Assembly (NCBI RefSeq): GCF_041146345.1
Contig: NW_027191413.1
Span: forward strand, 2,542,001-2,606,000
DNA length: 64,000 nucleotides
Reading direction: 5' to 3'
From: Neodothiora populina
Lineage: Eukaryota
Each line of letters opens with the position of its first letter. Positions within the stretch are counted from its first letter, which is position 1. Position numbers and translations under genes: made by a program. The notes below the pieces were generated by a model that made no database searches, was not told the DNA's origin, and saw only the letters and a program-made list of their open reading frames with translations. Positions 1 to 64,000 of the stretch are shown piece by piece.

Positions 1-1262
1 GCCAACTACTTTGCCGGTATGTTTTTTGTTTCATCTCTATTTCTATGCGATCAATCATACTGAATGCCTGACCAGGCTCGCCCCTCAATCGCTTTGGTTT
101 CCTCAGAGGCGATAGTGGATTCCTTTCGTCCGCCCTCAGGCATCCTTCCACCTTGATATTACCTCTCAGGGATCTCTCCCCTCTGATCAAAGACAAGACT
201 GCTCTTGAATTTGTCAAGTATAGAGATGTCGAGCCCATCATCGGAGATGCTTACCAGCAGCCCGAAGACGAAATGGTGGGACAGTACAACTCCACCAAGC
301 ACATACCGCAAATGATCTTTCTGGGCCTGGATGAGTCCGTCAAAGATGCTTTCAAGTACGAACACAAGGGATCCTCGATCAATGGAGCTCCCTACTTCGC
401 ATTGGACGTCACGCCGCGAGACAGCGTCAAGGACGCATGTGAGGACCTTCTCAAGAACCTAGAGCAAAAGGGCCTCTCCTTCGCTCCCGGTCGCGCAATG
501 GACCTCGTCGCAGGCCACGCAGCAATCTACGCCGAGGCCCGCCAACTCCTCGACTGGAACCTCCGCAACCCCTTCTGCGCACAATGTGGCCACCCGACCC
601 TCTCCATCAACGGCGGCTTCAAACGCGTCTGCCCCCCGACCGACCTCGCAGACCTGCCCTCCTCAGCACAAGTGACGACCTCCCAGTCCGCCGACCCGAA
701 CATCACCGCGCGCCCACCCTGCGCAACGCGCAAAGGCGTCTCCAACATCTCCTTCCCGCGTACCGACCCCACCATCATCGTGGCCATCGTCAACCACGCC
801 AACACGCACATCCTGCTCGGGCGCCAGAAGCGCTGGCCGCAGTACTGGTACTCGACGCTAGCAGGCTTCTGCGAGCCCGCCGAGAGCATCGAGGAAGCCA
901 CGCGCCGCGAGGCATGGGAAGAGGCAGGCGTGCACATCGGCCGCGTCGTCATCCACTCGACCCAGCCGTGGCCGTACCCCGCGAACCTCATGATCGGCGC
1001 CATCGGCCAGAGCGTGCCCGGCGACGGCGAGGAGATCGACCTGGGCAATGATCCTGAGCTCGAGGACGCAAAGTGGTTCTCATTCGACGAGGTCAAGGAT
1101 GCGCTCAAGACGGGCACGTCGGCGCTGGGCGAGGATGCGGGTCCGGGGTACAAGGAGGGCTCGTTGCGCCTGCCTCCGTCCACGGCTATTGCTAACCAGC
1201 TCATGACGGCTGTCATCAACGGCTTCTTGGACCCGCAGCCGGGACGGTCGTCGAACATTTAG
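1..1262 (+). CDS. NPY1: NADH pyrophosphatase (NudC/Npy1 Nudix family), 5'-partial; intron 17-75
   Basis: Removing intron 17-75 (GTATGT..CTGACCAG) gives ANYFAGSPLNRFGFLR. Zn-ribbon FCAQCG..RVC..PPC, FPRTDP, Nudix box GFCEPAESIEEATRREAWEEAG, and NudC signature TQPWPYP. The start lies upstream of the window. Confidence 0.93.
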
Positions 1263-2005
1263 ATGGCTGTTTTTTTTGTACTTCTATACTCTCTGAACAG
1301 CCAGTCGTATACATATACGCTCAAGAACACAAGCGCAGACATTGTCAGTTGGAATAGATTAATCCACTTTGGCTAGATATCTATTACAGAACGAAGATCC
1401 AAGACCCATCGTTCTTTTTTCCAACTTCTAGTCTTTTCTGAGTGCGCTGGATGGAAAGTGAAACAAAACAGAATAAGTGAAACAAGCGATTCAAGATTTC
1501 GAAGACGAAGACCAAAACCTCCCCAGACATCCAGCCTGGCTTACCTAGGCAGCCATGTGACCACCGTTATTGCTCAGCTCACTACCATCAACACATGTTA
1601 TGCATGGAACAACAGATTACGAAAAGCACGAGAAACCTCCAAGCAGGAAGGTAACGTTATATATATCCCAACAACCGAGCAAGTTTCAGAAATGCGTCTG
1701 GACTAACATCTGTCCCTCTGTGCCTTGGGCTGGGACCATAGACATGTATATATGCCTGTGCATAGATCTCGAATGTATATATACAGATATATACAGCTCT
1801 ATAAATGTCCGACTGTCGTACGATATGTGCAAAGCAAGCCCCCTCGCAAGCAAGCAGATAAGCCCCCTTGCAAGCATGCAACAGCCAAAAAAAGGCAAGA
1901 AAGGTATCTATAGCAATCAACCCAGTCGCGCAGCGACCCTCCTCTCTTTCCTCTTTTTCCCAACTCCCAAGCACTCTCAAACACGGAAACAGCGAAAAGC
2001 CATCC

Positions 2006-3352
2006 TTAGAAAGAGTGCTGATGGACCCCCCCATGCAGCCCGGCGTGACGACGGTGCAGATGGCTGCTTCGGCGCACGTATTGATCGCGCTTGCTGATGA
2101 CGCCTAACGCGCACGTCGTGCCGGCCGCCAGAGCCTCGGGCACGGCGCAGTTGTCGATGTTGCAGAGGCCGAATTGAGAGGCGCCGATGCAGATGATGGA
2201 GCCGGGCGTTGGGCAGGACACTTTGCCCGCTTCGCAGGTGCCGTTGCTGCTGCTGCTGCTGCTGGTGTCGCTGCTGGAGACGCTGCTTGAGCTGATTGAG
2301 GCGGCGGCGGCGGCGGGTGCCGAGGACGGCGCGCTGTAGGCGGTTAGGAGAGTGGTGGATTGTGCTGCTGCTGCTGTGGGAGTCTCGATGGCGGCGGCGG
2401 CGGCGGCGGCGGAGGTCTCGGGCTCGATTGCTGCTGCTGCTGCTGCTGCGGAGGTCTTCGCGGCTTGGACGGCGCTGTAGGTGATCGAAAGACCGGCGGA
2501 GAGACCGAGCGAGATCGAGGGAAGGGGAAGGATGTCGCTTGCGCCAGAGCCGGCGGCAGAGGAGGTGGCAGATACAGTGGCTGAAGAAGAGCCACTGGAG
2601 CCTGAGCCAGAGCCTGGCGCTGGGCAGCCGCCGTTTGCACCGGGGGTGGCAGCCTCACCATAGGTGACTTGGTCACCAGGGTTCGGGAAAGACATCACGC
2701 CCGATTCAGTGGTGCACTCGCCAGGGATGTTTGCGACGAAGATTTCCGGGAGTGAGTTGAAGAACGTGTCATCGTCTGAGCCACCGGAAATGGAGATAGG
2801 TGCACAGTTCATGTACATCTCACGGTTGCCAAGTTTGTTGAACCAGGTCCATGCAAGAGTTGCGTTACCGTTCTTCATGCCCTCGGGGATCTTGAAGTTG
2901 AAAGTCGGGAGGCACTCGGTCTGGTCAGGACTTGTGCAGATCGGGCCAGAGGGACGACCGTCTGCGTCAGTGGCACTGGTGGGCAGATTGCCTGCTGCAT
3001 TTGCTGGGCAACTACCGATGAAACTGTGAATGACCTTCCACTTGCTCTTGTCGGCAGGAGGAGGATACTCATAGGTGACACTGAGCTGGCAAGAGCCACC
3101 ACCGTGGACAGCACTACCAGTGAACTTGAGAGGGTTGTCCTCGCCGACCGTCATGGGGTTAGAAGCACCCTCAGCATCGAAGGCGTCCGTTCGAGATCCG
3201 CTTTGACAGGGAAAATTGTAACCATCTCCGTTCAGAGGTGAGGTCTGGAGAGTCTTTGCGCCATAAGGCGTGGGAGTGTTCATGATCATGTGAGATCGGG
3301 CGCCTGAGATCAAGGCACAGACGCCAGCAAGAAGAACTCCTTGAGAATGCAT
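2006..3352 (-). CDS. Secreted AA11-family lytic polysaccharide monooxygenase with Ser/Ala linker and C-terminal Cys-rich module
   Basis: Signal peptide of about 20 aa followed by N-terminal His (HMIMNTP). AA11 motifs GSAVHGGGSCQLS and WTWFNKLGNREMYMNCAPI supply the second His and the axial Tyr. C-terminal CPTPGSIIC..FGLC..C..GTTC resembles the X278 module. Intronless. Confidence 0.88.
   Translation of the reverse strand: MHSQGVLLAGVCALISGARSHMIMNTPTPYGAKTLQTSPLNGDGYNFPCQSGSRTDAFDAEGASNPMTVGEDNPLKFTGSAVHGGGSCQLSVTYEYPPPADKSKWKVIHSFIGSCPANAAGNLPTSATDADGRPSGPICTSPDQTECLPTFNFKIPEGMKNGNATLAWTWFNKLGNREMYMNCAPISISGGSDDDTFFNSLPEIFVANIPGECTTESGVMSFPNPGDQVTYGEAATPGANGGCPAPGSGSGSSGSSSATVSATSSAAGSGASDILPLPSISLGLSAGLSITYSAVQAAKTSAAAAAAAIEPETSAAAAAAAIETPTAAAAQSTTLLTAYSAPSSAPAAAAASISSSSVSSSDTSSSSSSNGTCEAGKVSCPTPGSIICIGASQFGLCNIDNCAVPEALAAGTTCALGVISKRDQYVRRSSHLHRRHAGLHGGVHQHSF
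2381..2458 (-). repeat. 39-bp-period duplication encoding TSA7IE twice, one copy (GCA)7 and one (GCC)7
   Basis: Minus strand reads AAGACCTCC(GCA)7ATCGAGCCC GAGACCTCC(GCC)7ATCGAGACT. Confidence 0.9.
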
Positions 3353-4959
3353 CTTCGAGTGATAAGGATATGGTAAATGCTATAAAGCGAGAGAGTGATA
3401 CAAGCAGTGTCGTATCGCAAGGCCAGCTATGCGAATATGTAGTAGACTGTGAATGAGAGTATATAGAATTTCAGAAGATCTGCAAAGAAGATATTAGAAA
3501 ATTGCCATTGTCTTAGACCTTCTTAAAGATCCTCCTCATGAGACTTTGATTAAGAAAGTACGTGATAGACAAGTCTCAGGTATTAACACACCCATACCAT
3601 AGCTGAAACGATTGAGATGCATGACATTGTGTGACATGATTGAAAACATGAGGAATAGAGAAGGTGAGATAGAACATGATTGACAATAGGAGTAGACTCG
3701 AAGAAACAAGGCTTTGTGAAGAAAAGTGCTACGGATGCATTTCTACTGCGCAGGTCATCTTGTGACTTACCAGGGTAAGCAATGTCGAGTATTCTGGGAT
3801 TCCTGTGATTTCACTGAAAGAATGGCTAGTCCGCTGGTTCGGAACTTAAAGACTGTAAGGCCGCGCCTGGCGGTGAGGTATATACACGGTGATTTGAGTA
3901 GACAACGTATACAGGCAAGGAAATTGTGAGCAGAGGAATATAGCATCTTATACTTAAGAGCACACCATGAGGTAGGGGGTTCGCCTTCGGCCGATGATCC
4001 GTATAGAACACTCCATCTGCACAATGCATGCATGGTCGTTGAACGCTTGGGACGTCCAGACACCCGTTCCCCAGCATAGTCTTTGCTGCGCATCAGTTCT
4101 GGTCTAGCAATTGGACCAGTCAACAATAACTGAGTAGGCCATTGCAGCTCGTAGTGGGGAACGGCATGGTCGAAGGGGCGCTACTGCTCGGACCGGCAAC
4201 AGAGTTGGGAGCCAAAAAGGAGTAACAACACGTCCTGTCCAACGGCTTTCAGATGCAGGAGTTTCTCCCTTACACTTTCGACTTTGCCATTACAAAGCTA
4301 GACCGCCATCACAAAGCTAAGGGCACAGTGGTATGTCCAAGCGTGTGTGGGATCAACGGCACGAGACCGTGACGAAGCATTGCCGATGTTAATCAAGTAA
4401 CGTGAATCGGACACTGAGATCTCAATATTGTTTGTAGCACTGTGAGTGGATGATCAACATGTATTGTTGGATACCTCTTGTCCAATAGTCACAGTGTTCT
4501 TCCATTAGCCGGAGTAAATCCACTGAATCGCGTCTCCCGTGGCGGTGGGACTAAGGGATAAGTGGCAAAGTATTTGCGGGGTGAGAAACACCGTGAAACG
4601 CGCTGAACGTTTCATGAAAAGACGCGCTTAAGAAAAGCTAGAGAACGAGCTTCTGTAACGGTAAGGTACCAGTACGTGACAGCACATGCAAGTCAATGCA
4701 TGAAGACAGGGTGTAGAGAGAATAATCGTCCCGGTACTAGGAGGACGTACTAGGAAGGCCGAAATACTGCGCACATCATGCCTAGACGTAAAAGTAAGCC
4801 ACAATGGTCGCTTCGCCAATCACAACAGAAAACCAAGACCTTACATGCATACGGTAGCGCCAACAGGCCTACGATTTTTTTTGGGGTGGTCCATGAATGA
4901 ATAATGGTATAGGTATGTGTCGTACCGAAATGTGGTATTCCCGCAATGGACTCTTCGCG

Positions 4960-7900
4960 TCACTGGAAAAGCGCCTGCTCCTCTCGCAAGTCGCTTCTCC
5001 TCAGCCGTTGGACCAACGGCTCTCGCTCGATACCAACGTGTAATCTGCCACTGTCTATGCCTAAGAAGCGACCATAGCCATACTTGTTTCCCATACTCTC
5101 GATGTGCGCGACACGATTCGTCTCTGTCATCAGCGCTGTACCGCTGAGCTCATCCACGGCGTGACTGGCTGCAAAGTAGGCAACCTGATTAGCTAGATTG
5201 GTCGGCAGTCTCGGCAATATTCTCCACGGCCTTCTTGTATAAACAAGTATTGTCGAGACGATGTACAAACCCAATATTGTGGTTGAGACAATGTACATTG
5301 ATCGCGATACGAACAGGCGACTTTCAGGGCTGATACTAAACCCCTGAACCGTGTGCTGCACTGGTTGCAGGATGTCCTCCAGATTCGTGGCTAGGATGAT
5401 CGCAAATAAAGACGCGTTGATCGCGCTCAGTGCAGGCGCTACCTCTTCGAAAGAAGGGGGTGGCAATGCCGGATTTAGAAAGTCTGAGCTATTCCTGGTT
5501 TTAGTCATAAGATAGTTGAGAAAGTCAGAAGGGTAGGTGTCATTGTGCCAGGTTGGACGGATGTGTGCATCAAATTGGCCTAGAACCCGATGTACCGAAG
5601 CCACCAGAGCAGTGCTGCTAGGCTGGAACATGCTCGCGATTGAATCCGAAGTATCATTGACCGGTACTGAATTCAGAAGAATGCCGCTCAGATCCACTGT
5701 GGCCTTTCGACTTGTGACAGTCATAGTTGGCTTGCAAGCTAACCACATCTCCTCGGAAAGACCGTCTTTCGTGTTGTGCATCACAGATGCGTCGGTTGTT
5801 CGAATCCAGCCGGCGATCAATATATTAGCACACGCTTCGTTACTGCTGCTGGTAGTGTCGTCTGCGTGTCCAGAATTGAACATGAATACCTCCAAAGCAG
5901 CTCTGCCATGCGGATTGTCACGGATAATCTGACTTGTAGTTGTTGTAAAACACTGGTGCTTCGAAGCGGGAAACAAGATTGATGCATTGAAGCTAATGCT
6001 TTGTGCATGCTCATAGTTGTAGCTGTAATTGCTCCCACCAGAGTGCGTGAGCGGGACACAGCTAAGTGACGATCCTATCGCGTGCGTAACAGCTTGCTGA
6101 ATCGTGTTGGATTCGGAAAGGGCCTGATGCTGAAAAGGAAGATAGAAGAAGGACTCGTCTGCCCACTTTGGTCGTGGAGTGCCTGCTGTCAGATTTGACA
6201 TTGCCATGAAGAAAGGGTCAAAGTACGGTTTGTATGCCTGTTCGGTGCCAGGGTAGTACATGTCAACCCCAATGGAGGACCCATTGATTGGAAAGCTCAG
6301 GCGTTGCTCGAACGTGGTTGCCTTCTTGGTCTCCACCACATCCTCGACGAAGATACTGTTAAAAGTGATCGAGAGTACGTTGGCTAAAAGTGCCATGGTG
6401 CAGATGATAGCAAGGGACAAGTGCCCCGCGCGTACCGCTCTTCCAACTACTGCTTGAGATGGAAGCGAGCTGTAGTCGATGTTCAGCGAGCTGCGAGGAT
6501 GAGATCTGCCATTGCGCAGTTGCTCGTACGGCTGAAGCATACATGACAGCCTGTTCAGCATCACCCATATCGGCTCAAAGCAAGCAGCGACAGCCATCCT
6601 TGAACGTCTTAGTGATCTGTATGGAAACACAAGCACCGAGTACTCACGGAATGTAATTTTTGACCAGCTGGTTCACAAGTACAGATGACGAGGGCAACGG
6701 CAAGCCTGAGAGTGTTCAGTAGAGTTTGCAGTGTAGTCGACCCATGAATGGTCTAAATGTATGGCAGGCCCACTCACCGTTGATGGCATTGGCTCGTGTG
6801 AACACCCAAGATAGTGTGACAACGACACCAATTTGTGTCAAGAGAAATGATAGTCCCGAGAACCATCTATATTCCTTGGGAAGTAGTCGATCTGCAGGGA
6901 CGATCTTACGTGGAACCGATCGTTCTCCGGACGGATGCGTCAATGATTTCAGCCCATATGGTTGGTCTTGTTCGGAGCCTGTATGCTTGTTCAAACTGAA
7001 GCGAGAGTCTGCAAATGCTTCTTTCACGTCGTCCGCACTAGCCTGATCATACCTTCCGATGTATCGACGGAATGTAGAATCATCAGCAATTAAAGCCATC
7101 TGCGATGCAATGCTGGCTGGGTCAGATTGTAAATTGCTACCTGTCGTGTATGAGAAGATCAGCAGCACGCAGGCGAACAGAGCTGTAATCCCTATCAGAG
7201 CCTCGACTGTATACACGAAAGCTGGAACGAGGGTAACTGCTTGGATCTGGTAAGTCCGAGTCACATTGCGGTTGTCTGAGTGATCGAGATCTGGCGACAG
7301 TACATCCGCAAGGCGACGAGCAAAGAGTAACCTGTACGCAGCCTGGTAAGACTTTCTTAGCAGATCAGCATCCATGTAGTCCTTCGCGGGGCGTTGGTAA
7401 GCGGCGATTGCAAATCCAGTAAGGGCTGGGATATAGTCTCCATAGTATGAGGCGAGATCCAGGTACTCCACTCGCCTCGATGCATCCGGCCAGTCCGAAA
7501 ATGGAGGATATGCTCCTCTATTCTGGAATTTCTCAGAACCATCACTCATGCTCCACTCGAAATTGGTGATGTTGAAGAGATCAGCTGGCAATGGCTGCTT
7601 TGCACCGAGGGGCGTGACTTGTGTTACAGACATCTTTGGCGGCACGACAGTCGCGATAACATCCTGTTGATAGTAGGACGACTCGCAGTACAATGTTGTA
7701 GCTGCACTTGGCTGTGGCCGCAATGAATCGGTTGTCTCCCTCTTTCCTCTAGCCCATTACAAGAGGAAGGTTCCATTGTTCTGTTGACCACAATACTGGG
7801 AAAGATATTCGTCCATGCTCTCTTCATACCAATAGCCTACATAAGTGCTCTCGTACTGACCAGGTCGAACGGTGGGTGGGGTGACAGTCATGTAACGACA

Positions 7901-8860
7901 GCCATTATTGCTGACCCACCAGCCATCCACAAAATGTGCATAATGACAAGTGATATCGACAGAGTACATCCGAGTATGTGCGGTCCAGGTCTCTGATTTC
8001 TCTATCACGGGAGGTGTCTCGGTGAATCCGAAAGGGGCCAGCATCGCGTCGCGACTCATGAAAGGAGGGAGGGTTTCGTTCTGCCAGGCAATGCTGTAAC
8101 ATGATTGAGTGTACGAGCTTGTCAAAAGAGAGCCTTGATCAGCGAGCGATAGAAATTCTTTCGAGACGGCTGCAGCATGAGTCGAGTTACGTATCACTGT
8201 CTCGGTGGCGAATATGGCAGATTGTAGCGGCGTTAAGCCCCAGGTAATCAGGACCACAGCTAGTGATGCGAAGAAGACCGGCCAATGTCTGACACCGTTA
8301 GTAAATACACAAAAGCTGCAAGGGTAATTGTACCGTTTTCGCAAAGCCTTGAAGGGTATGAAAGCAACAAAGTCAACTGGGTATTCGAGGAGGATAGAAT
8401 CTTTGCCACTCGCACCTTCCAACCGGGACAGCTGCCAGAAGGGTTGCAAACGCCTTATATCGAGGTCGATCCAGGTCCACGTGAAGCCGAGAGTCAGGGA
8501 AACTATTGTTGGAAGGTAAAGGTAGCAAAACGTCTGTCCAGCAGGTAGAGAGTTGATGTCCGAAGCGAATATAATACCATTGTCCCGCTGACTGCGAAGA
8601 AGGAGGATTTGTAAAGACAGAACGACGCCGATGGATGCGAGACAAACAGGAAGGAGGAAGTAAGGTTCCTGCGTCAGAGGCTTCCAGGAACGATACTGCC
8701 TCAATCGCGGCAACACATGGAGTCGTAAACCTCTCTTTTCGTTTTCGATATGTGGAAGTGATATGTCAGACGAGTACACTTCCCGCTCCTCGTCAGACTG
8801 TCGAACATCAATCCTTATATCTTGCTTTGTAGACTTAGTGGGCAGTTTCAGAAAGCCCAT
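4960..8860 (-). pseudogene. DUF3433-type multi-pass membrane protein of about 1244 codons, interrupted by an in-frame TAA at 7757-7759; introns 8289-8333, 6706-6777, 6599-6647
   Basis: Two copies of the family-type motif: YLPTIVSL..WTWIDLDIRRLQPFWQLS..SILLEYP and NYIP..FEPIWVMLNRLSCMLQPYEQL..SLNIDYSS. The three introns have canonical signals and join the pieces in one frame (3735 nt). The ORFs on either side of the TAA are in the same frame. Pseudogene status is uncertain. Confidence 0.7.
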
Positions 8861-9738
8861 TGCTTTGAAGTCGCAATTGTGAACCTCAAACTAATACTTT
8901 GACAGAGTAACGATGTAGTATAGGAGGAGCAAGGGTACACCCCAGCGACGGGCGAAGACAGTTTAAACCTAACATTTTGCTCCTCTGATCTCGACATAGA
9001 GACAGAGACCTGCACGTAAGCGCCAAACAGGAACAGTAAAAGGAAAAGATATGGCGCAGTTGATGGTGGCGCATACGATAAAGTGGACATGAGCCATCTG
9101 CGTGGTTGAGACTTACGGTTGTGCGGCTATAGCTGTGCTGCCATTTGTGCAGCATTTTGTTGCTTACCGGATAGATATAAGCTTGAACGCGAGAAGTGCA
9201 ATGTGCAATTAAAGAGAGACGTAGGTTGGATTTGTGGGCGGAGCATTACGGTGATGGGCCTATTGGAGACGGCGCTCGTATGCAGGCAAGCGCGCGGATG
9301 TCTCTCTATTGCGAAAGAAGGGACTTGGCAATGAGTTCTACAGAAACCGGACCGAGGATCCTTGAGCATGGCGGTGCAGCGAAGAGCAGAGGTGTAGCAA
9401 TACGAGGTTACAGTATCCTAATCACTATTCCAATGTTCCTTACCTTGACTTGAATCATAATGAACCTGTGAGCCTGCAGTAGAGGCACAGTGAGCGAGCG
9501 AGTGAGTGAGGGAGTGAGTGAAGCTTGGGAGGGTCGACAAAGGGACGAAGGGTCGATGACCAGTCGCAGTGCAAGGCAGCACAAGAGTGGAGCCGCCAAG
9601 AGTTCCCCACCCACAAAAGGAATAGCGCCAATTCCGACAAGCGAAGCGACGAAATTCGCAACACTTTGACGAGCGCCTTCTCGCTGCCACCTTGGAACAT
9701 CTCGAGACGCCCAACGAAATCCGACAACCACGGCCAAA

Positions 9739-11106
9739 ATGACTTCCAGGCCCACCGTTACCATCATCTCGGCCGATGGCTCTGCCAGCGAGGCCAGCCA
9801 CCCTCTGCCCAATGTCTTCAAGGCTCCCATCCGCCCTGACATTGTCCAGTACGCACTTTTCCCGCCCTCTCTGGGCAAAAGACGAGAAAAAGAGACACAA
9901 GGACACAATGGCTGATGTAGCGCAGGTCGGTCCACACTGGCATGGCCAAGAACAAGAGACAGCCTTACGCCGTGAGCGAGAAGGCCGGTCACCAGACCTC
10001 TGCTGAGTCCTGGGGAACTGGTGCGTGAATCCAAATCTGCCACACCTTTTGCGATTTCTGCAGCAGGCAAAACGCCAAGGATAGCAAAGGTGCAAAACTC
10101 GGACACTCTTTTCTGACTTGTGCGCTCAACAGGTCGCGCTGTCGCCCGTATCCCCCGTGTCTCCGGTGGTGGTACTCACCGTGCCGGTCAGGCTGCCTTC
10201 GGTAACATGTGCCGTTCCGGTCGCATGTTCGCCCCTACCAAGGTCTGGAGAAAGTGGCACCAGAAGATCAACCTTGGCCAGAAGTGAGCAATTCCATTCG
10301 AATAGACGCACCACAAAGACAATTGACTAACCTCGACCTCCAGGCGTTTCGCCACTGCTTCCGCCATCGCTGCCTCTTCCAGCGCCGCTCTCCTCCTTGC
10401 CCGTGGCCACGAGGTCGCCACCGTCCCCGAGGTTCCTCTTGTCATCTCCTCGACCGCTTTCTCCAACGCCGCTGTCGCCAAGACCTCCGCCGCCCTCGCT
10501 CTCCTGAAGGCTGTCGGTGCTGGTGCCGACGTCGAGAAGGTCAAGGCCTCCAAGAAGCTCCGCGCCGGCAAGGGTAAGCTCAGAAACCGCCGCCACAGAC
10601 AGCGCCGCGGTCCCCTCGTCGTCTACAACCCCGACGAGGATGGAAAGGAGCTCGTTCGCGCTTTCCGCAACATCCCCGGTGTCGAGACCTCCCCCGTCTA
10701 CAGCCTGAACCTCCTCCAGCTCGCCCCTGGTGGTCACATCGGTCGTTTCATCGTCTGGACCTCATCTGCCTTCCAGGCTCTTGACAAGGTCTACGGCTCC
10801 ACCACCGAGCCTTCCGCCCTCAAGAAGGACTTCCTCCTCCCCTCCAACTCGGTCGCCCAGCCCGACATCGCCAAGCTCATCAACAGCAGCGAAGTCCAGG
10901 CCGTCCTCCGCCCCGTCAAGGGCAGCGCCATCACCAAGCGCCACCACGTCCAGAAGAAGAACCCTCTCCGCAACAAGCAGATCCTTCTCCGCCTCAACCC
11001 ATACGCCTCGGCTTTCTCCAAGGCTGGTCTGGGTCAGGAGAAGATCTCCGAGGGCAAGCCCAAGGCTGTCGACGAGACCTTCAAGACTCTCCTTCACGAG
11101 AACTAA
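9739..11106 (+). CDS. RPL4: 60S ribosomal protein L4 (uL4); introns 9849-9925, 10021-10132, 10284-10343
   Basis: Spliced sequence [109 protein letters not shown]. Strong C-ending codon bias. Confidence 0.98.
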
Positions 11107-12542
11107 GAGTGATATGGTCGGTGTGGGCCTGTCATTTTTCCATCTTGCTGCAGTAGCGGCAGCATTTTGTCGTTTCTTCATGAGTTGGGCTTTTCTTTTT
11201 TCTGGGGTGAAAAAATCGGTTGTGTAATAGCCGGAGGGGAAATGAATAATCCTTTTCCCAATAAAAAGAAATTCTTCCAACAAATAACGTATCTCCTTTT
11301 TTCCTCTTATATCTTCCCCTCTGTCTCCAACCTGTCGCGTCTCATGTTCTGAACAAGACTCGGTCTTTCAAAAGCATCAGTGACCCTGTTCTGTCGAGTC
11401 TACTTGACCATCTTGATTTCTCTATCGTGACTATCGTTCCCGCCTACTCAAGACAGGACAAAGTACACTTGGTACAATAGGGTACGGAAAGTAGCTTTCG
11501 GCGTCTTAGTCCATTTGTTCTGCTTCAGCTAAGGTACACATCACTTCGAAGTAGAACGAGTACATCCATCCGTCTAGCATGAGTCGATTCATCCTTCTGA
11601 GACATCTCCATTCATCTGTCCAAGATACGTACTGCAAACATCAAGCCATCTAGGTGATATACAGTACAGTACACGTCCATCAGTCTTACAGTATCCCGTA
11701 CATCGCTTCAATGATCCTTCGTTCAAACAACCAAGTCATTATCAAAGGACCTGTAGACCAGAAGTAGTCTACTCGAGACCTGTAGATTCGCTTCTAATCT
11801 CTTTTGATCAGTCGGCTGAGCTTTACCTTGGTCGGTTACACGAATGCCTATACGCCCTTTACGCACGTGAGCAATCAAGGAAAAGCAGTATAGCACTTGT
11901 ATCGAATCATATGTTCGTTCTTTCCGGGCCGTATACCTGTGCAGTCTACCTGAGAACCCATGTCTACTCTTTATTTTCAGTCTTCTAGAAGGATAATTCA
12001 AGTTTCACTGACTTTGTCACATCATGCATACTTGCATGCCTGCTCGCTTGACTGGTCGTCTAGGTGTCTACCTAAGGTACGTGATTACATACGTGCTCGC
12101 TTCGGGTCTCTACCTCTATAAGGTGTCTGCATGCATGCCTACTTACCCGGCTATATTCTACAACTGGCTTGTCTGGGCATCTATCTATACCACTTATCTA
12201 GTCACCTTGCTACGAGGTCCATCCACCTGTTCTGTATTCAGGGTATATTTCGGAGAAAACATCGAAGGTAGAAGAGAGAGTACAGACAGGACTCGACGGT
12301 GCAACAAATCCAAGCTACATCTACAGAAGCGAGTGGAGGGCGTGAGTGGTTGAATGGTCCGAGTGAATGCTTGAATGGATTTATGCATGCATGCTTGTAT
12401 AGTCGCAGGAATATGTATAACGCCTGCATATGTATACATGATCACAAAAGTCCCACAAAACCCACCTGAGAACATAGAATTGCAGCGTAAAGTTCCTCCA
12501 CTCCTTCGACCATCAACAGCATTGCGCGAAAAACACAAGAAA

Positions 12543-12575
12543 GGAGGAGGAGGAGGAGGAGGAGGAGGAGGAGGA
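12543..12575 (+). repeat. (GGA)11 microsatellite
   Basis: Perfect trinucleotide run in the RPL4-SNP1 intergenic region. Confidence 0.95.
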
Positions 12576-13952
12576 GCAGGAGACGGCGTGGAAGAAATGT
12601 CTCCTCTCATCTAGCACATCACAAACCCTTCGTCTCAGTCTTCGCATCTCAGTTTCCACACCAAGGTCCCGAAAGAATAGCAGAACAGGAAGCTGATTGA
12701 ACAGCATTGAAGAGAGGAGGACGGACAAGGTAAGATAAAGGCAAGGCAGGCGACTGAAAGCACTTGATCAACCACGTTCGGTCAATCCATCTCATCAAGG
12801 GAAGGAAGCAGATAATCAGAAAGAATAGAAGAAGGACTGGAGTCTTCGTCTAATCGCATGACCAAGTCCAGTATTTGAGATCATCCTGTGAATGGTTGCA
12901 ATATGAGCTAGCAGCGCAACGCATCGCGAGATATTTCTGAGAGCATTATTGATCCGTCTTTACATAACGTCGAGAGCAGATATCACGAGTAAAGACATGT
13001 ACAAATGATAGAAAGAGAGGAAAGGAAGATAGCGCGACGAATATTGATACACGAAAATCTGCCTGACTGGACTTTTCTCGAAAGCTCGCCGCCTTCCGAG
13101 CCACCCAGGGGTTTGGCAATACTTTTCTTTTCTTCTTACGTACCTTACTTATCCTTTGTCGTTCCTCTTCCATCGCAGAAGGGCAGAGTGTGGATCAGAA
13201 AAGAAGGATGCGAAGAGCAACGCTATTCGATCCATAGGAAAAGAAACTGATGACAAAAAAAAAGAAGAAGCCATGTGTTTCTGTCCCTTTCGCGCTTTTG
13301 GTTCTCGCCCCATGGCGCGCCCATGCGTGGTGTACCAGCCGATCCCACTTCATTCCTATCTCTTACACAAGCAGCGAGCAACGACGTCTTTGTTCATGTA
13401 CCCTGCCAAACCTTTCTTCTGACCATTTTTTTTCCTTTTTGCATTTGCGGGGCAGCAAAGGTAAAAAAGTGATATCATCTCTCGCCCAATTTTCGTGCAA
13501 TCGCTGATGACTGGGATCGTCTTCCAATCCTCAAGAAACTCTCGTCTGCTATTCTTGGTCTTTACCCACATGGCAATCCTGAGTAGATACCTTACTCTTA
13601 CCCTTGACGCCAATTGATAGGGTTCAAACGATAAACTGATTGATTGACTGCAGATATGAAAAAGAAGAAGACGGGGGAACTCTGTACCTCCTTAACCTTT
13701 TTGAGATGTTTTTAATGATTTTTGTGTGTATTGTGTATTTTCTCCTTTTTTGTGTTGATCGAGTGGTGAGAAATGTCCCGAGTGCCTTTTCATCTGCGCA
13801 TTCTCTGTTAGTTCACTCCTCAGCAATTTTTTGTTGCAAGTCGAGTAAGAACAGTAGTGCCACAGACAGCCAGAGCAAAATCGCGGCAGCAGAATCCATC
13901 GATCCGGGTATTCGTGGAAGAAAGCAATCGTCCAAAGGGAGAGATTTGACTC

Positions 13953-15386
13953 TCAGTATCGCCTTTGCTTGCGAGAGTCGTCATACCCGCCGCTGCCTTC
14001 GTAAGGTCTCTTGCGGCTGTCGAATTCGCGGTCGCGATCACGGTAACTGCCGCCTCCAGAAGAGTAGTCACGAGGAGGTCTGTCGTTGTACCTTCCACCT
14101 CCACCACGGTCACCTCCGCCGCGATCGCCTCCGTACGAGTCACCTCCTCCGTAAGACGGTCGGCCACCGCCGTAGCCGCCACCACTGCGGTCACCGTAGC
14201 CACCACGATCGACACCGCCTCTGCCACCTCCAAAGCCGCCTCTTGGACCAGAGGGGGCACCTTCAGGAGCGAAGCCGTTGGACTGGTACCCAATGCCGCC
14301 CCTACCCCCTCCGTAACCGCCGCCGCCGCCACCACCTCCTCTTCCTCCACCGAAGCCACCGCGATCACCAAAGCCTCCTCCTCTGCCACCTCTGAAACCG
14401 CCACCGCCTCCTCTGAAGCCGCCTCCAGGACGGAAGCTTCCAGGACCGGCCGGCGGGGCTGAGGTGATGGGACGCGTCGGCATGGCTTTGGTGTAGTGAC
14501 GGCCGCCAAGACCACCTCCGTACATTCTCGGTCTCCATTCCTTGACGGTGCGGCCACGCTCAACATCGACCAGGACACGGCGATCCTTGATTTTCAGACC
14601 ATCGGCATCCTTGTAGGCGGCTAGACGAGTAGTGTGTCAGTTGACAATGAATTGGCATACTCACGAAGCGCATAGGACAGCGCAGCTGGCTGGGCAAGGG
14701 GATCGGGTTAGTATCTTACCCTTCATGTCACTGTCACGCTCGAATACGATGAATGCATAACCTTTGTTCTTCTGCTTCTTTGGGTCTGAGCTGCGCTCGT
14801 CGCCGACGATGCGAATCTGTGTAGGATGGTCAGAAAATGATATAGAGAGATAGCCAGAGACTTGTTTGAGACGTACGTCTGCGATGGGACCGTAACGGCC
14901 GAACTCGCGCTCAAGATCTCTCTTGTCAATGTTGTAGTTGAGACGGCCGACAAATAGAGTCTTGAGCGGGTCGCCTTTGATGTTTGGATCTTCTCTTGGG
15001 TTGTCTGGTAGTGAAATCGATCAGCGATTCATCCAGATCTATTGGCATGTGTAGGTTTCGGCGTACAGTCATTCTTGTAGCCCTCGGCAGTGCGGTATCT
15101 AGCAGCCTCCAAAGTCTCCAATCTCTCCCTGTCTTTTCTTTGTAGCCAGGATTCGGTAGGCTGATAGTGGTCATCCCAGGCCTCCTCCTTCACATGCTGC
15201 AGGAATTGAGCGACTCCTTCGATTTTGTGAGTGCGACGATCTTCGGGGGCGTGGTCGGAGGGAGGGAGGTAACGCAGCGCTGGACGCGGCGCGAACAGCT
15301 GCAGTCTAGAGGGACACGAGTTAGTGAGTGTTTGTCAATGCCAAACACTAAAGCACATACAGCTGTGGGGGGAGCTTGTCTGTCAT
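13953..15386 (-). CDS. SNP1: U1 snRNP 70 kDa protein (U1-70K); introns 15306-15360, 15005-15066, 14817-14876, 14621-14719
   Basis: Spliced sequence [112 protein letters not shown], followed by an RGG/RD tail. Confidence 0.96.
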
Positions 15387-15706
15387 ACTGCTGCTGCGAC
15401 CGAGACAGAGTAATGAACAGATGGATTGGAAGGTCAGCTAGTACAGAGTAGTCGTAAGTGACAGTAAAGTAGCAGTAAGGTTGCTTGCCTGCTGTTCCTG
15501 CCCCGGCTGTCGCAAGCCCTCGCTTGTCTTGGCACTTGAACGCCGAACGGGAAGGAACTCCAACTTCATTCCTCCTTCGGCAGGAGCCGCCGCCGAGGGC
15601 GAGACTTGAGATGTTGGCTGGTCGTGCTGCTTCGGAGCATATCATAAAAAAGATATAGAGAGACACGTCTGATCCCCATCATCGCCGCACATCAGTCAAC
15701 GACGAA

Positions 15707-16336
15707 ATGCCTCTACAAGCACTCAAGAAGACCGCCCAGAGCCAGGTACATATATTTGAATATACCAAACACACCTTTTCCCGGCATTCACTGACTTGTC
15801 TTTTTTTTGCCGCGACACAGAACGGCGTGGGCGCCTTCATCCTGCAATGCAAGCGTCTCGATTTCCACTACTGCGACTGGGCCGGATCATCCAAGGGCAT
15901 GAAGTAAGAATCTCTCCGTCTCCCGCCTCCAGTGCGCCGTTCAGAAAGCAGCCAACACCGACCGGGCCTTTCCACGAGAACGATCCTCCAGAAAAGAAAG
16001 TGGACCAAGACTCAGAACACTACTAATGACTACACTCAACACAGTTCCTTCCTCAAAAACACCCTCCCGCGCTTCGCAGCCCAGAATCCCCAAATAGAAA
16101 TCACCGTGTCGCCGCGCCCGCGAAAACACCCCGTGATCAAAGGAACCTATATCAACGGACGGGAAAAGGCCGTGTGCGTGCGCAACCTCGAGCAAGGCCA
16201 GATCCTGCAAAAGGCGCTACTGCTCAGAGACGCCAGTGGCGAGAAGCTGAAGAAGGTCACGAAACCCGTCAAGTCACTGAATGAGTCTGTGAGGGGTATT
16301 TGGGATCCTTTCCATGGGAACAAGTGGAGTATCTAG
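15707..16336 (+). CDS. MRPL51: Mitochondrial large-subunit ribosomal protein mL43; introns 15746-15820, 15904-16044
   Basis: Spliced sequence NGVGAFILQCKRLDFHYCDWAGSSKGMNSFLK..FAAQNPQIEITVSPRPRKHPVIKGTYINGREKAVCVRNL matches the L51/S25/CI-B8 domain. Confidence 0.92.
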
Positions 16337-16874
16337 AGAGGTAGAAAATTAACAGACGTGAGGGAGAGATGGGATCTGGAGATGATGTTGGGGTGTGTCT
16401 TTTCTGCTTGGGGACTTATAGTGCATCTGGAGAGGCGTTTACTTTCTTTTCTTGCTTCTCATCGTGTCATGTATATATACCGGATACCTGCATCGGGGAC
16501 AGGACCAAAAACTCAAATCGCACAGGCAGGACTGCCGATAAATGTATTACTATTGTATTGTCCGTCACGAATGCTGCTTCTCACTCCGACTGTCTTGTGA
16601 CATGTACCTTATGTAGCTTTTGTTTCCGATTACATCACAATTCTGCCCTGCCATTGACGTGCATCGCAACCGTTGATACACCAAGACTACTTCATGCTTT
16701 GTATTGGTCTTCCGGTCGATGGCCACAGAGGAAGCATTCTTCAATAAGTCTCGTTGGACTCGAGTTGGCATGTTTTTTTTTTCGTCATCTACAATCGTAT
16801 CTTGATATATATAAAACCTCGCGGCTACCTCTCCGGGTGCCCATATTCATTATCATGAATCACCGTGACTAGAT

Positions 16875-17774
16875 CTAAGCAGAGTTGGCGTTGATGATGT
16901 CGACAAAGGCAGGCTTGAGCGAAGCACCACCGACGAGGAAACCATCAATGTCCTTCTCCTTGGCGAGCTCGCTGCAGTTCTTCTCGCTGACCGATCCTCC
17001 GTAGATGATTCTGGTCTTCTCCGAGGCCTCGGCGCTGACCTCCTTGCTCAACCATTCGCGGATGGCGGCGTGCACATCCTGAGCCTGCTGTGTGGTGGCG
17101 ACCTTGCCGGTGCCAATGGCCCAGATGGGCTCGTATGCGATGACAATCTTGCTCCAGTCCTTGACCTGGTCGGCGACAGCCTTGAGCTGAGCGGTGACGA
17201 CCTCGATAGTCTTGCCGGCCTCACGCTCCTCGAGCGACTCACCGCAGCAGAGGATGACGCTGAGGCCACCGTCAAGGGCGGCCTTGGTCTTGCTGGCGAC
17301 AAAGGCGTCGGTCTCCTTGAGCACGACACGGCGCTCACTGTGGCCGAGAAGGGTCCAGGTGACACCGGACTCCTTGAGCTGAGAGACGGAGATCTCACCG
17401 GTGAAGGCACCGTTGGGCTTGTCGAAGACGTTCTGGGCTGCGATCTCGAGGCCGGAGCGGAGGTGCTCACGGGCGAGGAGAAGGTAGAGCGCAGGGGGTG
17501 CAATGACGACCTCTGTTACACAAAGCGGTCAGCAAACGTAGAGCCCAATCTCGTACACCACGCCAGCTCGCGAAGAGCTCACATGCCTCACTCACCAGTC
17601 TTGGAGTCGAGCTTAGCGTTGTTGAGATTCTCGATGATGCTCTTGATCGTGTCGACCGAGCCGTTCCTGTGGTCTCGCTGTCAGCACGCTGTGTTTCTAA
17701 CCTATTTGGACACCTCGTGGAGAGACGGGCACCTACATCTTGAAGTTACCACCGACGAAGAATTGACGAGCCAT
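16875..17774 (-). CDS. TPI1: Triosephosphate isomerase; introns 17667-17736, 17513-17595
   Basis: MARQFFVGGNFKMNG, LGHSERR, IAYEPIWAIGTGK, DGFLVGGASLKP. Confidence 0.98.
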
Positions 17775-18637
17775 TTTTGCTGATTGGTGTTTTGGTTTCG
17801 TTGGTGGGGAAAGGATGAATATGCAAGTTGCAGGTATGTGTGTTTTGTGAGGAAAGAAAGTTGAAACTTTGAATTATGGTCGAGAAGAAAGTCGGTGTTG
17901 AGAAAGGCAAGAGACAGAGCTTTTGGGAAAGAGCCCGCCCAGAGGGGCAGCAACAGAAACGTGGGGCAATGACGAACTTCTCTCAAGCTCGCACGCTGCC
18001 GTGGTGCCTCATGTCTCCCGATTATCACCTTCGTCTTCGCCGATTCGGTGGCATTCGGGCCAACGCCGGTCCTCCTCCATCTACACACGCCATGGTGCCA
18101 TCTACAATGACTTTCTGAACCGTGCACATTGAGGTTATCTCTCTGGAACCCACCTTTCAATACAGCAATTCAAAGTAACAAATCTCACACCATACCTGAC
18201 CTCGCCATCTTTGTCCCGCTGCATCCATGCTCGGGCTTCCTCGCTGCAGCCCCTTCCGGACTTTTTGGCTACAGTACCTGCAATCTTCCAGTGCCGAGCC
18301 CGAACGCTTCCGGCAGTCACCTGTCGATACACACATTGTCACTACACCCACGACTACTGAAAACTGAACGCGGAGATTAGGATATCTTGTATTCGTCTTA
18401 TAGACGACACTGCCAGCGGAATGTCCAACTTTTTTGCTTACAAAGGGATTATATACAGTGAAGTGAAAAACTTGCCGCTGCTACCAACCCTGCTCATTAT
18501 GTGGCCAACCGTACGTACCGACAGACGAAAGATTATGGGTATCTAGAGAAAAGAGTATAGGAGATCATGCAGTGAGCCTGGCTTGCTGGGAGTCGACTGA
18601 AAAGAAAATATTTCTAGCTGTCGTTGTAGTTGTGACC

Positions 18638-21600
18638 CTAAGCGACCGATTGCCAAGCTTGATGGTATGTGGTAAGCACTGTCAGGTTCAGGTCAGTATG
18701 GTCCCCTTGAATGTGATGACAACATGTACTTACAGCTAAGGAGCTGGCGCTGAGCCATACTGTCCTCACTGGAGCAGCTCAGTGTCGCACCATCGGAGAG
18801 ATCAAAGAGGACGCTGTTGGGCATTTCCTGCCTGTCGACATCGGGGATGTAGGGCGCATTCAACTCCTTGAGATGGAATTTTGTCACGAAGCCGCGCCCG
18901 GTACCGCCAGTTGCGTTGCTTGCTGGCCTCGATGCAGTGAAAATGAGGTTTCCCTCAGGGTCGACTTCCACCCAGCGTCGCTTCCACAACAGTGTGTCGG
19001 GAAATTGAACGTTGAGATCACCAATGATGATAGGTGGTGGTATGTCAGGAACCGAGTCTTTGCGCTTCGATGTTCGAGCATCACTGGCTTGAGCGACAGC
19101 CGGCGCCAATTTCGGCGCTGCTTGCAGGGCGGGCTCAGGCGTCGACTCGGACACAACCTCAGACGCAGGTTCCGATGCGGGTACAGCTGCTACAGGGTCA
19201 GCTGCAGAAGACTCAGGCGCCGGCGACTCAGCTGAAGGGAACATAGGCTGTGGTGCAAGACTCTTTCTTCTGCCGCCGCCGATGTGGCTGATACGCTTGA
19301 AGAACCTGCTCGTTCTGCTTTGCTTTCCCGAGTCGTCGGATGCCAGCGACAGCGTCGAGCCATTCTTCGTGGGACTTTGTCTGGGACTGTCATGGTCCGC
19401 CTTGTTTGGGCTCGCAGAGGTGTTGCGACCGTTCGTAGCGCCGCTGTCTACAGAAGAATAGCTAAAGGTTGGGGAAAGTGATCGATCGCGCGTTCTTTCG
19501 TCTTCCGGCTGTTGTGTGGCGCCATGATCCAGCATTGGTGCCATAGGAGGGAATTCATGGTTCGTGTTTGGACGCGTATGGTTGATGAGGATAGGAGAGT
19601 GTAGAAGCTCTGTGGGAGACGATGCCCCTCCGGCCCGGTCGACAGGCTGGCGGACAATCCGAGCGGTCACAGAAACCGACTCGCGGTTCAGTGCTCTGTT
19701 CATCGCAAGGTTGTTGGGTGTCGTATGCATAGGCGAAGGAGCAGGCCATACTGAAAGCCTGGAGGCAGGCTTATCCGTAGACGCTTGTGTCTGGTCGAGC
19801 TTACGCACAGAAGCCTTTCGCACGCCGATGAACGAAGTTCTAGGGTTTTGTACCGGTGGTGCCAATCCTCCCTCGGCCTCGCGGCGTGCTTTCTCAGCCA
19901 GGGCTTGGATCCTCATCGATATGCCTGAAGAAACCTGACGATTACGAGGAGCAGCTAGGAAGTCACCAGCATCTGAATCGGAGGCCTTGGTATGGACACT
20001 GTCCTGAGTGTCGCTCCTCGCCTCGCTCTTAGCAGTGGCAGGCCTGGATTCGGCAGGCACTGATGTGGGACCAGCCGAGAGCGGCGTGGGTTCAGTAGGC
20101 AAAGACGTAGGTTCAGCTGGAGGAGGGGCAGGCTCAGCGGGAAGAGGCGTTGAGTCAGCAGGGAGAGGCGTGGTCTCAGTAGAGGGCAGCGGGGCTTCTG
20201 TAGAGTGCGGCGTAGACTCGACAGGGGGCGACATAGATTCGACAGGCAGCGGCGTGGGCTCAACGGAGGTTGGGGTGGTTTCAACAGCAAGCGGTGCGGA
20301 TTCAGTAGGGAGCGACGTAGATTCGGCAGGGAGCGACGTGGATGCAGCAGCAGAATCAATAGGGGTGAGTGTAGATTCAGCCGTAGGCTCCAGGGGTTCA
20401 GCAGGAGGGAGCGACATGTTCTCGGCCGCGGGCTCCATAGTCTCAACAGAGAGCGGCTTGGGTTCAATCGAAGGCTCTATATGTCCAGCAGCAACAGCGA
20501 CTGTTGAGTCGTCGGCCCCATTGGAGGACGCAGGGCTGGAGTGCTCCATGGTGCCGTTGACGACAGAAGCAAGAGAAGTTCCAGAGGCTGCAGATATTAC
20601 AGATTGGGCTGACCGTGCAGACCGGGCGCTCGGTCTACGGGGTGGAAAGAAGGGGCTCGCAGGTGATCTATGCATCAGCATCGGCTTAGCCTCCTGAAAC
20701 GTAGCGCTTTGAAGTTCTTCTAGGAAATCCTCATCAGAAAGATAATTGTGCTCGTGGTCAGAGAGCGGAGTGACGTCAACATTGATGGTCAATGGTTCTA
20801 CCCATCCTCTTCGCTTCTCGAGCAATGCTGCAGTTTTGGCCGTTGCGTCTGTGGAGACCATTATCGAATCTCCATGGATCGTAGATTTTTCATGCGTGTC
20901 GTCAATGTCATGTCCCGAGCCAGCGGACACTGAATTTCCGGCCGGAAACGCGGACTGAGTCGGCGGTTCGAACGCTGGTAGAGACGAAAGAGCTGGGGAC
21001 CTGGGCAGAAACCCCGCTGAATCGACGTTCCGCCCAAGCATAGGACTGTCAACAAAGCGTGGTCCTGCCACTTTGTGTTCGTGCTCGCCAGCTGTCTTTT
21101 GGCTCGGTATCGAGTTCTGTGCAGAATCGAGCTTCGTGTCGGTCGAGGTCACACCGTCCACTTCAATGCCCGAGTCGGCTTTCTTGCTAGCAGCTTCATG
21201 CATTGTCGTTGTCCCCTCACGTTGTCCTGCCGCAGCCGCAGAGAAAGTGTCGTGCTCTGGCACTGGGGACATGACAATGCTTTCCGGTGGGGTAGACTTT
21301 CGTTTCTGTTTCCTTCGCAGTTCCATAGCTTTCATCAATCTCATTTTCTCGGGAGTCATGGTGGATTTGGATGTCTTAACGGACATGGTAGAGAGCGGTA
21401 GAGACCGCGCGCTTCCTCGGGAACCAGGTCGTGGGAATGTCGCGTCGCCGGGAATAGGTGGAGGTTGCGGAAAGGGTGGCAAAGACGTCGACAAGACATC
21501 GCTTGAAGTGTGAGAATTTGAATGTGAAGATCCTTCCCTGTCTGATCTTGTGTGTAGGCTTGTTGGCATCGCAGAGACAGGTCTTGAGTGCGATGGAATA

Positions 21601-22641
21601 CTTGACGTGAGTGGTCGGCGACCTTTAGCGGTCAGCGTGACCGGTCTGGGGGCTAGTCTCGTTTTTGGCTTGTATAGCTCAGCATAGTACTTGTCAAAAT
21701 CGAGCTCGCCATTTTCGGAGAGACCAGTTTGCGTCCGATCTTTCTCCACAGAGTGCTCGCTGTTACCGCTCAGAATTGATGCAGAATCATTGGATTGAGC
21801 CGCGATTGACACGGGTTCCGGAGCCAGCGGCGCATCGAGTTCTGTGACTGAGTGTTGTCCAGCTTCCTCTCGAACCAGGAACCTGGATACTGAGGACTTT
21901 TGAGTGGCAGCAGCGGACTTGAGTAGGTCGACAGATGGCTGTGGAGAGGTGGTATGGGCTCGTCGCGACGGCCACCTTTCTGTAGAGGCCTTCCGGACGG
22001 ATGGGGCAGGAGCGGGTGACTCGGCGCGCATTCGCCTAGGTGAGCTTTGTTCCTCGGCGTCTTCCGTGATCTCGTCCAGAGTGTTGCCCTTGATCGAGGG
22101 CGCAGCGGTATGTAGCGGAAAGGCTGCAGCCAACGTGGTGTCGCTCAAGGCCTCGGGGCAAGTGATTTCGACCATGGCTTCATAGGGAGCGTACTTCTCC
22201 AGCACGTCCTGTAGATGTACTGTAGTCCGTGCTAAAGGCCAGTCAATATAGAGAAGTACGAGGGAGATGCGCTTAATCGAACCTTGTAGTAAGCGTGAGG
22301 TGCCCTCGGGCACAAATTTGATCAACGCCTTCTTCCTGCGGTACATGATGAGACCGTACAGAGGCGACAGGTCTTCATATTGACCCAGGACGGTCCTCGC
22401 CTCGAGGACGCCACCCTTGCCGGCATCGAGCAATGCGACTTCGTCACGAGAGACATACTTCAAAAAGAACCTGGACGCGCGTGAAGGTCAGCTCTGTGGT
22501 CGCAAGTTGCGACAATAATCAACGGCGTTCGCGGGGGCAGAAGTGAGACACAAAACAAACAACTCACCATCCGCCAGCTTCGTTCAGAGTGGTGCTGTAG
22601 ATGTCCTGCACCTCCGGAGCATCCAAACCATTCAAGGACAT
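18638..22641 (-). CDS. Large scaffold protein: N-terminal ADF-H/cofilin-like domain, long disordered region, C-terminal PH-like domain; introns 22471-22567, 22232-22282, 18679-18733
   Basis: Spliced N-terminus MSLNGLDAPEVQDIY..GGWFFLKYVSRDEV..PLYGLIMYRRKKALIKFVPEGTSRLLQAR follows the ADF-H pattern. C-terminus LNVQFPDTLLWKRRWVEVD..PDVDRQEMPNSVLFD is PH-like. Canonical splice sites. Confidence 0.75.
20040..20470 (-). repeat. Degenerate 21-bp (7-aa) tandem repeat, about 20 units, consensus P-[AVT]-E-[SP]-T-[PS]-L
   Basis: PAESTSL PTESAPL AVETTPT SVEPTPL PVESMSP PVESTPH STEAPLP STETTPL PADSTPL PAEPAPP PAEPTSL PTEPTPL. Confidence 0.85.
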
Positions 22642-25395
22642 AATTTCACAGTCGCCGTCGCAGGCGCGAGTGACGCGGGTGGAACTCGAGAAATCAGATA
22701 CGAGGTTCAGAAAATGCTCGGACGACTGTCTGTTGACTGCCTCGCCCTAAGGCGCGGTTCAGGGGTTGACGGCTACAATCGATACAGACGCGGTTAGTGG
22801 AGCAGCGCGATGTACAACGTCTTTCCGTGAACTGCACGACATTGGTCCCAGTATAGCGGTCCCATTTAGAGATGTTGGCGTTCTCTTCGGAAGAGCAGGA
22901 TTAGATAGCAATCATGCACAGGGAAAAACAATAAAGGAAGGTGTACAGACCAACAGGGTCAATCGGGCAAAGGCGAGGCAGGGTCGTTGACCTGGTGGAC
23001 ATGCATGGGTTATTCGAGGTTCAGTGCTGTCCGGTTTAGATTACGATTCGACGATTTAACCTCACAAGCTTCTGGCTGATCTTACGCTTATCAAAGCTTC
23101 ACATACGTGATTGGCCACTAAGACGCACATCTGCAGCAGCTGAGTCTACCTGAGTTCACAAGTTCAAGTCTCCTCCGAGTCCTGTACTTGTACTTGCGAC
23201 CCGCTCCAGCGTCGACCATTCTGGGCCGTCGCCCATGGACTTTCCAGAACCAAGTTTCCGAATTCAAATCCTACGTTACATGTCCGCTCAGCTGTATGAG
23301 TAAGACGAAGCTGCATTGGCGCAATGTACCCTGGGTGATACTGCATACTCGCCTCGCAAGTCCTACAGTAGAGTGAACATGACCCGTGGCCGACATAATT
23401 ATGTGGCACAGGCTAGGTGCTGTGGTGCCTGGGCGGATCCCCACGCCCAGGTGCATTCTGGGAAGTCTAACCTTTCAGAGCTCGATGATGCGGCACCGAC
23501 GTTAGACTTGTTACGCTTTCAGACACTCTCGCGTGGCTCTGCCGGGCATGACCCATGTCGGTCTCGTGGCAAGAGTCTTCTGTCTCGCATGTCTTAAGAC
23601 AGTGAGACTCACTATTTATGGAGACTTGACGAAGCGCAAAGTCACCGATAATCAACGATCGCATGATCTCGCTACTTCTCCGTACAAGACATATCGCCGG
23701 AAATGTCTGAAACACTCACAGATAGCTGATCACATACCTGTGTCATATAGCACTGACCTCTGTAATGAACTTCCGGCACCCTAAAATGTAATACCGCTGA
23801 TCTCGCTTGACAATGTCCGAGCGTTTCATTCGAACGCCGTTTGAAAGTTGACGCGAGCCGTATGGAGAGCCCTATTTCCTGCGGCTCTTCTCAGTTCGAC
23901 ATCACTGTTTCATCATTTTTCTTTGCCTGTTTTGTGCGTGACAGGAGTATGCTCGCTGTTCTTATGTTTCTACGCTACTGTTCACTGAGAGTCTATCTGA
24001 TCTACTGTGAGAACAATGGGCGGACATCGCTAAGAGTATGTCCTAAAGGCAGAGAAATGAGCCGCTGTGAAACACAATTCAGACATTCAAATCCATATCC
24101 CTCCGTCAAGTGTGTTTAGGCCCGCTCGTAAATAGCACAAAGCACATATCCTGGCTACGAGCAGACCAAATGCATTAGGCCTATTCAGAAGAGTCGCCCT
24201 TCGATCGAGGACACGTATATCAGACCGTGGTTTCGCGAGCATAATGCAAAGTACTAGCACAGTATCTTCATGTCCGATCATTGATCTTCGGTACGTCATT
24301 GTACAATTGCCGATCACCAGTAGTGATGTTTCTCTTTCCACACATCCGCAGTATCCCACATCAAATTTATATCTTTTCGGTTTGCGAGACATTTCAGGCG
24401 AAAACTTCTGTAGTGGCTACTATCGTTATCTGTTCATATCGCCGCATGCACACAACTCCAAGTCCACCGCTTCGCCCAGCTTGCATAAAGTACAGGTAAC
24501 GTGCCATGCTACAACCAAACTCCCGGCCTAGGGTACCTAACCTAATCTCTCGCCTTTGAGGAACTGCGCGATGCAACACAAACGCACAGGCCACTAGTTT
24601 CCCTCCTATGCCCCTCCGTCCTTTATTCCTCGTCTAAGGTAGTCAGTCGTCCCGCGAGGTCAAGGGTCTGGTACCACCCACTTTCTTTCTGATCTATTAA
24701 AGGAAACGTCGCTGGACTACATAATTGTCCCTCACCGCTTCTGCGTTGCTGTTCCGTTGTACTGTTAATGGTTTCTTGTTAAGTGGCGCTTAGATCTACT
24801 TGCAAAATCAGTTCTATCCTTCTGGTATATCTTGATCATCTGTCGTTGGACTTAAAGAAAGATAGAGGGTTGTCGGACCCGCTGCTCGAACTCGTCCAGG
24901 TACGTAGCAGTCGCAGCACTATATCTCATTATGCTACTATAGTCAATAAATCAACTGCTTGTGGAAGAGTGTTCGATGTTTGCGTCCTACTACTGTCAGT
25001 TCTGTGTTATTTACAATATTTCTACTGTAAGGTACCTCAGGCAGGCTGCCCGCGCCGCAAAGCTGAATGTATAAATCTCGTCTTGGCATTGTTCTAGAAA
25101 AATTGTTAGACTTGGTTCTTTCATTACATATAAGTTCATCATCGAGTCAATTAGGCAGGCAGTTAGACTTTCTACTCGATACATATATAGATATTTCTAC
25201 ATTGTCGGAATCTCGGTTTGGGAGACTGAAATTTGCTCGCGGTGTTGTTGCGGGAAGACAAGGAATTAAGTGTAGTAACACGAGCTGACCGCCAACATAT
25301 CTGGCTAAGGTGTTCTACTTGCATATACCCTAAGTTGCTTGCAACGGTAATATCATCTCTGGTGAACCTCACAGGAACCTTAAAAACTCCCTCGG

Positions 25396-25405
25396 GAAAA
25401 TTTTC
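25396..25405. promoter_or_regulatory. RRPE-like palindrome GAAAATTTTC upstream of LAS1
   Basis: Matches the AAAATTTT core of the fungal rRNA-processing element, 27 nt before the ATG of a ribosome-biogenesis gene. The motif is short and also occurs near 42740. Confidence 0.35.
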
Positions 25406-25432
25406 GGAGGCGGTGTGATTCACCAAACCAAT

Positions 25433-26910
25433 ATGCCTCCTCCCTCGTCAGCATCATCATCCCGACCCACAACCCAATCACAAGCAGTCCAGCACACGGT
25501 GACTCCATGGCGATATCCATCGGATCTCCTGCATGTGCGCAACAAACTATATACGCCGACGACACCGGAAGAGCAAGCCCAAGCAATCGCCACCGTCGCA
25601 GCCTGGAAGCTACGCGGTAACGTGCCACACGCAGTAGAGAGTACCGCGCTGCTCTTCGACGCCATGTTGTTCCACGCCCGGACGATGAGCTCTTCCACCA
25701 CCACAGCTGCTCCATCAGATCCCGAGGGTGGCATCGGGAGCATCAGCAGCATGACAGTTTCCTCCCCAACGAGTTTCGCCCTACGCGCAGCCTACACGAC
25801 AGCACTATCGCGCTTCGTGACGGGCTTCGCGGACCTGGGCAGGCACCGCAGTGGGATCGGACAGAGCATGTTCGACGTGGCGCGCACAATTGCGCTGCCG
25901 ATGCATTTCGTGGAGCTGAGGCATGAGGTCGCGCACGAGGAGATGCCGGGGCTCGCGAGGCTGGTGCGTAGTGCTAGGGAGGCCGGGCAGTGGCTTTGGG
26001 GGGTTTATTGGGCGCGACTTGAGGAGGGTGATGGGGTTGACTCTTCGTCTTCGGCGACGTTGATGAAGGAGCACGCTGAGGTCTTGCCTCCGAGTTTACC
26101 TGCCGGGGCCATACGCGAGAGGTCACGGGCTGCATTGAGGGAGTTCAAGAGTCAACGGTTGGCTAAGCTGAAGGCAGGCAGGGGAAAGAAAGACGGAAAA
26201 GCTCAAGCTGCTATCACTTCTCGCGAGTGCGCGAATCTATGTCAGGGAGAGGAAAGTAGAGAAAGGTGGGACGAAGTGGCGCGTGTTCTGGTGGACGAGG
26301 GACTAATAATACCCGTGCTCAAAAAGTAAGTCTTCGAGCATCTGCTATGAACTTGCCAACGTCCATTTTTTAACTGTCCCGCAGACGTGGTCCTCTATCA
26401 GACACAGCTCTACAAGGCGCCTACTTGCTCTGGGACGAGCTCTTGCTCGAACTAAGGCTCAGCTCTGAAACTTTTATGGAAGTCTTCCTTGAGAGAGCGG
26501 TGTCGTACATTGCGGCTTTCACAAACTTCGATGACGACGATGACCGAAGCGATCCCGGGAAGTGGACCATTTACCGGTGGGTGATGCATATACTGTATTC
26601 GGAGCGATGGGTCCAGTCGAGAGCGTCGACTGCAGCGGATTGGGAGAGCTTGACACTCCTTGAATGCTCACTCTACCCCGGTGTCAAGTGGGTCCAGAAC
26701 TTGACGAGCGACGTCGAAGAAGCAGCCAAGGCAGCTAAAGACGACGTGACTTCTCCTGCAAGCGGTAGTCTCGACGATGCAAGTTCATCAAAGACGTCGA
26801 CCCGAGATGGGAAGAAGATGAATTCGGACTTTGCAGACGCTCCTGCTCAAAAACGACGGAGGTGGCGGCAGGACGACCTGTGGGAACCTATACCCATCGG
26901 TGTAGTGTAA
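25433..26910 (+). CDS. LAS1: Las1 HEPN endoribonuclease (pre-rRNA ITS2 processing); intron 26326-26384
   Basis: VTPWR, AWKLRGNVPHAVESTALL, LRAAYTTALSRFVTG, SMFDVARTIALP..FVELRHEVAHEEMP (HEPN R-x4-H), and C-terminal WEPIPIG. Confidence 0.92.
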
Positions 26911-26962
26911 GATGATAAGATATACCCAAACACAATGTATTAGACAATGGTTGTAAGCAAGA

Positions 26963-27685
26963 TCAGCCACCGCCGGCCTTGAGAGCTTCCTCCCGTTCGA
27001 CAACCTCCTTTTTGAATTTGATTAGAAAGACCGTCTTGCCGGGCCATAGCTCATCACCGCCGGCCCAATGCGCAGTGACACCATCTGTGCTGAACGCAGC
27101 AGCATCGCACACGCCCTCTATAATGCCCCCTACAAAGGCGGCGCAGTTCAACTGGCTCATTTCCTTGGGGATGCTAATGTAGGTGTTGACGAGCGGCTCG
27201 TTGTCGATGATCATGTACTCGTATTTGCTCGTGTTGCTCTGCTCGATATTGTCTGCGCTCCTGCCGAAAAGCGAGCGCCACAGCGTCGTGTGTATGAACT
27301 GCAACAGCTCCAGCAGTCGTGTCGGTCTCGATGCTGTGCGAGAGGGCAAACGGTAGAGCAGGAGGTCGAGCAGCTTGACGCCGATCGGGTAGGCCGAGGA
27401 AGCCAGGCGAGATTCGAGCTCTGAGACGCTCGGGGATCGTGAATGGTGGTAGGAAATGAGTGTGTTAAAGAGATGAGCAAACGAAGCTAGAGAGACGTCC
27501 GACGTCCGGCGGTTGAGGTTCTTGTCGTAGATGGTCTTTCGGTTGCTGGGATAGCGTAGCGGCGCATAGGCTGCTGGGGGAGGGAGGGGGGTGTATGTAG
27601 CTTTGGCTGTGGATGCTACAGACACTGAGGATGCCATGCCACCGGGCACGTCTGCGGCTGCTGCATCATGCTGCCGTAAAGACAT
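26963..27685 (-). CDS. TRS31: TRAPP complex subunit Trs31/TRAPPC5
   Basis: IYDKNLNR, SLASFAHLF, LLQFIHTTLWRSLFGR, EYMIIDNEPLVNTYISIPKEMSQLNCAAFVGGIIEGV, TVFLIKF. Confidence 0.95.
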   Translation of the reverse strand: MSLRQHDAAAADVPGGMASSVSVASTAKATYTPLPPPAAYAPLRYPSNRKTIYDKNLNRRTSDVSLASFAHLFNTLISYHHSRSPSVSELESRLASSAYPIGVKLLDLLLYRLPSRTASRPTRLLELLQFIHTTLWRSLFGRSADNIEQSNTSKYEYMIIDNEPLVNTYISIPKEMSQLNCAAFVGGIIEGVCDAAAFSTDGVTAHWAGGDELWPGKTVFLIKFKKEVVEREEALKAGGG

Positions 27686-28684
27686 GGTGTGTAATTATAT
27701 ATGGACCTTTGACAGAAGATAGATCGCTATACAGCGGTGGGCGAGTCGTGTAAGCGTTTTCTGCTCGTGTTATTTAGCCGTGTTGATCAAGCATCTCAGC
27801 ATCTAGACTAAGGTATCCATGGACATCTCGGGCACATACCAACACTGCACTTGCTGCAATCGGACATTCATCATTCGTTCCTTCCGCCAAGACGCATTCC
27901 CATGGAAGCAACAACTCCGGAATCGCCAAAAGCGGCCCTCCCCCCCCCAAAAGCCCGCCCGCATGAGGAGCCCGTGCGTCGCTATCACATGCCAATCGTG
28001 TAAACTGCTTTTGCCGTTTTCCCTACCTTGACACAAAAGGGCATAGTCCGACTCAGAGTTACGGTACCTCGAGTATCGTAGAGACATGGTCATAGGATTA
28101 TTCACACACTATCGTGCTGCTGTTCACGCTCAGGTGGACCGACATCCATGTCGTTCCACCGGCTCTCCAATCGCGGCGGCCATCATCTGATTTCAGATGC
28201 TACTCCGCCCCCGACTCCAGTCAGTGCAGAATATACTCGTATCATCCTCTCAAACCCGACTCCACTCTGACTGTTCATGTTCATGCCTATGCCTGCTGCA
28301 CCAGGTTGTCTTAGTAAGAGTCGTATATTAATAGGGTGACGTGGGGTGTGCAACGCGCTGCTTTCACATGTCAAAGCTCAAACCAGCCAGTGCCCAGAAT
28401 CAATTGCACCACAAGCCACCTGCCTGTACTCCATCCTGACTTTTGCTTGTCTATTGATAACCTCTTCTTGACTCCTTTAACCAAGCGAGCCCTGGAGAAA
28501 AGGGTTTGTTCCAGTCTCAAGTCTTGATCTCGTGCACTTCTTCGACATATCAAACCCGTTGACCCCGCATCACACTTCAAGCCTCCACGTGCAGCACAGT
28601 GAGACATACTTCTTCTTTCGAACGACTACGCCGACCTCTCTCACTCTCTCTGTTGCGGATCTTTTAAGTTTCAGACGTAGAAAT

Positions 28685-30322
28685 ATGGACAGGCTGCGAT
28701 CGAATGCCGTGATGCGCCCACAATCTACTAGGCGCTCGCAGAGATCCAGGAAGGCCAGAGATACGATTAACAAAGTCTTGCCGGACTTGTTGAAGTCATC
28801 GCCACGGGCGCGACATGGCGTACATAGCGCAAAGCTCGTAGTCGACCCTCCATCTCCCGAGACCAGTGTGGCATCAGGAGCCTCGTGCCCTATGACCATT
28901 CGCCTCCGCCAAACAGATACACTTACCGCTGCCCGTCAATTAACGCCTTCTTCCCGACATGCTTCCATATCAACCTTGACCGAGACTACACAGAAGCCCA
29001 AGAACGTCTGCGTCTTGTCCATGGCGTCCCCAGTCCGAGCTGGAGGCGGATTTCTCGAAGGCGCTACCAGCCAGGAAGAATTTCTGTGCATGAGGACTAC
29101 TCTCTACCCCTCCCTCTGGGATGATTTCTACTCACTTCCGCAGTTTGGTGGCATCATCACTCCTGATGTGATGGTTCACAGGGATAGCACTCCTGAGGCT
29201 GCAGACCTAACAAAGCGCGAGCGCTTCTTCGTAGATGTCATAAGTTCGAGCATGATGCGGTTTCCGGGGTCGGCCAACTCGAGGCGTTTCGAAGCCGACG
29301 AGGGCCTTGAGGCAGCGTGCAGCTGTGGTGTGAGCTACTGCGATCGTGATCGTGATATCGTCACCCAGAAGATGCGTGCAGTCTTACAGATTGCACAACA
29401 ACAAGGCGCAGAGAGACTCGTTCTCGGAGCCTGGGGCTGCGGTGCCTATGGACACCCAGCCAAGGAAGTGGCGAAAATCTGGAGGCGTGTATTACTCGGT
29501 GGTGCTAGGAGTAAAGCGAAGTGGACTGGGATCAAGGAGGTTTGTTTCGCAATTCACGATCGAACCATGTTGAGAGAATTCGAGAAGTGCTTCGCGGATG
29601 TTGCCACCCAGGAGCCTGCTCTCCCGTCACCTTCTGAACCGGCAGAGTCCAAGGTCGAATCGCAAAAGGTATCGACTTCGGACGTGATTTGTGAATTGGT
29701 CTCCAAGATCCAGGAGACAGAACTCCAGCTAGACCAACTCAACAATCCGCGGAGCAAAGCTCGTCTCCGTGACGTGCTCGCCGAACTGAATCGGCAACTA
29801 GCCCACGTCGGTATGGAAGAGGACGAGGATGAAATGCAGCCGGATGATCCTGATGACGAGGAGGCGGATGCGTTGGACGACGCAACCATGCACGGCATTG
29901 CAGCCTCGGACGGTGAAGACAATAGCTACTACAATTTCGACTCTGACGATGTTGCAACCTCGGGATCGGTGTCGCCCGATGCCAGCGACCTGTACGAATT
30001 CAAGATACCCGATGCATCAGCATCAATACATCATTCCTTACAACAGACAAGTGGCAACGCCAGACCCGACACAACAATGAGCGCGAGTGGCTTCAGCTCC
30101 TATGAGTGCGTTAACGACGTCGGCATGAGCCCTGAAGGACAATTCGATCATAAAAGTGGCTGGTTCAGTGGCTCCATCAATGGCTTGAGCGCTTTCCTCT
30201 CCAAGCCAACAAGACCGCCGGGTAGCCCGGTGCTGAGGCCTAATTCGTCCGACATGGAGGTTGATGGGATCGGAATGGGCTTGGATGCATATTTGAGGAG
30301 GTTTTCGAGTGATGGGGCATAA
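28685..30322 (+). CDS. DUF2263/TIGR02452 macro-fold protein (bacterial-type PARG-like) with acidic C-terminal tail
   Basis: VLSMASPVRAGGGFLEGATSQEEFLCMRTTLY fits GGG-x6-8-QEE. LVLGAWGCGAYGHP and VCFAI follow. The first ATG is at 28685; the track's GTG start is unlikely. Confidence 0.85.
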   Translation: MDRLRSNAVMRPQSTRRSQRSRKARDTINKVLPDLLKSSPRARHGVHSAKLVVDPPSPETSVASGASCPMTIRLRQTDTLTAARQLTPSSRHASISTLTETTQKPKNVCVLSMASPVRAGGGFLEGATSQEEFLCMRTTLYPSLWDDFYSLPQFGGIITPDVMVHRDSTPEAADLTKRERFFVDVISSSMMRFPGSANSRRFEADEGLEAACSCGVSYCDRDRDIVTQKMRAVLQIAQQQGAERLVLGAWGCGAYGHPAKEVAKIWRRVLLGGARSKAKWTGIKEVCFAIHDRTMLREFEKCFADVATQEPALPSPSEPAESKVESQKVSTSDVICELVSKIQETELQLDQLNNPRSKARLRDVLAELNRQLAHVGMEEDEDEMQPDDPDDEEADALDDATMHGIAASDGEDNSYYNFDSDDVATSGSVSPDASDLYEFKIPDASASIHHSLQQTSGNARPDTTMSASGFSSYECVNDVGMSPEGQFDHKSGWFSGSINGLSAFLSKPTRPPGSPVLRPNSSDMEVDGIGMGLDAYLRRFSSDGA

Positions 30323-30883
30323 ACGCCCTTCCGGGTTTTCGTTTTCTGTTGCTTTGTTCTCTGGTCCTTGGAAGAGAAGATTCACGGTCGAGTCTTCGCA
30401 TGGAGTTTGGATGCATGGTCAGGCGTTGTTCAGTCACCTCGAGTGCGGAAAGTGTTTATAGTGAGCGGGGTATAGCTGTTATCGGGTTATTCTGGGGGTT
30501 AGCATCAACTGGAAAGGTCAGGATCTCCTTAAAAAGAAAGGGCCTTTACGTATGAATGAATCACAAAGACATGAGTAAAATCAAGGCCATGGTGCCGAAG
30601 TCGCTCCTGTAGAGTGTTTCATTTCTTCGTTACCATGGGTATCGCTAGGTCTTCCTGTGTTCATTGCCTCCCAATTCAAAGTCAACCAACTCCACGCTAA
30701 AGGTCACTTTTTGTAATTCATGTATTGACTCGTACGAGCAAGGTCGCGTACGTCACTAGCAACGCCAACACCGCTCAACGCGCTTTTGGGTGGGTTACGA
30801 GCAGTGCCAGCTGTCTTAGCGTCAGGCCCCTTGCGAGTTCTGGAGTGCGTCGCTTGAGATCCGCGGTTGCCATCGCCAGCATG

Positions 30884-32116
30884 CTATGCCAGGTCTGGAT
30901 CAGGGAGCCAAAGTACAACCTCTGTGCCAGCGGTGGCAAGCAGATTATATCTTGGATTGACGCCGACAATGGTACTGATTTTGGGGGCCGGTAGGTCAGT
31001 GATGGGATCCATCCTGCCTTCGCGATTCTTCTGGCCCTGGTCGACATCCCACACCAACAATCCCGGCTGAGCGGATCCGGACACGACGTAACGGCCATCA
31101 GAGGTGAAACAAGCATCTCCCTGTAGCGAAGAGGTGTGGTGTGAAGCAGGGGCACCATTTGATTGTAGGATGGATGGAAACGGTGTCGGCCCATGAGCTC
31201 GGTAGAGGTATGCCTCCAGCTTGCCTTCGAATGCGTCCAGTACAAAGTGGCCCGGTCCATTGGTACCGAGGAGGATGTACTTCCCGTTGTTGCTGAATTC
31301 GAGACTGGTCCAGCCTTCGCCTTGCTTCTGAGCGTAGTGCGAGAAGCGACGTTCGATCTCTTGAAGGTCAAAGGTAGCAAAGGGAGGCTTGTCAAAATTT
31401 CGCAGGTCGTACAGGAGGATGGACTGCGTGGGCGGTGAGGCAATGGCAATAACACTCGCCGAAGGATCGTACGCAGTCAGATAGGCACCGTATAGATTAA
31501 GACTACCCTGGGGAGAAGCCGAACGCAAATCCCATAATTTGACCGTGTCATCCAGTGAAGCAGACAAGAAAGTATCGTTGCTCGGACACATTGTCAAGGC
31601 GGTGACACGCTTGGTGTGGCCTTTGAAGTAACGGATGTAACTGTTGTCATGGGTAGACAGATAGCGAATGCCGTCATCCACTTTAGTGGAGGCGTAGATG
31701 ATCGAGTTGGCATGGTGAGTGAACCTAGCCAATGCGCATCCGTACTTCTGAGACTTCAACTCTTTTGCATGGGCACCAGCCTTGGTGTTGTAGATTTGTA
31801 GCGTGTCATCAGTACGGGCCAGGAGCATCAACTCTCCAGAGGTGTCGAAGTCAAGAGAAGTGCATTGCACGCCAGGAGATTTGAAAAGCTGCAGTCGCGG
31901 CGGACTAATGTCAGAATCTAGGCTGATGTGGATTTGATGTTATACATGGAAAGCATGGATTTGTTGAACGGGCGGAGTGCAGCTGTGATGGATGGTATAA
32001 AAATGGTTGGGAAAGTACTGTGATACGTGAAATTGTTGACGTACGCGTGTTGGACGATAGGTCGAAATGACATCGCTGACTTTGGCAGCTGCTGGTGCAG
32101 CATTATCAGCGCCCAT
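30884..32116 (-). CDS. SWD2: WD40 subunit of COMPASS/CPF (Swd2/WDR82); intron 31889-32044
   Basis: SLDFD..GE, LKSQKYG, IRYLSTHDNSYIRYFKGH, LYDLRNFDKPPF, LEFSNNGKYILL. Exon 1 reads MGADNAAPAAAKVSDVISTYRPTR. Confidence 0.93.
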
Positions 32117-33038
32117 GGCGATTGTGGTTTATTTGCGACAGTCGCTTTCTATCGCCGGGTCTGATGAGGCGACGCTTTGTTGAGCACTCAGTCCTCGCAA
32201 TGGTTCTACGCGTTGTTTGCTCAGACCAGAGACAAGACCCGCTATGCTGTATGTCTAGATAAGGTATGGTATGGATGTCAAGTAACAGCTTATGCTGCCG
32301 CTTACTTTGTCCTGCAACTGGTAACAATTGTAGAAGTGAAATGCGGGAACTGTGTAGCGATAAGATAAGAAGGAACAAACTCCAGGGATTCAGATCAATA
32401 CAAGAATCAAGTACCGGAGAACTACCGTCACCCAGAGATCGAGTTAATCCAAGAACATAACTCGCCTCACCTTGCCTCGCTTCACCCGTCTACTGTACGG
32501 AGTGCCCTGGACATTATTATCGATATACGCAGGCAAGTTTGGATCTTGTACATGATCTTGATAGTTCTGTTATCTGAACATTCTGTCGTTCAACAGTGTC
32601 TATTCAGCTTGCGCATCAATGCGCATCGCAACAAATACTTCGTCCACCCGCAAAGAGGTACAATAGAGTGAGGGAAAGGTAAGGTACCTTAGTACACGCA
32701 CTAAAAGGATTAAAGGTGTGCCGTTGGAAAGCGACGGAAGAGCAGTAATAATCGACATCATAGCTATTGCGAGGCCGACGTCGGACTTGTCTAGCACATT
32801 ATGGGTCAGCGCCAGCAGATCTAAAGTTACCGTACACTCACAGAGGACTTATAATAGTATTTTGCTCGTTGTGTGTCATGCGCGGCCATCTCTAGTACTT
32901 ACTATACTATAATATTGCCATAGTACGCCCTTGATCTGCCTTTGACGCTCCTATAGCAGTGTTCCGAAAGGTCAATTGTACACATTATCAGGCCGAATCT
33001 CGGGCATCGCAACTCGCGTACTCTCGCGCTCCTCCAAC

Positions 33039-34223
33039 ATGTCGACGACCATCGGGTATGAGCAAGACAGGGCACAACCTACCAATCGAGCCGTCAGTCG
33101 CTGACCATGATGTAGTTCTTTCCTTGCCGGTGGTATCGCAGCATGCGGTGCAGTCACCGTCACTCACAGTTTCGAGACGGTCAAGATCCGGTATGCTGCT
33201 CGTCGACACGTATTATATGCATCCACCTAGTCTTATGCTGCGATCAGATTACAATTGCAAGGAGAGATGCAAGCCTCCAAAGATGCGCCCAAGTTGTACC
33301 GAGGTGTATTGCACGGCGTTTCCGTCATCTTAAAAAACGAGGGTCTCCGCGGTCTCTTGAGAGGTCTCAATTGCGCTGTAAGCACCATTGCCGCTGCCGA
33401 GTGGTTGGACCACTTTTGCCCATTCATACTGACAGAAGCCAGTATCTGTACCAGATAGTCCTCAACGGATCGCGCCTTGGCTTCTATGAGCCTATTCGCT
33501 CTCATGCCAACTCCCTCTACCTACACAAGTCTCTGTCCCATTCAACGGACGCAGATTCGAGAGCCTTGCAGAGTCTGCCAATCAACGTTCTTGCGGGTGC
33601 TAGTTCTGGAGTCATCGGTGCCATGCTCGGTTCTCCTTTCTTCCTCATCAAGACGCGATTACAATCATACTCGCCTTTCCTGCCTGTAGGAACACAACAC
33701 AAATACAGAAATGCCACGGACGGTATGAGACAAATCTACAACGCCGAGGGCATCAAGGGATTGTACCGTGGTGTCGGTCCTGCCATGGTGCGCACAGGAT
33801 TCGGCTCCAGTGTGCAGCTTCCAACCTACTTCTTCGCAAAGCGACGTCTTGTCAGACATTTAGGTATGGAGGAAGGTCCCGCATTACATCTCATGTCATC
33901 GGCATGCTCTGGCTTCGTCGTGTGCTGTGTCATGCACCCCCCAGACACGGTCATGAGTCGCATGTACAACCAGACTGGCAACCTCTACAATGGCGCTTTC
34001 GACTGCCTTTACAGGACTGTCAAGACAGAAGGTCTTCTGGCTGTGTATAAGGGCTTCTTCGCTCATTTGGCGCGAATCCTTCCGCATACGGTGAGTTATC
34101 TCACTTGACAATATCGCTTGTATATTTGTACTGATAATACTGCGACAGATCATCACTCTCAGTCTTGCTGAGCAGACCAACAAGCTCATGCGCAAAATCG
34201 AGGATCGGGTATTGTCAAAGTGA
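33039..34223 (+). CDS. OAC1: Mitochondrial oxaloacetate carrier; introns 33056-33115, 33191-33247, 33378-33442, 34091-34148
   Basis: FLAGGIAACGAVTVTHSFETVKIRLQLQGE, LNGSRLGFYEP, GSPFFLIKTRLQSYS, RTGFGSSVQLP, HPPDTVMSRMYNQ, HLARILPHTI. Confidence 0.93.
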
Positions 34224-35820
34224 ATGCGCTGAAACCCGAAATGTATATTGCAGCGGGGCTCACAGGACCAGAGCACTCAACCTGACGTGAGGCTGAAGTC
34301 TGTTGCGTCCATTTGGTCAGAGACGAAAGCGTTCACAGGTGAATGTGGTCGAGTCCTACCGACCAAGGACATTTCGCTCTGGATGATACCCTGGGAAACT
34401 GCAGCATCTGGGTTGTTTGATTACGATAAGCCACCCATTAGCTAGGGGCATCCCGAGCGAAGACGTTAGGTCTAGCTAGAAGCAGAGACTGGGAGATGTT
34501 CCGAGACCTTCTTCGCCCACCTCCGATAGTGCCACATTCGCGCACGATTGTCCAGGAAGTCTGTCGGGGTGTAGAGCAACAACATACCAATCAAGAACCC
34601 AAATATGCAACAGCTGACTCTCCCGTATCCATTGATACTGAACAGATGTGACACTAGGTACTGGACATAACGATAGTACATGCGTAGCCTACCTTAGCAT
34701 CCGGATCCGACTCCTCGATGATCACGCACTCAGTTTCCAGGCAATGAAAATAGGAGGCATCATCGTTTGCTAACATATTATTAGGTTGGTCTCGTTACCT
34801 TGAAATTACCTGATCTATTGCATGTTCCGACGGAAGTCATCGGCTTTACCTGTACAAAGTAGATGGCTCCCCAGAAAGGGACCATCTTGCTTTGCGGAGC
34901 CCCAGACCTAAGCCGCTGCTTTGCGGGGGGCTGAGTATCGGGGATCGACCAGGACCCCCGCTTAGAAGCGAAAGATGATATAACGGAAATACTGTTTGTG
35001 CCTGCAAGGTACGATGTCCCAAAGCGCGTTACTCGACATATTGTGGACGTACAAGGATTGTTTTCTGGTTGCCACCAGTCATGCATCGCGCCGGACGTCG
35101 TCATGCACGCGAAGACAAAACGAAAGTCAACGTTCGACGGGAGAAAAAGTGCATTGCTCAATGAACCATCCCCAACGTCCACGAGATGATTGACTTACCG
35201 AATAGATCTCTTGAGATGCAACATCGACGGAAGAACGGTCTTCTTCTTTCCAGTTGGTCAGACCACGCGTCGTTGTATAAGCCAAAGACACACCCCCTCC
35301 TAAGGTAATTATCGCAGAACACCTGAGCTTCAGCTGACCCAGCGTGGGAATCCTGAGAGACAAGTCTTGCTTTCCCCCTCCCCTTGCGTGGGTTATGTGA
35401 ACACTAAGACCGACACAAACCGACGTCATGTGATACCAAACACAAAGTAGGCACCCAGAGGCAGGTACCTTAGCATGCACCTCTCTCCTATTTATTACAT
35501 GTGCATGGTAGCCATGCATCTTTATCTTCATAATCCGCCTTCGGAGCTGAAGATATCTCACCGCTTTGCTATAAATACATGTTGCTGCACGATCCTTGCT
35601 TAGCTACCAGAAACAGTCTTTGTTGAAACTTCTACTATCTTGGCAGTCACTGTGTTTATAACCCTTGTAGTGAACACCAGAGAAAAGAGCAAACACTACA
35701 GTACCCAGTTTTGACAGACCGAGTCGTGGAAAAGCGCGTTGTAGGTAGCGAGAACCATTTAAGTCACACGAGAGCGACGGCTGATTTCGGTCAAGTCCCC
35801 CTGAGAACAGAGTCTGCAAG

Positions 35821-38042
35821 ATGTCACCCATTATGGAGACTCCTCCTCAGACCAGAGATTCATCTCCCAGGAAAAACGCCGACAAGAGAATGTCTGGGCC
35901 AAATTTGACGAGGACCATAATCGAGGGATGGCAGCGGACCACGAGTCTGCTAGCAGGTGCTCAGTGTACCATCGATGGTGAATCACTGGACATTCCCGCT
36001 ATTGTGGCTGTGGGCAAGTAAGTGATAGAACCATCAAACTTAGCGACTTTGTGACTAATAGTTGTAGATATGGCGTTTCCGCAGCGCTCTCGCACGACTC
36101 CAGCACCCTCAAGAAAATCAATGACAGTGTTGAGATGCTCAGAACCCATCTGGAGGGCGGGCATCTGGTTTATGGAGTTACCACGGGCTTCGGTGGGTCC
36201 GCAGATACACGTACGACGGATCTCGAGAGCCTCCAGCTCGCCTTGGTGCAGCACCAGAACTCAGGAATCTTGACGAGCCGTGACATTGGCCGTAATCAAT
36301 CTACACATGCGATAAGCAGTGTCTGGCAGAGCCGCAACATGGATGCCGACTTCTCAACAAACTCAATGCCAACCTCTTGGGTCAGAGCTAGCATGCTCAC
36401 TCGGTGCAATTCGATGATTCGAGGCCATTCTGCAGTCAGGATTGTCGTTGCTGAGACCATACTAGAGCTGTTGAAACGCAACATTACTCCAGTCGTGCCA
36501 CTCCGTGGAAGTATTTCTGCATCTGGGGACCTGAGCCCTCTTTCATACATTGCGGGTGCCATCCAAGGTTGTCCTGATATCTTCGTTCGGTGCGGCAACG
36601 AGATTTTGACCGCCGATGTGGCTCTGAAACGTGAGGGCATCTCGCCGATCACACTGGGCCCCAAGGAAGGCTTGGGTCTTCTTAACGGAACAGCTTTCTC
36701 AGCAGCAACAGCGTCTCTTGCATTGCACCAAGCCCAGGAACTAGCTTTGCTGTCCCAGGTCCTCACTGCAATGGCAGTTGAAGCACTACGTGGAAGCGCT
36801 GAATCCTTCTGGCCTCAGATCGCGCATATGCGACCTCACCCTGGACAGATCGAGTCAGCGAGTAATATATTGGCATTCTTGGAGGCATCTGAACTTGCGC
36901 AATGTGTCAAGGGAGCCAAAGACACCAAGATGACGGGTCTGTATCAAGATCGATATGCTCTCCGGACCGCATCACAGTGGATAGGTCCACAGCTCGAGGA
37001 CCTTTGTCTCGCTCAGTCTCAGCTGACCATCGAACTTAATTCCACTACGGACAATCCACTCATGGACGTTGAGAGCGATCACATATTGCACGGAGGCAAC
37101 TTTCAGGCTGCGGTAGTAACGTCTACGATGGACAGGACACGTCTCTGTCTCGAACGTCTCGGCAAGATGATGTTCAGTCAGGCCACTGAACTTATCAACC
37201 CCCTGTTCAACAAAGGCCTCCCGGCAAACCTCGCGGCAGACGATCCCTCCCTGTCTTACACATGCAAGGGAATCGACATCAACATGGCATCGTACATGTC
37301 TGAGCTGGGATTTCTGGCGAATCCCGTCGGCAATCATGTGCAATCAGCAGAAATGCACAATCAGGCTTTGAACTCGTTGGCTCTTATTTCGGCACGCTAT
37401 ACCTTTCAGGCTTTGGATGTGCTCTATCTGATGGCTGCGGCTTACCTGTTCACGGTATGCCAAGCGCTGGACCTTCGTGTACTCGAGGTAATGTTTATGA
37501 ATAAGGTCAAGGATGAGCTCCAAGACCTCGTGCAGACTACTTACGGGACAAGCGATGACGCGCTGGTTAGAGGAGTTTGGCGACGCTTTCTGGTCAAGTG
37601 GCCAGCAACCAGTACTCTGGATCTCCACCAGCGGTGCGAGGAGACAGGCGATGCCATGCTGGTAGATATTGTCAAAATCGGCGCATCTGGCTCTGGCACA
37701 CTCGACCTTGTGGCCGCCGAGAAATTTACTACGGATGTCAGGACGTTGCTTCAGGGGATCTACGAACAAGCTCGAGTGGAGATGTTCCGCAACCACGAAA
37801 CTCTTACACCCGGCTACCTTGGCAACGGGACAAGACGAATGTATCACTTTGTGCGACGAGGTCTAGGCATCAGGATGCATCAGGGTTTGGCTGAGCATCC
37901 AACGCCGCCCGCAGCAAATGACACCAAGGAGCAGCAGGAACGGAGGACGATTGGCAGCAGGATCAGCGTGATTTTCGAAGGCCTCCGAGATGGGAGGGCG
38001 ATGGATGTGCTGGTTGCATGCGCGGGACAGGCGTATCGTTGA
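35821..38042 (+). CDS. PAL: Phenylalanine/tyrosine ammonia-lyase (MIO enzyme); intron 36018-36067
   Basis: VYGVTTGFGGSADTR, RGHSAVR, PLRGSISASGDLSPLSY (MIO-forming ASG), PKEGLGLLNGT, QDRYALRTASQW, HGGNFQA, AEMHNQALNSLALISAR. Confidence 0.95.
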
Positions 38043-39489
38043 GCAGTGTAATGTGTTGGTGGCGCGAGCCCTGAGCTGACACATCTGAGCGTCGGGAGAG
38101 AGCAAAGCCGGAGGAGAGCAATCGATACATGGCTAGCCGAGAAGGCTCCTTGTGACTGATCTACTGCTCCGTGTTTGCGGTGCTGATTAGATTGGCGTGG
38201 TCGATTTGGAGGGTTGATGGTAATAATGTCTTTTGCAACCAATAGTACTCAATAATATACCTATGGCCTCCACTTTGCAATCCATCTCTGCTCGTGTGTG
38301 CGTGCACTATGCCAACAGCGAGCCGACTTCTTGTTTCGTCATAGTCGGCCACGCAGGAGAAGGGAGATCCTCGTAAGCTCGTCCAGCAGGGCGATCGACG
38401 AGCCGCTCCGATAATAACTGATGTGCTTGACAAGACTTGTGTTGTCTCCAATAGACTACACATGTTTATCATCGCAGTAGCTCATAGGTCAGACGTGCTG
38501 GCACAGTGGAGGCTGTGTCAATGTGACAGCGCGAAGGAGCCATTTCCCCAGAGCCAGGAGCCCAGGAGTCAGGCCTGTCAGGGTCGCGTGGATGGCGCTG
38601 CCAAGGATCGGTTTTGGCGAATAAATGAATGCATGAATTGGCAGTGGAGACGGGATACAAGTGAGAACAGAAGATACGACCCGGTACTGATACTTTGCCG
38701 TGGTGCAGCTATGGCAGTTTCGCGGCGCACAGGCCAAATACCACTCAATGTTCTATGATCATCCCAAACTTACTTTGCGAGCTGAGTCTATTCGGGCCTT
38801 GGGGGGCAAGGACCCCGTCCAGTCCAGTCCACTGCACCAATTAACTTGTAGGAATCGAAGAGAAGAGAGTTCGGATACCTCGTTCGAGGTAGACAGTGTA
38901 TTCTGGTCTCAGCACCTGGTTCAATTTCGCAGTAATAATACAGGTCACTTTGCCGTGCAGTTTGCCTGGGTTGTTCGAGAAGCAGAAGCACTATTATTAT
39001 TACGACTTGGCCGTGTCCAGCGTCTACTATATTCACGTTCCGCCGTCGTTATAACCGCCATCACATCAGTCTATCGCGCATATTGAACCAGATACCTTCC
39101 TTTGAAAGGGCCTCTGCCAGGCCACAGGCTCCTTCCACGTCCGACCAGGAATAACATACGGTGTATCTGGCCACGCAACGCACTCCCTTAATTCCATAAT
39201 TACCCCCGGAAAATCAGAAGTATCTCTGTGTCTCTCTCGCGCTCTCTGGACTTGGTGATTGCACCCGTACGGCGACCGGTGTGCATCATTGTCTTTTCGG
39301 CAAAAAAGAGAAGATGACCATGGCGTATCCATCACGATAAAATTTAGAGCATCAAGCTCTCGGGATCGTTCACCTTCACCAATACAAATATAATCTTCTC
39401 TGAGAACCACCAAGAGTGTCGCATTGCTTCTGGCAATCGCCCCGAACTTTACCACCTCTACGTAACCACTGTACCATACACCCGGCAAC

Positions 39490-42400
39490 ATGGTTGACAA
39501 AATGTTCGAGCCCCTGCTAGAGATCTTGGAATGGCTCAAAAGCCTCGTGCCGGACACGTTCAAGCCTGGCCGCCCACACTTCAACTTCATTACTGTACAT
39601 TGTAAGACCTAATTGGGAGGCATCGGTAATAGACAAAAAGCGCGCGAAGGCTGATGCAAGGGCGAGACAGATTGCTACATGGTTGGATTATCCATACTTG
39701 GATCCATCATTCTCTACCCTGGTGGTCTGCTCACCTACACCAATGCTCTCTTTCTTTCTGCTGGAGCAGCGACCCAGAGTGGTCTGAACCCGTACGTCTG
39801 TCGGACGATCTTGAATCGCCAATTGACTGACTTGCATGCAGCATCGATATCAACAAGCTGAAGACTTACCAACAGGTATTCCTTGCAACGGCCTCCCATG
39901 CGTGAGGCTTGACTAATTATTAATGTTATCAGGTCACCCTTATGCTCATGGCCTGCATTGCCAACCCCATATTCATCAACACAATGGTCGTCTTCATCCG
40001 ATTGTACTGGTTTGAGCAGCGCTTCACACACATAGTCAAAGAGGCCCAGCGCGCTCGCCGCACGAGAACGAGATCACGCACCGTCAGCGAATCTAGACAG
40101 GAAACCGATCCAGTTCGACTCGAGGCTGGTGTCAACGGCCGCCCCATAACCGTGCTGCACCATACCACCCTTCCCAACGGCCTCACCCAGCGCAATGCAA
40201 ATAACCCCTTGAGTGGTATGAGTGAAAAGGATAGGGTGCAGCATCTCGCAGGTAGCATCGCTGCCACCCCTCCAGGTGGAAGCTCTGAAAGCGGTCAATC
40301 TAGCAATGACACTCGTGTGCCTGATGTCTTTACATCCTCCGGCCCGAACAACGCTTCCCATGACCGGATAGAAGCAGCGAGAAGCGATTGTCACACACGG
40401 ACGTCTCGCAGATCCATGTCGGATATTGCTCCTGACGAGAAGACTTCTGGTAGCGAGCACGGAGACCACGAAGAAGAAGAAAACGAGGACGGCGGAGGTC
40501 ATTGGCTGGGGCACAACCCCATGCTGCGGCGCGATATCATGTTTGCGGATGAGGTTCGGCCAGGGACCCCCAGGCGGCCTAGACTCGACGACGACGACAG
40601 ATTACCTGGTCAGAAGAGCGACGAGCACCACATAGCTTTTCTGCAAAAGCAACGAGACACGAAAAACACTGGCACATTGCGCATCCCTGGACCACGAGAT
40701 TTCGACCGCGGCGATAAGCCACACGAGCTGGGCGATGACTTGGACGACAATGGCCTACAAAAGTCAATGACACGGAATACGCTACCGGGTTCGCCGCCCC
40801 TATTGCCACAGAGGAAACCGACAGATGACGTAGCTGAATTGAATGAAGACGACCATCCTCAGAAGCGCAATATCACCATCAATGTACCCGACGAACATCC
40901 GCGTCACGATCAGGATGAGCGCAAACGTTCGACTGCATCGAGTCGGAGTCACCGGTTCAATGTCCTCGCCCCTATCCTGAGGCTTCGAAGCAAAGCTCAT
41001 CACGACGGACCTGGGATCGTTGGCCGTTCACTGAGTGCGCTGAAGAGCCGCACCATGAGCTTCACCAAGAGTCAAGAACGAGACCTCTCGCATCCCATGC
41101 CGTACCTCAGTTGGCAGCCCACCCTCGGCCGCAACTCCATGTTCCTGGATCTGACCGAGGAGCGGAGAGAAGAACTGGGAGGTATCGAGTATCGCTCGCT
41201 CAAGACGCTTGCCATCGTGCTGATATGCTACTTTGTTGGCTTCCACGTCTTGGGTGCTGTGGTGTTTGTTCCTTGGATTGTTCGGAGTAGCCATTGGGGT
41301 CCTATAATCACCAACGACGGACAGAATCGAGTATGGTGGGGTATCTTCACTCCCGCTTCCATGTTCAACGATCTTGGCTTCACTCTCACGCCGGACAGCA
41401 TGATATCCTTTCAGACGGCGGTCATGCCTTTGCTGTTCGGTTCATTTCTGATCATCATCGGCAACACCGGGTTCCCGTGCATGCTACGCTTCGTCATCTG
41501 GGTGCTGTCAAAGCTTGCACCTCGTGGCAGCGGGCTTTGGGAAGAGTTCAAGTTTCTTCTCGATCATCCCAGACGTTGCTTCACGTTGATGTTCCCCTCA
41601 AAGGCTACGTGGTGGCTCTTTTGGATCTTGGTACTGCTGAACGGCATCGATCTGATCTTCTTTATTATACTTGATCTCAACGACTCGGCTGTGACTGTCC
41701 TCTCACCAGGCTATCGGGTGTTGAGTGGTTGGTTCCAAGCCGCGTCGACTCGAACCGCCGGATTCTCTGTCATCAACCTGGCAGATCTGCACCCCGCCAT
41801 TCAAGTGTCGTACTTGATCATGATGTATATCTCAGTCTTTCCCATCGCCATTTCCGTTCGTAGGACAAACGTCTACGAGGAGAAGTCTCTTGGTCTCTGG
41901 GGCGGTGAGGACGAAGACGAGGACGAGGAGGGCCGAAGCTACGTCGGTCAGCATTTACGTCGACAACTCAGTTTCGATTTGTGGTATATCTTCTTGGGGC
42001 TGTTTATCATCGCTATCTGCGAAGGAAGCAGACTGGAGGATCCCAACAAATACGCCTTCAATCTGTTTGCTGTCCTCTTCGAGATTGTCTCGGCTTATGG
42101 TACGGTCGGTCTTTCTCTCGGATATCCCAACATCAACGCATCCTTTTCCACCACATTCAGCAACATCTCGAAACTGATCATCATCGCGATGATGATCAGA
42201 GGTCGCCATCGTGGTCTGCCGTACGCTCTCGACCGCGCCATTCTCTTGCCGTCGGACAATCTCAGAATCGCAGAAGAGGAAGAAGCGAAACGACGGAACG
42301 CCTTGTTTGGTGATGGCGTCGGCGAAGAAGGAGAAGACGGAGCCCCGGGACTACCCAGACACCATACGATGAACCGACGCACAAGCACAATGCAGCAGCA

Positions 42401-42602
42401 GCAGCAGCAGGACGGAGGTGCAGGCGCAGGCACCGGTCTTCGTCACTTACGACGAGGAAGCGAGCTCAGCACGACGAGCAAACGCAGCACAGATCCCATG
42501 GCCGGTGGCACTCCGTCCGGCAGGTCGAGACGCAGATTCAGCACGGTCGTCATGGCCGGGCTATCGGCTGGACCGACGATTGGGAACAGGAAACACGAGT
42601 GA
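39490..42602 (+). CDS. TRK1: Trk-family K+ transporter; introns 39602-39670, 39792-39841, 39876-39932
   Basis: Four pore-loop glycine motifs: ATQSGLN, FNDLGFT, TRTAGFS, YGTVGLS. Also ELGGIEYRSLK, LLDHPRRCFT, RRTNVYEEKSLG and RGRHRGLPYALDRAILLP. Confidence 0.96.
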
Positions 42603-43264
42603 TTGTTTTCTCTTTTTGTTTTTCCGATGCATGAGGAACTGTTGCTGTGTACCACGAAACAAAGACATGTAACAGAAGGAAAGAAGATCAAGACGAAAAC
42701 AAAAATCAAAAGGGCAAAGACAAGTAGATGATGGGTTCGGAAAATTTTCTTTTCTTCTCTTCGTCGTCACTCGTCATCATCGTCGTCGGAGGGGGGGGGG
42801 GTGTGTAATTTTCTCTGATACGTACGATATACAGCAGTCTCACCGAAGGAAAGGGGGTTAAAACAAGGGAAATAAGGGAAAATACGGGGGCACAAATCAA
42901 TAGGATTTAAATCACGGGTTTTTTGTCTTTTTCTGCGCGATCCGCTTCGTTGTTCTATACCTTTCATGTATGTATCTTTCGATATGATCACTGTTTGTAA
43001 ACAGAAAAAAGGAGATCGAGTCTGGGTCCATCTATACTGTCGAAATATAGAAGATATCAAGAGGGGAACGGTGTGGTGTTTCTGCCCTTCTCTCTCTGCA
43101 CTGTGTTCGTGTCGTGTGTCGTGATGTTGTCATCCACTGTTGATGGATGTCTCACTACTGTAGAAGACGTCTCGATGGGGTTCTTTCTTTTTTCCTTCGT
43201 GGTGTGCATGCTCGAGGCGATACACCGGTGTGTATGTACACGTGGGGAAGGACTTTTTCCTTTT

Positions 43265-43331
43265 TGATTGATTGGTTGCATTGATGGATTGATTGATTGA
43301 TGGAGTGATTGATTGATTGATGTATTGATTT
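43265..43331 (+). repeat. Imperfect (GATT)n tetranucleotide microsatellite
   Basis: tgattgattggttgcattgatggattgattgattgatggagtgattgattgattgatgtattgatt. Confidence 0.85.
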
Positions 43332-43441
43332 GCGAGTGCATTTCCCGCCTCTCTATTTCTTTCCGGCCTTTTTTTTTTCTTTCCTTCTGTTGCTCCGGTC
43401 TTGCGGACTGCTGACATCTCGCCTGACACGACCACGGCATC

Positions 43442-44032
43442 TCAAAGCGCCTCCCTGATAGGTTTCCAAAACTCATCACTGACACGCACGACCTCGTCTC
43501 CGACCGTCACCTGTCCGCCCTCTCCCTCCTCACCAGCACCGGCACCAGCCTTATGAAACGGTCCAAACACCTGCACGTCCTTCTGCCCGCTCGCAAGCAC
43601 AACCCTACACCCCAAGCTCATGGTGAAATTATCCTCGTTGCCCTCGCCCGTCAAGCGCTTGAGATGCTCTTCGCTAGCGGCGTAGACGACGCGCCCGATG
43701 TTCGCCCAGTAGATTGTTCCAGCGCACATGGCGCACGGCTCCCAGGTGGAGTACAGCGTGCAGGACCAGAGGTATGCGGGGGAGAAGTGCAGGGCGGCGA
43801 GGCGCGCGAGGCAGGATTCGGCGTGTTCGACGTGCGAGATGGAGGCGTGCGTTAGCAGGATGGTGCTGTGGTCTGGGCCCATCAGGAGCGCGTAGAAGGG
43901 CCGCTTGGAGTGTTGGTTCACGGCGGTCGTTTGGAGGGTTAGGCAGGTGCGGAGGTTGGTCGTTAGCTGGGCTGGAGTCGGGGGTGGGGGGCGCGGCGGG
44001 AAGACGGTGGGTGCTGGGGTTTGTGAAGACAT
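43442..44032 (-). CDS. Zn-dependent cytidine/deoxycytidylate-deaminase-fold protein
   Basis: PFYALL, HAE, LYSTWEPCAMCAGTIYWANIGRVVY (HxE..PCxxC motif). Confidence 0.88.
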   Translation of the reverse strand: MSSQTPAPTVFPPRPPPPTPAQLTTNLRTCLTLQTTAVNQHSKRPFYALLMGPDHSTILLTHASISHVEHAESCLARLAALHFSPAYLWSCTLYSTWEPCAMCAGTIYWANIGRVVYAASEEHLKRLTGEGNEDNFTMSLGCRVVLASGQKDVQVFGPFHKAGAGAGEEGEGGQVTVGDEVVRVSDEFWKPIREAL

Positions 44033-44514
44033 TTTTTGGGGGTGGTTCTTGGGCGCTTTTTTGGGGTCTCTCTCTGTAGTGTGGTTGAGACAGGGGGGAG
44101 AGTGAAGAAGAGAGAGGAGATGTGTCGAGGTTGCGGTGTTTGTTTGGTTAGTCGTGTCTTCCCTCGAAACTGATCAGACGATAAGACGATAAGACGAGAA
44201 AAGATGGGACTTTGTACAGCAGGTGCATGTACTTGCCTAAACAGGCCTAGCTCTGGTTGGTGTGCGGTCGACAATGAGAGGATGAAATGCTCGGAGATGC
44301 CATTAGATTGACGTCGACACGATGAAAAGAACCAGCAGGTATAGAACACAGAACAAGGCTGTACACCGAGCGAAGATATGGGGAGATGGAATAAAATGTA
44401 CTCGTTTGGTGGGAAGGTCCATCTGATTTTTGGGATTTCGAGGGTATCGTACAGGTAAAAGTACAAGAGGCGGTCGTAGCGTAGACGCTCTTTTGTGAAG
44501 GAAAAAACAGACGT

Positions 44515-45689
44515 CTAGTTGCGGAGTGCAGACTCCCATGCCTCGAGAGCCTGAGCGGCATAGAAACCGGGCTTGGTCTTGTTCTGCTCGCGCAGCTGGG
44601 CGGCGAGTGTAACGAGTCTGGCCTCGTAAGTCGAAATGATCTGGGCTGCGCTGCTGGCTTGCGGTAATGAATCGCCTAGGATCTTCTTTGCCAGAGACAG
44701 ACCGTGCCAGATGGGGAGCTTGGCCAGGAACTCTGTCTGGAGACCGGCCTTGGGCAGGGGTTCTTCGGCAGGCTCGCTCTTCTGGTTGAAGTTGGCCATC
44801 AACCTCGTGGCATACTTGAGCACGCTGCCGTCGACATCCTTTCCACCCTGGTACCTTTCAGCCAAAACAGCGGAAATCTCGAGATAGACGGCAATGACGG
44901 CAGGTCTCGTGCGCGGGTCGTTGGCGCCGAGCCGCCTGGCAGAGCCGTGGTCGTCGGACTCGAGGAGCTCGGCGATCATGTCTCCGTAGCGCTGGGCCTT
45001 CCTGACGCGAGCCTCGTCCCAGGAATCTTTCTGGGCGTGCTCGTGAAGACCCCACATGACCAGCGACAGGATGTTGTCGTGCTTCAGCGTCAGACCGGTG
45101 GCGGCGCTGCGGTTCAGACACCTGATGACGACGCCGAGCTGGTCTGCCTGTATGGCCTTGCGGACGAGCTTCTCGGCGTGGCGGGTGCGCACATGACCGC
45201 CTTTCCGGAGACCTTCGAGCAGAGCAGGAGACTGCTTCCAGTCCTGAGAGTCCTGCATCAGCGACAGGGCCTTGGCGATCAGAGGGCTCAGTGCGGGAAT
45301 GTCGACCCGTCGGTTCATGTGTCGGAGTTGCACCTCTTCGTCTCCCAGAGTGGCGTATGCGGGGTTGTTGTCGAGTTCCGTCTTGAACTTGTCGCCGAAG
45401 ACGAGGTGGCGCTGGCGATCATTGAGGTATGCCGGGATCAAGTGCTTGTCGCGCAGCGTGGCCAGGACATTGTCGAGCGCGGGGGTCGAGGTTTCGTCGA
45501 AGACCGGAGGGCCGGCTGTTTTTTGTGTTTTTCGATCAGTCTTACTGTATGGTAGAGTAGAGAGAGAAGAGCAAAGGAAGACAAACCTCTCTTCTGCTGC
45601 GACGAAGAAGCAGTGAATGCTCGTCTCTGTAGTAGCTGTGAACCGAAAACAAAAGACTTTTGAGCGCGAAGAGCGCATGACCTGCACAT
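44515..45689 (-). CDS. Uncharacterised, probably mitochondrial, helical protein; intron 45516-45586
   Basis: Exon 1 MCRSCALRAQKSFVFGSQLLQRRAFTASSSQQKR is Arg/Ser-rich with no acidic residues. It splices (GTTTGT..CTGAT..CAG) in frame to AGPPVFDETSTPALDNVL in the long ORF. Confidence 0.75.
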
Positions 45690-45862
45690 GTCTGCCTTTT
45701 TTTTGGTCTGTCTCTGACGACTCTTGAAATGTCCAACAACGCAGTCAATGGAATATTGGTGGTGTTGGCAGAAAGATACAGTAGGCGTAAAGTCGAAGGT
45801 CGTCTATCCGCAACAATGCAATCGATCTTCCGAACTTTTTGCGACTCCGCAAATCCTCCGCC

Positions 45863-45863
<1 letters not shown>

Positions 45864-45893
<30 letters not shown>
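45864..45893 (+). repeat. (AGC)10 microsatellite in a 319-nt divergent intergenic region
   Basis: Perfect run between the ATGs at 45689 (-) and 46009 (+). Confidence 0.95.
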
Positions 45894-45894
<1 letters not shown>

Positions 45895-46008
45895 CCAGCC
45901 GACGACAATTGAACATAATCATCATTTACATCATTGTCATATCCTTCACCGACAGCTGCAAGCACCACTTGCCGCACTCGTCTGCAAGAACAAAGCAAAG
46001 GAAACAGA

Positions 46009-46830
46009 ATGGCCACGCCCAACTCGTTACGGCCGCTCGCAGGCCTCAAGTCTGCACTGCGCCAGAGCAGAGCAGAGAAACAATCATCCAGATGGTATTC
46101 GACCACGACGACGACAGAAGCTCCCAGCAGCACAGTCGGACGACCGACCAACTTCCACCCTGGCGCCATCATGCGCGGCCACAGTGTGTCCCTCGTCTTC
46201 CTCTTTCCCTCCCGTCTCCGCCCTCGCCTTCCCTTCTCTACCCTGCCTCCCTCAAGCCCGATCAGAAAGACACCGAAGGACTAACACCCCCTCGCAGCCA
46301 ACGAACACTCGATGAAGAAAATCCCCGTCTACCCACACCCTCCGTCCGCACGCAAGCTCTGCAAAGACCCCATCGGCGCCCTCACCAGCGCCCAGCTGAG
46401 CACCCTCGACCCGTCCGGCGCGCGCGCCCGCCTCTTCAGCAAAGACAACCCGGACCGCGCCGCCGTGGGCGACATCCTGCTGGTGCGCCTGCGCAACGGC
46501 GACCCCTTCAGCGGCGTATGCTTGAACATCCGCCGCACGGGCGTCGACACTGCGGTCCTGCTGCGCAATCAACTCACGCGTGTCGGCGTCGAGATGTGGT
46601 ACAAGATCTTCTCGCCGAATGTGGCGGGGGTGGAAGTCGTGCAGCGCAAGGACAAGAGGGCCAAGAGGGCCAGGCTGTATTATTTGCGCTTGCCGAGACA
46701 TGATGTCGGCAGTGTCGAGAGTGTCGTGAGGCAGTACACCCGCCAGAGAGCCATGTTGCGCTCGAGTGAGGTCAAGAGTCGCGATGCGAATGCGGGCAAG
46801 AAGAAGAGTAATGCCAGGGGCAGTAACTAG
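46009..46830 (+). CDS. IMG1: Mitochondrial ribosomal protein bL19m; intron 46184-46277
   Basis: Presequence MATPNSLRPLAGLKSALRQSR, then VGDILLVR..FSGVCLNIRRTGVDTAVLLRNQLTRVGVEMWYKIFSPNV..KRAKRARLYYLR (L19 signature). Confidence 0.92.
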
Positions 46831-47059
46831 CCTTTTTTTTCCTTTTCTTTTGATTGTGTGTGTATATATGTGTGTGTGTGTGTATAGGTGTATCGTCGGA
46901 AAGCATCAACTAGAAGAATGCCGTTTTCACTTCCTTCCTCATTTGTCCCTGTGACTAGGTAGTCAAAGCTGTCGAAACTCGCCTTGCTCTTCTTTAGCTA
47001 ATCGAGGCAGCTGACTGTTCATCTATCGTACAACAACAAAACGACCACTTTTGTACTGA

Positions 47060-49403
47060 TCAATGCGACACCCTCTGTTCGAGCGCCTCTCGCACATCCT
47101 TGACCGCCTCCCGAGCCACACTCCAATGCTGCACATCCTCAACCCTCAGCTCCGCCCTCTCGTTCTCCCGCACCACCTTCCTCATCGTCTCCTCGACCTC
47201 GGCGAGCACCACTCTTCCGCCCTCCCTGACTTCCCCTTCCCACACCCGCCGAGCCTCCTCCCATTTCTTCTGCAGTCGTCGCAGCGACCACACCAGTCCC
47301 AGAGCCGCCACCGCTCCACCCTCGAAAAGTCCAGTGCCGCCCGTCGCGAAAAACACCCACGCCCCCAACGCGCTCGTGCCTCCCATCGTACTCAGCGTCG
47401 ACAGCAGCAGCGTCTGCGCCCGGCTCTGCAGCGCAGGCACAAGCGTGTGCAGAAGCTTCTGACGAGTAAAGTGAATCGCCAGCGGCCAGGGACGCGAGTG
47501 GAAAATGTCGATGCCGCCGTGCTCCGTCACTCTTGCAACAACTTTTTCCGTCTGCAGGAGATCTGCCGGCGTCGGTTCTCGGACTTGCTTGGAGAACAGG
47601 TTGCGCAGCCTTGATGACAGTGTGCTCTTGGTGGGCGCTGCGAGCGTCGGTGCCGCTGCTGCCTCGGTAGAGAGGTATGCTCGTTCCGTCGCCATGGCTT
47701 CCCCTTTGGCGGCATCGATGACGCTGTCGTCGCTGTGCAGAGTATAGCTCGGGTTGAAGTTGGCCTGAGCATTGCTCGTGCGGAAGAAGCCTGCTTGTTC
47801 TACCCGACCGGCCAAGAATGCAAGGCCCGCTTCTGCGTCCAACAGCCAGTGATTCCGTAGCACTCCCTCGGCGGCGACGCCCACATCGTCGACCCGCCAC
47901 AGTAATCGTGACCATGATGTCCGACGCCACGACCGTGATGCTAGTGCTGTGGCAAGCGAAACCTGTAGATCTGTGTGGGCATGTTGTGACCACGTCGAAA
48001 TGGCGTTTTGGATCGAAGTGCGCGTCTGATCGGGGATGGTCTTGTTCAGCTGAGCCGAACGAGCCATGACTTCCGCAGTCACGATTGCAGCGCTTGTTGA
48101 ATCAAGAGTCGAACGAACGTGGTGTTCCAGCACTGGCCGTAACACGGGAATCGCAGCCTCGTCGACCCTGTCCGCAGTGTCGGAGCTGAGCGCTTTCTTT
48201 ATGCTCTCGATGTTGCTGGCTTGCCATTTGGCAGTGAACACGGGTCCATTGGCAACGTCCTGACGGAACAGATCAATCGCATCGGCAGCCTGAGGAATAT
48301 CCAGAGGAAAGATCACATCGCTGTGAAGCTGGCTCTCCGCACGAGTCGGACCCTGTCTCGGTACACTCAACACGACCTGAATCAGCTTCTCCTTTGCGCC
48401 AGTCTGACCGAGTATCGTGCTCTCCACGACCGTAGCCAGGCGGCCAAAGTCCATGCAGCCTTCGATGCCTTCTCCCACAAGTATAGCTTTGTGTACCGGA
48501 TATCGCACGAAGCCAGTTCTGCCCGTTGAAGCGACGGGCGTCTGCAGCGGGGGCACCAGCATTGCATCGGCCAGGCCTGCAGGATCGACGCCCAGAGGTA
48601 CAGAAGAAGTGTTGTAGGAAGTGATGAGAAACTCCAGATTGTGCTGGTGCAAGAACGCAGAAGGGATACAGATAGTATCAACGAGTGGATTGAGAGGAGG
48701 GATGTCGTCTTCGGCTCCGTATCTGCATTAGGATTCTCGTCAGCATGAAGCCCCACTATCCGCCAATAACCACAATCCCATCACCGTACCTCAGCAAGAC
48801 AGGCTTCCCATTGTTCGTCTTATCACTCCTCAAGATGCGCTCCCACTGCGCCTCGTCGGCCAACGCATCCGTGAGCAACACACTCGCCAATTTCCTCGCC
48901 GCATCAAGTCCCCCACTCCCCAGTCCCAAAAGCCCGATCCTTATCGTCGGACAGTCTGCCTCCAATCCTCTCAGCGCAAGCTGCAGCCTGCTCTGATTCA
49001 CATAGTCGCTGGCGATATCTTTCAGTCGTTCAATAGACGCATAGAGTCCCCGATTAGCATCGGGGACATTCGAAGGCGAGTTGATTGCCGTTCGCGACGC
49101 AAGCGTGGTCGCATGTCTGGTTCCTGCCGCTGCAGACCCGACCGACACAGGCAATGTCGTCCGCGACGATGATGCTGCGCCGCATGTCGCTTTGCTCCGG
49201 GTGGTGGTGACGGTGGTGGTGTGTAGAGCGCGGGTCAAGCGCGGATACGCACTTCCGGTCTTGCTCTTGCCCTTAGGCAGTGCGACGGTGGGATGGGCGA
49301 GTCGCCATAGCGAGCACGACGGACACACGAACGAGTCGCGAGATCTGGGAGATGCGACTAGTGCTGATGCGGTCTTGCGTGCCAATGGCACCCGTGGATG
49401 CAT
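47060..49403 (-). CDS. Conserved fungal mitochondrial membrane protein (Mmc1-like); intron 48723-48789
   Basis: Basic presequence containing FVCPSC, YVNQSRLQLALRGLE, LLTDALADEAQWE, VRYPVHKAILV, SWSRLLWRVDDV, and a C-terminal hydrophobic hairpin followed by SLRRLQKKWE. The family name is recalled and unverified. Confidence 0.65.
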
Positions 49404-49695
49404 TTGGGTGAGCTTTCTTGGGTTGGATGTCTTGTTGCTCTGCGGCCGCCGGTGTGAAGTTCAAGCTCGTGCCAAGAGCTGTATGTGATGCCTTGCGAAG
49501 GTGGTTGCGGACGCCCGTGAGGCAGCGAGGCGGAGGGGGATATAGCCTTTCTCTCACATCGCTACAACATCCATGTTACAGAACGTATAGTATTTTTGTT
49601 TCGTCTGTAGAGAGATGATCAAAGATGGGATGAGCACAGTTATGCCGCATCATACATATAATATACACACATACTCTCTAGACTAAATCCCACGT

Positions 49696-51187
49696 CTACT
49701 GCCAAGATAGCAATCCCTCGTTGTCCATCGTTCGTCTGGCCAGAATCTCCTCGACCTTCTCTCTCACGCCCATCTTGCCGTTTTTCGCCTGCAAGAAGTG
49801 CTGGACCACTCCTTCAACGTCGAGTTTCTGACTGCCCTTGACGACTGCCTCGACCTCCGCTTCCCGCGGCAGACCGATGAACGCATGCGGGTAGTCTGTG
49901 TAGGCTGCTTCGGAGTTGCTGCTGAGCAGCTCAAGCTGGAGGGGATCTGTGAAGAAGCTCTCGACCGTCAGGTCCGACACCTCGTCAAGGGTCGGGGGGT
50001 CCCAGGTCGGGGTTTGTGCAGGCTTGCGGATCAGGCGTGCTGACACGCCCTCGACAAAGTCCGGGTGTTCCATGAACTTGGACGCAATGTTGTGCTCGTG
50101 CTTGAACGTCTCCGCGATGTTCCACTGCTTGCCGCGCCTCAATTGGGCAAGAGTGACTTTGACGCTGGTGGGACTTCGCTGCATGATCGTGGTCCTGGTC
50201 TTCTCCGCCCACTTCCTGATGTCCTCTGGCGTGTTGGGGTTCTCATATGACTCCTTGAGCGCATCCAGCATCTCGTTGATCTGGAAACCTTCCTGGAAGC
50301 AGTAATCGATCGCCATGCGAACATTGCCAGATATCTCGTGCGGCACGTCGTGTGGCATGCCAGTCGTGAACTCCTCGATGGTCTGATCAATAATCCTGTA
50401 GCGCTCATCCAAGGTCATGAAGTCCTTGAAGTTCAGTTCGGCGAGGCGCGCTTCCAGGTCTGGGAGGGAGCTGCTGTCGATGTAGTGCGTAGCGACACCT
50501 GCGAGGAATGCGTTGACGCCCTTGAGCCTCTCGCTAGTCAGAGCCAGATAGGTGCCAAGTTGCCCGTCCATTCTGGGGAGGAAGAAGCTGGCTCCGACAT
50601 CCGGGAAGAATCCAATGGTGGTCTCTGGCATGGCGAACACCGTGTTCTCCGTGGCGATCCTGAAGGGCGCATGTACGCTCAGTCCAACGCCTCCTCCCAT
50701 GGTGATACCGTCCATGAATGCAACGTAAGGCTTCGTGTAGGTTGCGATCAGGTGATCAAGCTTGTACTCGAGTGCGAAGTAGTCTTTCGATCGTTGCTGT
50801 CCCTCGGGTCCCTCTTGGATGTCTAAAGCCAAAGAAGCAACGTCACCACCCGCGCAGAGCGCTCGCCCTGTACCCTTGAGAACAATGACATTGGCGAGTT
50901 GCGACTTTTCCCATTCCTTTAATCTCGGCAGAATCTTCCTCGCCATGGATCCATTGAGCGAGTTAAGCTTCTTCGGTCGGTTCAACTCGATGGCTCTGAC
51001 GCCGTATGTGGTGCTGAAAACGACATCGTTGGGTTCGTCGGTGGGGAGCTCTCTGGGGATCTCGGTAGAAGTAGCAAACTGTAGGCTTCCATCAGTACTG
51101 TTATTGCGTTCAAGAAACGAAGAATGGCGAGCTCACCGATTGTCGGGCTAACGCGCTCGAGTGGAGAAGTCTGGCTCTCAGAGGCAT
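49696..51187 (-). CDS. EHD3: Mitochondrial 3-hydroxyisobutyryl-CoA hydrolase (crotonase fold); intron 51079-51136
   Basis: LNRPKKLNSLN, RALCAGGDV, MDGITMGGGVGLSVHAPFRIATENTVFAMPETTIGFFPDVG, DFVEGV. Exon 1 reads MPLRARLLHSSALARQS. Confidence 0.94.
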
Positions 51188-52106
51188 GCTGGCTGGTGTT
51201 GTCCGTGAGAGGCAGCTCAACGGGACTGACCGCAAAGATGACGGTCGGAGGAGCATTTGTATAGAACAGCTGAAATCAAGATAGATGAACAGAAAACTAA
51301 GCTATGGCTTATCTGCCTTATACGGCCATGAAACGGATGCTGGGCAAGACGATTGAAGCAGCCTCGGTTGTGAGTGGTGCTGGACTGGAAACTCCGCAGA
51401 TATCAGATTTGCCGAGGGAGCTGCGCAGGATTGGACAGGGTAAAGTGCAAAAGCTTTCTCGACGTGTAGCTGCTTGAGTGATCCCAAATCACGGGCGAGA
51501 GTGATGTTTCTGGCGAGCGGAATGTTCTTGCGGAACAGAAGCCAAGCTTTATCCTGTGAACTGGACAATATAAAAAAGAATGGCCCGTCGGAGTTAGGTG
51601 GGCTTTCACGGTCGCAAGGAATGCGGCTTCGTGCCTCGTGTATGTGGAATTGGAAGGCGACGCAATGCACTCGAATCAAATCGACAAAGATCTTGGTACG
51701 ATCCGCAGTATCTTGCTTGTCAATGATTGACCAGAGAAATGGCAAGATGGGTCCTCAACATTAGCCTATCAATTGATGAAGACAGAATGGGATCTATTCG
51801 TCCTACGATTGTATTCCTGATAGACTCGAGTCATGCAGAGTGCTGCCAAACGCCTACATTACTGCCAAAAGACCAACGCCTCGGCAGGCGTCCCGAGTCA
51901 GCTTCTTCACGAATTTTACAGTAGAAGAGTAGAAGGAAGGCGGAAGCTGGAGTTATCTGGTAATAATTGCAATTGCTGTGCTTCTAACTCGTCGCCGCCA
52001 TCTCCGCCGCCGCATCTTTCGAGCGCATTCTTTTCTTGTCACTTCATCTCCTTCTCTTTCTTCTTGCGCTTCGTATCTACCTTCAGGCGTCGCGATCATC
52101 ATCATC

Positions 52107-53575
52107 ATGTCTTCTTTCGCTAGAGCTTTCGTGCGCACCTCTCGCGCCGCTCTCAAGACCACTGGAAATGTCAACCCCGTCCAGACTGCCTGGGGCGCTC
52201 GCGGTGGTGCTTATATGAGAAACTACGCCACTGCCTTCGAGAGAAGCAAGCCTCACGTCAACGTCGGTATGTGAATACTCTTGTGTCCTCGATCGTTTTC
52301 TTCCACGCTCTGTCCTGGTCCATCGCCGCCGCATTCATTAACACAAACGCCGCCACCCAGGTACCATCGGCCACGTCGATCACGGCAAGACCACCTTGAC
52401 TGCTGCCATCACCAAGCGTCAGGCCGAGAAGGGCTACGCCAACTTCCTCGACTATGCCTCCATTGACAAGGCTCCCGAGGAGAGGAAGCGTGGTATCACC
52501 ATCTCCACTGCCCACATCGAGTACCAGACCGACAAGCGCCACTACGCCCACGTCGACTGCCCTGGTCACGCCGATTACATCAAGAACATGATCACCGGTG
52601 CCGCATCCATGGATGGTGCCATCATCGTCGTCGCTGCTTCTGACGGTCAGATGCCTCAGACTCGTGAGCACTTGTTGCTTGCCCGTCAGGTCGGTGTCCA
52701 GAGAATCGTCGTCTTCGTCAACAAGGTCGATGCCATCGAGGACAAGGAGATGTTGGAGCTTGTCGAGATGGAGATGCGTGAGCTCCTCACCAGCTACGGC
52801 TTCGAGGGAGACGACACCCCCATCGTCCTCGGCTCTGCTCTCTGCGCCCTCGAGAACCGTCAGCCCGAGATTGGTGTTGACAAGATCGATGAGCTCATGA
52901 ACGCCGTTGACGAGTGGATCCCCACTCCCCAGCGTGATCTTGAGAAGCCTTTCCTCATGTCTGTCGAGGATGTCTTCTCTATCCCTGGACGTGGTACCGT
53001 CGCCTCCGGTCGTGTCGAGCGCGGTACCCTCAAGAAGGACTCCGAGGTCGAGCTTGTTGGCAAGAACGCTGCCCCGATCAAGACCAAGGTCACCGACATC
53101 GAGACCTTCAAGAAGTCCTGCGACGAGTCAAGAGCGGGTGATAACTCCGGTCTTCTCCTCCGTGGTGTCAAGCGTGAGGATGTCCAGCGTGGTATGGTCA
53201 TCGCCAAGCCCGGCACTACCTCTCAGCACAGGAAGTTCCTTGTCTCCATGTACGTCCTGAGCAAGGAGGAGGGTGGCCGTCACACCGGTTTCCACAACAA
53301 CTACCGCCCCCAGCTCTTCATCCGTACTGCCGGTAAGTTCAATGAACAATTTCTCGTAATCTCTGACGCTAACACTCCTCTCAGATGAGGCTGCTGCTCT
53401 TACCTGGCCCGAGGGCACCGAGGATGCCGACTCCAAGATGGTCATGCCCGGTGACAACGTCGAGATGGTCTGCGAGATCCACAAGCCTCTTGCCATCGAG
53501 CAGGGCCAGCGCTTCAACATCCGTGAGGGTGGTCGCACTGTTGCCACTGGTCTCATCACCCGTGTCATCGAGTAA
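52107..53575 (+). CDS. TUF1: Mitochondrial elongation factor Tu; introns 52267-52360, 53333-53384
   Basis: Presequence, then [67 protein letters not shown]. Confidence 0.98.
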
Positions 53576-54298
53576 GCGTTCATAGCGCCGCATCTCAACC
53601 TCGCTGGATCGCTCTCGTTTCGGCCCAGCTACGACTGCAGGACTTTGCTAGGATCAAGGTTCTCAACAGACGACGATAATCCATTGATTGGCGAGTGACC
53701 AAGCAACGAGTTGCCACTCACAATCTGTACATATATAAACATCTCCCGCACCCCCGGTTTCATCAATCACCATTATACCTCCTCATGTATACTAGATCTA
53801 ACGTCGACCGAAGGAAAGAGAAAGGGATGCAAGCATTGCACTTTTGGGGCGTTTTTTGTTTTGGCACATCTTGCACATTTCAATATCGGCGTCTCAAAAA
53901 AGGCATCCCCTCTCCTCTCTACTTTAGCTTACAGCCGCTACAGATTGGCATGTACATGTTTTGTCATGTAGCGTCGAAAAACATCACTTGACTTTTTCGT
54001 CTTCCGCCGATTGTGTGAATCTCTCATATGGCATGGCAGGTACATTATCTTGTTCGCAATGGCAGTCTATACAAGGCAGGTGCGACCGAGTCTCCAAACC
54101 AGTGATGGTCGGTATCTCACTACATAAGGTAGCTTACTCCTCGTTTCCGATTCGCGCTCTGTGGTAGATACTCACCCACTTTCTTCTGTCCAATCCAGTC
54201 GAATTGTCCTCTCGCATTGTTACCCTCGCTATTATTGGCGTGATATCATTTAACCACTTGGCTTATCACAAAACGAAAACTATCGCTTACACTTTGGC

Positions 54299-54812
54299 AT
54301 GGCTCTCCGTAGCACGGATGGGACTCAAGTCTTTCAGCGCTACGAGGACTTCATGGAAGACGGTTTAGTCGTAGCCGCTCAGATCCCTGATGGAGACAAC
54401 CAGTGCACCATATGCGCGGAAGTTTACGGCCATGCATATCACACCCAGCCAGTCTACACCGCCTGCAGACACCTGTAAGTATCTGATCGCTAGGTCCAAG
54501 CTGTATCTGTTCATTGACTTAATCTATTCATCTCTTCGTGTGTCGTATTAGTGCTAACGTTCTGGTAGGTTTTGTAGAGACTGTATACATCGCTGGGTCA
54601 TGCCGGTTTACGACATCGCTACCGGGGACTTATCACACAGAAACACCTGTCCGATATGTCGTAAGACTCTGTTCTCTGACACGAGATACCATGGCGAAAC
54701 CACGGGGCAGATGATACCGGCGCATCACGCTCACCCTGCGCCATATCCTTTACCCATCATTTTCCCTCGAGTCCCAGAGCCTGAAGGTCTAACCGAGAGC
54801 TCTGTGTCCTAG
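54299..54812 (+). CDS. RING-HC (C3HC4) finger protein, 139 aa to the first stop; intron 54475-54568; frame stays open after the TAG
   Basis: Splicing GTAAGT..GCTAAC..TAG assembles CTIC-x16-CRHLFCRDC-x21-CPIC. Exon 1 is absent from the ORF track. Confidence 0.8.
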
Positions 54813-55637
54813 CAGGATCATCTCTCGACGACCACGACGATGCGTCGAGGCAGTTTCTTCTCTCCCCGTCGTGCTGTGGCAGCCCAGCATTCTATTCATG
54901 ACATGCAGTCGGGCGCGGCAATTCCAGGTCGCCAGAGGATAACGTCATCCCCTCAATCCTCAGCCTCCATAGTAGTGCAAGTAGGTGTCACCGGACAACA
55001 TCCTCTAAACAGTTCATGGGATACTTGGCAGCAACCATTAAGGCGAGCAGGACTGGAGAACAGGGGCAGAACCGTAAGGTTACCCACGGATATGACCGGG
55101 CGGACAGGCGTTATCTGGAGGGATCTAAGAGAAACTCTCGACGAGTCACTTCTACGTTGGACTACTGCAATTCGAACTGGCCACTGGCCGGAACAAGAAG
55201 AGTATGTTTGACAACCATATGTTCCGGAATGATATGTGGTTGGTACTCACGAACGTGTCGATGCCCAGCCCAATTGAGATGCAAGTCAAGAGGGAAAGAC
55301 TACGTTACAGCACTAAGTGTTAGAACTTCTTACTCAATAGTTTTGTACCAGGACAGAAGTCATTTGATAGAGATTGAGTCCTACTGCCATAGCAACACGA
55401 CAAGCTGCAGGGGGACCCTGGCCTTGCGGCTCAGCGGCTACCAGAAGCGAGACGTCTTGGCACATTGGAGATGTATGGCTTTGGTGGTGATGTCATGATA
55501 TTATTTATTATTGGCTGATGCGGCTGCTGGACGAGCCCGAGTCTGGTAAGATAAATTAAAGGTACGCCGAGTGAGGAAATAGGCAAGCGCAACTCAGAAT
55601 AAATAGAATCTCTCCATCGCTCCAGCAAGTCAACACA

Positions 55638-56111
55638 ATGGGTCTGCCGATGCATTCTTCCGAGTCGCAGAATGAGCGCTCAGCTCCAACACCTTCTGGT
55701 GGGCTATCTGACCGAGCCACGAGCCTCCCACCGGCAGCGGTGGAGTTGGCGACGAAGCTATTTGATTTTGCCCGCGAAGGCAAGACCAATGAGTTGTCAC
55801 AATATGTCTCTGCAGGCATTCCACCAAATTTGACAAACCACAAAGGCGACACACTTCTCATGCTGGCAGCCTACTACGGACATCCAGATACGGTGCGAAT
55901 GCTCCTGGAAAAGGGCGCGGACCCCAACACGCTGAATGATCGCGGACAGAGCCCGCTTGCAGGAGCTGTTTTCAAGGGATCCGATGAAGTCGTCAAAGTG
56001 TTGTTCGAGCAGGGCAAGGCCGACATTTTCGCAGGCCAGCCAAACGCCGTGGACAGCGCGATGATGTTCAAGAAAGAAGACTATCTTACCCTCTTCGGAG
56101 TGGAGCGATAG
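55638..56111 (+). CDS. Small ankyrin-repeat protein
   Basis: LFDFAREG, GDTLLMLAAYYGHPDTVRMLLEKGADPN, GQSPLAGAVFKG. Intronless. Confidence 0.9.
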   Translation: MGLPMHSSESQNERSAPTPSGGLSDRATSLPPAAVELATKLFDFAREGKTNELSQYVSAGIPPNLTNHKGDTLLMLAAYYGHPDTVRMLLEKGADPNTLNDRGQSPLAGAVFKGSDEVVKVLFEQGKADIFAGQPNAVDSAMMFKKEDYLTLFGVER

Positions 56112-56174
56112 TCGATCACAATAGCATCACGGCGATTTGTCAGTACAGCAAAGGCCATGACCGTCATTCATGAT

Positions 56175-56200
56175 GCTCGACCTGCTGGCTCGACCTGCTG
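56175..56200 (+). repeat. Perfect 13-bp tandem duplication (GCTCGACCTGCTG)2
   Basis: Seen directly, in the likely 3' UTR of the ankyrin gene. Confidence 0.9.
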
Positions 56201-57189
56201 GCAATCTTTGTGCTGCTGGACCATCATATAAGCATGGACAGAGGGACTATTGGAATTATGGCTGGGAGTGTCACTGCGCGTTGAATTACTTCATCGTGAT
56301 TTGGCACTTTTGATTGGAGAACAAGAACAAATATACCCCGTCCTAGTCTGCACATTTTGTATGACAACAACTATTTTCATCGACTGCTTTACCATGAAAG
56401 TCAAGCCACGCAGAGTGAGATATGGCACCTCGCCTGGATATAAGATTCACAGCAGCGGTACAGGTACAGTGCTGCACCCCGCCGTGAAGTATGGAACAGG
56501 CTTGGCGACAAACATGATGGACGCAGCACATACAAGTAACCTTTCGATAAGGTATTCGGTCGACCGTTGGTCCACGTGCAGGGACATCATTGCGTGTAAT
56601 GTACTTGTATTATCAGTGCCTCTTCAGCTATAGCTATTACGAGGCACAGGTAGAATCACCCTATACAGTCGTACACCACATGGTAATGGGTTCACGAACC
56701 AATGGACCCGGTCAACACACCGCCTACAAGGCAACGTACAAGTAGCCAATATATCAAGCGAGTCGGTGTCGGCTTTAGCAGAGTGCGGACGTAGAGTTTG
56801 GGGTGTGAAAAGAACCATGTGCTTGCATGTGACAACCGAATCACATGCTGGGCAGCGCACGAGCCATATAATTCCCGGTATCAGAGGTCGAGTCCCTTTG
56901 TATGGGAGAAATGGGTGTCATGTTGCATGTTGGATGCATCTTTCCAATCCCTCTCTTTTGAGCCTCAGAAACGCAGCTTGCGCTTACTTTGGTGTCGTTG
57001 GGTCTCACTTTCTTACACCACTTGCCTTAGTTTGATCACTTCCTTTGCTACTTGACCTCTTCTCTTGCGCCCTTTTCCACTTCAGTTTTCTCTTGCTCCT
57101 TCCTTCTTCTTTCTATCAGAGTAGACCTACTTCCCCATTCCCATTTCCCACACTGGCCTTCATTGTCGACGTCACCGCTCACAGCAGCC

Positions 57190-58973
57190 ATGGAGCTGCA
57201 TCGAGAGCGGCCTCCATCCTATCAATCACATAACCCCGACGACCTCGTACTACCCTCGGTGCCTAGATCCGACCTCTCGCGCGCTACTTCAGCATCGTCC
57301 GACATCACTTTGCCTGACTTGCGATCCGTACTCGGCGACTTGCCTGCCAAGACCGTCCATCCTAATGTTCTATATAGCGCTGCCGCCGCGAAAAAGGCCT
57401 CTGGCCACTATGAGACGTCGCTGAACAGCACTCCCCGTCACTCGACACACCAGGATGTTTCGTCACCGTCAGGGCTGGCACGCTCTAGCATTGACTCGCT
57501 CGTCAGCCCTTCGGACACAGCCAGCATTATGAGCGCCGAGGAGCACAGCCAGCGATCAACCAGTGTCTCGCTTGAAGATCCTGACGTGCGTCTCGCGGCG
57601 GAGGCATTGTCTGGTCTGGGTAAATCTGGTATGCTTTTTGAGCTCTGGCGACAGAAACAACTATGCGAACGTGTACTCATCTGTGAATTCTTCCAGGTTA
57701 CAATCGCCAAAGCAATCCTCGCTCGTCAACTGCCGCCAGCAATGGCTCCCCGTCATCACAAGACCATGCCCGTCAACAACAGCAAGATCGAGAGCCCCTC
57801 CTGTGTCTCCTTCCAGGGCGTCATCCTTGGGTCGGCAGCACCATCAATGGCTCCATGAGCGCCTACAATGTCACTAAGAACTACTCTCCTAGTTTCGTGC
57901 GATATGGTGCGGATCTTATTGAGCGTAACATCGGTTCGCCTCTGGCAAGCACTGTGAGCGTTGTGGCCAAGCGTACCGGTGTTGAGAATGGTTTGAGGAG
58001 GTATCTCAGCCATGGTCGTCCTGAACATGCTGATCCATCATCATCTGTTGCCGAGGATCCTTTGCTCAACGATGGCAGCTCTGAAGCGTCCAACAAGCGG
58101 CGCAGAATCGCCAGCGACGCCATGGACGTTGACTCGGCTGTATCTGAGAACGGAACAATGGTAGAGTCGATGGACGATCTTCCACCATATCGTCTCAGCA
58201 AGCCACCATCGTACCGAGAGGAAGTCAGTCCTCACAGCATGAATCGGAGCGCTGATCAAAGCCAGCCGAAGCGTACCCATTCACCTGCCATGACAGTGGC
58301 TGGTCTATACGTTGCCATGAGCGATGCATCACTGCGGAGTTTGAGGTATTGCGTAAAGCTTATCGTCACCGCTACTGAACATGTGGAGACCATCATGCGC
58401 GCTCTGAAGCTCGTTCTGCAGAACATGGATCGCCAGCGCGACCAGCGATCACAGTCGTCGGATCAGAAAATATCCAAACAAGGCGAAGCTGGGGTCTCGA
58501 CGTATGACGGTCAAGGTCAGACCGAAACAGCCGATGTCCTGGCTCGTCGCATCCAACAATACTGCGACGACATCATGAATACTCTGAAGACAGTCGTCAA
58601 CACGGTCTCTACGTACGCAGGAGGCGCACTTCCGGAGAACGCTCGCGACTACATCAAGCAGCAACTGCTATCGGTGCCTCAGCGGTGGCGCTGGGCCACG
58701 CAGTCCACAGCAACAAGCGCCGACGACGGCACCAAGTCAGACGGTGGAGAGGCAGGAGAGGCAGAAGCTGAGGCCAACGGTGAGGCGCGTCGATCCGCTC
58801 GTCGCATGATTGCCTTCGCCACCGAAGGAATCGACATGATGCAAGCCGTCAACACGGTCATCCAGAACACGTGCATGGAAGCGGAGAGATGGATGGACAC
58901 GCTGCCTGCCTTCCGCAGGAACAAAGATTCGGAGATGATGGACGCTGACGAACCCAAGGAGTCAAGCCGATGA
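57190..58973 (+). CDS. OPI1: Opi1/CCG-8-family transcriptional regulator; intron 57629-57696
   Basis: VSLEDPDVRLAAEALSGL, SAYNVTKNYSPSFVRYGADLIE, AMSDASLRSLRYC, TLKTVVNTVSTYAGGALPENARDYIKQQLLSVPQRW, MIAFATEGIDMM. Confidence 0.85.
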
Positions 58974-60905
58974 AGGGCAGGAGGACGGCTGTGATCTATT
59001 CGGGTAGAGATCAGATGAGACATGACCACCGATTGACTGAATGGTTGAGTGGTCAAATGGGGCAGGCCCCGTCGATTGCTATTCACCTCGATCGAGATGA
59101 TGAAAAGAAAAACAAAATCGAAGAGAGACTTTATTTTTTGGACCCCGAACAATATTTTTTTCTTCTTTTTGCTTTCCTATTCCTTTGCCTTTTCCGACGA
59201 TGTGTCCAAATGTAAAACAAGCAAAAGTCTCAAAGGAACATGAAAAGAGTAAGAAGACAGGGCAGGAAGAAGCAGGAACTGAGCGTGCAAGTCAAGTTTC
59301 ACGAGCGGGAAGGACGAGAGAGCGCCTCTTCTTCCTTTCCTCTTGTCTTAACCATGAATACCCTTTTCCAAACAGAGAAGAGACACAAAGCAGAATCATA
59401 TTCAGAGAGCGAAATGAATCACAGAACGAAGCACAAAACCATCAAACTATTTTTCCTATCCTCTTCTAATCAAGTATCTGATATCACAAAGAATAGCCGT
59501 ACGGCAGAGACCCACGAAGACAAAACCCACCTGTCTCTCCTCCCTCCGATAGTTGCGTCACCGTCACCATCCCGACCCGAGTCTACTTTCTCTCTCCTTC
59601 TATATCGCATCACTTTACAGTTTTCCTTGCTCCACTTAAGGTGTTCTTCAGTGCGTGTGTCGGCATGGTTGTTCTGCACTGCACTCTATAACCAAGCATA
59701 TTTCTTTCTCTCATGTCCTAGCTAGCTGATAGCTGAGGTATATGCAGAACAGACAGCAAAGACAGACTGCCGAGTGCCCCCTTCTGCTCAAGGAGCGCTG
59801 TTTCTTCATCTCAGTCCTTGTCTTGTTCTTGGCCTTTTTCCCTGTTCGCCCTCGAGTCTCACATGCAGGACTCGTGAGTGTACGGAAAAGGCCACGATGG
59901 CTGGTCTTCAGCTCTTGATCTTTTCCCTGCTTCGCCCTCGGAAATGTCACATTGCGTCTTCTTGAGAGTACACGAAGAGATCATGTGAATCAGACGACGA
60001 AACTTGTTCGTTCGATGAGGTTTTCAGATTGACTGATTGATTAGATGTACTAACGATGGGTATATATATATATGAGACGAGTAAAGTAAATCTGCCGTTT
60101 CCCATGCCGTGCTGTCTGTGAGTATTCAAGGAAAGAAAGAAAGCAAAAAATAAAGCATGCGATTGCGATGCGGTCAAAATAGGGACAAAGGAGAGATTGG
60201 GTAAGTATGTACAGAGAAAGATGCAAAAAGATAGATATGACAGACAAGAGGCGGTGGTTTTCGCCGTGTATGTGCTGTAGAGCTGTGAAGAGGTTCGCAG
60301 CGAGTAACAGGACTGAGTCGATGTTTTGGTAACAGTGGTATGTGTAGGAGGTTGCTGGAGTACTGTAGCGATTACGCACATGGTGTGGAAAAGTGAGGTT
60401 CAGACTGCCGTGGCGTGGACCTCGATACTGGGTCTTTTTGTCGGTCCGTCAGGAAGAACGAATTGCTAGTCGCCACTGAATGGTGCTGTCAACCAGAGAA
60501 ATTCCAGTGGGTTGTGCATTGTGGGTGTTGTTCCTTGGCTTTAGTGGGTGATGGGACACCAGCCAGTATGATTTCCCAGGCGCAGATTGAAATCGCCGTT
60601 GCGGGTTCTCGGCGGTCTCGAAGAGCCTAAGACCACATGTGCTGTTGAAGTGTCCAGCATGGCAAGCAGCTACACTCTTATATCCGTTTATAAAGCCTCA
60701 AAAGGAAACGGGACGGCACCAAATTCGGAACTGTCCAAGGAGTGCAGATCATGTGTTGGACCAAGCGGGTGACTGGTCCCAACAATATTCGTAACATGCT
60801 GACCAGGTTGATCAGAGATAGCTGGAGGGCAGAACTTATAGCAGCCCTGCAGCGGCGTCATGATGCTTCAAGAGGTGCAGCGAAGAGGAAAAGGACGACG
60901 AAAGC

Positions 60906-61574
60906 TCAGGCAGGCATTTCGATAGCAGTACCCCTCTCCTTGTTGACGGCCTCCTTCCTCTCGACGTACATCTTCAGATCTCTGGCCCAGTCCTTGAAGC
61001 GGTCCTTGAGCATGGCTTCGTACTTCCACTTGACAAATCTAGCAAGAGGCCCGCCAAAAGTCTCCCACGTACGATAGATGGTAGTCCCGTCCCCGCGGTC
61101 TTCAATCTCGTTGACGCGCTCCGCATGCATGAGGAAGCGCGGGGTGATGATTGCCTTGTTGTCAAGGACCCAACATATCCGCGTGATATGTCCCGTCTGC
61201 GACTGAACAGTATTGGGTGGCGGATCAAGAATGTTAACATGCTCCTTGCTCACGGTAGTGGTACCGTAAGTCATATTGACCTTGAAAGTCATCGAAGCAT
61301 TCAGCGTCATATTTGACGTGTCTGTAGACCCCGAAGGAGGCTTGATGGTGGCGCTGGGCACGAAACTATTCCACTGCTTCCAGGAAGCCGCATCAACAAT
61401 CGCATCGTACACAGCCTGCGGCGGTGCATCAATCTGAATCGCTGAATATGGGCTGAACAAGCCGCCATGGGGTATGGTAGGCGTAGGTCGCGCATGAGTC
61501 GAGGTTGACGCCTCAACCGGCGACCTGGGTAGCTCATCAGCCGTAGTGATGGCGATCAGGTCGCTGTCCGCCAT
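60906..61574 (-). CDS. SRPBCC/START-superfamily (polyketide cyclase/dehydrase-like) protein
   Basis: IQIDAPPQAVYDAIVDAASWKQWNSFVP, HAERVNEI..GTTIYRTWETFGGPLA, and C-terminal helix WARDLKMYVE. Confidence 0.78.
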   Translation of the reverse strand: MADSDLIAITTADELPRSPVEASTSTHARPTPTIPHGGLFSPYSAIQIDAPPQAVYDAIVDAASWKQWNSFVPSATIKPPSGSTDTSNMTLNASMTFKVNMTYGTTTVSKEHVNILDPPPNTVQSQTGHITRICWVLDNKAIITPRFLMHAERVNEIEDRGDGTTIYRTWETFGGPLARFVKWKYEAMLKDRFKDWARDLKMYVERKEAVNKERGTAIEMPA

Positions 61575-62473
61575 GATGTGTCGATTTGCAGATAAGAAAA
61601 GAAATAAAGACTAGTATGAAATGGGCAGAATTGAAAGAAGATCTCTTGGACAGAAAGAAGCAAAAAAATCGAGACAGAAGAGGAGGTAGCAAGATGAGTG
61701 AGTGAGTGAAAGTCAACAGAACTTAGGGGGACTTTAGGTGGTGCAATCGACTGGAATCAAGCCTCGATATGGGTAGTCGAATGAATCTCAACGACGATCT
61801 CCCCGACTATGTGAAATGAAAGGAAGTCAGATCTCTGTCATAACATCAGTAGTATGACCAGTCGCAATGACTATTTGACAATCCGCGGTGACAATGCGGA
61901 AGTGGGAGAGTAAGGCACCCTTGCATACTTGCATAAAGGTAGGCGGCTAAGGCCAAGATGAAGATTACCGGGACGTGGGCGCACATGGCGTTGGTCCGAG
62001 CTCTGCAACATCCCCCCTCCCCATTTGTCCCTTTCTAAGCTTCTCTGAAGACGCCTTTTATTAATATCTCCGAGACAAATGTGCTGTTGACTCCTCTGTT
62101 GGAAACAGCAGCGCGTGATGAAGTCATCTTCACTGTATGCATTGGCTTTATGAGGACATTCTAAAGCGTAGGTTTTGTTCTAGAAGGCGATTCGAATAGC
62201 CGCTCTCGGACTTGCTTTCGTACTCCGTACAGGTGAAAGATGCTGTCGGGATCCAGATCCGACCTCGTACCGACGCCAGAGGTGTGAGTTTGACTGGATT
62301 CATGATACGAAATGTTCTGGACCAACCAAGGTTAAAGCACAAGTTCGCTGTAAGGTTTCTGCTCTTTTGTCTGTCATCTGTATTTCGATCAGATCCGATC
62401 TCACTTATTCTCTGGTCTTACTAATGGCAAGAGGAAATATGCCGTCGTCTGTTATTGCCTCATTTGCACAATC

Positions 62474-62513
62474 GAGATGAGATGAGATGAGATGAGATGA
62501 TCTAATCTAATCT
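62474..62513 (+). repeat. (GAGAT)5 followed by short TCTAA repeats upstream of TAF11
   Basis: gagatgagatgagatgagatgagatgatctaatctaatct. Confidence 0.85.
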
Positions 62514-62734
62514 TAAACCGCCGTTGATCTCCGCATCACTGCATAATCCTGTAACACTGTGCGAGAGCACTTTCACTATTCTTTGGACCAAAGACGACAA
62601 CAACAACATCGTCAACATCGCCATCATCCTCATCATCATCGCCCTCAGCTGCCCGACCGCGTGGCTACAACGAGACGGTCACTCATCTCCTGGAAGTCTA
62701 GACAAAGCATACAGCTCGCGCGCATACCTTCGAA

Positions 62735-63805
62735 ATGGCGAGCAGTCCTCCAGGCCGCGCCCTTTCACCCCCGTCAGCGAACCCTCAGTTTCCAATGTCG
62801 AAGAAACGTGCATCAGTCCAACTTCCGACCAACCAACCTTCACACAAGCGCCGGAAACCATCGACCGCATCACTATCAGCACACCCTCTACGGCAAACCT
62901 CCTTTCCCCCTCCAGACCGCTTCGGGGGCCGCGCATACAGTCCTGACACTCAAGGCTCACAAGTCGCCTATTCACCCATCAGTCGCAGGAGTGAGAGCTT
63001 GGATATCGATGATGAAATCACAAGTGTAGTCTCAGGCAGGAACAATACCAGCGTCACATCATCAAAGAAAGAGAGGGCGAAGAAGGGCACAAAGACAGGT
63101 CGCGTTGGCAGACCACCAAAGGCCTCGACGAGGGACGGCACCTCCTCTATCATCGATGGAGACACTGCTCCTCTACGCAACAAGGCGGCTGCATCCGCTC
63201 ACGGTGCACAAAACGCAAACGATGCCGCAGATGACGAAGAGGAAGCAGACGACGACGATGCTGGCGAAGATGGTGCTGGTCCGGAGATGGAGGGTGGAGT
63301 CCGCTTGACCAAGGCCGCTGCCGAACAGGACAAAGCAAACAAGGCTACTTTCCAGCTGACTATGGACAAGATGTATCCCCCAAATGCTGAACAGTTCGGC
63401 GTGTGGAATTCTGTCCATTTGAGCAAACCTACCGTGAGGCGCTTGACCAACCAGACATTGTCACAATCAGTCCCGGCATCCGTGGTCAATGCTATTGCTG
63501 CTTATAGCAAGCTATTTGCTGGTGAGATTGTTGACCGCGCTCGAGAAGTACAGAAAGAGTGGGTCGCCGCTGCTGAAAAACTACCTACTGGAGACAAGAA
63601 TGAAGCGGCCTTTGGAAAAGACGGCGAGGGCGAAGCAAGGGTCAAGGAGATGGACAGAGGTCCCTTGCTGCCTGATCACCTAAGAGAGGCTCTAAGGAGG
63701 TACAAGCTCAGTCGAGAGGGCGGCACTGTCGGTTTCACAGGTCTCAGTCTGGAGGGTAAGGAAACCGTCGCAGCGAGGAACGGCGGCAGGAGGTTGTTTC
63801 GATGA
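62735..63805 (+). CDS. TAF11: TFIID subunit 11 (TAFII28 histone fold)
   Basis: LSKPTVRRLTNQTLSQSVP..SKLFAGEIVDRAREVQKEW..GPLLPDHLREALRRY. The N-terminus has HPLRQTSFP and an AT-hook-like GRPPK. Confidence 0.9.
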   Translation: MASSPPGRALSPPSANPQFPMSKKRASVQLPTNQPSHKRRKPSTASLSAHPLRQTSFPPPDRFGGRAYSPDTQGSQVAYSPISRRSESLDIDDEITSVVSGRNNTSVTSSKKERAKKGTKTGRVGRPPKASTRDGTSSIIDGDTAPLRNKAAASAHGAQNANDAADDEEEADDDDAGEDGAGPEMEGGVRLTKAAAEQDKANKATFQLTMDKMYPPNAEQFGVWNSVHLSKPTVRRLTNQTLSQSVPASVVNAIAAYSKLFAGEIVDRAREVQKEWVAAAEKLPTGDKNEAAFGKDGEGEARVKEMDRGPLLPDHLREALRRYKLSREGGTVGFTGLSLEGKETVAARNGGRRLFR

Positions 63806-64000
63806 ACATGGCGCTTGCAACCGCACGCCATCCCAACCCGACAGTGGTTGTTATCAGGTGTCAGCAGGCACCAAGGATTGCTCACTAAGGTCCAACCATA
63901 GCATGACTGCCATTACTTATGCTGCATCGGCGATTGATGATTATGATACCTCTTTTGATACAGACAAATGAAAAGCAGAACTGGCCATCATTCAACACCC

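What the first reader, a model, noticed from the sequence alone, without database searches (positions are those of the whole stretch)
14621..14719. Nested splice-signal cassette in the last U1-70K intron: candidate autoregulatory poison-splicing switch
Seen: on the minus strand the 99-nt intron reads GTAAGA-TACTAAC-ccgatccccttgcccAG-ccAG-ctgcgctgtcctatgcgcttc-GTGAGT...CTGAC...TAG. A perfect TACTAAC branch point abuts the normal donor. It is followed by a pyrimidine tract with two AGs and then a second consensus donor (GTGAGT at 14664) that defines its own 44-nt intron. Using the inner donor adds 55 nt, shifts the frame inside the RRM and reaches TGA about 20 codons later. The TACTAAC/AG is too close to the normal donor to pair with it, but could serve the upstream donor (14876) to make a 21-25 nt mutually exclusive exon, or act as a decoy. 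Known: animal (U1C-dependent poison exon) and plant U1-70K genes are controlled by unproductive splicing. Inference: this is a compact fungal U1 snRNP-sensing equivalent at the DMK|AAYK junction.
Basis: partly seen in the sequence, partly recalled or inferred. Interest (0 to 1): 0.75.

Follow-up and report, generated by a model that had tools for sequence, protein, structure and literature searches.

The report
Decoy splice site in U1-70K intron
A fungal gene for the splicing protein U1-70K keeps an extra splice-start signal, probably too cramped to be used, in the same intron that throttles the human gene, which suggests an old self-limiting switch, although no RNA data yet show that it works.

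Summary
The sequence is as described. The 99-nt intron corresponds to human SNRNP70 intron 7, home of the U1C-dependent poison switch. The nested signals are conserved: an inner GTRAG donor occurs in 8 of 17 sequence clusters of this intron, against 1 of 26 other U1-70K introns. It always lies 16-27 nt above the only usable branch point, whereas introns in this genome are enriched only from about 36 nt. The TACTAAC is 11 nt from the normal donor. The best reading is a U1-bound decoy that blocks splicing, giving retention and a premature stop, rather than a spliced poison isoform. The mutually exclusive exon idea fails in relatives with no upstream intron. Outside the finding, the 3' region of these genes carries sense-strand donor arrays (GGTAAG 57 versus 3 antisense, 22 loci), also in lineages that lost the intron. 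No junction, NMD or U1 dependence was shown. The element is patchy: Pleosporales-like loci lost the intron. The scan noted this decoy before on another fungal genome (e1-7701078). New variant of a known kind; interest 0.6.

The parts
15361..15386 (-). U1-70K coding exon 1
   Evidence: product identical to P0001
15067..15305 (-). U1-70K exon 2 (U1snRNP70_N domain)
14877..15004 (-). U1-70K exon 3 (start of RRM)
14817..14876 (-).
14720..14816 (-). Exon 4, 97 nt (IRIV...DSDMK plus 1 nt), counterpart of human exon 7
14621..14719 (-). Intron 4, 99 nt, phase 1 at DMK|AAYK; counterpart of human intron 7
14714..14719 (-). Productive outer donor GTAAGA
14707..14713 (-). Inner branch motif TACTAAC; branch A 14708 is 11 nt from the outer donor; same arrangement in L011
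14686..14706 (-). Pyrimidine tract with two CAG acceptors ending at 14690 and 14686
14665..14689 (-). Pseudo-exon of 25 or 21 nt between the inner acceptors and the inner donor
14657..14664 (-). Inner donor GTGAGTAT, the proposed U1 decoy, 27 nt above the terminal branch A; its TGA (14663-14661) is the in-frame stop on intron retention
14636..14641 (-). Terminal branch motif ACTGAC, branch A 14637
14621..14623 (-). Productive acceptor TAG
14560..14562 (-). TGA reached if the inner donor were spliced (201-aa product)
13953..14620 (-). Exon 5 coding part (end of RRM, RGG/RD tail)
13560..13605 (-). Block of donor-like sites after the stop codon (GTAAGA 13601, GTAAGG 13595, GTAAAG 13565), alignable with L011; weak local form of the 3' donor array

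Best explanation
The intron holds a miniature, mostly unspliceable copy of the vertebrate exon-7a layout (branch site, optional AG, then a 5' splice site) that acts as a U1 snRNP-bound decoy. Shown from sequence: the inner donor is conserved and sits 16-27 nt above the only usable branch point; the inner branch motif usually sits 11-25 nt below the real donor; retention puts a stop inside the RRM. Inferred: U1 on the inner donor, perhaps steadied by branch-binding factors on the inner TACTAAC, crowds U2 off the terminal branch point or forms an abortive complex, so the intron stays in and the RNA is lost to NMD or nuclear decay. Inferred by analogy with the human gene: complete U1 particles (with U1-70K and U1C) occupy the decoy better than incomplete ones, which closes a negative feedback loop. 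The donor arrays after the stop codon would be a second U1-reading arm of the same control.
For: Position: human primers place the start of exon 7 at the IHMVY codons and run exon 7 to ERDMH plus one base, with KIDGRRVL in exon 8; these align with fungal exon 4 and the DMK|AAYK junction. Conservation: inner GTRAG in 8 of 17 clusters versus 1 of 26 control clusters; donor plus inner branch motif 6 of 17 versus 0 of 26; Fisher P 0.0006 and 0.0013 after dropping two short-intron loci. Geometry: all 18 inner donors lie 16-27 nt above the branch A; own genome shows 43 observed versus 41.7 expected at 16-27 nt but 168 versus 62.5 at 36-53 nt; control introns have at least 34 nt apart from L014; a published Pezizomycotina search model uses a spacer of at least 25 nt, against 6-17 here. 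Retention gives an in-intron stop in 15 of 15 clusters (shuffle mean 11.5, P 0.011; controls 12 of 25). The intron is longer than control introns (median 98 versus 59 nt) and is the only coding-region intron found in 14 loci with a complete N-terminus. In the human switch the regulatory donors are bound by U1 but little used. The same genes keep donor arrays after the stop codon, unspliced in a probable cDNA contig.
Against: No junction, retention level, NMD or U1 dependence was observed. The inner donor is missing in 9 of 17 clusters, and 12 Pleosporales-like genomic loci have lost the intron, so the element is dispensable. Seven database proteins read through this intron in frame without a stop (P0052, P0056, P0091, P0126, P0128, P0141, P0145), so retention is not always a premature stop. 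Two distant lineages share a YAG plus exactly 8 nt before the inner donor, which looks like a real microexon. The inner donor often matches U1 as well as or better than the outer one, so plain U1 shortage need not relieve it; the loop needs the untested U1C-type asymmetry. The distance limit was measured in one genome only. The 80 loci were the best of 429 by tblastn, which favours intron-poor genes, and related loci are not independent.
Confidence: 0.5

Rival explanations
1. The inner signals are really spliced: the inner donor extends exon 4, or a microexon is included, giving a frameshifted NMD target, as the first reader proposed and as human exon 7a does at low level.
For: The inner piece is 41-46 nt long in 10 of 18 introns, near the lower edge of intron lengths here (from about 44 nt; 42 nt in the published model). 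A frameshifting 8-nt microexon is possible in L017 and in six Mycosphaerellales-like loci, and in L017 the upstream piece is a normal 56-nt intron. Four database gene models appear to use an inner donor (P0050, P0051, P0060, P0066), but these may be ab initio.
Against: Donor-to-branch distance is 16-27 nt in all 18, with no excess of introns at that distance. The inner piece is only 35-38 nt in 8 of 18. Extension is in frame and stop-free in 3 of 14 loci. No YAG follows the inner branch motif in 8 of 16 introns. In the window the first piece cannot be spliced from the normal donor (11 nt).
Confidence: 0.22
2. A conserved splicing brake that is not a U1-70K sensor: the decoy lowers or delays splicing constitutively, or answers another factor or stress.
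For: All conservation and geometry evidence fits equally well. Lineages without the inner donor carry other conserved features, a G[GA]GCT-like motif after the branch point in 6 of 15 clusters versus 1 of 25 controls and a shared element in Sordariomycete read-through peptides, which suggests several unrelated brakes.
Against: The element is a U1 target in a U1 protein gene, at the position of a proven U1-dependent switch, and the gene carries further U1-type sites after its stop codon.
Confidence: 0.15
3. A neutral relic or chance: remains of two introns around a lost microexon, with no present function.
For: Patchy distribution, complete intron loss in Pleosporales-like loci, decay of the inner donor between close loci L002 and L030, and no genome-wide enrichment of the motif word.
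Against: Consensus donor and branch motifs persist amid otherwise diverged intron sequence in at least three orders, in a 12-nt window above the branch point; the protein lacks no residues at this junction relative to human.
Confidence: 0.1
4. A mutually exclusive exon: TACTAAC and CAG are used with the upstream donor at 14876, replacing exon 4 by 21 or 25 nt.
For: A branch point hard against a donor is the classic steric arrangement (recalled, tropomyosin type); the window and L011 have the upstream intron.
Against: 13 of 14 loci with no upstream coding-region intron keep an inner branch motif; L011 offers only a GAG; the 25-nt form is in frame, so not an NMD target; the inner donor would still face the 27-nt limit.
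Confidence: 0.03

Closest known systems
Vertebrate U1-70K (SNRNP70) intron 7 / exon 7a switch (Rosel-Hillgartner et al. 2013, PMC3798272; abstract, results parts 2-3, passages, supplementary files 2 and 8 read)
   Same: Same gene, same intron position; acceptor-type signals followed by a donor-type site; the human donors bind U1 but are little used; the unproductive form has a premature stop.
   Different: The human intron is 3,162 nt with a spliced alternative acceptor at about +642 and three clustered donors. The fungal intron is 57-128 nt with one inner donor; the inner acceptor is unusable from the normal donor in the window and absent in half the cases; the decoy sits directly above the productive branch point. 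U1C dependence is untested.
Rous sarcoma virus NRS decoy 5' splice site (PMC3082916; passages)
   Same: A U1-binding site that is not spliced, competes with the real donor and forms abortive complexes with the acceptor.
   Different: Viral, SR-protein assisted and structured. Here the inferred block is spacing, and no conserved fold was found.
SRSF5/srp2 unproductive intron retention shared by animals and fungi (Lareau and Brenner 2015, PMC4379411; passages)
   Same: A splicing-factor intron at an animal-fungal shared position, long for a fungus, with a stop on retention.
   Different: Different gene; NMD was shown in Neurospora; its intron sequence was not notably conserved, whereas here discrete signals are. 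U1-70K and SNRNP70 occur 0 times in that paper's main text.
Arabidopsis U1-70K sixth-intron retention (PMC545797; passages)
   Same: Unproductive U1-70K transcripts through a retained intron.
   Different: Its position relative to the fungal junction was not tested.
U1 sites in terminal exons: papillomavirus late 3' UTRs, mammalian U1A mRNA (PMC5071671, passages); 5'SS-motif nuclear retention needing U1-70K (PMC9074902, abstract)
   Same: Donor-like sites after the stop codon read by U1 through U1-70K; the model for the 3' arrays seen here.
   Different: Described in viruses and mammals; distance to the fungal poly(A) site is unknown.
Stwintrons of Pezizomycotina (PMC9024468; methods section and passages)
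   Same: Two sets of splice signals in one fungal intervening sequence.
   Different: No splice element is interrupted here and both halves fall below the spacing of that paper's search model.

Membership tests
Vertebrate U1-70K exon 7a switch | Located in the U1-70K intron between the exons encoding RNP1 and the end of the RRM | tested here: met
   Human primers bound the exon 7/8 junction to between ERDMH plus 1 nt and KIDGRRVL; alignment puts the fungal junction at the first of these points. The exact human base was not shown by any search.
Vertebrate U1-70K exon 7a switch | An alternative 3' splice site that is spliced to the normal donor | tested here: not met
   Branch A is 11 nt from the donor in the window, against about 36 nt or more in this genome; no YAG in 8 of 16 introns with an inner branch motif. 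L017 alone has normal spacing.
Vertebrate U1-70K exon 7a switch | A cluster of several regulatory 5' splice sites downstream of that acceptor | tested here: not met
   One inner GTRAG per intron in the cluster representatives that have any.
Vertebrate U1-70K exon 7a switch | The unproductive form carries a premature stop | tested here: met
   Retention gives 182 aa and inner donor use 201 aa in the window; exceptions in some database proteins.
Vertebrate U1-70K exon 7a switch | U1 binding, U1C dependence and NMD of the unproductive form | not testable with these tools
   Needs RNA and knockdown data.
Stwintron | An internal intron interrupts the donor, branch or acceptor of an external intron | tested here: not met
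   Neither inner CAG is followed by the rest of a donor, and removal of the 44-nt piece leaves an 11-nt donor-branch spacing.
Sterically enforced mutually exclusive exons (definition recalled) | Branch point of the second exon too close to the first exon's donor | tested here: met
   11 nt.
Sterically enforced mutually exclusive exons (definition recalled) | A common upstream donor and two interchangeable exons | tested here: not met
   No upstream coding-region intron in 14 loci; 21-25 nt cannot replace the 97-nt RNP1 exon.
Decoy (pseudo) 5' splice site, NRS type | Consensus donor bound by U1 but not spliced, lowering use of the real donor | tested here: inconclusive
   Consensus and sub-minimal spacing shown; binding and non-use not testable.
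Terminal-exon U1 site | Donor-like sites in the mature 3' UTR that stay unspliced | tested here: inconclusive
   Arrays enriched and unspliced in one probable cDNA contig, L044; poly(A) sites unknown; weak in the window itself.

The most novel reading that the evidence does not exclude
U1-70K self-control through U1-bound decoys at this intron dates from the animal-fungal ancestor. Filamentous ascomycetes shrank it to an unspliceable virtual exon that works by spacing alone, and lineages that weakened or lost it rely on an array of U1 sites after the stop codon. The two arms look inversely distributed: mean 1.2 GGTAAG per 600 nt in 9 loci with an inner donor versus 3.5 in 13 without (related loci, not independent). 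One feedback loop would then have moved between splicing and 3'-end or export control.
Probability: 0.25. Interest if true: 0.8.

Novelty: new variant of a known kind. Interest (0 to 1): 0.6.

Why it matters
It would extend a spliceosome homeostasis loop shown in human, mouse and zebrafish to fungi at the same intron, a second cross-kingdom case beside SRSF5. It would do so in under 100 nt, which makes the question of how a core snRNP measures its own assembly testable by point mutation and spacer insertion. The 3' donor arrays point to U1 control of 3'-end formation or export in fungi, which my searches did not find described.

Tried and rejected
No relative genomes are held and the metagenome contigs could not be extended. 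Prokaryote and viral collections gave one non-informative locus and none. Conserved RNA structure: rejected as a common mechanism; z was -0.33 for the window and between -1.9 and +2.0 for 19 of 20 introns, only L036 reaching -3.3. A U1 stem-loop I mimic (loop motif recalled): GATC in 5 of 15 clusters versus 3 of 25 controls, contexts unrelated; rejected. Stwintron and mutually exclusive exon: rejected (see membership). The control using other ORF ends within the metagenome loci appears contaminated by alternative-frame ORFs that end near the U1-70K stop and was discarded. One of 18 peptide signatures (P0038) is a likely false hit. Rows dropped: spurious gaps in L042-L046, L050 and L051 from control introns; L014 and L071 (33-35 nt introns, unplaced) from the Fisher tests, not; L054 and L074, whose contigs end inside the intron (L054 shows GTAAGT 17 nt above a branch motif, L074 none in the part held). 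Paper searches listed no title or abstract opening on fungal U1-70K regulation; most subscription papers are not in that library. PMC13100119, PMC12179342 and PMC9767378 (passages) had nothing on it; PMC11291888 (abstract) gives the human donor-to-branch constraint only.

Full report
Gene and observation. The minus strand holds a five-exon U1-70K gene (15386-13953) whose 385-aa product is identical to P0001, labelled Neodothiora populina by NCBI; it is single copy in G000. Use of the inner donor gives 201 aa. Retention gives 182 aa, and its stop is the TGA inside the inner donor itself. The 21-nt mutually exclusive form gives 146 aa, but the 25-nt form is in frame, 361 aa.

Position relative to the human switch. 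Supplementary Table S5 of PMC3798272 has a cloning primer that starts exon 7 at the IHMVY codons, an exon 7 primer that ends at ERDMH plus one base, and an exon 8 primer over KIDGRRVL. Alignment to human U1-70K maps these to the start of fungal exon 4 and to the DMK plus one base junction. The human intron 7 is therefore at, or within nine codons downstream of, this junction; no call gave the exact base. In humans an alternative acceptor is activated by U1 bound at downstream cryptic donors, which are themselves little used, and the product is degraded by NMD. Arabidopsis retains a sixth intron; its position was not tested.

Conservation. A metagenome scan kept the best 80 of 429 relatives. 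Thirty-two have a complete intron at this junction, two end inside it, and 12 Pleosporales-like loci that keep another intron have lost it; the rest show no intron here or end before it. With the window, 33 introns form 17 sequence clusters. An inner GTRAG occurs in 8 of 17 (shuffle mean 0.53, none of 5000 reaching 8), against 1 of 26 clusters of other introns of the same genes; inner donor plus inner branch motif occur in 6 of 17 against 0 of 26. Without L014 and L071, Fisher P is 0.0006 and 0.0013. Carriers fall near Neodothiora (L011, with the same donor-abutting TACTAAC), Mycosphaerellales-like proteins (L002, L018 group, L048), Chaetothyriales (L003 group, L009, L017) and one unplaced locus, L049. 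Database proteins that run into the intron give weaker, indirect support: 8 of 52 end in Trp, as TG|GTAAG would produce, and the Delphinella peptide repeats the window's first residues. These rows are related and not independent.

Geometry. In 800 kb of the own genome, consensus donors are not in excess 16-27 nt above a branch-acceptor module (43 versus 41.7 expected) or at 28-32 nt (14 versus 17.4), but are at 36-53 nt (168 versus 62.5, agreeing). Control introns have 34 nt or more apart from L014. A published Pezizomycotina search model uses at least 25 nt between donor and branch hexamers. All 18 inner donors lie 16-27 nt above the branch A, a spacer of 6-17 nt. Inner branch motifs lie 11-25 nt below the outer donor in 14 of 16, and no YAG follows them in 8 of 16. 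Both halves thus look too short to splice, and what is conserved is the position of the donor. Its use would be in frame and stop-free in 3 of 14 loci, while retention gives an in-intron stop in 22 of 22 loci tested and 15 of 15 clusters (null 11.5, P 0.011). Against this, seven database proteins read through the intron without a stop, and a frameshifting 8-nt microexon is possible in two distant lineages.

Mechanism. The most likely reading (0.5) is a U1-bound decoy directly above the productive branch point that blocks or stalls assembly, so the intron is retained and the RNA destroyed. It would work like the RSV NRS decoy and share site and logic with the vertebrate switch, but it fails two defining features of that switch and is not filed as a member. 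Occupancy, steric block, NMD and the feedback sign are inferred. A spliced poison form (0.22), a brake that does not sense U1 (0.15), a relic (0.10) and the mutually exclusive exon (0.03) remain. The last is weak because 14 loci with a complete N-terminus have no upstream coding-region intron and 13 of them keep an inner branch motif; 5' UTR introns were not checked. No common fold was found.

A second feature outside the finding. In the 600 nt after the stop codon, 22 loci (the window and 21 others, chosen from the 34 as non-redundant and long enough) hold 57 sense and 3 antisense GGTAAG in 13,049 nt; shuffles expect 2.4, and upstream DNA has 1 in 5,885 nt. After 213 long ORF ends in the own genome the mean is 0.075 and none reaches three. 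One site is invariant in an alignment of six Pleosporales-like and two Lecanoromycete-like loci. L044 lacks a 74-nt intron present in the 97-99% identical L068 and L069 and carries the array unspliced, so it is probably a transcript contig. Loci without the inner donor have more sites (3.5 versus 1.2), a suggestive pattern among related loci. In the window the array is weak: one GGTAAG and three GTAAG (about 2% of random 600-nt windows reach three), in a block at 13605-13560 that aligns with L011. Terminal-exon U1 sites act through U1-70K in viruses and mammalian U1A and in nuclear retention. This makes a U1-reading role for the intron site more plausible but does not show it.

Novelty. Ten paper searches listed nothing on fungal U1-70K regulation; the library lacks most subscription papers, and only two of eight supplements of PMC3798272 were read. 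The scan has noted a conserved decoy in this intron on another fungal genome (e1-7701078) and donor arrays in animal U1-70K introns (e1-7591842, e1-7469124); I had recorded my reading before seeing them. Verdict: a real, conserved, lineage-patchy element; new variant of a known kind; interest 0.6.

Noticed in passing
window 13605-13560 (-); 600 nt after the U1-70K stop in L001, L004, L006, L036, L038, L056, L057, L067, L068, L075, L077, L079 and others: Sense-strand arrays of consensus donors after the stop codon (57 versus 3 GGTAAG in 22 loci), often behind pyrimidine tracts and with GTTTGT-type sites like human regulatory site B; present where the intron is lost; unspliced in probable cDNA L044.
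   Followed up: partly
P0179, P0189, P0196, P0197, P0201, P0217, P0225, P0231, P0233 (Sordariomycetes): Gene models that run into the same intron share ALKLA or WPSSLP/RPSSLP, two frames of what looks like one conserved intronic DNA element; no DNA was available.
   Followed up: no
intron 4 of L017, L031, L032, L036, L056, L077: A G[GA]GCT-like motif a few nt after the terminal branch point (6 of 15 clusters versus 1 of 25 controls); in L056 it pairs with the outer donor in the predicted fold. Absent from the window.
   Followed up: partly
window 14817-14876 (-): Intron 3 is 60 nt, in frame and stop-free; retention would add 20 residues inside the RRM (405 aa).
   Followed up: no
window 14722-14692 (-) and L011 intron 4: In the predicted fold the outer donor pairs over 7 bp with the pyrimidine tract and puts TACTAAC in the loop; in L011 the same stretch pairs with the inner donor instead. 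Folding z-scores are not significant.
   Followed up: partly
L017 and L018, L019, L022, L023, L025, L048, intron 4: YAG followed by exactly 8 nt and then the inner donor in two distant lineages: a possible frameshifting microexon.
   Followed up: partly
L002, first 100 nt after the stop codon: Two donor-like sites each followed within about 15 nt by a branch motif, the same cramped spacing as in the window's intron.
   Followed up: no
intron 4 versus control introns: Branch-to-acceptor distance is longer in this intron (15-32 nt in 15 clusters) than in control introns (9-22 nt).
   Followed up: no
window 10327-11106 (+), 15908-16336 (+), 16875-17528 (-): Neighbouring ORFs look like ribosomal protein L4, a mitochondrial ribosomal protein transcribed divergently from U1-70K, and triosephosphate isomerase (names recalled from the translations, not searched).
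   Followed up: no
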